Origin: Nostoc punctiforme PCC 73102
GTDB lineage: Bacteria; Cyanobacteriota; Cyanobacteriia; Cyanobacteriales; Nostocaceae
Direction: 5' to 3'
NCBI RefSeq assembly: GCF_000020025.1
Contig: NC_010628.1
Span: 5,880,001 to 5,912,000, forward strand
DNA length: 32,000 nucleotides
In this document: one piece after another, positions 1 to 32,000 of the stretch
How the letters are laid out: every line of letters begins with the position of its first letter
Numbering within the stretch: position 1 is the stretch's first letter
Notes under the pieces: model-generated
What the model was told of the DNA's origin: nothing
Databases searched by the model: none
What the model saw: the letters and a program-made list of their open reading frames with translations, nothing else
Translations under genes and position numbers: made by a program

Positions 1-2225
1 GGATCGAGCGGCTGCATCTGCCATTCCACCTTACCTGCTTCCATCTTGGCGATGTCTAAGACATCGTTAATTAAAGACGTGAGCCGTTCTGCTTCCGACA
101 CAATAATGTTGAGATTATCCGCCACCCGCTTAATGGTTTTTTGAAGCTTGCGGTCTTCAGTAGAAATTATTGGAAACACATCGGTTTCTAGCTTTTCTTT
201 AATAATTGATGCAAAACCGAGAACAGAAGTTAGTGGTGTTCGCAGTTCATGGGAAACCGTTGAGATAAAGTCGGTCTTCATCTTGTCAATCTCTTTTTCT
301 GCTGTTATATCCCGAATCAGCAGCGCAGAACCGAAGCAGGCTAGGGGTTCTTGCTCTACCGTCTTTTTGAAAATAGCGGTCGCCACTGCCTGACCAATAC
401 GTTCCTTCGTCAGTGCAACTTCAGCAGAAAATACCTCTTCGGGATGAGATTGAGTTCGGGCAACCAGTTCTGCTAAACCAGATATCGGCAGTTCTCGGTA
501 GTGACCTTTGAGGGCGGTAGCTGTCAATCCATACATGGTTAAAAAGGCAGGATTGAAGTGGGTAATTTGTCCTGCGGTGTCTGCCACTAACAAACCATCT
601 GCTAAGTTATCTAAAATGGCATTTAATCCCTGCGCTTCTGCTAGGGTATTTTGCAGGGCAGCTGTCCGCTCGACAACTCTGGCTTCCAGTTCTTGATTCA
701 GTTGCCGTAGAGCGATTTCTGCTTGTTTGCGGGCAGTGATGTCGGTATTGATTTCCAGCACCGCGCAGGGCTGACCAGAGATGTCTCGTTGCAAAGTCCA
801 TCGACTCTGGACGGTAATCAGTTTGCCAAAATGGGTGAGGTGTTGCACTTCTCCTTCCCAATTTCCTTGCTCTAATAACTCTGCGATGATTTCTTCTTTT
901 GGTTTTGGAAAAGTTTTTTTGAGAAATGCTTGAATGCATTGGCCTTTTACTTCTTCACGCGTCCAACCGTAGAGTCTCTCGGCACCCTGATTCCAGTGAG
1001 AGATTTTGTCGCTCATATCACGGACGATGATGGCATCGCTGGAATGATTCAACATATCCAATAAACGTTGATTTTCAGCTTCTGCCAGCTTGCGATCGTG
1101 AATATCAGTACAGGTGCCAATCCATTCCCGAATACTGCCATCCTCTTCTAGGACGGGGGCACCACAGACAGAGAAGTAGCGGTATGTGCCATCCTTACCA
1201 CGCAGCCGATATTCGGTTTGGTAGATACCTCGGTTTGTCATAGCAGCATTCCAAACTTCTGTGGAGCGGGCACAGTCATCGGGGTGAATTGGATCGAGCC
1301 AGCCCCAAACCTCAACTTCAGCTTCGCTCTGCCCCGTATAGGCCATCCAGGTGAGCATTTCATTGCTTATTCCCAGTCCTTCCGGGGTAGCTGCCCAGAC
1401 TATCTGTGAAGTAGCAGTTACTAAGGAGCGATATCGTTCTTGAAGACGCTGATTTTCGGCTTCTGCCAGCTTGCGCTTGTGAATATCGGTGCAGGTGCCA
1501 ATCCACTCCCGGACGCTGCCATCTTCTTCTATAACGGGCGCACCCCAGACCCAAAAGTAGCGATAGTTGCCATCCTTGCCACGAATTCGGTATTCAATTT
1601 GATACATACTCAGGTTTGCTACGGCAGCACTCCAGACTTCTCCGGTGTAGGCGCGATCGTCAGGATGAACGGCATCAATCCAGCCCCCATTTTGCGCTTC
1701 AGCTAGACTTTGACCTGTATAGGCTATCCAGCTTGCCAGTTCAAAGCAAATTCCTTGTGGTGTGCTTACCCAGACAATTTGTGTATTAGCAGTTACAAGA
1801 GAACGGTATCGAGCTTCACTCTGTTTCAGGATTTGTTCAGTATGTTGGCGTTCCTGCTGAAAGCTTCGAAGGTCGCTGATATCCTCCACACTAGACCAGA
1901 TCAGTTGCTCCCCATCTTTCTCAATCATCAGTCCAGAGATCCTGACTGGAACCAGATGCCCCTCTTTGTGGATTAACTCCTTCTCATAGGGACCGTAGCG
2001 ACCAGTTTGTTCTAGGTTCTCTAGCGTAGCTTGGTCGGCGATCGCATAGTTTTCCGGAGTAATTTGCCAGTAGTTGAGATTCAGTGTTTCTGGAACAGTG
2101 CGCCCCAAAATTGCAGCATAGGCGGGGTTGATGTTAATTAGTGTCCCATCTGTTCGGCATAGTACTAGCCCAACAGGACATAGTTCAAATAGCTGACTGT
2201 TGTATTCATCAAGTTGGTTAAACAT
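1..2225 (-). CDS. Multi-PAS sensor histidine kinase, partial (the ATPase domain lies beyond the left window edge)
   Basis: Absent from the supplied ORF track because no stop codon falls inside the window. Manual reverse-strand translation from ATG 2225-2223 reads MFNQLDEYNSQLFELCPVGLVLCRTDGTLININPAYAAILGR... It stays open to position 3 and ends ...DFISTVSHELRTPLTSVLGFASIIKEKL...LINDVLDIAKMEAGKVEWQMQPLD. SHELRTPL is the HisKA H-box. Several PAS/PAC modules (GKDG.YRYF...REWIGTCTDIH.RK) precede it. Confidence 0.85.
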   Translation of the reverse strand, partial: MFNQLDEYNSQLFELCPVGLVLCRTDGTLININPAYAAILGRTVPETLNLNYWQITPENYAIADQATLENLEQTGRYGPYEKELIHKEGHLVPVRISGLMIEKDGEQLIWSSVEDISDLRSFQQERQHTEQILKQSEARYRSLVTANTQIVWVSTPQGICFELASWIAYTGQSLAEAQNGGWIDAVHPDDRAYTGEVWSAAVANLSMYQIEYRIRGKDGNYRYFWVWGAPVIEEDGSVREWIGTCTDIHKRKLAEAENQRLQERYRSLVTATSQIVWAATPEGLGISNEMLTWMAYTGQSEAEVEVWGWLDPIHPDDCARSTEVWNAAMTNRGIYQTEYRLRGKDGTYRYFSVCGAPVLEEDGSIREWIGTCTDIHDRKLAEAENQRLLDMLNHSSDAIIVRDMSDKISHWNQGAERLYGWTREEVKGQCIQAFLKKTFPKPKEEIIAELLEQGNWEGEVQHLTHFGKLITVQSRWTLQRDISGQPCAVLEINTDITARKQAEIALRQLNQELEARVVERTAALQNTLAEAQGLNAILDNLADGLLVADTAGQITHFNPAFLTMYGLTATALKGHYRELPISGLAELVARTQSHPEEVFSAEVALTKERIGQAVATAIFKKTVEQEPLACFGSALLIRDITAEKEIDKMKTDFISTVSHELRTPLTSVLGFASIIKEKLETDVFPIISTEDRKLQKTIKRVADNLNIIVSEAERLTSLINDVLDIAKMEAGKVEWQMQPLD
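1070..1831. repeat. Tandem 381-bp (127-codon) duplication of a PAS/PAC module inside the partial kinase gene
   Basis: gattttcagcttctgccagcttgcgatcgtgaatatcagtacaggtgccaatcca (from 1070) recurs as gattttcggcttctgccagcttgcgcttgtgaatatcggtgcaggtgccaatcca (from 1451), an offset of 381 nt. The encoded peptides align end to end: RYRSLVTATSQIVWAATPEG...IREWIGTCTDIHDRKLAEAENQRL against RYRSLVTANTQIVWVSTPQG...VREWIGTCTDIHKRKLAEAENQRL. Confidence 0.8.
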
Positions 2226-2238
2226 GGTTAAGGTTTCT

Positions 2239-4200
2239 TTAGCGGCGTATTTGGGTAGGGTTAGAACAACAGAACCAAGACAACAAAGTGGCGTAAAGCT
2301 TTAACGAAATTGGGTGGCGTTGGAACATCTGGTAAATTTGATCGGGTGATGCACCTTCTACATCTGGACTGTGCTGTGAAAGTCGCTGGATCAGTTGAGT
2401 ATGGCGGATCAGCAAATCCGTTGGTTTGAGCATTGGAGCTGTTGATGGAATGAAGCCGTCAGCATCGGGAGTGGGGGATGATTCGGTTGTGGGAGTTGGC
2501 GAGGCAGAGGTGTTATTTTGTTCTTCCGCAGCGTCTGCCAATGCACAATTTACTGGAATCTGAATCCAGAATTCTGTGCCCTCACCTGGTTGAGAACGAC
2601 ACTTGAGCATTCCCCCATGTTTGTCTACAACAATTTGGTAGCTGATTGCCATGCCTAACCCGGTTCCCTTACCAACATCTTTCGTGGTGAAGAAGGGATC
2701 GTAAATGCGGCGGATTACTTCCTCCTTCATGCCTGGGCCGTTGTCGGCAATGCGAATCACAACCCACTGGTTGTCAAGGACTTCAGTGCGAATGGTGATT
2801 TGTCCCGTAGGGGGGGGTATTTCTTCATTGCCCATTCCCTCCTCTAGAGCATCAATGGCATTTGCCAGGATGTTCATAAATACTTGATTCAACTTTCCGG
2901 GGTAGCATTCAATCAAGGGAAGTTTGGCATAGTCTTTAACTATTTCAATTTTCGGTCGGCGAATAGCCGCTTTCAGGCGATGGTGAAGAATCATCAGCGT
3001 CCCATCGATGCCATCGTGGATGTTGACGGCTTTCATTTCTGCTTCGTCATGGCGGGAAAAGTTTTTCAGAGATTGGACAATTTCTACGATGCGACCTGTG
3101 CCCAGTTTCATGGAATCTAGAAGTTTGGGGAGATCCTGTATGATAAATTCCAGGTCTATATTGTCTAACTCTGATTCCAGTTCTGGAGGAGTAACAGGTA
3201 GGAATTTCTGATACTTTTCCAACAGGTGCAACAAGTCTTGGGCGTATTCGGCAACATACCTTAAATTGCCGTAAATAAAGTTAACCGGGTTATTGATTTC
3301 GTGGGCTACTCCGGCAATAAGTTGTCCAAGACTGGACATTTTTTCGCTTTGGATTAACTGAGTTTGGGCCAATTGCAGCTCATGAAGAGCTTGCTGAAGC
3401 TTTTTTGTCTGGGCTTGTGCTTGGACGGCTGCTTGAGTGCTCTGCTCGTAAAGTACAGCTTTGTCAATGGCGATCGCTGTTTGAGAGGCAAAGATACTCA
3501 CAAGTTTCAGGTGTTCGGCTTTGTATGATTCGGTTTTGGATGCCCCAATCGCGATCGCTCCCAGTACCCGCTCTTTGGCTCGTAACGGTACACAAATTAT
3601 GGCGCTAACGTTTTTTTTCACCTCTAATCGAGGATCGGTTTGCACATCATTGATCAGTTCTGCCCGGTTGGATTGCACAATGTTGCCAATAATTCCCTTA
3701 CCTGGTTCTGGGTGGCTATCGTCAAAAAACTCCCCAAATTCGGCAATGATTTCAAATGCAGTTGCATCTGGACTCAAAAGCAGAATCATCCCCGCAGACG
3801 ATTCAATTAATCGACTTAATTCCTGAAGCACGAGTTGAGCAATCTGTCGCGTATCCAAACTTGTTGCGAGTTGAGTCGAGATATCGTCAAACAAATCAAT
3901 TTCTTGGTATCGCTCCAGCAATTCTATGGCCAGTACTTTCTTCTCAGCTTCTTGCTTGGCCAACAATGAGAGCAAACTTGCAACTAGAATTGCCTGCTCT
4001 CCTCCCACAACCCAACCGATGATTTCTCCTGACATTTCGATTGGATATCGGTTTTCGGTAGTTTGCTCCCCAATGCTAAGTAGTTTTGTGCCGTCTACCA
4101 GTTCAATATCAAGCGCAATGTTGAGCTGGTAGACTAAGTTATGAAGGAGAGATGGCAACTCTTTTTTGTTGAGAATCTTTCTGAGGCTAACTGGGGACAT
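2239..4200 (-). CDS. GAF-domain sensor histidine kinase
   Basis: ORF track 2239..4239. The preferred start is ATG 4200-4198 (MSPVSLRKIL...), with GAGGTG a few nt upstream. Contains a GAF-like region (GKGIIGNIVQSNRAELINDVQTDPR...VPLRAKERVLGAIAIG), a coiled coil, the H-box GVAHEINNPVNFIYGN and ATPase boxes FMNILANAIDAL, DNGPGM and GTGLGMAISYQIV. The stop at 2239 lies 13 nt before the next kinase start at 2225. Confidence 0.9.
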   Translation of the reverse strand: MSPVSLRKILNKKELPSLLHNLVYQLNIALDIELVDGTKLLSIGEQTTENRYPIEMSGEIIGWVVGGEQAILVASLLSLLAKQEAEKKVLAIELLERYQEIDLFDDISTQLATSLDTRQIAQLVLQELSRLIESSAGMILLLSPDATAFEIIAEFGEFFDDSHPEPGKGIIGNIVQSNRAELINDVQTDPRLEVKKNVSAIICVPLRAKERVLGAIAIGASKTESYKAEHLKLVSIFASQTAIAIDKAVLYEQSTQAAVQAQAQTKKLQQALHELQLAQTQLIQSEKMSSLGQLIAGVAHEINNPVNFIYGNLRYVAEYAQDLLHLLEKYQKFLPVTPPELESELDNIDLEFIIQDLPKLLDSMKLGTGRIVEIVQSLKNFSRHDEAEMKAVNIHDGIDGTLMILHHRLKAAIRRPKIEIVKDYAKLPLIECYPGKLNQVFMNILANAIDALEEGMGNEEIPPPTGQITIRTEVLDNQWVVIRIADNGPGMKEEVIRRIYDPFFTTKDVGKGTGLGMAISYQIVVDKHGGMLKCRSQPGEGTEFWIQIPVNCALADAAEEQNNTSASPTPTTESSPTPDADGFIPSTAPMLKPTDLLIRHTQLIQRLSQHSPDVEGASPDQIYQMFQRHPISLKLYATLLSWFCCSNPTQIRR

Positions 4201-4592
4201 AAAACACCTCATAAGCAGCAAGTTGCAAATTAACCCCATTCAAGCAAATTGGGTGATTAATTTTATCAATGAAGGCAGGAGATAGAGGGCAATAAGTGAG
4301 ACAGGACGCTCTTGGGTATTTTCCCCATAAGCGGCTGCGTTCGTGTAGCGTCTTCGTTCGCAAAGCGTGCCCGAAGGGCTTTGGAGATACCCGAAAGGTA
4401 GAAGGAAAACAGCCCTCTCTGGAAAAGAGAGAAATTATCATAAAAATCTAGAGATATAATAATTTACTAATTAAGGCTAGCTTTCCCAAAAATATTGGCG
4501 ATATAACAACGAAGTTGAGCGGTAACAAATACCTTTATACTTCGTAACAAAGGTATACTTTCATTTGTGTAACTTGCTTAGTGTTTTATGAC

Positions 4593-4694
4593 TTACGCAA
4601 AACCACAGGCCTAGGGACAATACCTTGCGGGTACTCCATTAGAGAACTCGTAGAGAAGCGGCTACTCTACGAGATGCTCCGCGAATGCGTCTAC
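4593..4694. repeat. Small dispersed repeat / hairpin element in the kinase upstream region
   Basis: Perfect 9-bp inverted repeat CTCGTAGAG (4647-4655) / CTCTACGAG (4665-4673). The 12-mer CTCGTAGAGAAG recurs at 12054-12065. The 12-mer TTACGCAAAACC (4593-4604) recurs at 21520-21531, next to another hairpin. Confidence 0.6.
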
Positions 4695-4904
4695 ATGAAT
4701 TCCCACTACCTGAGAATCAGGATTTTGGCTAAAGTTTTACGTGAATCCTTTTTACGAGATGCTGTTTGCATTCACTACAAGCCTTTAATTATTTACACCA
4801 CTTTACTTACTTGTAAATTTGGAATTAGCTTTTATTAATATATAGGTGAGCGCATTTTTGATACTGGAATAATCCCATGTCTGGCAAAATATAAATAGGG
4901 CACC

Positions 4905-4932
4905 AAAAGAAACTGCGATCGCAGTCTCTTTT
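4905..4932 (-). terminator. Probable intrinsic terminator centred on a HIP1 site, possibly bidirectional
   Basis: AGAAACTGCGATCGCAGTCTCT forms a GC-rich stem around GCGATCGC (4915-4922) with one mismatch. T-runs follow on both strands (ctcTTTTag on plus, ttTCTTTTgg on minus). It sits 40 nt past the stop of the minus-strand gene ending at 4972. Confidence 0.55.
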
Positions 4933-4971
4933 AGTACTTTTAAAAAGTATTGAGATAAGTAGTAGCTTCAG

Positions 4972-5472
4972 TTAGATCCGAGAATAGCGAAAACGAATTC
5001 TTAGTAACCGAAGCCAGCGTAACCACATTTGTGCAGGTTGTTCAAAGAATGTAAAAATATCACCGAAACCTAAATTAGTTTTGTGATGATGTAACCAGTG
5101 TCTTTCAGGAGTAGTAACAAATAAAATTTGGCAAAAAATATTTATAAGCTTTGGAGTTTGCCAACCAAGTACACTTATGTGTCTCCACCAGACATGAAAC
5201 TGACCAAGCAGCAATCCCGAAATAACGCCAATGGGAGAGAAAGACCACAAGACTACTGCTATGAGTACATAAGGCAAAGCTCCTAAGATACCATCTAAAA
5301 GAACTTGGGGATTAAAAGTCAAAATAGCGTAGTGGCGGAAGTCTTTTTTCCAGGAGTGGTGCGTTTTTAAATGAAGGCTACCAAAAACGTGCTCGGGTAC
5401 ATGGTAAATAAATGTAGAGAGAAAATCACCAAAAAACAGTAATAACCAAGCAACAGCGATAGCCTCAAGCAT
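4972..5472 (-). CDS. Small membrane protein of the fatty acid hydroxylase / sterol desaturase-like (His-box di-iron) superfamily
   Basis: 166 aa with several hydrophobic segments and four histidine clusters (HVPEH, HLKTHH, HVWWRH, HWLHHH), as in membrane di-iron hydroxylases and desaturases. GAGGAG lies upstream of ATG 5472. Confidence 0.6.
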   Translation of the reverse strand: MLEAIAVAWLLLFFGDFLSTFIYHVPEHVFGSLHLKTHHSWKKDFRHYAILTFNPQVLLDGILGALPYVLIAVVLWSFSPIGVISGLLLGQFHVWWRHISVLGWQTPKLINIFCQILFVTTPERHWLHHHKTNLGFGDIFTFFEQPAQMWLRWLRLLRIRFRYSRI

Positions 5473-6275
5473 TTGTACTCCTCAAGAATAGTTAGAAAAC
5501 TCCACAGAAAATATGCAAATGTCATGATGTCGGCGTAGACACATGGTTTCCTCCATGCAAGCAGCATTTGTGCTTCTCATGGATCTACGCTCCAGTGAAT
5601 TTGGCTCAGAGTATATGTAATTGGATCAGTTGCAGTTTCATGAATCTCCAATCCTTAAATGCAGTAAACAGCAACTCCTAATAACCTCCAGTTTGACTTT
5701 TAGCTCTGGGTTAATGGTAACAATACATCTAAAACCCGATGGGGATACAGTATTTTACCATAGTTACTACACAATCTTCTTACTAAGGCATACAGCGTAG
5801 GCAAAGATTGAGTTAAAGTTAGTACAAATTTAGGTTAAGGCTTTTTTTAAATTGCTAATTCCAAATTGATTGCAATTAAGTCTCAATGATGAATCTAATC
5901 AGAGTCACAGAAACAGAGATTGTGCCAAAATAATGTGGGTCATCAAGGTGAGTAAAGCGAGTTTACAATTAAACTCAGATATTGCAAAATTTGGAACATC
6001 TATAACTAATATGATTTTTAAGACAGAAGTGAGTAAAACCTAAATTTTGGCCCCTAAAATCAAATTTAAATTCAAATTTTACCTATAAAAATCGGAGCAA
6101 TACCTAGATTGAGCTACACCTAAGCTAAAATTAGCCCTGACATTATGAGCCTATAATAAAAAATAACCCTGTTTTATCTAAGCAGGTTGGGGCGAAATTG
6201 TGAGGAAAATGTCATTATATAAGCGTATTGCTATATACCCTACTTATTTTATAATCTAACAGAAGAAAGAGTTTT

Positions 6276-6725
6276 ATGATTAATTTTTTATCCATAAAAG
6301 TTGCGGAAATACCTAAAGATTACCCCGAAATTCAAGCAATTAGACGAGTAGTTTTTCTGGATGAACAAAAGGTAGATCCTGCCTTAGAATTTGATGGCAA
6401 AGATGCAATATCTGAGCATTTGGTTGCTTATTTAAATGAAGAAGCTGTTGGTACTGCCAGAATTAGATATTTGGAAGATAAAACTGCCAAGATAGAAAGG
6501 CTTGCAGTTTTATCTACAGCTAGAGGGCAAGGTATTGGTACAAAAATTATGGAAAAGGCACTACAGGTTATAGCTAACAAAAATATTACAGAAGTTGTGA
6601 TTCACGCCCAAGAATACGTGAAAGATTTATACAAAAAACTGGATTTTGTAGAAGAGGGAGAAATCTTTGAAGAAGCAAGCATTCTCCATGTGAAAATGAG
6701 AAGGAAAATCTCATCTTCTAAATAA
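6276..6725 (+). CDS. GNAT family N-acetyltransferase
   Basis: 149 aa. The acetyl-CoA binding motif A (LAVLSTARGQGIGTKIMEKAL, i.e. R/Q-x-x-G-x-G/A) is followed by the typical HAQEYVKDLYKKLDFVEEGE C-terminal segment. Confidence 0.85.
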   Translation: MINFLSIKVAEIPKDYPEIQAIRRVVFLDEQKVDPALEFDGKDAISEHLVAYLNEEAVGTARIRYLEDKTAKIERLAVLSTARGQGIGTKIMEKALQVIANKNITEVVIHAQEYVKDLYKKLDFVEEGEIFEEASILHVKMRRKISSSK

Positions 6726-6826
6726 TCTATTTATTTTAGTAAGTGGCGATGGCAGCAGGTTAAAAAATTACAATGATTTTAAATACGAAATTGCCTAACC
6801 AATAAACAAGGATTTTTCTAGTAAAA

Positions 6827-9043
6827 TTAGCTTAAATATCGCATCAGTAATGACTCTAGCTTAACTGTGCGAATTGGCTTAACAAGATAGTCATTAGCAC
6901 TAGCTGGTAACTTGTTAATTTCTTTTTCTATAGGTTCGCTCAAGGTCATTATTACAATCGGCGTATCTTTCCAAGAAGGATTTTGTCTAAGGATATTTAG
7001 CAAATTTAAGATGCTAGTTTTTTTAGTTAGCTGAAAATCAAAAAAAACTAAATCTGGTTTGAGGCTTTGTACTTGTTTCAAAAAATCGTTTTCATTATCT
7101 ATCCACTTGACTTTATAGCCTATTGACTCAAGATACTCTTGCAAAACTGTTGCAGTTTTTTCCTCTTCTTCTACAACTAAAATAGTTTTATTTTTGGGGA
7201 TATCTGGGGAGGAAAAGAAAGTAAACTCTTCTCCCTCATCTCCCTCATCTACCTCATTTTTCCCATCCTCGACTGCTTTCGAAGGTACTGGATTTGGTAA
7301 AAACAAAGTGAACTGACTGCCTTCTCCTAAAGTCGATGTAACAGTTACATCTCCACCATGCAAACGCGCTAATTTGCGTGTTAAAGCTAGACCTAAACCA
7401 GTGCCTTCATACTGCCTATTGAGTCGGCTATCAAGCTGTTTAAATGGTTCAAATAGAAATTGAAACTGATTTGGGTCTATACCAATTCCAGTATCTGAAA
7501 CTGTAAAGGTTATTCCTTGAGGTACTTTTTTCACTACCAGCGATACATTACCGACTGGGGTAAATTTAATGGCATTGGTGAGCAGATTGAGTAGCATTTG
7601 CTTGATTCGCCGCTCATCGGCAATACAAATATCCTCTTGTAGGTCAATTTTGTAGGTGAGTTTTAGCCCCTTTTCTGAGGCGCGATCGCGCACTGTCCAG
7701 ATGGCATAATTACATAAATCTGATACTGGTAAAGGTGACAGTAACAATTCTTCTTTGCCTTCTTCTACCTTCGATAAATCAAGGATATCGTTAATCAGTG
7801 CCAGCAAATGCTCACCACTACTATATATACAACTCACATATTCGTTCTGCTTTTCATTGAGAGAGCCAACTATTTCTTGTTGTAGTAACTGTGACAAGCC
7901 CATAATCGCATTAAGAGGTGTTCGCAACTCGTGGCTCATAGTTGCTAAAAATTCAGTTTTTGCCCGACTAGCAGCTTCTGCTGCTTCTTGAGAGGCACGT
8001 AGTTTCAATTCTGTTTCCTTGCGTTCAGTAATATCCTCAATCATCGCTAGAAAAAACTCAGGTTCACCATTGCTGTCTGGTATAACAGAAACAGAGATAT
8101 GAGTCCAAACTAGGCTACCATCTTTATGTAAGCAGCGTCTTTCCATCTCAATGCGATGTTTATCGACAGCCTGTTCCTCAAGTTTGGAGATTTGGAAGCC
8201 GAACCTTGAAGTTTTCCCTGAGTTTTTGCCAATTTCTGACACTAGTTGTTTGTAAAGTTTTAAATCCCCCTTTTGTATGGAAATGTAATCTGTAAAGCGC
8301 TTGGCGTATAGTTCTTCTCGGCTGTATCCTAAAATCTCGCACAGTACCGGATTAGTATCGACTATCTGCGCTTTCATATCTATAAGTCCAATACCAATAG
8401 AAGAACGTTCAAAAATTGCCCGAAATTTCGCCTCACTCTGTCGCAGTGCTTCCTGTACCACATTCCGCTCGCTTGCTTCTATAGCCAGAGTCACGAAATC
8501 TGCAATCGAGCCAGCAAAAGTTTCCTCTTCTAAAGTCCATTGGCGAAGTTCACCTATGTGTTCGTGGCAAACTACGCCTACCAAACGACCCTCTAGCCAA
8601 ATGGGTGCATCCAGTAGGGACGTGATGCCTAAAACACAAAGATAAGGCTGGGATAATTCTTGGGTTCTTGTATCGTTTATAGCATCATTTGCGGCAATGG
8701 TACGTTCTTCTTCTAAAGCCTGGAAATAAGCTGGATAATTTTCTTGTGAAAGCGAGTTACCAAAGCTATGCTCCTTGGTGTTTACATCATATAAATCGAT
8801 GCATTCAATTTTTGAGCGTTCTTCATTATATAACCACACCCCAACTCGCTTGACTAAGAGCGTCTGAGCAGCAGTTTCTGTAATCTCTTTCAATACTGCA
8901 TTAAGATTGCCTTGTTGAAATGTCTTGCTTCTTGCCAGTTGTACTAATGTCTGGCTTTGTTTTCGACGACTATTTTCTCTGATTTGTAAAGCCTCTTGGG
9001 ACTGATTTTGCTCTGCAATATCTCTAGCTGACACCACCTGCAT
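6827..9043 (-). CDS. Hybrid sensor histidine kinase (GAF - PAS - HisKA - HATPase - C-terminal receiver)
   Basis: 738 aa. Contains a GAF-like N-terminus (RVGVWLYNEERSKIECIDLYD...), PAS (FRAIFERSSIGIGLIDMKAQIVDTNPVLCEILGYSREEL), the H-box MSHELRTPLNAIMG, and N/G boxes (LLNLLTNAIKFT, DTGIGI, GTGLGLALTRKLA). The receiver carries TILVVEEEE...DLVFFDFQL...YLVKP. Confidence 0.9.
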   Translation of the reverse strand: MQVVSARDIAEQNQSQEALQIRENSRRKQSQTLVQLARSKTFQQGNLNAVLKEITETAAQTLLVKRVGVWLYNEERSKIECIDLYDVNTKEHSFGNSLSQENYPAYFQALEEERTIAANDAINDTRTQELSQPYLCVLGITSLLDAPIWLEGRLVGVVCHEHIGELRQWTLEEETFAGSIADFVTLAIEASERNVVQEALRQSEAKFRAIFERSSIGIGLIDMKAQIVDTNPVLCEILGYSREELYAKRFTDYISIQKGDLKLYKQLVSEIGKNSGKTSRFGFQISKLEEQAVDKHRIEMERRCLHKDGSLVWTHISVSVIPDSNGEPEFFLAMIEDITERKETELKLRASQEAAEAASRAKTEFLATMSHELRTPLNAIMGLSQLLQQEIVGSLNEKQNEYVSCIYSSGEHLLALINDILDLSKVEEGKEELLLSPLPVSDLCNYAIWTVRDRASEKGLKLTYKIDLQEDICIADERRIKQMLLNLLTNAIKFTPVGNVSLVVKKVPQGITFTVSDTGIGIDPNQFQFLFEPFKQLDSRLNRQYEGTGLGLALTRKLARLHGGDVTVTSTLGEGSQFTLFLPNPVPSKAVEDGKNEVDEGDEGEEFTFFSSPDIPKNKTILVVEEEEKTATVLQEYLESIGYKVKWIDNENDFLKQVQSLKPDLVFFDFQLTKKTSILNLLNILRQNPSWKDTPIVIMTLSEPIEKEINKLPASANDYLVKPIRTVKLESLLMRYLS
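7231..7257. repeat. 3 x 9-nt in-frame tandem repeat in the HATPase-receiver linker
   Basis: CTCCCTCAT CTCCCTCAT CTACCTCAT on the plus strand encodes the acidic linker EVDEGDEGEE on the minus strand. Confidence 0.8.
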
Positions 9044-9597
9044 TACTTGACCTCAAGAAGAAATAATTTTGCCTTCGAGTTCTACGCAAAAAGTAGAACC
9101 GTCTTTGTATAACTACAATTACTTGGTATGGTTTTTCATAACCGGAAAGTATATTTTTTATAATTTAATTTTTCTAATTCTAGATAACGAGTTCCAAACT
9201 AGACTTTGCTAATCACTTTTATTACTTTATGCCAGTAATTTTTGCCAGGGGATAATTAGCATTTACAGTAATTTTACTATCAAGTAATTTCACACAAATA
9301 TTAAGTAGTATGGTGTTTTGATTCGGGAAATAGAGAGTGGTGTAGTCTATTTATTTTAATTACTTGAAAAAGGCTGTAAGTCAATTTATTGGTTAGTGTT
9401 AATATTAATTCATTTTTTTTGGAACTGTACAAAATCAAGCTTACTGAGGCAATGGGACATAAATCCTAAGCTCTGGAGCAACTTCACAGATAATCAATAT
9501 GATTACCAAAACACTGTTGATTCCCCTAGAGAAAGATACCTAATGGCTAAAATTTTGAGAACATTAAGGTAATGGCAGCTTTTATGGAGGTGGAGCG

Positions 9598-10524
9598 ATG
9601 ACAGTTAGTAATGTAAGAATTGTTTCCCTGATCCCCGGTGGAACAGAGATTTTAGCGGCACTAGGATTGGTTAATGCTATTGTGGGGCGATCGCACGAAT
9701 GCGATTACCCTCCAGAAATCCTCGATCGCCCTGTTTGTACCCAAGCACGCTTAGACTCTAATGCCTCCAGCAGCCAAATTAACGATGAGGTGAACGATTT
9801 CTTACAATCTGCTCTCAGCATTTATGAAATCAAAACTGATGTTTTAGAGCAGTTGCAGCCTACTCACATTCTCACTCAAGACCAGTGTGATGTTTGCGCT
9901 GTTAGCTTAGACGAAGTTGAAAAGGCAGTTGCCACACTCATTGACAGTAAACCACAGATTATTTCTTTACAACCCAATATTCTCCAAGATATTTGGGCTG
10001 ATATTGAGCGAGTTGGTAATGCCTTCGAGGTAGACTCGGTAAAAGCCTTAGAAAATTTAGAAGCTCGCGTCAAAATTTGTCAGCAAAGAATCCAAGGACT
10101 TTCTTTAAATGAACAGCCTACTGTTGCCTGTATCGAGTGGACTGATCCTTTGATGGTTGCCGCCAATTGGATTCCTGAATTAGTTAACTTGGCAGGAGGA
10201 CAGTCACTATTTTGTTGTACAGGTCAGCCTTCTCCTATCTTGCCGTGGGAAACACTATTAACAACTGATCCAGATGTCATTGTTTTTATGCCTTGTGGCT
10301 TTGATTTAAATCGCACTCGCCAAGAAGCCAAATTGTTAACTCAACGTCCAGAGTGGGAAAAACTACACGCTACACAAGCTGGTAGAGTCTACATCACTGA
10401 TGGCAATTCTTACTTTAATCGTCCAGGACCACGACTGGTAGATTCTCTAGAAATTTTGGCTGAAATTTTACATCCCGAAATTTTCCAATACGGCTACAAA
10501 GGAACGGCTTGGGAACTTTTGTAA
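9598..10524 (+). CDS. BtuF/TroA-type (cobalamin or iron-chelate) periplasmic-binding-protein-fold protein without a signal peptide
   Basis: 308 aa. The N-terminus RIVSLIPGGTEILAALGLVNAIVGRSHECDYP matches the class III substrate-binding fold (BtuF/FhuD-like). It begins directly with the first beta strand and has no hydrophobic leader. No permease or ATPase gene is adjacent. Confidence 0.7.
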   Translation: MTVSNVRIVSLIPGGTEILAALGLVNAIVGRSHECDYPPEILDRPVCTQARLDSNASSSQINDEVNDFLQSALSIYEIKTDVLEQLQPTHILTQDQCDVCAVSLDEVEKAVATLIDSKPQIISLQPNILQDIWADIERVGNAFEVDSVKALENLEARVKICQQRIQGLSLNEQPTVACIEWTDPLMVAANWIPELVNLAGGQSLFCCTGQPSPILPWETLLTTDPDVIVFMPCGFDLNRTRQEAKLLTQRPEWEKLHATQAGRVYITDGNSYFNRPGPRLVDSLEILAEILHPEIFQYGYKGTAWELL

Positions 10525-10528
10525 AGAA

Positions 10529-10671
10529 GAATTCAGGAGTCAGAATTCAGGAGTCAGAATGGGCTAAACCTTAGCTATCCGCTAACAGGAGTCAGTATGA
10601 ATTAGAGTCCGGTGGCGTTTTAACTCCATCTCTTCATGGATAGAGTCTTCTGAATTCTCTCTTCTGAGTCC
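10529..10671. repeat. GAATTCAGGAGTCA tandem repeat with inverted partner between convergent genes
   Basis: GAATTCAGGAGTCA occurs twice (10529-10556) plus a partial third unit. A further AGGAGTCAG lies at 10587-10595. Inverted copies TTCTGAATTC (10648-10657) and TCTGAGTCC (10663-10671) follow. The region fills the gap between the stops at 10524 (+) and 10676 (-). Confidence 0.7.
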
Positions 10672-10675
10672 TTTC

Positions 10676-10978
10676 TCATGGTGTTTCTTCAGAATCCGCC
10701 GATGGTTCGTTGTTAAATAACAGCAAGCGTGCAGCAAGGATGGCAAATCCGATCGCAGCGATCGCTTTTAACAAACGTGTAGGTAATAATTCGGCTACTG
10801 CTCCCCCTGCTAATGCACCCAACAGGCTAGTCAACAGCAATGCACCTGCTGCACCAAAAAATACTGCACGCGGAGAGTTAGAACGCCCTGAAAGTGCGAT
10901 CGCTGCTAGCTGACTTTTGTCACCCAATTCTGATAAAAAAACTGTAATAAAGCTCAGTCCTAAGAGATGCCAATCCAT
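10676..10978 (-). CDS. UPF0016 (GDT1/TMEM165/PAM71/Mnx) family half-size cation transporter subunit
   Basis: Signature E-x-G-D-K-[ST] is present as SELGDKSQ, followed by two more hydrophobic helices. ORF track gives 10676..11035. The start is moved to ATG 10978-10976 (MDWHLLGLSF...) because the first 19 codons translate a GGGAATG-type heptamer repeat (PFPIPHSSFP). Confidence 0.8.
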   Translation of the reverse strand: MDWHLLGLSFITVFLSELGDKSQLAAIALSGRSNSPRAVFFGAAGALLLTSLLGALAGGAVAELLPTRLLKAIAAIGFAILAARLLLFNNEPSADSEETP

Positions 10979-11046
10979 ATTATTTAGGGGGAATGAGGAA
11001 TGGGGAATGGGAAATGGGAGTTTCTCCAATGACAAATGACCAATAA

Positions 11047-11478
11047 CTAATGACTAGTAAATACATCCCAAAACAGCATTAGGGAAATTACCAACAACAT
11101 CACACCTGCTGATTTTTCTACAGTTTTTGGGCTGAGTCGGCTAGCCATCCAACTACCTAAAAGTACACCTAATAAGCTGGTGGTTATCAGCGCCGCTGCC
11201 GATCCGAGAAATACCACCCAAGGCGAATGAGATTCTGCACTCATTAATAGGGTGGATAGCTGAGTCTTATCTCCAATTTCTGCGAGAAAAATGGTTACAA
11301 AAGTTGTGCCAAAAACTACTAACACTGATTGCTGCTTTGGAGGACTATCGGCAACTACAGGCTGAACTAGCTGGGCGATCGCAGGAGTCAAGTTAAAATC
11401 ATTGCTGTCTTTCAGTTCTAGCTCGATCTCAGTCTGAGCTATGCCAGAAATCTCCAAAGGTGCAGAGTCAAGTTTCAC
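11047..11478 (-). CDS. UPF0016 (GDT1/TMEM165/PAM71/Mnx) family half-size cation transporter subunit with N-terminal extension
   Basis: 143 aa with a GTG start. Signature AEIGDKTQ after the first helix, three predicted helices in total, and about 50 non-hydrophobic residues at the N-terminus. Its stop lies 68 nt upstream of the paralogous half-gene start. Confidence 0.8.
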   Translation of the reverse strand: MKLDSAPLEISGIAQTEIELELKDSNDFNLTPAIAQLVQPVVADSPPKQQSVLVVFGTTFVTIFLAEIGDKTQLSTLLMSAESHSPWVVFLGSAAALITTSLLGVLLGSWMASRLSPKTVEKSAGVMLLVISLMLFWDVFTSH

Positions 11479-11605
11479 AAGCAGTAGTTTTGGTTGCTAG
11501 GTTATTTTCATATTTCTATCATATTCTCAGATTGTTGTAATAAATTGCAACTACATAAATGGAGATAAAAAAATTATGGGGTGTCTTTGTGTCCTTAGAT
11601 CCTCC

Positions 11606-11956
11606 TTACAGCCCAATAGCTTTATCGAAGCGTAGTATTTCTAAGCTGCGATCGCCATATACTCCTTCTATTTGCTGGCGACAGCAGTCAATAGCAAAAT
11701 CGTTGACTTCTTCAGGTTCAACCCCATACATATCTTGAAAAACTTCTGATTCCACGCGGCAGAAACGAGGACGATCTGAGTAGATGCGACATTCGCGCGT
11801 GGTATGGTCGAAATTAACGCACCATCCGCCTTCGCCTACCATGCTGAGGTAGAGTTCTAGTTCTGGTGGAGAGAGATACTCATCTAAATCTGGACGATCT
11901 GCTGGATCGAGATTACAGCAGGCTCCACATTGTTTTACACATTGCCAAGTTGCCAT
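11606..11956 (-). CDS. YkgJ-family cysteine-cluster (putative Zn/Fe-binding) protein
   Basis: 116 aa. The N-terminal CVKQCGACCNL (C-x2-C-x2-CC) plus downstream CVNF...CRIY..RPRFC cysteines match the UPF0153/YkgJ pattern. Confidence 0.7.
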   Translation of the reverse strand: MATWQCVKQCGACCNLDPADRPDLDEYLSPPELELYLSMVGEGGWCVNFDHTTRECRIYSDRPRFCRVESEVFQDMYGVEPEEVNDFAIDCCRQQIEGVYGDRSLEILRFDKAIGL

Positions 11957-11965
11957 TTTGAATTA

Positions 11966-12017
11966 GGGAGTGGGGAATGGGGAATGGGGAATGGGGAACT
12001 TGTACTGAGCGCAGTCG
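11966..12017. repeat. GGGGAAT heptamer array fused to the core ACTTGTACTGAGCGCAGTCG
   Basis: gggagtGGGGAATGGGGAATGGGGAATGGGGAA (11966-11998) runs directly into ACTTGTACTGAGCGCAGTCG (11998-12017). The same core, with one C/A difference, follows a different heptamer array inside recJ at 13842-13861. Confidence 0.85.
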
Positions 12018-12095
12018 TAAAGCCTGCGGCATAGCTACGCTTAGGGCGCAGCCTCTCGTAGAGAAGTATGGGGAATGGGTAGCAGGAAAGGATTA

Positions 12096-12170
12096 GGGGA
12101 CGAGGGGGACAAGGGGAAATTATTGAATAAGCCTCTTCCTTGTCTCCCCCCTCTTCCTTGTCTCTTCTCC
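12096..12170. repeat. Imperfect inverted repeat of GGGGACAAGG-type purine/pyrimidine blocks
   Basis: ggggacgagggggacaaggggaaat (12096-12120) faces cctcttccttgtctcccccctcttccttgtctcttctcc (12132-12170) across an 11-nt spacer. It lies in the divergent ykgJ / psb30 intergenic region. Confidence 0.55.
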
Positions 12171-12347
12171 ATGCCCAATGCCCCTCTGCCTCTTCTGCTC
12201 AATCCCCCTATTTTACGTTTTTATGTCTTTTCTTATAATTTTGTTAAGTAAATTAAATCCAACAGGCCATAGACAGATATGATCGATTGCGGGTTTTGTA
12301 ATTAAGTTATTGAATTTTTTAAGACAATTGGAAGGAGAAAGGGGAAA

Positions 12348-12491
12348 ATGTTTGACGCTGTATCTGACTTGGTTAACGCTTTTACCAGTATCAATTGGGA
12401 AGTTATTTTCCAATTGCTGTCCGTGGCGCTAATTGTAATTGCTGGCCCAGTAGTAATCTTTTTGTTGGCATTTCGCAACGGCAACCTATAA
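12348..12491 (+). CDS. psb30: Photosystem II reaction centre protein Psb30 (Ycf12)
   Basis: 47 codons plus stop, below the ORF-track cutoff. Encodes [47 protein letters not shown], a single helix with the characteristic IAGP...IFLLA.R.GNL C-terminus of cyanobacterial Ycf12. GGAGAAAGGGG lies just upstream of the ATG. Confidence 0.85.
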
Positions 12492-12497
12492 GATTTC

Positions 12498-12608
12498 TGA
12501 GTGCTGATTAAGAGTTAGGGGTGAGGAGCGATGCCCTGAGCCTGCCAAAGGGTTAGGAGTGAGTAATTAAATTTTATTCTCAACTCATAACTCATAAATC
12601 AGCACTCA
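12498..12608. repeat. Long inverted repeat between convergent psb30 and recJ (possible shared terminator)
   Basis: TGAGTGCTGATT (12498-12509) is the exact reverse complement of AATCAGCACTCA (12597-12608). The interior holds GAGTTAGG / ACTCATAACTCATA heptamer-type repeats. Confidence 0.6.
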
Positions 12609-12647
12609 CAATGTTACAGTCACAAGTGATAAGTTAATTGATAACTC

Positions 12648-14795
12648 TTAACTTTTAACTGATAACGCTTGAAGTGCAGCTTGAATAATACTGTCATACT
12701 GTGGCTGAGAAATATCAACTTCTTTAGCGTTTTGACGATTAGTACCAAGTAAACCGATTATATGTCCTGGCTGCATGACTAACACCTTGCCTTCAGGGTT
12801 TTTAATTCTTAATTCTGCTTCAATGCCGTTTTTATAGAAACCACAAGTATAGTTTCGCTGATTGTACTCAAAGTTGGTACTTGACGAAATAGGTGGCGAA
12901 GCAAAAAATTTTTGAATCTGAATTGGCAATCTAACACCGATTAACTCTAGCTCGATGGTGGTGTTGCCGTTAAAATAATTTTCTCGCAGTTTGTAAGCTA
13001 CATCCACTCGCGGCGGTAAGCGGAAGTAGTCGCCCCAACGCCAAGCGATCGCTTTAATTCTGTAATCCTGATTATCAATAGTTTGGGCAATTGTCAGTTT
13101 GATGTGACCCTTACCAACGATTTTTTGCTCAACCACTTGAACATTAGCTGTCCAAAAAACTGGATCGGGGTTGTCCATACCGCAAGGATGTAGAGCATTA
13201 AGCTGTTGGTAAAGCTGCTGATTGATCTGATCGAGGTTGACTTCGGCATCAATTTTGAGCAGAGGCTTGAGATGCTGGGGTTCAAGACACTGGTTAGCAA
13301 ACTCAATCAAACGCGATCGCACCATCTGTAAATTTTCTGCTGGTAGAGAAAATCCCCCTGCGGCTTTGTGTCCGCCATATTTTCCTAGTAAATCGTGACA
13401 ATATTCCAAAGCTTCAAACACATTAAACTCTGGAATTGAGCGTGCAGAACCGCGTATATGTTCCCCATCCTCATAAGTACCGATAAATACAGGAACACCG
13501 TAGCGTTCTACCAAGCGGGAGGCGACAATCCCAATAACGCCGTGATGCCAATTGGGTTGAACAACAATTAATACACGATCTTGTTGTAGAGATGTAACAA
13601 ATTCTGATTCTACATAAGCGATCGCTTCTTGTTCAATTTGCTGACACATTTCCTGGCGAGAAGCGTTGATTTGTTCGCACTGCATTGCTCTTTCCAGCGC
13701 CACCCCCATATCATCTGTAGTCAGCAATTCAATCACAGTCTGGGGATTACCAATTCGACCGATAGCATTAATTCGTGGTCCCAAGCGAAACCCGATATCT
13801 TCAGGCTTGAGCGATTTTGGATTTTGGATTTTGGATTTTGGACTTGTACTGAGCGAAGTCGAAGTATTGGCAATTTCCTCCCCTGCTCCCCTGCTCCCCT
13901 GCTCCCCTGCTCCCCCTGCTCTCTCCTCTCCCCTCGCTTGCACGCCACCTACCTGAATCAACGCCTGTATCCCAGCTAAGTTGGATTTGGGTAAATGCTG
14001 TAAACCACGTTTCACCCAACGGCGATTTACGCCAGTTAAGGGAGCTAAATCTGCGATCGTTCCTAGTGTAAACAGTGCTAGCATCGGCTGGATCAATCCC
14101 TTCGTCTCGCCTAGCTGTTGTGCTAAAGACACTGCCAAAATATAGGCAACACCAACACCAGCAACACCCCTATAGGGTGAGGATTCTGCTATTAGCTTAG
14201 GGTTGAGGATAGCATTAGCTGGCGGTAATTTTTGGGGGATATCGTGGTGGTCGGTGATAATAACTGCAAGACCAAGTTCTCTAGCTCTAGCAACTGGTTC
14301 AAACGCAGAGATGCCATTATCTACAGTCAGAATTAATCCCACACCTTCGCTGTGAAATTCTTCAACTATGCGTTTATTGATACCGTAGCCTTCGTGCATC
14401 CGGCTGGGGATAGCATAATCTACCTGTGCGCCTAAAGTGCGGAGACTACGTAAAAGTAGAGCCGTGCTGGTCATTCCATCAGCATCGTAGTCACCACAAA
14501 TAGCAATTTTTGTTTGAGAAGCGATCGCATTTTGCAACAACTCCAAACTAATCGCCAAATCTGGGAAATCTTCTAATGGCGAAGGTAAGACTAATGACTC
14601 TGGCTCTAAAAATGCTTGTGCTTGTTCTGGTGTTTCCATACCCCGATTAATCAACAACTGGCTGATAATGGGCGAAACATTGATCAAAACCGCCAGTTTT
14701 TGGGCAAATTCTGGTTTTTGTGGATAAATTTGCCAGCGCTGATTAGGTAAGCGCCTGGTAGGTTTTGAGAATTCAGATACAGGTCGGTCTAGCAC
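12648..14795 (-). CDS. recJ: Single-stranded-DNA-specific exonuclease RecJ
   Basis: 715 aa with a GTG start. Contains the DHH-family motifs (IAICGDYDADGMTS, LILTVDNG, ITDHHD), GFRLGPRINAIGRIG, the DHHA1 motif GGHKAAGGFSL, and a C-terminal OB-like extension. Confidence 0.92.
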   Translation of the reverse strand: MLDRPVSEFSKPTRRLPNQRWQIYPQKPEFAQKLAVLINVSPIISQLLINRGMETPEQAQAFLEPESLVLPSPLEDFPDLAISLELLQNAIASQTKIAICGDYDADGMTSTALLLRSLRTLGAQVDYAIPSRMHEGYGINKRIVEEFHSEGVGLILTVDNGISAFEPVARARELGLAVIITDHHDIPQKLPPANAILNPKLIAESSPYRGVAGVGVAYILAVSLAQQLGETKGLIQPMLALFTLGTIADLAPLTGVNRRWVKRGLQHLPKSNLAGIQALIQVGGVQARGEERAGGAGEQGSRGAGEEIANTSTSLSTSPKSKIQNPKSLKPEDIGFRLGPRINAIGRIGNPQTVIELLTTDDMGVALERAMQCEQINASRQEMCQQIEQEAIAYVESEFVTSLQQDRVLIVVQPNWHHGVIGIVASRLVERYGVPVFIGTYEDGEHIRGSARSIPEFNVFEALEYCHDLLGKYGGHKAAGGFSLPAENLQMVRSRLIEFANQCLEPQHLKPLLKIDAEVNLDQINQQLYQQLNALHPCGMDNPDPVFWTANVQVVEQKIVGKGHIKLTIAQTIDNQDYRIKAIAWRWGDYFRLPPRVDVAYKLRENYFNGNTTIELELIGVRLPIQIQKFFASPPISSSTNFEYNQRNYTCGFYKNGIEAELRIKNPEGKVLVMQPGHIIGLLGTNRQNAKEVDISQPQYDSIIQAALQALSVKS
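13813..13919. repeat. Composite micro-repeat cassette in frame within recJ (heptamer array, core, octamer array)
   Basis: 4 x GATTTTG/TTTTGGA (13813-13842), then the core CTTGTACTGAGCGAAGTCGAAGTA (13843-13866), then 4 x TCCCCTGC and one TCCCCCTGC (13879-13919). Translated on the minus strand this gives ...AGGAGEQGSRGAGEEIANTSTSLSTSPKSKIQNPKS... Confidence 0.9.
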
Positions 14796-14816
14796 AATAC
14801 AAGTTAGAATTTACTT

Positions 14817-14859
14817 AGTTATGAGTGTTGAATTGAAAGTTGTTTCTTAACTCATAACT
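14817..14859. repeat. 10-bp perfect inverted repeat (ACTCATAACT family) between two minus-strand genes
   Basis: AGTTATGAGT (14817-14826) pairs with ACTCATAACT (14850-14859) across a 23-nt loop. It is related to the ACTCATAACTCATA repeat at about 12580-12596. No clear U-tract follows, so a terminator role is uncertain. Confidence 0.6.
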
Positions 14860-14878
14860 AATAACATTAATTTGCTGT

Positions 14879-15304
14879 CTAAAACACGTTTATTCTACCA
14901 TCATCCATAATATACAAAGAGCGATCGCCCGGAGAGCGCCAAGTCGGACGGAGTTCCAGCCGCAATGTGCCAAAGTTAGGTTTCGAGACAATTGCTTGTA
15001 GTGACAAACCCTTTTCGCTCCAAAATATCAGAGATGTATTTGGCTCTGTACCTTCTATTTGTTCTAAACTTAGTTTCTGCCCTGGACTCAAAGTCATTGC
15101 ATCAGTCCCAGAGGGTTTTTGGATTTTGATGATGTTAGGTGTGCTATTTATCACTTCAACTCGGATGTGTTGCCCAGGTGTAAACTGAATTGGATGCGAC
15201 CCACACTTAGAGGCACAAGTTCGAGCTAAGGTAGCACTGGGATTATTGATTGATGCTACTAAAACCGTAGCTGCAACTAAAGCAAATGACAGAGGCTTAA
15301 ACAT
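14879..15304 (-). CDS. Hypothetical exported protein
   Basis: 141 aa. The N-terminus MFKPLSFALVAATVLVASINNPSATLA looks like a Sec signal peptide. I recognise no motif in the mature part. Confidence 0.5.
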   Translation of the reverse strand: MFKPLSFALVAATVLVASINNPSATLARTCASKCGSHPIQFTPGQHIRVEVINSTPNIIKIQKPSGTDAMTLSPGQKLSLEQIEGTEPNTSLIFWSEKGLSLQAIVSKPNFGTLRLELRPTWRSPGDRSLYIMDDGRINVF

Positions 15305-15556
15305 AATACACAGTATAAGTACTAAACTGAAATGTTACTTCAATTTAGTACTATTAAGCCTCAGCATATTTTCCAGAATTAAGCTAATGCAAAGCAACAT
15401 CAGCTCATCATTCATCGATAAGCGATTTAATCGTGATTTAGCCAGTCGTCGAGTTGTTGTTGAGTCACCACTGGGTGCGTCGCTTCGCTATGCTAATTGG
15501 ACTGGTGTAAGCCATAATCAAGACAGAATTAGGAATCAGGAACACAGAAGTGAATC

Positions 15557-15808
15557 ATGCACATCCTATCCCTTCATTATCCCGATGGCTTACTTATTAC
15601 CTCCGGTAAATCACCCCAAGCCTTAGAAGCAGAACTCACATTTTTGCTCGCAGTCAAACTATTTGAGCTACGCTGACTATCGCTTGGTAAAGCCGCCGCC
15701 TTTTGCAGCATGAACAAACCGCAGTTCATGTACGAACTAGGACGTTTGCAAATCCCTGTTATCAACTTAGATGATGACCAAATCGCCGACGAATTGCGCG
15801 ATGATTAA
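15557..15808 (+). pseudogene. UPF0175-family antitoxin gene interrupted by an in-frame TGA
   Basis: Manual translation gives MHILSLHYPDGLLITSGKSPQALEAELTFLLAVKLFELR, then a stop (TGA 15674-15676), then LSLGKAAAFCSMNKPQFMYELGRLQIPVINLDDDQIADELRDD in the same frame. The ..L.LA..L...G.LSLGKAAE.. and ..GIP pattern is typical of UPF0175 antitoxins. Confidence 0.65.
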
Positions 15809-15827
15809 CTAGTCCACTCCAGATAGT

Positions 15828-16037
15828 ACGGTACTTTTGGATGATGCTCAAGCACGAAGGATCGCAGAACGCTTAGGAATTCGCCGGATAGGTACTCTTG
15901 GCATTTTGCGTAAGGCGAAAAAAGCAGGCTTGATTGTTGAGCTTAAAGTATATATTGAGCAGTTACGCACTAATGGAATTTATATCCGATCTAGCCTCAT
16001 TGATGCAGTGCTACGGGATGTCGGAGAAATAGACTAA
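15828..16037 (+). pseudogene. 5'-truncated DUF3368 (PIN-like) toxin remnant
   Basis: TVLLLDDAQARRIAERLGIRRIGTLGILRKAKKAGLIVELKVYIEQLRTNGIYIRSSLIDAVLRDVGE matches only the C-terminal half of DUF3368 proteins. The frame is closed by TAG at 15825-15827 and no ATG is present (the ORF track starts it at TTG 15837). Confidence 0.55.
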
Positions 16038-16154
16038 TCGCGGGTTCAGATAAAACTCAAGCAAAATTTTTTGAGTGTTATGCAGCATAGGGTGACTCTT
16101 CTACGCATTATAGATTGAGTCTGTAGTGCGATCGCTATTTTAGTGAGTCTGGTA

Positions 16155-16198
16155 TCACAAAACAAAACTCTGTACAAAGTTTTAACTTATTGTACAAG
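16155..16198 (-). terminator. Possible intrinsic terminator after pstB
   Basis: On the minus strand TTGTACAA taagttaaaact TTGTACAG is followed by AGTTTTGTTTTG. The stem is AT-rich and short, so support is weak. Confidence 0.3.
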
Positions 16199-16233
16199 GT
16201 TGTCTATTATCCTAAATACTTGGGACAAGCTCT

Positions 16234-17064
16234 TTAACCGAAACGTCCACTGATATAGTCTTCAGCTTCTTTAGTTTGAGGAGAACTGAACATCTGGGCT
16301 GTCGGATTAAATTCAACTAATTTTCCGCGACGTTTGCCATACTCGTCAATTTCTGTATTGAAGAAAGCTGTGAAATCTGCCACTCTGGAAGCTTGCTGCA
16401 TATTGTGTGTCACCATGATGATGGTGTATTGCTGCTTCAGTTCTAAGCAGAGTTCTTCTACTTGGCGGCTAGAAATTGGGTCGAGAGCAGAACATGGTTC
16501 ATCCATCAATAATACATCTGGCTTCATTGCGATCGCACGGGCTATGCAAAGTCGTTGCTGTTGTCCGCCAGATAATGCAGTACCTTTCTCTTTGAGTTTG
16601 TCTTTGACTTCATCCCAGATAGCAGCACGTCTGAGAGAATCTTCCACCAATTCATCAACGTTACCTTTGTAACCGTTAGCACGCGGCCCAAAAGAAATAT
16701 TTTCGTATATTGACTTGGGGAAAGGATTTGGTCTTTGAAAAACCATTCCGACTTGGCGGCGTAATTTGACAGAATTTATCTTAGGATCGTAAATATTGCG
16801 ATCGCGGTAATTCAGTCTACCCTCAACCTTAGCTCCAGGGATTAAATCATTCATCCGGTTGAAGCAACGCAGTAAAGTACTTTTACCACATCCTGAAGGC
16901 CCAATAAAAGCAATAATTTGTTTTTCAGGAATCTTGAGATAGACATCTAAAAGTGCCAGAAATCCACCATAGGAAACTTTCACACCTTCAACATCGAATA
17001 CGCTCTTATCATAGTCGATTGTGGCACTATCTGATTGACTTCTACTACTATTGCTATAAGTCAT
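16234..17064 (-). CDS. pstB: Phosphate ABC transporter ATP-binding protein PstB
   Basis: 276 aa. Walker [10 protein letters not shown], the PstB-typical [24 protein letters not shown], the signature [14 protein letters not shown] and Walker [12 protein letters not shown]. Confidence 0.95.
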
Positions 17065-17115
17065 TTTTCGTTTCCCCTAATATTTGTGAATGTATCCAAT
17101 TAGATATTTAATTAC

Positions 17116-18015
17116 CTAACGTATTGAGAAGCGTTGTCTAATATAAATTGCTACACCATTTAAAACTAAAATCAGGAGTAACAACGCGATAATTGTCGCT
17201 GCTGCTGCATCAGCAAAACCCGGTTCAGGACGAGTGATGTAACTGTAAATTTGAATGGGTAATGCCATAAATCTCTGAAACAAACCGGGGTCAAAAGTGA
17301 GAAAACCCACAGCACCGACAACAATTAGAGAGGCTGCATCACCAATAGCGCGGGATACAGAGATAATCACGCCTGTCAAAATACCGGGAATAGCATAAGG
17401 TAAAACATGACTGCTGATAGTGCGCCATTTTGTAACACCTAACCCATAAGAAGCATTTCTCAGGGAATCTGGGACGGCGCGAATTGCTTCTCTAGCTGTC
17501 ACAATAATTACTGGTAAGGACAACAAAGATAAAGTCAACGCGCCAGAAATTAAAGCGGGGCCGAACCCAAGCAAATAATTGAAAACTCCTAAACCCAGCA
17601 ATCCATAAACAATAGAAGGTACACCCGCCAGATTACTGATGTTAATTTCAATAATCGCTGTCCACCAAGCTTTAGGTGCATACTCTTCTAGATATAATGC
17701 TGCTCCAACACCAATGGGTACAGTAACCAAAATTACAACTGTTCCTAAAAGAACACTGCTGATAATTGCAGGACGAATACCACCTTGGTCAGGAAAACGA
17801 GAAGGAGTTTCTGTGAGAAAACCGGGTGTTAAAAATCTGCCTAATCCATCTCGAAAAATATCAAAAAGTAGCAATACTAGGATAAATAAACCAATTAATA
17901 ATCCTAATAAAAAAATTACTTCAAATACTTTTCCTAAGGTCTCCCTACTTTCAACATTATCGGTAAATTCTGCTGCCGAATCTAGAGAATCATCTTGTTG
18001 ATAACTTGTAGCCAT
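17116..18015 (-). CDS. pstA: Phosphate ABC transporter permease PstA
   Basis: 299 aa polytopic membrane protein with an EAA-type loop region (REAIRAVPDSLRNASYGLGVTKW). It is the second permease, between pstC and pstB. Confidence 0.9.
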   Translation of the reverse strand: MATSYQQDDSLDSAAEFTDNVESRETLGKVFEVIFLLGLLIGLFILVLLLFDIFRDGLGRFLTPGFLTETPSRFPDQGGIRPAIISSVLLGTVVILVTVPIGVGAALYLEEYAPKAWWTAIIEINISNLAGVPSIVYGLLGLGVFNYLLGFGPALISGALTLSLLSLPVIIVTAREAIRAVPDSLRNASYGLGVTKWRTISSHVLPYAIPGILTGVIISVSRAIGDAASLIVVGAVGFLTFDPGLFQRFMALPIQIYSYITRPEPGFADAAAATIIALLLLILVLNGVAIYIRQRFSIR

Positions 18016-18020
18016 ACTTA

Positions 18021-18962
18021 TTAATCGTATTTTTCTTTAAAGCGATTTGCAACCCAGTAACTAACAATATTCAAAGCTAAGGTAATTACAAACAGAACAG
18101 CACCTACAGCATATAAAGTCTTGAAATTGAGACTACCACGTGGGCTATCTCCACCAGAAATTTGTGCCATGTAAGCTGTCATTGTTTCTATTGATTCCGC
18201 AAAATTAACAGTCAGCTTTGGCTGTAGTCCGGCGGCAATTAGGACAGTCATTGTTTCACCCACAGCGCGAGAAATACCCAATATAATTGAGGCGATGATT
18301 CCTGAAAGTGCGGCTGGTAGAACTACTTTAAAAATGGTTTCCAATTTAGTGATACCTAAAGCATAAGATCCTTCTCGCAAAGAGCGGGGAACTGCTTTAA
18401 TAGCATCTAAGCTGATAGAACCAACAGTAGGGGTAATCATTACACCCATCATTAAACCTGCGCTCAAAGCATTGAATATTTCCAGAGGGATAATATGCCG
18501 TAACAATGGTGTGACAAACAATAGCGCAAAGTAACCATAGACTACTGTTGGTATTCCTGCCAAAAGTTCTACTGCTGGACGTAAAACTGCTGCCACTTTT
18601 GGTTGAGCATACTCACTTAAATAAATGGCCGAAGATAAACCCAAAGGAATAGCAACTGCCATTGCAATAGCTGTAGTCAAAAAAGTGCCATTAATCAAGG
18701 GCCAAACACCAAAATGTCTATCTGCAAATAGAGGTGTCCATTTAGTATCAAGAAAGAATTGGGCAAAGGAAACTTCTTGGAAAAAACCAAATGTCTCTTG
18801 AAAGATAATTACGACAATACCAAAGGTAGTTAAAACAGAAACTAAAGCACAAGCAAATAAAATTACTGCAACAATCTTTTCAGAGATATCTTCAGATGGA
18901 TTTTTATCCAGTGACTGTCTAGAGAGTAAATAAGGATCTTCTTGAGAATTGATATTTTGCAT
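18021..18962 (-). CDS. pstC: Phosphate ABC transporter permease PstC
   Basis: 313 aa polytopic membrane protein with the loop [26 protein letters not shown]. It directly follows pstS and ends 5 nt before pstA. Confidence 0.9.
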
Positions 18963-19011
18963 AAACAGTTAAGTTTGAACTCTACTCAGACTACAATAAC
19001 TGCAACTTTAT

Positions 19012-20013
19012 TTAAATAAAGTTTGTGATGGGTTCACCTGGTTTTGCTTTTTTAAACTTTGTCCCAGTTTCACCCGTAGCAAATTTTTGTTTAACCTTGA
19101 CATAAGCTTCATCGGGTAATGCCACATAACCAACACTATCTACCCACTTCCAAGAATTTTCTAGATAAAAATCTACAAATTCTTTGACTGCTGGCTTTGT
19201 ATCTAAAGACTTTTTACTGACATAGATAAACAGAGGACGAGATAAAGGTGTGTAGATGTTTTTGATCACATTATCTACTGGCACTGGTTTTTCGCACTTT
19301 CCAGTAGGACTTTCTACAGCAACCAGATTGAGTTTTTCTTGGTTTTGAATGTAATAAGATATCCCGACATAACCCAATGATGAGACATCGCCGGATACTC
19401 CTTGTACTAAAAGGTTTTGATTGTGGCTGGGAGTGTAATCTGTGCGGCCATTTTTGGCTTTACCTGTAACAGCTTGAGTCATATAATCAAAGGTTCCAGT
19501 ATCGGAAGCTGGAGCATACAGTTTCAGCTTTTGGTTAGGAAATTTGGGATTAACTTGATTCCAATTTAAAATTTTACCGTCTGATTTAGCACCCCAAATT
19601 TTTCCCAATTCTTTAATTGTTAGACATTTGGCGAAGTTATTTTGACGGTTAGCAATCACAGCGATACCATCTAAAGCTATAGGTAACTCGACAAAATCAA
19701 TATTCTTACTTTTACATTTTTTGATTTCTTCATCTCGAATGGTACGAGAAGCACCGGCAATATCAATATCACCATTACAAAATTTACTGAAACCACCACC
19801 AGTTCCACTTGAAGCAACGCTAACTTTTGCTTCAGGTTTCACCTTTTCATATTCTTCTGCAACTGCTAAAGAAACAGGAAAACCTACAGCAGCACCGTCA
19901 ATACTCACTTGACTTTTTAATTCCTGTCCGCTATTACAAGCCGTGATACTGCTAGTAATCAGCATTAAGAAGGTGAGTAAAAAGCCATCTTTCAATCGGC
20001 TATGAAAGCTCAT
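19012..20013 (-). CDS. pstS: PstS-family phosphate-binding lipoprotein
   Basis: 333 aa. Signal peptide with lipobox (LMLITSSITAC). The motifs IDGAAVGFPVSLAVAEEY...SGTGGGFSKFCNGDIDIAGASR are typical of cyanobacterial PstS/SphX-type binding proteins. Confidence 0.9.
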   Translation of the reverse strand: MSFHSRLKDGFLLTFLMLITSSITACNSGQELKSQVSIDGAAVGFPVSLAVAEEYEKVKPEAKVSVASSGTGGGFSKFCNGDIDIAGASRTIRDEEIKKCKSKNIDFVELPIALDGIAVIANRQNNFAKCLTIKELGKIWGAKSDGKILNWNQVNPKFPNQKLKLYAPASDTGTFDYMTQAVTGKAKNGRTDYTPSHNQNLLVQGVSGDVSSLGYVGISYYIQNQEKLNLVAVESPTGKCEKPVPVDNVIKNIYTPLSRPLFIYVSKKSLDTKPAVKEFVDFYLENSWKWVDSVGYVALPDEAYVKVKQKFATGETGTKFKKAKPGEPITNFI

Positions 20014-20082
20014 AAATTATGAATTGGTGTAAAATTATTGAAAATTATTTATGCTTGGCTAGCTGCTAGAAAAATATAGATA

Positions 20083-21240
20083 TCATGCTTTGCTGGCAGC
20101 TTGAACTTTGTCAAAAATTGCCCCATCCCCAAAAAACTTTTTCTGGATAATATCCCAGCCACCTAAATCTTGAGATGTGAATAAAGTTTTAATTGGCGGA
20201 GGTTGTGAGGCTACTTCTTGGGTAACTGTGGGGTTAACAGGACGATATTGTAATTTTGCAAATTCCCGTTGAGCTTCTGTTGAGTAAAGAAAATCAACAA
20301 AGGCTTGTGCAACTTCTCTTGTACCGTGCTTATCAACGTTTTTATCTACTATTGCTACAGCATTATCAATGGAGATATTCACTTGGGGTACAACATAAGG
20401 CAACTTAGCCCCATTTTTACCCGCCAAAATTACCTCATTTTCGTAGTTAATTAAAACATCTCCCTGACCTTTTTGGAAGAATAAATCGCTAGCCTCACGG
20501 GCATCTTTCGTTAAAATAGGGGTATTTTTATAAACTTTAGTGACATAATCTAGCGCTGTTGCCTCATCACCGCCTGTTAGAGTTACCGAACCCCAAAAAG
20601 CCAAGAATTCCCAAATAGCAATACCAGAAGTTTTTGGGTTAGCTGCAATCACTTTCACGCCATCTTTTGCCAAGTCTGCCCAAGTATTGATGCCTTTGGG
20701 ATTGCCTTCGCGAGTGACGATCGCAGCAACCGATCTACTAACAATACCATTTCTCGGAGCTTTGGTTTCCCAACCCGATTTAATCAAACCTGCTTGCTGA
20801 ATTTTGCTGACATCCAGAGGAAGCGCCAAATGTACTATATCTGCTTCTTGGGAACCAGCAATCACAGCCGCCGCTTGAGCTACAGAACCACCATAACTCT
20901 GCTCAAATGTGACGTTTTGGTTATGTTCTTGCTTCCATTTTTCGACAAATTTGGGGATTATCTGGTCATGAGCCGCTTTGGTGACAGAGAAAGAAACGAG
21001 TTTCAATTTGACATCATTTTTGCTAGCTGAACTGCTTCCAGAGCAGGAGGCAACTGTTATACTCAAAAAAGCACCTACTAGAAAGAGACTCACAAAGCTT
21101 TGCACAGTGTGTCTATTCAACCAATTTCTAATTGTCTGTTGATATGAGAGTTGTATAGTATGCAATGCTTTCATGACATAAGACTGCATTCTTTCAGTTA
21201 GCAATTTACTCAAATGTGCCGTTTGTTGCGACTCGCTCAT
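20083..21240 (-). CDS. Sulfate/thiosulfate-binding protein (Sbp/CysP) family substrate-binding lipoprotein, first gene of the pst cluster
   Basis: 385 aa. It resembles Sbp/CysP over its whole length as I recall those sequences (SYGGSVAQAAAVIAG..ADIV.LAL..D, NPKTSG.A.W..LA.WG, GQGDVLINYENE, VD.NVDKHGTREVAQAFVDFLYSTEAQ). Lipobox ITVASC after a long N-region; internal Met codons 18 and 23 are alternative starts. Only 69 nt separate it from pstS on the same strand. Confidence 0.8.
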   Translation of the reverse strand: MSESQQTAHLSKLLTERMQSYVMKALHTIQLSYQQTIRNWLNRHTVQSFVSLFLVGAFLSITVASCSGSSSASKNDVKLKLVSFSVTKAAHDQIIPKFVEKWKQEHNQNVTFEQSYGGSVAQAAAVIAGSQEADIVHLALPLDVSKIQQAGLIKSGWETKAPRNGIVSRSVAAIVTREGNPKGINTWADLAKDGVKVIAANPKTSGIAIWEFLAFWGSVTLTGGDEATALDYVTKVYKNTPILTKDAREASDLFFQKGQGDVLINYENEVILAGKNGAKLPYVVPQVNISIDNAVAIVDKNVDKHGTREVAQAFVDFLYSTEAQREFAKLQYRPVNPTVTQEVASQPPPIKTLFTSQDLGGWDIIQKKFFGDGAIFDKVQAASKA

Positions 21241-21259
21241 CAGAATTCACCCCTAAATC

Positions 21260-21297
21260 TACGGTATTTCTAAACAGATACCGTATTAGAAATTATA
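21260..21297 (-). promoter_or_regulatory. Candidate -10 box with interleaved inverted repeats in the leader of the sbp-like/pst operon
   Basis: Minus-strand TATAAT (plus 21292-21297) is followed by TTTCTAA-TACGGTAT-ctg-TTTAGAA-ATACCGTA. The pairs are TACGGTAT (21260-21267) / ATACCGTA (21278-21285) and TTTCTAA (21267-21273) / TTAGAAA (21286-21292). It lies 20-55 nt upstream of ATG 21240. Confidence 0.3.
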
Positions 21298-21745
21298 GGG
21301 TATATAGAATAATATTTATCATCTGGCTTCAATTTTTTTATGAGTAGCAACACTAGGGCCTAAACTTTGCGTTCTGCCAAACTTCAAAAAGCTGATTTGT
21401 CTACAGCATACATACATTGTTTTTGTATAGAATTGCCACAATAATTGATTACTAAGAATTGGGGAGAAGCTAAAAAAGTTTCTCCCTTTTTGTCCATAAA
21501 AGACCTCTTTCTGGTTTTATTACGCAAAACCTGTCCCTCTCAGAAGCAGAGAGGGAGAGAATTGAAGTTTAAAGAAGTTCGTTGCCCTTACGTAACATTA
21601 GTTCAGTTGGTGGCTGAGGCAATTCTCAAAAATCGATATAATTCGTAAGATTGATATAAGTATCTTCACTAGTAATTTAGCCGTATACTCTACTCGTATT
21701 GTTACAACCAGCTTAGGATAGACTAAAAGCACTTTTTGCAAAATA

Positions 21746-21961
21746 ATGGTAGAAAAAATCACAGCTGTGTTTAATGGCAAAGTCTTCTATCCGGCTGAAC
21801 CGATCGCACTGCCAATCAATACCCGCGTGCGAATCAGTATTGAAATTTTACCGCCAAGCGAACACGAAACGGTGTCATTTCTGCAAACGGCGCGATCGCT
21901 CAACCTAGATGGGCCACCTGACTGGTCTAGCAATATAGATAAATATTTGTACAGTAAGTAA
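21746..21961 (+). CDS. DUF104 (AF2212-like) family antitoxin
   Basis: 71 aa. MVEKITAVFNGKVFYPAEPIALPINTRVRISIEILPP matches the short beta-rich DUF104 antitoxin pattern. Its stop lies 7 nt before the PIN gene. Confidence 0.75.
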   Translation: MVEKITAVFNGKVFYPAEPIALPINTRVRISIEILPPSEHETVSFLQTARSLNLDGPPDWSSNIDKYLYSK

Positions 21962-21968
21962 ACTTCTC

Positions 21969-22394
21969 ATGCATTCTGAAGTCTTTCTTGATACATCATT
22001 TGCCATTGCTTTATCTGCACCGAGCGATCGCTTGCATGACCGAGCCTTACATCTGGCTAAAATGTTACAAGCGGCAGAAACTCATTTGGTGACAACACAG
22101 GCGGTAATGTTGGAAATTGGCAATGCCTTATCTCAACAACCTTATCGTCAGGCGGCAATTATATTATTAAATTCTTTAGTAGCAGACTCCAAAGTAGAAA
22201 TTGTCCCTCTCTCTCAAGAACTTTACGAACGTGCTTTTGAGCTATATCGGGAACGAACTGAGAAAGAGTGGGGATTTGTGGATTGCGTATCTTTTATTGT
22301 GATGCAATATAGCGGAATCACTGAAGCACTGACTGCTGATGAGCATTTTCAACAAGCAGGATTTCGAGCTTTACTGCGAGAAAGCTTGCCTTAA
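21969..22394 (+). CDS. PIN-domain ribonuclease toxin (VapC-like)
   Basis: 141 aa. The four PIN acidic positions are recognisable (VFLDTSF, MLEIGNA, GFVDCVS, LTADEHF). Confidence 0.85.
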   Translation: MHSEVFLDTSFAIALSAPSDRLHDRALHLAKMLQAAETHLVTTQAVMLEIGNALSQQPYRQAAIILLNSLVADSKVEIVPLSQELYERAFELYRERTEKEWGFVDCVSFIVMQYSGITEALTADEHFQQAGFRALLRESLP

Positions 22395-22779
22395 GAGCCA
22401 ATACGGTTCAGTTCAGGATAATTGTAGTAGCACGATAAGCTTAATTTGAGGGTTGAATAATAGAATAGACATCTCCCAAAAAGAATGTAAAGACGTTGAA
22501 TTGCAACGTCTCTACAAGGGTTTCAAGTAACGTATAATTAATTTCTGGAAATGTCTAATGGTATTATTTAGGACTTTATAGGTTTTTTAAACCCAGTGTT
22601 TTAATGGCTGACGCACTAGTAGCGACTGTTGTGTTAGCTTCCTGTTTTCTGATGAGACTTCAGTAGGGATCTTAAACTGGAACGATTATCAAAATATATA
22701 GTTAAGAATCCCATTGCCTTAAGAGAATGTTTGAAAAGTCTGTAGTAGTGTATCAAAATATTTGTTTACCCCACCCTAA

Positions 22780-22850
22780 CCCTCCCCGTATGTATTGGGG
22801 AGGGAACTGGATTATTTAGTTTCCCTCCTTTCCAAGGGGAGATTAAGGGG
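22780..22850. repeat. Dispersed CCCTCCCC/GGGGAGGG hairpin repeats upstream of the TPR gene
   Basis: CCCTCCCC (22780-22787) gtatgtatt GGGGAGGG (22797-22804) is followed by a second imperfect hairpin, tttccctcctttccaaggggagattaagggggg. Confidence 0.6.
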
Positions 22851-22859
22851 GGTAAAAAT

Positions 22860-24752
22860 GTGATTTCACAGCCAACCACTTTTAAAACAACCTCTAAGCT
22901 AGGGAATGTTGAAACCCAAGAAAATTATTATATGAATGCTGAAGAATTTTTAAACCAAGGATTGAACCATAGTTTGCAAGGCGATTATCAAGAAGCGAAC
23001 GCAGCTTATACCCAGGCAATCAAGCTCAACCCTAACTTTGCTGAAGCTTACCATAATCGAGGAATTATTCTTACCGATCAACTCAAAGATTATCGTGGTG
23101 CGATCGCAGATTTTAATCGGGCTATAGAAATCAATCCTAATTTTGCCACAGCCTATTATCACCGGGGTAATGCACATTACTTTTTAGGCGATTATCAAGG
23201 AGCGATCGCAGATTATAATCAAGCATTAGAAATCGATCCCAATCTCGCCCAATTTTACCACAGCCGGGGTAATGCCTACTTTGCCTTAGAAAAATACGAC
23301 AAAGCGATCGCTGACTATATCCAAACAATAGAAACTAGTACCCAGTTAGCTGATAATATCAATATTGATATTGCTAATGCTTATCATAATCGGGGTGTAG
23401 TTTGTTTTGAAAAGGGCGATCGTCAAGGAGCAATCGCAGATTTTCAACAAGCTTTACAGTGGTATCCCAATTTTGCCGCAGCTTACAGCAATCGGGGTAA
23501 TATTCACCATATCTTAGGAAATTTCAAGGAAGCGATCGCCGATCATGACCGAGCATTACAATTAGATCCGAAGTTGGCGGAGGCTTATCATAATCGAGGT
23601 AATGCCCACTACTCTTTAGAAAATTATCAAAGTGCGATCGCAGATTACAACCGCGCTCTAGAAATCAATCCCAGGTTTGCTGGAGCATATTACAACCGGG
23701 GTTTGGTTCTAGCTCATCTCAAAGAATATCACCGAGCAATTGAGGATTTTAATCAAGCGCTAAAGTTCAATCCTGATGATGTGCAAGCTTATTGTGAACG
23801 AGGTCTTGTCCGTAGTACCCTTGAAGACTATGAGGGTGCGATCGCCGATTATGATCGAGCGTTACAAGAAAATCCGACTCTAGCTTTAGTATATGGCTTT
23901 CGGGCCAATGCTCTCCGCCGACTGGGAGACTATCAAGGCGCAATTGAAGATAGCAATCGGTTATTACAACTCAATCCTAGTTTAGCTGAAGGATATTGCG
24001 ATCGCGCTGCGGCTCGTCGTTCTTTAGGAGATCATAAAGGAGCAATTAAAGACTACGATCGGGCATTACAGATTAACGATCAATTAGCCGCAGCTTATTA
24101 TGGTCGTGGAATTGCCCGTGAAGCTCTGAAAGATTTACAGGGAGCAATTGATGATAATACCCAAGCGATAGAGTTGGTTCCTGAATTTTCGCAAGCGTAT
24201 TGTAATCGAGGAAATACTCGTCGTCTTTTGGGGGATGAACAAGGAGCGATCGCAGATTATAATCAAGCATTAAAAATTAATCCCGATTTAATTGAAGCAT
24301 ATTACAATCGCGGTTCAACGCATTACGCTTTAGAAGCTTATGAAAGTGCGATCGCAGATTACACGCAAGCTTTACAAATAAATCCTCAATCTGCTGCATT
24401 TTACAGCGATCGCGCTAATGCCCGCTATGCTCTAGAAGATTATCAAGGAGCAATAGAAGATTACAGTCGGGCGATCGCGATCGACTCCAGCTTTGCCGAA
24501 GACTGGTACAATCGGGGTCGTAGTCGTTCTCTATTGGGAGATTTACAGGGAGCGCTCACAGACTTAAACCAAGCCTTACAACTTCAGCCTCATTGGGCTT
24601 CAGCTTACATCCTGCGAGCAGATGTCTACCAAAATCTGGGTGATTCTCAAGGAGCAATTGCGGATTTCCAAAAATCCGCAGATTTGTATTACCAAGAGGG
24701 AAATGTTCAGTATTATCAACAAATTATGGAGCTAATTCAACAGCTTCAATAA
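22860..24752 (+). CDS. Tetratricopeptide repeat (TPR) protein, about 17-18 tandem 34-residue repeats
   Basis: 630 aa from GTG 22860; ATG 22932 (MNAEEFLNQG...) is an alternative start. It is nearly all TPR consensus: AEAYHNRGNAHYSLENYQSAIADYNRALEINPRFA and variants, with a 102-nt period. Confidence 0.9.
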   Translation: MISQPTTFKTTSKLGNVETQENYYMNAEEFLNQGLNHSLQGDYQEANAAYTQAIKLNPNFAEAYHNRGIILTDQLKDYRGAIADFNRAIEINPNFATAYYHRGNAHYFLGDYQGAIADYNQALEIDPNLAQFYHSRGNAYFALEKYDKAIADYIQTIETSTQLADNINIDIANAYHNRGVVCFEKGDRQGAIADFQQALQWYPNFAAAYSNRGNIHHILGNFKEAIADHDRALQLDPKLAEAYHNRGNAHYSLENYQSAIADYNRALEINPRFAGAYYNRGLVLAHLKEYHRAIEDFNQALKFNPDDVQAYCERGLVRSTLEDYEGAIADYDRALQENPTLALVYGFRANALRRLGDYQGAIEDSNRLLQLNPSLAEGYCDRAAARRSLGDHKGAIKDYDRALQINDQLAAAYYGRGIAREALKDLQGAIDDNTQAIELVPEFSQAYCNRGNTRRLLGDEQGAIADYNQALKINPDLIEAYYNRGSTHYALEAYESAIADYTQALQINPQSAAFYSDRANARYALEDYQGAIEDYSRAIAIDSSFAEDWYNRGRSRSLLGDLQGALTDLNQALQLQPHWASAYILRADVYQNLGDSQGAIADFQKSADLYYQEGNVQYYQQIMELIQQLQ

Positions 24753-24753
24753 A

Positions 24754-24808
24754 GGGATTGGGAATTGGGCATGGGGGAGATAAAAATTACCTCTCTCCCC
24801 ATTCCCCA
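24754..24808. terminator. Imperfect hairpin between convergent genes, possible bidirectional terminator
   Basis: gggattgggaattgggcatGGGGAGAtaaaaattaccTCTCTCCCCattccccac. The core stem is GGGGAGA (24774-24780) / TCTCCCC (24794-24800), flanked by GGGAAT-type heptamer remnants. Confidence 0.4.
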
Positions 24809-24824
24809 CTCACTATTCCCTTGT

Positions 24825-26027
24825 TTATTCAAAACGGAAGCGTTTCATGAAGCGGCGGTCAATGCAATCTTTGTAATGCCACAAGAGTTTATGAGGTGGT
24901 AAAGTAAAGATGCCTTTGGTTGCGATCGCTTTTCCATCTCCTGTACCAATTAGACTTAAATATTGTTGCTGCGGCTTATAGGGTTTGAGCGATTTCCCTA
25001 ATATAATTCGCTGCAAATTATTAAATAAAGGTTTACCTTGTCTAACAGCAAATACCCCAGCTTTTGGACGCGGATAATTTAACATTGTGGCGATGTCACC
25101 AGATGCAAATACCTGCGGGTGCGTTTGAGATTGTAACGTGTCTTCTACCAGAATAAAACCTTGCTCATCAGTTCCTAATCCCGCAATTTTTAACCATTCG
25201 GGTGCTGAAGCTTGTGTTACCCAAAAAATTTTATTACACTCTACTCTCAAACCAGAGTTGCACTTAATTTCAAATGTTTCTCTAGTTTCCTTGGAGTTTT
25301 TAGGTGCGATATTACACACATTTTCTCCAAGATATAGCTTAATACCCCGCTCGGTGAGAATCTGCTGAAGTTGATGCCGTACTGATTGATGATAATTGGG
25401 CATCAGTTGTATGTTACGCTGAAATAAATGAATTTCCAGATTTTGAATTGGTTGTTGATTTTGATGTAAAATCTGATGTAAATGAGATTGCATCGCCAAC
25501 GCCAATTCTACACCGCCAGCACCTCCACCTGCGATCGCAATCCGAATTGCTTCTTGAGGATTTTTACCTACAGCTGCAATTAGTTCATACCAATGTTCCA
25601 ATAGCTGGGATACTGGTTTAGCTGCGATCGTATATTCTGCTGCTCCTGATACAGACACTCTGGCCGGAGTGCTGCCAATATCAATAGACAGCACATCAAA
25701 ATCTACCGCCAATCCGTTAGCACAGAGAACTTTGTTGTTTTCCAAGTCTAGGGCAACTACTCTGTCAATATACAAATTTGCTTGAGCAAAGTTAGCCAAT
25801 GGTTTCAAATCAATATGACATTCATCATGGGTGTAAAATCCAGCAATATGTCCTGGTAACATTCCAGAGTAGGCTGTCTTTTGATTTGCAGTAATCAACG
25901 TCAAACGCACTCCGGGTAACGGCTTCATTCCAAACATTTTCAGGGCAATTGCATGGCTGTGACCGCCACCAATCAGCACTAAGTCTTTAAACATAGTATG
26001 TTGACAGTAATCATTAATTATTTTCAT
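24825..26027 (-). CDS. FAD-dependent pyridine nucleotide-disulfide oxidoreductase family protein (NDH-2-like)
   Basis: 400 aa. N-terminal dinucleotide fold DLVLIGGGHSHAIAL, a second Rossmann motif IRIAIAGGGAGGVELALAM, and the C-terminal FASGDIA motif. ATG 25994 (MFKDLVLIGGG...) is a plausible alternative start. From memory, similar domains occur fused to SelD in some cyanobacteria. No SelD part is present here. Confidence 0.75.
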   Translation of the reverse strand: MKIINDYCQHTMFKDLVLIGGGHSHAIALKMFGMKPLPGVRLTLITANQKTAYSGMLPGHIAGFYTHDECHIDLKPLANFAQANLYIDRVVALDLENNKVLCANGLAVDFDVLSIDIGSTPARVSVSGAAEYTIAAKPVSQLLEHWYELIAAVGKNPQEAIRIAIAGGGAGGVELALAMQSHLHQILHQNQQPIQNLEIHLFQRNIQLMPNYHQSVRHQLQQILTERGIKLYLGENVCNIAPKNSKETRETFEIKCNSGLRVECNKIFWVTQASAPEWLKIAGLGTDEQGFILVEDTLQSQTHPQVFASGDIATMLNYPRPKAGVFAVRQGKPLFNNLQRIILGKSLKPYKPQQQYLSLIGTGDGKAIATKGIFTLPPHKLLWHYKDCIDRRFMKRFRFE

Positions 26028-26741
26028 ACTGTAAAAAAAAATTCATCAATTAATAACAGTCAATTAGTAAAAATATGTCTGGGGATACAGGCTTTCCAAA
26101 AACAAGTTAACCAAACTCAGGATAAGTCCCCAAAAGAGCATTTAAGAAGAGCAATTGAACAACTAGAAAGTAATACAATAGAAAACAGTCTAGCTGTAAT
26201 TAATGATTTAGAGCTAATTGCCAAAAATCATCCACAGTACCACTGGATAATTATGAACATTCTTACTATTTTTATCCGAAACAATACTCTTTATATACCT
26301 CAAGAAGAAGTAACGATTAATCTGCTAGAAAAAGTTCGTCTAAATATTCAAGCAGCCCTTAGCGTTATCGCTAAAAGAGATATAAATAAAGACCCAGAAA
26401 ATGAGCAGCTTGATTTAAGTTATATCGATATGAGAGGAGCAAACCTGAATAAGGCGAATCTACAACAGACAAATCTTTATCAAGCTAATCTTGCTGGGGC
26501 GAACCTTACAGAAGCTAATCTTGCAGGAGCAATTCTCAGTGCAGCTAACCTCGAAGGTGCGAACTTATATTTAGCTAACCTCGAAGGGGCAATTCTTAGT
26601 GCAGCAAACCTAAAAGGAGCTAACTTAAAAGGGGCTAACCTGCATTGTGCAAGCTTATATCTAGCTGATTTACATGGGGCAATTCTCAATGATGCCATAC
26701 TTGATGGGGCTAACCTTAGAGAAGCTAAATTCTCTGAGTAA
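25998..26741 (+). CDS. Pentapeptide-repeat protein, short paralog lacking the membrane anchor
   Basis: 247 aa. The C-terminal half is A(D/N)LxG pentapeptide repeats (ANLNKANLQQTNLYQANLAGANLTEANLAGAIL...). The preceding module HPQYHWIIMNILTIFIRNN...IQAALSVIAKRDINKDPENEQLDLSYIDMRGANL is homologous to the next gene. The first ~40 codons are AT-rich and overlap the divergent gene start, so the start call is uncertain. Confidence 0.75.
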   Translation: MLTVIINYFHTVKKNSSINNSQLVKICLGIQAFQKQVNQTQDKSPKEHLRRAIEQLESNTIENSLAVINDLELIAKNHPQYHWIIMNILTIFIRNNTLYIPQEEVTINLLEKVRLNIQAALSVIAKRDINKDPENEQLDLSYIDMRGANLNKANLQQTNLYQANLAGANLTEANLAGAILSAANLEGANLYLANLEGAILSAANLKGANLKGANLHCASLYLADLHGAILNDAILDGANLREAKFSE

Positions 26742-26966
26742 AACACCAGTCCTGCAAGGCGAAAGTTAAAATTAAAAAGCTTATAGGGTAGGATTTTCAC
26801 CAATTTTCAGTAATTGTTCAATTTTCGCCTTAATCTACTACTATATTCGATATTATTACCTAGTTAAAGAGGTCTTCTGACACCTATTATAATTTTCTGC
26901 TAAATGCTATACTATTTTTTCCAAACATCTAAGTAATAATTCTAAGTTGTAAGGAAAATCTTTACC

Positions 26967-28442
26967 ATGTCTTCTAAAAAGACAGACACTCTGTTGAATT
27001 GGTTGATAACTATAACAGTTATATTTGGCTGCTCATTGATTGTAATTTTCTTTGCTTTATCCAGTATTAAAGAATTGTCAATTCAGGAAAAAATTCAGTA
27101 CAGAAACCAAGCTTTAACAACTGCTGCAATAGTTTTTCTGGCATCGGCGGCAATGTTTAATACCTATTACGCAGCAAAGCGGGTCCAAGCGATGCAGAAA
27201 AATGCGATCGCAGCTGAGAAAAACCTCGAAATTGGCCTTCAAAATGCCAAACTCAATCAAGATAGATTGATTTCAGAACGCTTTATGGGGGCAATTTCCC
27301 AGCTTGGTCATGATAAAGTTGAAACCCGAACAGGTGCAATTTATGCCTTAGAAAGAGTTGCTCAGGATTTTCCTAAAGAACACTGGACAATCATGGAAAT
27401 CCTTACTGCCTTTGTGCGAGAAAATGCAGCTATCCAGCAGGTGAAGGTTGAGCAACAAAAGCCGGAATATGCACCAGATGCTTATTCAGGTAGGCGTAGA
27501 GGTGGGTCGCGTCCGACACAGCAGTTAGAGCAAAATCTCCATGAAGAATTTCCAACAATCCGCACTGATATTCAAGCAGCCCTAACTGTTATCGGCAGGC
27601 GTAATTTACTCGAAGACCCAAAAGATCAGAAACTTGATTTACGTCATATCGACATCAGACGAGCAGACCTGCTAGGAGTTAACCTACAACAAGCAGATTT
27701 ACGTGGTTCTGACTTGAGCGGGGCTGACTTGCGTGGAGCCGACTTGAGTGAGGCTGACTTAAACGGCGCTAAACTCATTAGGTCTATTCTCTATGAAACC
27801 AAATTACTACAAGCCAGCCTCTGTGGAGCTAATCTATGTTGGGCTAATCTTAATCGTGCTAATCTCTCAGGGGCTAACCTGCGTTCAGCCAACCTTTCTG
27901 GAGCAAGTCTGCGTATAGCGAATCTCCAAGGAGCAAACCTCTATAAAGCCAACTTGCAACAAGCAACTTTGAAAGTCGCCAATCTCTCTGGCGCAAAGCT
28001 GTTTTTAGCCAACTTGCAAGGTGCAAAACTGGGTAAAGCCAACCTAAATCTAACGGGTTTGATAGGTGCTAATCTTTCAGGGGCTAACCTGAATGGAGCC
28101 AACCTTTCTGGGGCTAACTTGAATGCAGCCAAACTCCACCAAACAGAAGTCTATTTTGCCAATCTCTCAGAAGCCAGTTTAACGGAAGCTGACCTGCATC
28201 AGGCAAACCTGATTGGAGCCAACCTGCATAGAGCGACCTTTTATCAAGCTAACCTGACTCAGGCAAACCTGATGGGAGCTAACTTCTTAGAAGCTGACCT
28301 CAGTGATGTCAAACTGGAAGGGACAATTTTAACAGGGGCTAAAAACTTAGAGTTGCATCAGATTAGAAAGGCACTTGGCGATCGCACCACTCGCCTACCT
28401 GATTATATAGAAGCACCAACAGATTGGCGGCAATCAGGTTGA
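26967..28442 (+). CDS. Membrane-anchored pentapeptide-repeat protein
   Basis: 491 aa. Two N-terminal hydrophobic helices (LLNWLITITVIFGCSLIVIFFAL, ALTTAAIVFLASAAMF) and a helical module ERFMGAISQLGHDKVETRTGAIYALERVAQDFPKEHWTIMEILTAFVREN. About 250 residues of pentapeptide repeats follow. Confidence 0.9.
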   Translation: MSSKKTDTLLNWLITITVIFGCSLIVIFFALSSIKELSIQEKIQYRNQALTTAAIVFLASAAMFNTYYAAKRVQAMQKNAIAAEKNLEIGLQNAKLNQDRLISERFMGAISQLGHDKVETRTGAIYALERVAQDFPKEHWTIMEILTAFVRENAAIQQVKVEQQKPEYAPDAYSGRRRGGSRPTQQLEQNLHEEFPTIRTDIQAALTVIGRRNLLEDPKDQKLDLRHIDIRRADLLGVNLQQADLRGSDLSGADLRGADLSEADLNGAKLIRSILYETKLLQASLCGANLCWANLNRANLSGANLRSANLSGASLRIANLQGANLYKANLQQATLKVANLSGAKLFLANLQGAKLGKANLNLTGLIGANLSGANLNGANLSGANLNAAKLHQTEVYFANLSEASLTEADLHQANLIGANLHRATFYQANLTQANLMGANFLEADLSDVKLEGTILTGAKNLELHQIRKALGDRTTRLPDYIEAPTDWRQSG

Positions 28443-28495
28443 GTTAACGCAGCATCAGTTAGTTATTTGGGCGCATTCTACCGTTTTCACTCAGC

Positions 28496-28885
28496 TTATT
28501 TTTCCAGACTCCAACCCAGTGCTAAGGCTACTTCAGCAGCTAATTCTAGCGGATTAAATGGTTTAGCGATCGCACCAATCATTCCCATCTGATTATAACG
28601 ACGGCGATCGGAAGCCTGGATTTTGGCAGTTAACAAAATTACGGGAATTTTTTTAGTTACCGGATTAGCTTGTAACTTTTCAAAGGTGGCAATCCCATCC
28701 ATATCTGGCATCATTACATCTAGTAAAATCGCATCTGGTTGGTAAGTCTCAGCTTTCATTATCCCCTCTTCACCTGAACTCGCTGTTTCAACTTTCCAGC
28801 CTGCAACCGTTTCCAAGCAAATCTTGGCAACTTCTTGAATATACTGCTCGTTATCAACCACTAGAATTTGCTTTGTTGCCATCAA
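28496..28885 (-). CDS. Single-domain (CheY-like) response regulator
   Basis: 129 aa. ILVVDNEQ...DAILLDVMMPDMDG...VILLTAK...AIAKPF gives the receiver Asp, Thr and Lys positions. There is no output domain. Confidence 0.9.
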   Translation of the reverse strand: MMATKQILVVDNEQYIQEVAKICLETVAGWKVETASSGEEGIMKAETYQPDAILLDVMMPDMDGIATFEKLQANPVTKKIPVILLTAKIQASDRRRYNQMGMIGAIAKPFNPLELAAEVALALGWSLEK

Positions 28886-28912
28886 TTGCTATCCTCTTAT
28901 TTGGTTGTGATT

Positions 28913-29018
28913 CAATACTTCTCGCTTTGTGCATTTTTAACTCGGAATCAGGTTTGGGGTAAAGGTTTTTTCTGTCCCTTTCCCCTTTTCCCTTTTCCCC
29001 AAAATCCGAGAAGTATTG
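28913..29018. repeat. Nested inverted repeats flanking a purine-rich tract between the hybrid kinase and the CheY-like gene
   Basis: The outer repeat is a perfect 12-bp pair, CAATACTTCTCG (28913-28924) / CGAGAAGTATTG (29007-29018). The inner pair is TTTGGGG (28953-28959) / CCCCAAA (28997-29003). The interior on the minus strand reads GGGGAAAAGGGAAAAGGGGAAAGGGACAG. Confidence 0.7.
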
Positions 29019-29048
29019 GGTTTTGATTAATGCACTGAAGTAACTCCA

Positions 29049-32000
29049 TCAATCGTTGTTCAAATTCCTGGGGGTAATACGCCCTTTAGTCAAAAATTCT
29101 GCATCTTGACTTGCGTGGCTATTTATGATTTGGTCATGACGACTATAAATTACAGGAATATTGGAAGAGTTTTGTAAATCAGTATGTGGGAAAGTCCCAA
29201 ACAACGGCAGAGTGACGTAAAAAGTACTACCTTCGCCCAATATACTCTCAGCCCAGATGCGTCCGCCGTGCTGTTGCATAATGCTTTTACAAATTGCCAA
29301 ACCTAAACCAGTACCATCATGGTTACGTGAATCTGAAGAGTCAACTTGTTGAAAGCGTTCAAATATACTCTCAAGTTTGTCAGTTGGGATACCGCGTCCG
29401 GTGTCTTTGATGGTTAACAAAACTTCATCGCCTTCTTGTTGTGCCCCCAACCAAACCGTAGATCCAGCAGACGAAAATTTAATGGCGTTACTCAGTAGGT
29501 TAGTTAAGGTTTGGACAATGCGATCGCAATCTGCCAATACTTGACCGGATAGAGCAGAAATGGATAGTGTCACTCCGGCTTTGTCAGCCAAAGGCTGGAT
29601 GACATTTACTGCTTGAGTAATCAAATCAACGATATTGCAGATTTCTGCTTCCATCTTCGCCTTACCCGACTCAATCCGCTCAATGTCTAGAATGTCGTTG
29701 ATTAAACGTACTAGGCGTTCGGTGCTATCAGCAGCAATTTGCAACAGACGTTTTCCCTGCTCTGAGTCTGTCGGCAGCAAACCACTGGCTAGCATTCCGA
29801 GAGAGCCGTAAATCGAAGTTAAAGGTGTGCGGAGTTCATGACTAACAACAGAGACAAACTCGTCCTTCATCCGTTCGATTTGCTTGCGCTCTGTGACATC
29901 TCGTAAGATGACCGTATAAAATATCTCATCACCCATATCTATTTTAGAGATAGAAGCTTCTGCTGGAAACTCACTTCCATCCTTTCGGCGACCATAAATT
30001 TCACGCCGTTCTCCCATGCGCCGGGCAACATTGGGAGATTGCCCAAAGTCCGCTACGTGTTGACGATGTGCTTGGAAAAAGCGCTGCGGTAAGAGTAAAT
30101 CAAGACCTTGGCCAATCACTTCCTGGGCACAGTAACCAAAAATCTTCTCTGCTCCTTGATTAAACAAGGTGATATTGTGGAACCCGTTGATAGAAATAAT
30201 TGCATCATCAGCAATATCTAAAATTCGGGCAAATCGGGCTTGAGAAAACCGTAATTCTTCCTGCGTTTGCTGACGTTCATCAAGTTGTGACTGCAACTGC
30301 TGATTCACACTTATTAACTCGGCAGTTCGCTCTGCTACCCTCAACTCTAGTTCATTGATAGCTCGGTGAGAGAAAGATGGGGGTGAATTTACTTCCTCCG
30401 CTCCCCCTGCCCCTCTGCTCCCCTGCTCCCCTGCCCCTCTGCTCCCCTGCGTCACACGCTGCCGTAATTTCATTCGTTCTAAGCGATTGACGATCCGAGT
30501 TACAAGTTCTGGCCCGACAATGGGCTTGCTTACAAAGTCATCAGCACCAATGCTAAATACCTGATTTACCATCTCGGCATCGCTATGAACAGTGAGGAAT
30601 AAGATGGGTAACTCACTCCAGTGTGAATCGTTGCGTACTAATCGACAAAGTTCTATCCCATTGATATAAGGCAATTCCACATCTAAAATCAGCATATCTG
30701 GGGCAACTGCTTCTAAAGTTTCCCAGAACTGAAGCGGATTTTCAAGAGCGATCGCTCTGAGTCCCCAAGGACTAAGTAAGGTTTGCAACAATGCCTGAAT
30801 TTGCGGATCGTCATCCACAACCAATATTTTAGTTTCTGCATCGGGATGATTTTGCAGTGGTTGCGTCACTGTTTCTACTTGGGAGATTGACGATCCAGAT
30901 ATTGCCCCTGCATCGTTTCCCTCTATTTCTCGACGCAATAAATTTACCCAAATTTGGAGGTTGCCAATCTCAGATTTACTCAAGGTTTGATCATAACTCA
31001 GCAGCAGTTCGATATTGCGGGCCCATTTTGAGCCAAGAGGCAAGCCAAAAGTGCCTAAAGACCCTGCCAAAGTATGGGCTTCTTTGGCTGCAAGGGAGAG
31101 TAATTCGGGATTTAAACTATTATTTTGATTTAAAGTTGCGATCGCTTGCTCTAGCACCCTCACCTGCTGCTCCACCCGCCCTTGAAATCGTTGCCAAATT
31201 TCTGCAACTGCCATTAGTGCTTGCTGCTGTGATTTGAGATTGGGTATCGGCGATTTTACCCTATCTACTTCCCCTCTGCTCCCCTGCTCCTCTGCCCCTC
31301 TGCTCCCCTGCTCCCCGGCTCCTGCGCCCCTGTGCTTATCCTCTTCCAGAGGTTTCAGACGATAGCCAATACCATAAACTGTTTCAACCAAATCACCGGG
31401 CGCTCCTACAGCTTTAAGTTTTTGTCGTAACCCTTTGATATGAGTGCGAACAGCTTCTTCTTGGGGAGTATCTTCATAAGACCAAAGATGCTCTAAAATC
31501 ATGCCACAGCTAAACACCCGACGACTATTTCGCAAGAATAGTTCTAACAGAGCAAACTCTTTTGGGGTAAGTGGGAGCAGGTTTCTAGCATAAACCGCTT
31601 CACAGCTACTAGGATCTAGGCGCAACTTCCCAGACTCCAGCACCGGTGGCGAGGTTACGGCTGGGCGACGCAACAGCGCCCTTATACGAGCAACTAACTC
31701 TTCTATATCAAAGGGTTTAACTAAATAATCGTCTGCACCTGCATCTAAGCCGATTGCTTTCTCATGACTACTATTGCGCCCTGTCATCAACAAGATCGGC
31801 ATTTGCAGATTATTAGACCGGATTTTACGACAAAGACTAATGCCATCCAGCTTGGGCAAAACTACATCCAGGAGAATTAAATCATAATCGTAAGCTTGAA
31901 TACAATCCCAGGCAGCATCGCCATCAGTGGCAACTTCAACCGCATAGTTTTGGTTAGTCAAAAGGTTAGTCAGTGTATATGCATTTAACCCATCATCTTC
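29049..32000 (-). CDS. Multidomain two-component protein: REC - OmpR-type winged helix - Hpt - REC - PAS - HisKA - HATPase (5' end beyond the window)
   Basis: The ORF track starts it at TTG 31961, but the frame stays open to position 32000 (EDDGLNAYTLTNL upstream), and a receiver domain needs about 10 more N-terminal residues. The motifs are listed in the finding covering 29049-32000. Confidence 0.9.
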   Translation of the reverse strand, partial: EDDGLNAYTLTNLLTNQNYAVEVATDGDAAWDCIQAYDYDLILLDVVLPKLDGISLCRKIRSNNLQMPILLMTGRNSSHEKAIGLDAGADDYLVKPFDIEELVARIRALLRRPAVTSPPVLESGKLRLDPSSCEAVYARNLLPLTPKEFALLELFLRNSRRVFSCGMILEHLWSYEDTPQEEAVRTHIKGLRQKLKAVGAPGDLVETVYGIGYRLKPLEEDKHRGAGAGEQGSRGAEEQGSRGEVDRVKSPIPNLKSQQQALMAVAEIWQRFQGRVEQQVRVLEQAIATLNQNNSLNPELLSLAAKEAHTLAGSLGTFGLPLGSKWARNIELLLSYDQTLSKSEIGNLQIWVNLLRREIEGNDAGAISGSSISQVETVTQPLQNHPDAETKILVVDDDPQIQALLQTLLSPWGLRAIALENPLQFWETLEAVAPDMLILDVELPYINGIELCRLVRNDSHWSELPILFLTVHSDAEMVNQVFSIGADDFVSKPIVGPELVTRIVNRLERMKLRQRVTQGSRGAGEQGSRGAGGAEEVNSPPSFSHRAINELELRVAERTAELISVNQQLQSQLDERQQTQEELRFSQARFARILDIADDAIISINGFHNITLFNQGAEKIFGYCAQEVIGQGLDLLLPQRFFQAHRQHVADFGQSPNVARRMGERREIYGRRKDGSEFPAEASISKIDMGDEIFYTVILRDVTERKQIERMKDEFVSVVSHELRTPLTSIYGSLGMLASGLLPTDSEQGKRLLQIAADSTERLVRLINDILDIERIESGKAKMEAEICNIVDLITQAVNVIQPLADKAGVTLSISALSGQVLADCDRIVQTLTNLLSNAIKFSSAGSTVWLGAQQEGDEVLLTIKDTGRGIPTDKLESIFERFQQVDSSDSRNHDGTGLGLAICKSIMQQHGGRIWAESILGEGSTFYVTLPLFGTFPHTDLQNSSNIPVIYSRHDQIINSHASQDAEFLTKGRITPRNLNND
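30401..30450. repeat. Octamer array (TCCCCTGC / CCCTCTGC units) in frame at the REC2-PAS junction
   Basis: ctccccctgc ccctctgc tcccctgc tcccctgc ccctctgc tcccctgc, translated on the minus strand as QGSRGAGEQGSRGAGGAEE. Confidence 0.9.
31270..31335. repeat. Octamer array (TCCCCTGC family, degenerate) in frame at the wHTH-Hpt junction
   Basis: tcccctctgc tcccctgc tcctctgc ccctctgc tcccctgc tccccggc tcctgcgc ccctgtgc, translated on the minus strand as HRGAGAGEQGSRGAEEQGSRGE. Confidence 0.9.

Follow-up and report, generated by a model that had tools for sequence, protein, structure and literature searches.

Short tandem repeats and a 24-nt SDR-type element in a predicted disordered loop of Nostoc RecJ

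The recJ gene of Nostoc punctiforme PCC 73102 raises the question of why a DNA-repair exonuclease should carry, in the middle of its reading frame, 45 codons of low-complexity sequence, and whether these constitute a regulatory device or repeat DNA that the enzyme tolerates. The gene lies in a 32,000-nt stretch of this genome, hereafter the window, and begins with a GTG codon. Its product is identical to N. punctiforme PCC 73102 RecJ (ACC83106.1 / WP_012411064.1; 8,234,322-nt chromosome), with the Pfam domains DHH, DHHA1 and RecJ_OB at residues 96-246, 407-501 and 515-618. A first-pass annotation had described the variable segment as a three-part repeat cassette, and had left open whether it was a tiny mobile repeat tolerated as a loop insertion or a contingency-type switch on RecJ. 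The features that bear on this choice are collected in Table 1.

Table 1. Features of the recJ segment and of related repeat loci in the window
Feature	Position	Strand	Basis or context
recJ, ssDNA-specific exonuclease, 715 aa	12648..14795	minus	ORF call and Pfam domains
Hypervariable in-frame segment, 135 nt = 45 codons (residues 286-330)	13806..13940	minus	between invariant flanks ALIQVGGV / PEDIGFRLGPR
Heptamer array, 4.3 x TCCAAAA on the sense strand, STRR-type, encodes SPKSKIQNPKS	13813..13842	minus	TRF
24-nt dispersed mobile element (SDR-type core) CTTGTACTGAGCGAAGTCGAAGTA	13843..13866	plus	exact match
Non-repeat spacer, sense GGAAATTGCCAA, encodes EIAN	13867..13878	minus	aligns with GAGAAAATTTCTAA in core-less alleles
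G-rich octamer/nonamer array: GCAGGGGGA, 4 x GCAGGGGA, degenerate tail; encodes GGAGEQGSRGAGE	13879..13934	minus	TRF
Intergenic nest, same element family: GGGGAAT heptamer array interrupted at 11999-12069	11966..12075	plus	comparison with Nostoc sp. C110
Octamer array in REC-PAS linker of hybrid histidine kinase (ORF 29049-31961), encodes QGSRGAGEQGSRGAGG	30404..30450	minus	TRF and motif matches
Octamer array in Trans_reg_C-Hpt linker of the same kinase (ORF 29049-31961), encodes GAGAGEQGSRGAEEQGSRGE	31273..31336	minus	TRF and motif matches

The layout first proposed was confirmed, with two small corrections. The 45-residue peptide and both flanking RecJ motifs read exactly as quoted, the 24-nt core matches base for base, and four copies of TCCCCTGC plus the 9-mer TCCCCCTGC lie at 13879-13919. 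The four TTTTGGA units placed at 13813-13842 exist as exact units at 13815-13842, with 13813-13814 representing only a partial unit. Likewise, the claim that most of the segment is repeat material holds for its three parts, with the exception of 12 non-repeat nucleotides at 13867-13878, a spacer that reads as native loop sequence separating the two arrays. TRF reports the heptamers with period 7, 4.3 copies, 100% matches and a score of 60, and stretches the octamers to 13934 as a degenerate repeat with a score of 80. The core has one match in the window against none expected (100 shuffles), a double octamer (16 nt, up to 2 mismatches) 12 against 0.02, and a double heptamer four against 0.83. 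The core, inserted at an A|T junction where the heptamer array ends, is antisense to the gene and is read as TSTSLSTS; five of its six frames are open, and frame +2 has a TGA. As the annotation had it, the unit lengths of the two intragenic arrays, 7 and 8 nt, are not multiples of three, and both arrays lack stop codons in all six frames. The sense (mRNA) strand fits a G-quadruplex motif at 13880-13916, with five runs of four or five G separated by 4-nt loops. Two spurious antisense ORFs overlie the segment on the plus strand (13629-13979 and 13666-13956).

Alignment with distant RecJ proteins shows the segment to be an insertion, as had been suspected: the window allele has 45 codons where most others have about 6 residues. 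Of 147 diverse representatives, 95 have exactly 6 aa at the site and 136 have 4-8 aa; the 8-residue SDQDQTLK is an example from other cyanobacteria. Solved RecJ structures align without it, leaving a gap at residues 260/261 of 2zxo and 264/267 of 8y30. In the AlphaFold model, residues 286-326 have pLDDT values below 50 (block means 24-26) and no secondary structure, and the flanking helices at 273-281 and 330-347 reach pLDDT 80-96. Mapped in this way, the segment is predicted to form a disordered loop of RecJ. The residues of the catalytic motifs are invariant in the alignment (A1), and the segment ends 16 residues ahead of R346, an invariant position whose counterpart in D. radiodurans RecJ is R280, a residue that we take to contact the 5'-phosphate.

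Among Nostoc strains the loop varies and the enzyme core is conserved. We found 95 distinct segments of 23-49 aa in 120 full-length orthologues, between flanks that are 97% identical and exist in only 12 (48-aa flank) and 16 (51-aa flank) variants; none of the 120 is back at the ancestral loop of 6-8 aa. The heptamers are present in about one or about four units, or are replaced at the same place by CCCCAGT units (as in the allele L126) or AACTCCT-type units, and the octamer copy number changes in 9-nt and 24-nt steps. One allele (L122) consists of heptamers alone, 69 nt, and another (L128) of heptamers and octamers, the core site being empty in both; the window allele has all three parts, and a further allele (L131) encodes 70 aa from GGGCAAT/GGGCAAG and ATTCCCA heptamers. 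Many alleles have no core. Heptamers, octamers and core vary independently, being gained and lost separately between alleles, and the single three-part cassette of the first-pass annotation does not stand. The allele type does not follow the RecJ backbone in a neighbor-joining tree that is itself poorly resolved. A metagenome scan for recJ relatives returned seven loci, all of 66-76% identity, with other repeat loads at the segment site. The segment disrupts short-read assemblies, and many RecJ entries labelled partial stop within it. We considered an assembly or adapter artefact and discarded it. Complete genomes show the same architecture, as do assemblies whose contig names indicate different assemblers, and the occurrence of both occupied and empty orthologous sites, along with the nested variants, also speaks against it.

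The core itself displays several features expected of a mobile sequence. In recJ it stands in reverse orientation at the array edge in the window allele and four others (L121, L123-L125), forward and mid-array in L020, and in two copies, one per orientation and site, in L046; three close relatives in the cluster of at least 90% identity (P0513, P0517, P0521) are without it. Nested inserts of 21-24 nt interrupt the recJ core at three positions (in L124; in L125 and L046; in P0512 and P0514). Nesting of the element in itself and in its siblings falls exactly at GAGCGA|AGYCGAAG, and one locus (L080) is triple-nested. Exact copies of the 24-mer were found in at least 120 genomic stretches, and the copy statistics rest on the 127 exact copies among the matches listed. 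In this set, A occupies position -1 in 103 of 116 flank pairs, and copies are found within TCCAAAA, CATTGGG, TTGGTCA, ATTACGA and CATTTGT arrays. Of the 127 listed copies, 41 fall within open frames of 200 codons or more, with all five stop-free frames in use; NRPS-like megasynthase ORFs of up to 2,666 codons are among the hosts. The TCCAAAA array recurs in at least ten other Nostoc loci, and its pairing with the core in other genes (eight loci) would arise because the core prefers short tandem repeats as targets. Outside recJ, none of the 120 listed loci has the tripartite cassette in the same arrangement. By these observations the core behaves as a mobile element.

A strong hairpin as the defining feature of the core was rejected: its hairpin is weak (-0.9 kcal/mol), and shuffled sequences fold as well as the core and a sibling do. 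The recJ segment as a whole is less structured than its shuffles (z +2.5 and +3.0). Stems of at least 5 bp are formed by 5 flank pairs against about 0.9 expected, mainly around non-cyanobacterial copies, and this modest enrichment led us to reject palindromes or hairpin loops as a general target rule. An Rfam scan of the whole window at the gathering threshold yielded no match, and a full-text literature search did not return the core sequence string.

About two thirds of the listed exact copies come from Nostoc, Calothrix, Nodularia, Anabaena or other Nostocales. The remainder of the host range is wide: the exact 24-mer is present in at least six phyla besides Cyanobacteria, including the complete genomes of Algoriphagus halophytocola TR-M5 and Lacinutrix neustonica HL-RS19, isolates of Cecembia, Crocinitomix, Psychroflexus and Thalassobellus, and MAGs assigned to Saprospiraceae, Chloroflexi, Ignavibacteria, Desulfuromonadales, Fibrobacterota and Daviesbacteria, as well as in at least seven viral (phage) contigs. 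We tentatively suggest, as a reading that might well be correct but falls somewhat short of probable, that the 24-mer is a sequence-invariant ultra-small mobile element of at least seven phyla and of phages, inserting at A|T junctions in short tandem repeats, at hairpin or palindrome centers and into its own middle, often in frame within genes. The lineages named in this reading are Cyanobacteria, Bacteroidota, Chloroflexi, Ignavibacteria, Desulfuromonadales, Gammaproteobacteria, Fibrobacterota and CPR. If true, it implies that the 24 bases are recognized by a widely shared machinery for insertion, or else by some process of the host, and the presence of an identical element in distant phyla and phages would make the insertion mechanism tractable by comparative genomics.

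Comparable repeats are found elsewhere in the window. The insert at 11999-12069 of the intergenic nest resembles the core (CTTGTACTGAGCG...GAAGTA) and is in turn interrupted by nested inserts. The nest is absent from Nostoc sp. C110, where a short stretch of unrelated sequence, devoid of core-family elements, comes after the heptamer array, such that about 16 nt stand against 11999-12195 of the window. In the hybrid histidine kinase, the REC-PAS linker ranges from 29 to 62 aa among orthologues and the Trans_reg_C-Hpt linker from 20 to 78 aa, with SDR-like inserts in some. Repeat turnover is general, as these linkers with the same octamers vary in the same way as the RecJ loop. Of 23 octamer arrays, 20 lie in genes, at about seven independent sites, and in each of these 20 the sense strand is the G-rich one. 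Pure neutrality does not predict this bias; selection on the encoded peptide, or a mechanism linked to transcription or G-quadruplexes, could account for it.

Taken together, the evidence makes it likely that three independent kinds of small repeat DNA have piled up in a disordered loop on the RecJ surface that readily accepts insertions. The first of the annotated alternatives, that of a tiny mobile repeat tolerated in a loop, is thereby supported by the absence of the segment from other RecJ proteins, its predicted disorder and the mobility of the core. The TCCAAAA array would probably have grown by slippage from a single native copy in ...AAT CCA AAA TCG CTC AAG (NPKSLK). The octamer/nonamer array (GCAGGGGA / GCAGGGGGA) is observed to vary, and slippage is its presumable cause as well. 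The 24-nt SDR-type element inserts precisely at A|T junctions, with a preference for short tandem repeats and the center of its own relatives. Under this proposal the three repeat kinds would have no need of RecJ, nor RecJ of them: insertion and slippage would act on the DNA, and selection on RecJ would then purge variants that shift the frame or bear stops. This filter would be easily passed: the arrays contain no stops in any frame, the core, at 24 nt, is open in five of six, and the peptides are hydrophilic and flexible. The outcome would be a low-complexity loop that evolves fast, in a ratchet-like fashion, while the enzyme stays functional, and we infer that the loop is functionally neutral for RecJ. 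Certain observations sit less easily with tolerated junk, namely the sense bias of the G-rich strand in the 20 genic arrays and an out-of-frame allele (L143). The minimum of 23 aa could likewise mean that some length is useful; an absence of precise deletions accounts for it just as well.

The alternative of a phase-variable switch, in which slippage of a single 7- or 8-nt unit turns RecJ off and on and generates subpopulations with altered recombination or mutation, appears most improbable to us. Units that are not multiples of three within an ORF, and array lengths that differ between strains, are what it would call for, and feedback is conceivable, as RecJ-type exonucleases are known to affect tandem-repeat stability. 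One assembly (L143; GCA_032153685.1, contig JASEJY010000229.1) indeed has recJ split at the segment, which there measures 137 nt and leads to a premature stop; however, this is a 44-nt duplication rather than a one-unit change, could be an assembly error, and is the sole out-of-frame allele, against 120 of 120 full-length orthologues and 18 of 18 DNA alleles in frame. OFF alleles sought among truncated N-terminal RecJ proteins turned out almost all to be contig ends or frameshifts elsewhere. The anticipated length polymorphism exists among strains but not between PCC 73102 and C110, whose segments are equal in length in recJ genes that are 3.7% diverged with no gaps. The arrays comprise just 4-5 units in mid-gene (codons 286-330 of 715) and change in 9-, 21- or 24-nt steps. 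Nor is the frame kept by a lucky sum of unit lengths, as had been supposed: the surviving alleles are all multiples of three because out-of-frame variants have been removed. Hardly credible, and still less so than the switch, is the entry into recJ of a composite three-part mobile cassette as one unit. The three parts adjoin, and heptamer array and core are found together in other genes too, but alleles exist with each subset of the parts, the core occupies two sites in two orientations, and no second locus among the 120 listed has the three-part arrangement.

An adaptive hypervariable loop, whose diversity is maintained by selection, be it for evasion of phage RecJ inhibitors, tuning of partners or translational control by an mRNA G-quadruplex, also strikes us as unlikely. 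It would account for the extreme allelic diversity beside nearly identical flanks, the 23-aa minimum in Nostoc, the strict sense orientation of the octamers and the proximity of the segment end to R346. The quadruplex motif on the mRNA strand, together with the formation of quadruplexes in vitro by G-rich repeats of Nostoc (PMC4692102), points the same way. Against it, the variation consists of genome-wide DNA repeat families rather than amino-acid substitutions, the same families fill unrelated linkers and intergenic DNA, the loop is predicted to be disordered, and allele type does not track the RecJ backbone in the poorly resolved tree.

Thus, an odd low-complexity stretch in a repair enzyme is probably explained as tolerated repeat DNA, not as a regulatory device. 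It provides a well-resolved natural case in which slippage-prone arrays and a mobile 24-nt element remodel loops and linkers under an in-frame, stop-free filter. The segment, having 95 alleles among 120 strains, also offers a high-resolution strain marker for Nostoc.

Several known systems invite comparison. Contingency loci of Haemophilus and Neisseria undergo phase variation by slipped-strand mispairing in long, homogeneous tracts, usually near the 5' end or promoter of surface or restriction-modification genes. The recJ repeats resemble them in being intragenic with unit lengths that are not multiples of three. They differ in that the arrays are short (4-5 units), lie mid-gene in a housekeeping repair gene and are stable at 3.7% divergence, with no frequent ON/OFF variants among strains (120 proteins, 18 DNA alleles). 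The RPE of Rickettsia, which Ogata and colleagues reportedly described in 2000 as selfish DNA inserted in frame in protein genes, offer a further parallel, as the core is dispersed and in frame in unrelated ORFs and its RecJ site is a predicted disordered loop; in both systems the element adds a peptide where the fold can accommodate it. Such in-frame selfish DNA of Rickettsia protein-coding genes has been reviewed (PMC10969869). RPE are palindromes of about 100-150 bp and confined to Rickettsia, whereas the core, of 24 nt and with a weak hairpin, has a cyanobacterial host here, lies amid tandem repeats and is spread over a much broader range of hosts.

Heterocystous cyanobacteria reportedly harbor dispersed, tandem STRR heptamers, said to have been described by Mazel and colleagues in 1990, and the classical STRR1, STRR2 and STRR3 units are CCCCAGT, TTGGTCA and CAACAGT. 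The CCCCAGT units of the recJ allele L126 are presumably STRR1. The TCCAAAA units of recJ are similarly tandem, dispersed and variable in copy number, but TCCAAAA is not one of the three classical units, its array is intragenic and in frame, and the second recJ array has units of 8/9 nt. Most of the GGGGA(C/T)T heptamers of Nostoc and Xanthomonas, which form G-quadruplexes, lie between genes, and the coding strand is depleted of them (Rehm et al. 2015, PMC4692102). The recJ octamers share with them G-richness, about four units, the fit to a G-quadruplex motif and abundance in Nostoc; in contrast, they have an octamer/nonamer unit and are genic in 20 of 23 cases, on the coding strand in all 20.

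A close parallel is with SDR1-8 of Nostoc punctiforme, nested, mobile families of 21-27 nt that Elhai and colleagues reportedly defined in 2008 (in Genome Res). At 24 nt the core falls within this size range, with many dispersed copies in Nostocaceae. It is present or absent at orthologous sites with precise boundaries, both in recJ and at the 11999 copy set against the empty C110 site, is nested in its relatives and is associated with heptamer arrays. One citing paper confirms that SDR5 inserts precisely into HIP1 (PMC4390886); of the 127 listed core copies, none sits in HIP1. Another reports no SDR outside Nostocaceae (PMC5861425), a restriction that does not hold for the core, which has exact copies in phage contigs and in six or more further phyla. 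Likened to these families by its properties rather than by consensus sequence, the core is suggested to be of SDR type. The window genome is reportedly the very one in which SDR were defined, and the recJ segment is therefore a fresh example of the SDR phenomenon already known in this genome.

The repeats that interrupt recJ in Nostoc punctiforme PCC 73102 lie in a minus-strand open reading frame of 715 codons with DHH, DHHA1 and RecJ_OB domains, the product of which is identical to ACC83106.1/WP_012411064.1, encoded on the 8,234,322-nt chromosome. Exact string searches recovered heptamers, a 24-nt core and octamers arranged as the first-pass annotation had described, and the 45-residue peptide with its flanks matches letter for letter the one it quoted. 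Its claim that neither array has a stop in any of the six frames also holds; in the core, five are open and one is closed. Dinucleotide-preserving shuffles of the window give an expectation of 0 for the core, 0.02 for the double octamer (12 found) and 0.83 for the double heptamer (4 found). The two antisense ORFs across the segment are by-products of the stop-free repeats, not genes. The observation is real and its interpretation half right: a tolerated insertion of a mobile repeat in a loop is supported, a switch is not, and the parts do not form a single cassette.

Features of the window, alleles and loci discussed in the text
Feature	Position	Strand	Remarks
recJ segment	13806-13940	-	45 codons, residues 286-330
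Period-7 array	13813-13842		perfect, 4.3 copies, score 60 (TRF)
TTTTGGA x 4	13815-13842		exact string search
24-nt core	13843-13866		exact string search
Period-8 array	13878-13934		score 80 (TRF)
TCCCCTGC x 4 plus TCCCCCTGC	13879-13919		exact string search
G-quadruplex motif, (GCAGGGGA)n	13880-13916; 30403-30447	-	
Antisense ORFs	13629-13979; 13666-13956	+	116 and 96 aa
Intergenic nest	11966-12195		downstream of recJ
G-quadruplex motif in GGGGAAT array	11972-11996		
Second core copy	11999-12069		degenerate, nested
Gene-end heptamer arrays	10528-10560; 10988-11056; 12582-12660; 28975-28999		short
TPR-like gene	22860-24752		fourteen 102-nt repeats
Pentapeptide-repeat genes (two)	25998-28442		period-15 DNA repeats
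Hybrid histidine kinase	29049-31961		
Octamer arrays in kinase linkers	30404-30450; 31273-31336		
Allele L122			four heptamers only, 69 nt
Allele L128			heptamers, four octamers, 102 nt
Alleles of window and C110			heptamers, core, octamers/nonamer, 135 nt
Allele L126			CCCCAGT heptamers replace TCCAAAA
Allele L127			AACTCCT-type repeat
L131, distant Nostocales			70 aa from GGGCAAT/GGGCAAG and ATTCCCA heptamers
L135, distant Nostocales			16-nt repeats
L129, distant Nostocales			other small hairpin-like duplicate
L133, L134, distant Nostocales			non-repetitive, just 13-17 residues
Out-of-frame allele L143 (GCA_032153685.1, JASEJY010000229.1)	3356-3492		segment of 137 nt
Core in viral contig L136	7057-7080		exact
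Non-cyanobacterial core loci			L001, L004, L009, L011, L015, L025, L027, L029, L030, L032, L036, L043, L051-L055, L063, L067-L069, L073, L076, L081, L084, L085, L089, L091, L094, L096, L098, L100, L103, L104, L107, L108, L115, L119

The segment is an insertion into a permissive loop, as had been proposed. Alignment to solved RecJ structures with HMMER breaks exactly there: residue 260 of the Thermus thermophilus protein pairs with query residues 285-288 and residue 261 with query residue 331, and in 8y30 the residues corresponding to the edges are 264 and 267. When RecJ proteins are clustered at 50% identity, 147 cluster representatives can be aligned across the site: 95 of them have 6 residues there, 136 fall in the range 4-8 and just four reach 30-56. 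An AlphaFold2 model built from 52 sequences predicts a disordered loop, with pLDDT below 50 and no secondary structure over residues 286-326 (10-residue block means of 24-26), beside confidently predicted helices at 273-281 and 330-347. The DHH-family catalytic residues are invariant across the alignment.

Across 120 Nostoc RecJ orthologues of 90-98% identity, the stretch from ALIQVGGV to PEDIGFRLGPR takes 95 forms and 22 lengths (23-49 aa), with merely 12 and 16 variants in the flanks of 48 and 51 aa (mean pairwise identity 97%). At the DNA level, the eleven Nostoc alleles examined reveal heptamers, core and octamers as three independent components, and not the single cassette of the first-pass annotation; more distant Nostocales (66-76% identity) bear quite different repeat loads at the site. 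The frame is conserved, the segment length being a multiple of three in all 18 DNA alleles. Allele type showed no correspondence with the RecJ backbone tree, itself poorly resolved. As a side observation, the repeats are a break point for short-read assemblies: many database RecJ entries labelled 'partial' end within the segment (P0271, P0275-P0277, P0283, P0285, P0288, P0304), as does the contig L144.

Both recJ alleles and genomic copies establish that the core is mobile. In the window, the related Nostoc strain C110 and alleles L123, L124 and L125, it is oriented antisense to recJ and flanked by ...CCAA and the first TCCAAAA unit. Allele L020 carries the identical 24 nt the other way round, inserted centrally in the heptamer array and translated as TCTERSRS; L046 combines the two arrangements, and the close relatives P0513, P0517 and P0521 (cluster of at least 90% identity) have neither. 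A further 21-24-nt element is nested within the core at three positions (L124/P0511; L125/L046; P0512/P0514), and L123 carries a sibling 24-mer (CGTTCGACTGAGCGGAGCCGAAGT) within its heptamers. When one genome per species was scanned, exact copies with precise boundaries turned up in at least 120 stretches. Among the matches listed, A precedes the core in 103 of 116 distinct flank pairs, and the core is followed by T in 76 pairs and by A in 30; many different heptamer arrays contain copies, and 41 of 127 copies fall within open frames 200 codons or longer, between them occupying each of the five stop-free frames. The core is nested in itself or in siblings exactly between GAGCGA and AGYCGAAG, triply so in L080. 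A hairpin in the core is weak, no better than in shuffles. The long open frames that house the core include NRPS-like megasynthase ORFs, as between ...PGDK and RLVAYVV. In Nostoc NRPS-like genes (L012, L034, L062, L099) in-frame core insertions repeatedly adjoin a KRLVAY-type motif, which by its sequence we take to mark putative NRPS adenylation domains; L034 and L062 have two per gene. This suggests either a recurrent target or spread among paralogous modules.

Among the matches listed, the exact core also occurs in Bacteroidota, both in complete genomes (Algoriphagus halophytocola and Lacinutrix neustonica) and in isolates (Cecembia, Crocinitomix, Psychroflexus and Thalassobellus), and in MAGs of Saprospiraceae, Bacteroidales, Chloroflexi, Ignavibacteria, Desulfuromonadales, Gammaproteobacteria, Chitinispirillaceae (Fibrobacterota) and Daviesbacteria (CPR); chance would yield about 0.004 occurrences of a 24-mer in 596 Gb. 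What is observed directly is presence alone. These copies often sit in tandem repeats or in the middle of palindromes, several of them at a palindrome or hairpin centre, and Cecembia has one or two tandem copies per paralogous repeat unit. Seven related GC-rich IMG/VR viral contigs (L136-L142) carry the exact core as the entire spacer from a TAA stop codon to the ATG of the next gene; compared by eye, it is fully (100%) conserved between two contig groups, the upstream flanks of which differ at many positions. These occurrences contradict the reported restriction of small dispersed repeats (SDR) to Nostocaceae, outside which, according to PMC5861425, Elhai et al. found none. We consider them a more interesting lead than the recJ case itself.

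The loading of loops with repeats is general, as other linkers in the window display the same behaviour. Two more arrays of this octamer family lie in a hybrid histidine kinase/response regulator that is 100% identical to the N. punctiforme protein, each in a linker between domains. Among Nostoc orthologues the two linkers span 20-78 and 29-62 aa and include SDR-like inserts; they combine AGEQGSRG modules with inserted peptides, among them ALRLRSVT, STSATLSDRG and TSLREAAPT, the last of which comes from the small family that nests in recJ alleles. The second core copy, which itself contains nested inserts, interrupts an intergenic GGGGAAT heptamer array, and C-rich repeats come after it. C110, at 93-96% DNA identity across the syntenic region, has only about 16 nt at the equivalent of 11999-12195, a short unrelated sequence after the heptamer array, and no core-family element at that site. 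The gene-end heptamer arrays (units AGAATTC, GGGGAAT, AATGACT, AACTCAT, TAACTCT and TCCCTTT) are typical of Nostoc intergenic DNA rich in short tandem heptamer repeats (STRR). Separately, many repeats of the TPR-like gene bear the HIP1 palindrome GCGATCGC at a constant position, and the pentapeptide-repeat genes are ordinary, dominating the repeat-finder output.

Octamer arrays are oriented: in about 1 Mb of loci, 20 of 23 lie within open frames 200 codons or longer, and all 20 (about seven independent sites) have a G-rich sense strand. The recJ array has its G-quadruplex motif on the mRNA strand. This bias runs opposite to that of the G-rich Nostoc heptamers of Rehm et al., which are mainly intergenic and under-represented on coding strands (PMC4692102). 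Peptide tolerance and a transcription-linked mechanism are candidate sources.

We consider it quite probable that a disordered loop gathers arrays and a mobile element, filtered by purifying selection on RecJ. The loop would tolerate insertions, slippage-prone arrays and the tiny element would build up in it, and selection would let through in-frame, stop-free variants only, the segment being presumably neutral for RecJ function. Slippage is the likely source of array variation; alleles have about one or about four heptamer units, and the array may have grown from a single native TCCAAAATC in NPKSLK. The rival proposal of a contingency-type switch draws on frame arithmetic that is correct, in that gain or loss of one unit would shift the frame, but recJ lacks the signature of a contingency locus and fails the tests for one. 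All full-length orthologues are in frame; allele lengths differ in steps of 9, 21 and 24 nt; the arrays have 4-5 units only and lie mid-gene; and PCC 73102 and C110 recJ differ at 3.7% of nucleotides with zero gaps, segment included. An N-terminal 285-residue query did find many truncated RecJ proteins, yet their tails trace to contigs that stop within or close to the repeats, or to frameshifts at other points of recJ. In L143, the sole out-of-frame allele found, a 44-nt tandem duplication introduces a premature stop, and recJ is called there as two genes; this is not reversible unit slippage, and may be an occasional inactivating accident that left a genuine pseudogene, or else an error of assembly. 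All of this evidence concerns assembled sequences across strains rather than reads within a culture.

The recJ gene offers a new and unusually well-documented instance of known repeat classes. SDRs were reportedly defined by Elhai et al. (2008) in this very genome; the core shares their size, dispersal, mobility, nesting and heptamer association, and is SDR-like by behaviour. The recJ arrays resemble STRRs, although their units are not the classical ones. As in-frame selfish DNA, the closest functional analogy is the Rickettsia palindromic element (PMC10969869), which differs from the core in size, structure and host.

What the first reader, a model, noticed from the sequence alone, without database searches (positions are those of the whole stretch)
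29049..32000. A complete His-Asp-His-Asp phosphorelay plus its DNA-binding output fused into one polypeptide
Read N- to C-terminally, the ORF (at least 983 codons in the window) contains these modules:
- REC1: DLILLDVVLPKLDG, LLMTGR, YLVKPF.
- OmpR-type winged helix: LTPKEFALLELFLRN, THIKGLRQKL, GIGYRLKP.
- An Hpt-like helical segment with KEAHTLAGSLGTFGL (His codon at 31076-31074).
- REC2: KILVVDDDPQ, MLILDVELPYING, FVSKPI.
- Coiled coil and PAS.
- HisKA: VSHELRTPLTS.
- HATPase: LLSNAIKFS, DTGRGI, GTGLGLAICK.

All four phosphotransfer stations and the transcription-factor output therefore lie in cis, in the reverse order of phosphate flow. Hybrid kinases carrying REC and Hpt are well known. 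Having the terminal OmpR-type regulator on the same chain is unusual. A stand-alone CheY-like receiver (28496-28885) follows 163 nt downstream and could act as a phosphate sink or branch point.
Basis: partly seen in the sequence, partly recalled or inferred. Interest (0 to 1): 0.65.

Follow-up and report, generated by a model that had tools for sequence, protein, structure and literature searches.

The report
Fused RcaC-type regulator and kinase gene
This intact cyanobacterial gene joins a known "complex response regulator" (the RcaC type used in light-colour acclimation) to its neighbouring sensor kinase. It is a fused variant of a known signalling cassette, not a new kind of system, though its sensor domain resembles oxygen-sensing haem domains.

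Summary
The ORF 29049..>32000 (-) is open through both repeat arrays and lacks only 6 codons at the window edge. It encodes REC–OmpR wHTH–Hpt–REC–coiled coil/PAS–HisKA–HATPase_c. Every domain scores above Pfam's cut-off and all phospho-site residues are conserved.

It is not a one-off. More than 100 Nostocales genomes carry it, including Anabaena PCC 7120 (alr2428), under names such as [quoted passage not shown].

The N-terminal REC–wHTH–Hpt–REC block is the RcaC-type complex response regulator. In other cyanobacteria the same three parts are separate adjacent genes: complex regulator, sensor kinase and small CheY-like receiver. That is the RcaE/RcaF/RcaC and RfpA/RfpC/RfpB pattern.

All three window parts match a phycobilisome-linked Rca-type locus:
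- regulator block: 43–50% identity
- kinase core: 56% identity
- small receiver: 52% identity

The gene is therefore a Nostocales fusion of regulator and kinase. The downstream receiver (28496-28885) is most likely the first aspartate station of the relay, not a sink.

REC2 has been lost in one Nostoc lineage. Two further C-terminal receivers present in orthologues were deleted in this lineage.

The PAS domain is FixL/DosP-like with the proximal His conserved, which suggests O2 or redox input.

Verdict: a fused variant of a known kind, of moderate interest.

The parts
29049..32000 (-). Main ORF. It gives 983 codons plus the stop in the window. The true protein is 989 aa; 6 N-terminal codons (MKILIV) lie beyond the window edge. 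It is a fusion of an RcaC-type complex response regulator with a PAS histidine kinase.
   Evidence: P0001. Domain map.
31680..32000 (-). REC1, an OmpR-family terminal receiver. Acidic pair E7/D8/D9. Phospho-Asp D51 (codon 31868-31866), T79, K101, and Tyr at the switch position (DDYLVKPF).
   Evidence: Response_reg. (coordinates). (residues at least 95% conserved in 136 sequences). (D51 aligns to D51 of an RcaC-annotated protein).
31356..31577 (-). OmpR/PhoB-type winged-helix DNA-binding domain (Trans_reg_C).
   Evidence: 78 bits, cut-off 26.2. (full-length matches to OmpR-family equivalog models, all below their cut-offs).
31273..31336 (-). Octamer (CAGGGGAG-type) tandem array 1, read in frame as GAGAGEQGSRGAEEQGSRG. 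It forms the wHTH/Hpt linker and is hypervariable among Nostoc orthologues.
30882..31232 (-). Hpt four-helix bundle. Phospho-His H315 (codon 31076-31074) sits in EAHTLAGSLGTFG, with Ala where most Hpt domains have Lys.
   Evidence: 33 bits, cut-off 24.6..
30468..30839 (-). REC2, the C-terminal receiver of the RcaC-type block. D402/D403, phospho-Asp D446 (codon 30683-30681), T476, K498.
   Evidence: (50% identity to the C-terminal receiver of an RcaC-annotated protein). Absent in P0073 and P0090.
30404..30450 (-). Octamer tandem array 2, read as GSRGAGEQGSRGAGG. It sits at the regulator/kinase fusion joint (the REC2/coiled-coil linker).
   Evidence: The unfused relative L007 has a stop codon and a heptamer-repeat spacer at the corresponding place.
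29889..30340 (-). Coiled-coil (INELELRVAERTAEL...) followed by a FixL/DosP-like PAS domain (Pfam hit 29889-30236). Candidate proximal haem ligand His651 (codon 30068-30066). Arg672 aligns to FixL Arg220.
   Evidence: PAS_9, 48.7 bits. (best PDB matches are FixL at E 3.7e-17 and DosP at 3.6e-16). (His and Arg at least 95% conserved in 136 sequences)..
29664..29870 (-). HisKA (DHp) domain. Autophosphorylation His727 (codon 29840-29838) in SHELRTPL.
   Evidence: (56% identity to the kinase core of an RcaE-like kinase).
29202..29531 (-). HATPase_c catalytic domain. N box LLSNAIKFS, G1 DTGRGI, G2 GTGLGL.
29070..29099 (-). Relic of a deleted C-terminal receiver. EFLTKGRITP matches the last strand/helix of REC4 (TEFLTKGRVTT) in long orthologues that carry two extra receivers after the kinase.
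28886..29048 (-). 163-nt spacer between the two genes. It contains a heptamer array (28975-28999). No promoter-like or terminator-like site was found, which is compatible with co-transcription.
28496..28885 (-). Single-domain RcaF-like receiver of 129 aa. Phospho-Asp D56 (codon 28720-28718), T86, K108. The acidic pair is D11-N12(-E13), not DD. There is no aromatic switch residue (AIAKPF). The C-terminal LGW motif is conserved.
   Evidence: Conserved immediately downstream.

Best explanation
The locus is the Nostocales form of a cyanobacterial three-part phosphorelay cassette. [quoted passage not shown] The characterised examples of this cassette are RcaC/RcaE/RcaF (chromatic acclimation) and RfpB/RfpA/RfpC (far-red acclimation).

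Here the regulator gene and the adjacent kinase gene have fused into one 989-aa ORF. The small receiver gene stays separate, directly downstream.

Inferred mechanism:
1. The FixL-like PAS domain senses a signal, possibly O2 or redox through haem, and sets autophosphorylation of His727.
2. The phosphoryl group passes to an Asp receiver. This is most likely D56 of the small diffusible receiver, as proposed for RcaF. REC2 D446 may act as an alternative or modulating acceptor.
3. It then passes to His315 of the Hpt bundle.
4. Finally it reaches Asp51 of REC1, which activates the OmpR-type winged helix to bind DNA.

Shown here: the domain content, residue conservation, homology of all three parts to an Rca-type locus, and the split versus fused gene organisation.

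Inferred: the order of phosphotransfer, the signal sensed and the target genes.

The REC-wHTH-Hpt-REC block exists independently:
- A search of 1.84 billion representative proteins found 327 clusters at 50% identity matching the wHTH+Hpt segment at E<=1e-30.
- Among the 150 best-scoring clusters, most are stand-alone REC-wHTH-Hpt-REC(-REC) proteins, some with GGDEF or GAF tails. Only a minority carry a kinase.

Unfused three-gene clusters (regulator block / sensor-HK / CheY-like):
- Microseira wollei (CheY-like 75% identical to the window's), Microcoleus, Limnospira, Snowella and Richelia.
- Mastigocoleus and an Acaryochloridaceae MAG have the order HK / CheY-like / regulator.
- The kinases in these clusters carry PAS, GAF or phytochrome sensors.

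Fused forms:
- Nostoc, Scytonema, Anabaena/Trichormus and Fischerella.

Direct homology to a phycobilisome-linked Rca-type locus (Hyella patelloides L087):
- That locus runs PBS linkers, bilin reductase, PAS-GAF-PAS-HK, a 126-aa REC, and REC-wHTH-Hpt-REC annotated 'Protein RcaC'.
- Regulator block: 43% identity over 407 aa (E 3e-84). REC2: 50% identity (E 2e-44).
- Small receiver: 52% identity over its full length (E 8e-49).
- Kinase core: 56% identity over 247 aa (E 2e-93).

The small receiver is always kept:
- It lies directly downstream in A. variabilis, Nostoc C110, N. sphaeroides and Fischerella despite different flanking genes.
- It is 77-97% identical across these genomes.
- It lacks the aromatic switch residue. 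A 2023 study found this position variable in intermediary (shuttle) receivers (PMC9981736).

REC2 and the C-terminal receivers are dispensable in some lineages.

Literature:
- RcaE phosphorylates the single-domain regulator RcaF and the complex regulator RcaC (PMC4752607; PMC13492139).
- RfpB lost its C-terminal receiver in heterocystous strains (PMC4390838).

No promoter-like or terminator-like site lies between the two genes.
Against: - No phosphotransfer data exist for this family. The route through the small receiver rests on analogy and on the pattern of gene retention.
- In this orthologue group (fused Nostocales forms plus Microseira) the small receiver has Asn in place of the second acidic Mg-binding residue (invariant DNE). 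More distant cassette members have DD(E). This could slow or prevent phosphorylation, and the protein could instead be a modulator.
- REC2 is strongly conserved with all catalytic residues in about 134 sequences. It lies only about 40 residues upstream of the kinase coiled coil, so in-cis transfer to REC2 is physically plausible.
- About half of the orthologues have canonical hybrid-kinase receivers (REC3, REC4) after the HATPase domain. The ancestral first Asp station may have been one of those, and the route in the reduced window form may have been rewired.
- I could not read in the library that RcaC has an Hpt domain. One review describes RcaC as having three receiver domains plus a winged helix. 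The Hpt is shown here only for the RcaC-annotated homologue.
- The RcaC annotation of P0461 is an automated name.
Confidence: 0.6

Rival explanations
1. The relay is self-contained and runs in cis (or within a homodimer): His727 -> REC2 Asp446 -> Hpt His315 -> REC1 Asp51 -> wHTH. The downstream CheY-like protein is only a phosphate sink or branch.
For: - All four stations are on the chain with conserved catalytic residues.
- REC2 is adjacent to the kinase module.
- REC2 and REC3 share a similar alpha-1 start (DDDPxI..LQ.LL), so REC2 might dock on the same partner as a canonical hybrid-kinase receiver.
- The small receiver carries an atypical DNE acidic pair.
Against: - REC2 belongs to the stand-alone RcaC-type regulator even where the kinase is a separate gene. 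It did not arise as a kinase-attached receiver.
- REC2 is deleted in N. sphaeroides-type orthologues. These keep the Hpt His, the kinase and the small receiver gene.
- The small receiver is kept in every cassette examined and is the most conserved part.
- RfpB also lost its C-terminal receiver in heterocystous strains.
Confidence: 0.2
2. A two-step system with accessories. The fused kinase phosphorylates REC1 directly. Hpt, REC2 and the small receiver are inputs from other kinases, phosphate sinks, or regulators of kinase activity. For example, REC2 could be an input receiver that gates the PAS-kinase.
For: - Fusion places REC1 at high local concentration relative to the DHp domain.
- N-terminal receivers that regulate a downstream kinase are common in cyanobacterial kinases (general knowledge).
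- In Anabaena CdgK one of two receivers is dispensable (PMC9927289), so not every receiver in such proteins carries flux.
Against: - The Hpt His is at least 95% conserved over 136 sequences, and over the wider cassette family.
- The kinase core, small receiver and regulator block stay together as a set across cyanobacteria.
- The genetics cited for the Rca system place RcaF between RcaE and RcaC.
Confidence: 0.12
3. The long ORF is an artefact or pseudogene. Assembly error across the repeat arrays would have merged ordinary separate genes, or the gene would be decaying.
For: - One metagenome contig (L085) shows the region broken into four ORFs.
- One short-read contig ends inside array 2 (L086), so its protein P0123 appears truncated there.
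- Several lineages show domain deletions.
Against: - Independent complete genomes and many draft genomes give the same continuous ORF: 120 clusters, with several contigs of 7-8 Mb.
- A second assembly gives an equal-length 989-aa protein (P0122).
- Linker arrays differ in length between strains but are always in frame.
- Catalytic residues are conserved.
- L085 has breaks outside the arrays too, typical of indel-rich assembly. L086 is simply a contig end.
Confidence: 0.02

Closest known systems
RcaE / RcaF / RcaC phosphorelay of Fremyella diplosiphon (type III chromatic acclimation)
   Same: - The parts list is the same: a kinase, a small single-domain receiver, and a complex OmpR-class regulator with N- and C-terminal receivers.
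- All three window parts are homologous to a phycobilisome-linked Rca-type locus: 43-50% (regulator block), 52% (small receiver) and 56% (kinase core) identity.
- The RcaC-annotated homologue has REC-wHTH-Hpt-REC.
- From memory, not verified here: the phospho-sites reported for RcaC (D51, H316) match P0001 D51 and H315.
   Different: - The kinase is fused to the C-terminus of the regulator and is not a separate gene.
- The sensor is a FixL-like PAS, not a bilin-binding GAF (cyanobacteriochrome).
- The locus is not next to phycobilisome genes.
- The small receiver has DNE, not DD(E).
RfpA / RfpC / RfpB (far-red light photoacclimation)
   Same: - It has a knotless-phytochrome kinase, a CheY-like receiver and a DNA-binding regulator flanked by receivers.
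- The C-terminal receiver of RfpB was lost in heterocystous strains (PMC4390838). This parallels the loss of REC2 and of REC3/REC4 seen here.
   Different: - The genes are separate and the input is a photosensor.
- No direct sequence comparison with Rfp proteins was made here.
Unorthodox/hybrid histidine kinases (ArcB, BarA, TorS; CdgK of Anabaena)
   Same: - They use a His-Asp-His-Asp chemistry with several stations on one chain.
- Long orthologues of the window protein carry HisKA-HATPase-REC-REC, like CdgK. In CdgK only one receiver carries flux (PMC9927289).
   Different: - Those proteins run sensor-HK-REC-Hpt and hand over to a separate regulator.
- Here Hpt and the terminal regulator lie N-terminal to the kinase, and the kinase-attached receivers are deleted.
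- NCBIfam scores for ArcB, BarA and TorS are far below their cut-offs.
Bacteroides hybrid two-component systems (HTCS)
   Same: Kinase, receiver and DNA-binding output are on one polypeptide (general knowledge).
   Different: - HTCS are membrane proteins with periplasmic sugar sensors and an AraC-type output.
- They have no Hpt and use a two-step transfer.
- They are unrelated in order and origin.
FixL and DosP haem-PAS oxygen sensors
   Same: - The window PAS domain's best PDB matches are FixL (E 3.7e-17) and DosP (E 3.6e-16).
- The next non-haem PAS scores about 4e-3.
- The proximal His and the residue aligned to FixL Arg220 are conserved.
   Different: - Residues aligned to the FixL FG-loop hydrophobics (Ile215, Ile216, Ile218; roles from memory) are Arg, Met and Glu here.
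- Haem binding is untested.
- FixL signals to a separate FixJ.

Membership tests
Rca/Rfp-type cassette (complex OmpR-class regulator + kinase + small receiver) | The regulator has the order REC - OmpR winged helix - Hpt - REC. | tested here: met
   Pfam order. The same order appears in the precomputed domains of orthologues and in the RcaC-annotated P0461.
Rca/Rfp-type cassette (complex OmpR-class regulator + kinase + small receiver) | Sequence homology of the regulator, kinase core and small receiver to a locus that is Rca-type by context (next to phycobilisome linker and bilin reductase genes). | tested here: met
   E-values 3e-84 and 2e-44 (regulator block and REC2), 8e-49 (small receiver), 2e-93 (kinase core). 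Locus context.
Rca/Rfp-type cassette (complex OmpR-class regulator + kinase + small receiver) | A single-domain receiver gene is adjacent to the cassette. | tested here: met
   Window 28496-28885. Conserved.
Rca/Rfp-type cassette (complex OmpR-class regulator + kinase + small receiver) | Kinase and regulator are separate polypeptides. | tested here: not met
   One continuous ORF. They are separate in L007, L008, L012, L015, L017 and L087.
Rca/Rfp-type cassette (complex OmpR-class regulator + kinase + small receiver) | The kinase carries a bilin-binding GAF or phytochrome photosensor. | tested here: not met
   The window protein has only one PAS domain. GAF occurs in some long orthologues and in unfused relatives.
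Rca/Rfp-type cassette (complex OmpR-class regulator + kinase + small receiver) | The phosphoryl flow is kinase His -> small receiver Asp -> Hpt His -> N-terminal receiver Asp. | not testable with these tools
   Only residue conservation and the literature model are available.
Unorthodox hybrid kinase (ArcB/BarA/TorS type) | The domain order is sensor - HisKA - HATPase - REC - Hpt, with the output regulator separate. | tested here: not met
   The order is REC-wHTH-Hpt-REC-PAS-HisKA-HATPase. NCBIfam TorS scores 253 against a cut-off of 676, BarA 246 against 890, and ArcB 226 against 838.
OmpR/PhoB response regulator family (N-terminal module) | A receiver with the catalytic quintet followed by Trans_reg_C. 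| tested here: met
   No NCBIfam equivalog reaches its cut-off, so it is not a named orthologue such as RpaB, PhoB or MtrA.
Haem-PAS oxygen sensors (FixL/DosP) | PAS homology with a conserved proximal His ligand. | tested here: met
   (alignment: QAH651RQHV against RSRH200DSYI). (at least 95% conserved in 136 sequences).
Haem-PAS oxygen sensors (FixL/DosP) | The haem pocket FG-loop residues are conserved and the domain actually binds haem. | tested here: inconclusive
   The Arg aligned to FixL R220 is conserved, but neighbouring FG-loop positions differ. Residue roles are recalled from memory. Haem binding needs spectroscopy.

The most novel reading that the evidence does not exclude
The family could be a FixL-type haem-PAS oxygen or redox sensor wired into an RcaC-type four-step relay in heterocyst-forming, N2-fixing cyanobacteria.

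Because kinase and terminal regulator are one protein, the only diffusible step would be the small DNE receiver. That receiver would then act as the gate or integration point of the pathway.

In addition, the slippage-prone 8-nt arrays sit exactly at the two domain junctions. They could occasionally break the fusion: a change of one or two units is a frameshift, and only a change of three units keeps the frame. A break would yield a plain OmpR-type or RcaC-type regulator.
Probability: 0.2. Interest if true: 0.65.

Novelty: new variant of a known kind. Interest (0 to 1): 0.4.

Why it matters
It gives an uncharacterised but widespread Nostocales protein family (including alr2428 of Anabaena PCC 7120) a concrete, testable model. 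The family is a fused version of the Rca/Rfp-type phosphorelay.

The natural split, fused and domain-deleted variants are useful material. They include forms with or without REC2, and with zero, one or two C-terminal receivers. With them one can ask which receiver actually carries phosphate in complex relays, and what is gained by tethering a kinase to its terminal regulator.

If the FixL-like PAS domain binds haem, the family would be a candidate O2/redox-to-transcription pathway in heterocystous cyanobacteria. A 2026 review of cyanobacterial redox signalling did not mention haem-binding or oxygen-sensing PAS domains, or alr2428, in the terms I searched.

Tried and rejected
- I tried to retrieve RcaC from a sequence recalled from memory. 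The recalled sequence was not RcaC. It matched ~390-aa Pseudanabaena REC-wHTH(-Hpt) proteins. I discarded it and nothing in this report rests on it.
- Several literature searches gave nothing useful: the annotation phrase, and the RcaC Hpt. The key Rca papers (PMC179199, PMC2580696) are not held. RcaC residue numbers and its Hpt domain are therefore marked as memory.
- The look-up of encoding contigs found no record for the window protein itself. Upstream context was inferred from the 94%-identical Nostoc sp. C110 locus.
It sampled orthologues poorly but still delivered the decisive unfused clusters.
- I considered that the small receiver was split off from the deleted C-terminal REC3/REC4. 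I rejected this: it is present next to long orthologues that still have REC3 and REC4, and in unfused cassettes.
- I considered natural frameshift variants at the arrays (P0123, P0124). These are explained by a contig end and an indel-rich assembly.
- I did not attempt specificity-residue or covariation prediction of the kinase's cognate receiver. The family is too conserved for it to be informative.

Full report
**1. Observation**

The minus-strand frame from 32000 down to the stop at 29049 is open. The complete protein is in the public collection as a 989-aa sequence, P0001. It adds only MKILIV in front of the window's first residues and comes from an 8,234,322-bp contig.

- two Response_reg domains
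- Trans_reg_C (78 bits)
- Hpt (33.0 bits against a cut-off of 24.6)
- PAS/PAS_9
- HisKA (72 bits)
- HATPase_c (109 bits)

The weakest call, Hpt, was checked three further ways:
- A profile of 19 diverse family Hpt segments matches CheA P1 domains in the PDB (E 8e-6). The family's invariant His aligns with the CheA phospho-His.
- An AlphaFold model of the segment is a confident four-helix bundle (pLDDT 85.7).
- The model's best structural neighbours are CheA P1 (1tqg, TM 0.66/0.77) and other HPt domains. Foldseek E-values are weak, as expected for helical bundles.

| Station | Residue | Codon |
|---|---|---|
| REC1 | D51 | 31868-31866 |
| Hpt | H315 | 31076-31074 |
| REC2 | D446 | 30683-30681 |
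| HisKA | H727 | 29840-29838 |

These residues, and the rest of the catalytic sets, are at least 95% conserved across about 136 homologues.

The two repeat arrays are octamer (CAGGGGAG-type) arrays at 31273-31336 and 30404-30450. They are translated in frame as Gly/Ser/Arg/Glu/Gln-rich linkers.

**2. How common it is**

The best 120 database clusters all carry the same Pfam domain set. They come from Nostoc, Desmonostoc, Calothrix, Cylindrospermum, Anabaena/Trichormus, Fischerella, Chlorogloeopsis and Hapalosiphon. Source names include [quoted passage not shown] and "two-component hybrid sensor and regulator".

The Anabaena PCC 7120 member (BAB74127.1) is most probably alr2428. I inferred that locus tag from accession numbering. 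A 2025 paper describes alr2428 as a hybrid sensor and regulator with an OmpR-type (ColR-like) part, in an alr2428-alr2429 unit. I found no functional study.

A 2015 census already lists 982 proteins in 618 species with HK+RR+HPt+RR on one chain (PMC4558063).

**3. Modular variation inside the family**

I mapped the domains of a 1629-aa A. variabilis orthologue onto all hits. The core is REC1-wHTH-Hpt-REC2-...-coiled coil/PAS-HK.

Among the 120 best clusters:
- 51 carry two further receivers (REC3, REC4) after the HATPase domain
- 13 carry one (REC4)
- 54 carry none or only a short relic
- 2 (Nostoc sphaeroides type, P0073 and P0090) have lost REC2 but keep everything else

The window protein's tail...AEFLTKGRITP..., matches the very end of REC4 (TEFLTKGRVTT). 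The C-terminal receivers were therefore deleted in this lineage. Long orthologues also carry extra PAS-GAF-PAS sensors.

**4. The downstream receiver**

A 126-129-aa single-domain receiver lies directly downstream in A. variabilis, Nostoc sp. C110, N. sphaeroides and Fischerella thermalis. The flanking genes differ between these genomes.

It is 77-97% identical across them. It carries the phospho-Asp, Thr and Lys, and a C-terminal LGW motif.

No promoter-like or terminator-like site lies in the 163-nt spacer.

It lacks an aromatic residue at the beta-5 switch position. A 2023 study found this position variable in intermediary (shuttle) receivers (PMC9981736).

One oddity: its acidic pair is D-N(-E), and this is invariant in the orthologue group. 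More distant cassette members have DD(E/D).

**5. What the N-terminal block is**

I searched 1.84 billion representative proteins with the wHTH-linker-Hpt segment. The search gave 327 clusters (at 50% identity) at E<=1e-30.

Among the 150 best-scoring clusters, most are REC-wHTH-Hpt-REC(-REC) proteins of 500-850 aa without a kinase. Some have GGDEF or GAF tails. REC-wHTH-Hpt-REC is therefore an independent, widely used unit.

**6. The decisive comparison**

I scanned one genome per species with the small receiver and mapped domains on the flanks.

In non-Nostocales cyanobacteria the three parts are separate adjacent genes:
- Microseira wollei L007: REC-wHTH-Hpt-REC-REC-GGDEF, then PAS-PAS-HK, then a receiver 75% identical to the window's.
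- Microcoleus: regulator, phytochrome kinase, receiver.
- Limnospira, Snowella, Richelia and others: the same pattern.
- Mastigocoleus and an Acaryochloridaceae MAG: the order PAS-GAF-PAS-HK, receiver, regulator.

In L007 the regulator gene ends in a real TAA stop. A roughly 90-nt spacer made of heptamer tandem repeats precedes the kinase ATG.

Fused forms were seen in Nostoc, Scytonema, Anabaena/Trichormus and Fischerella. The simplest reading is a gene fusion in Nostocales. The joint is the REC2/coiled-coil linker, which is where octamer array 2 lies in the window.

**7. Link to the known system**

One relative found from the Mastigocoleus regulator is annotated "Protein RcaC" (Hyella patelloides, P0461). 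Its locus (L087) runs in this order:
- phycobilisome linker genes
- a bilin reductase
- PAS-GAF-PAS-HK (685 aa)
- a 126-aa receiver
- REC-wHTH-Hpt-REC

This is the arrangement expected for a chromatic-acclimation rcaE-rcaF-rcaC locus.

| Window part | Identity | E-value |
|---|---|---|
| Regulator block (aa 1-404) | 43% | 3e-84 |
| REC2 | 50% | 2e-44 |
| Small receiver (full length) | 52% | 8e-49 |
| Kinase core (247 aa) | 56% | 2e-93 |

D51 and the Hpt His are aligned in the first comparison.

What the literature says:
- The parallel far-red system RfpA/RfpC/RfpB has the same parts list.
- RfpB lost its C-terminal receiver in heterocystous strains (PMC4390838).

The four-step order (RcaE His, RcaF Asp, RcaC His, RcaC Asp) and the RcaC residue numbers D51/H316 are from my memory of Kehoe & Grossman 1997 and Li & Kehoe 2005. 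I could not read those papers here.

**8. Mechanism**

Shown:
- the parts, their conservation and their homology to the Rca-type cassette
- the fused versus split organisation
- the dispensability of REC2 and REC3/REC4 in some lineages
- the universal retention of the small receiver

Inferred route: PAS-controlled autophosphorylation of His727, then transfer to Asp56 of the small receiver, then to His315 of Hpt, then to Asp51 of REC1, which activates the OmpR-type domain. REC2 would be an alternative or modulating acceptor.

I give the cassette/fusion identity about 0.9. I give the route through the small receiver about 0.5-0.6. The main doubts are the DNE substitution and the strong conservation of REC2.

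Rivals:
- direct kinase-to-REC1 transfer with the other domains as accessories (0.12)
- an assembly artefact or pseudogene (0.02)

Two truncated database entries looked like possible evidence for the artefact reading. One is a contig that ends inside array 2. The other is an indel-rich contig with breaks elsewhere too.

**9. Input signal**

The single PAS domain's best PDB matches are all haem-PAS oxygen sensors: FixL (E 3.7e-17) and DosP (E 3.6e-16). The next non-haem PAS scores about 4e-3.

His651 (codon 30068-30066) aligns with the FixL proximal His. Arg672 aligns with FixL Arg220. Both are at least 95% conserved in the family.

Neighbouring FG-loop positions differ from FixL, so haem binding is a hypothesis. 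I give it about 0.4. A 2026 review of cyanobacterial redox signalling had no occurrence of "heme-binding", "oxygen sens..." or alr2428 in my term search.

**10. Novelty and score**

This is a fused variant of a known kind of system (the Rca/Rfp-type phosphorelay). It is long annotated but uncharacterised.

The "complete relay in cis, unusual" interpretation is only partly right. The most interesting residues of the finding are the natural fusion/fission/deletion series and the FixL-like sensor. Interest 0.4.

Noticed in passing
window 31273-31336 and 30404-30450; orthologue linkers in P0001-P0059: Both interdomain linkers of the big gene are built from 8-nt tandem arrays. Among Nostoc strains they vary strongly in length and are read in different frames (GSRGAEEQ, GVGSREQ, GGRGAGGQ and others), yet the gene always stays in frame. 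Anabaena PCC 7108 has a short repeat-free linker 2. A change of one or two units would be a frameshift.
   Followed up: partly
window 13813-13934, inside ORF 12648-14795 (-): The same octamer array (13878-13934) plus a heptamer array (GATTTTG, 13813-13842) sits inside a RecJ-like ORF (DHH, DHHA1, RecJ_OB). It lies between the DHH and DHHA1 domains. Short tandem arrays embedded in interdomain linkers are therefore not peculiar to the kinase gene.
   Followed up: partly
window 28853-28849 (Asn12-Glu13 of the small receiver): The small receiver has D-N-E where receivers normally have two acidic Mg-binding residues. This is invariant in the fused Nostocales group and in Microseira. More distant cassette members have DD(E/D). 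The effect on phosphorylation is unknown.
   Followed up: partly
window 29889-30236, His651 codon 30068-30066: The PAS domain is most similar to the FixL and DosP haem-PAS oxygen sensors, with the proximal His conserved across the family.
   Followed up: partly
L007 4371-4465 (Microseira wollei): In the closest unfused relative, the spacer between the regulator gene and the kinase gene consists largely of heptamer tandem repeats (ATTTTAG and CAATTAG units). Octamer array 2 occupies the corresponding place in the fused gene.
   Followed up: no
L016, L019, L022 (Acidobacteriaceae MAGs): Acidobacterial loci carry HK-REC-REC, a close relative of the small receiver (55-58% identity) and a stand-alone Hpt gene side by side. 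This looks like a related relay without the OmpR module.
   Followed up: no
window 26967-28442 (+): A 491-aa pentapeptide-repeat protein lies convergent to the small receiver gene. The same neighbour is present in Nostoc sp. C110 (L002) but not in Anabaena or Fischerella.
   Followed up: no
L085 2301-5293 and L086 1499-3097: Two public assemblies of near-identical strains show the gene truncated or broken. L086 is a short-read contig that ends inside array 2. L085 has the gene cut into four ORFs, with breaks outside the arrays too. Both are probably assembly artefacts, which shows how such arrays degrade gene calls.
   Followed up: yes
window 10528-13842: There are many heptamer tandem arrays (AGAATTC, GGGAATG, AATGACT, GATTTTG and others) typical of heterocystous cyanobacteria. 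I did not examine them further.
   Followed up: no
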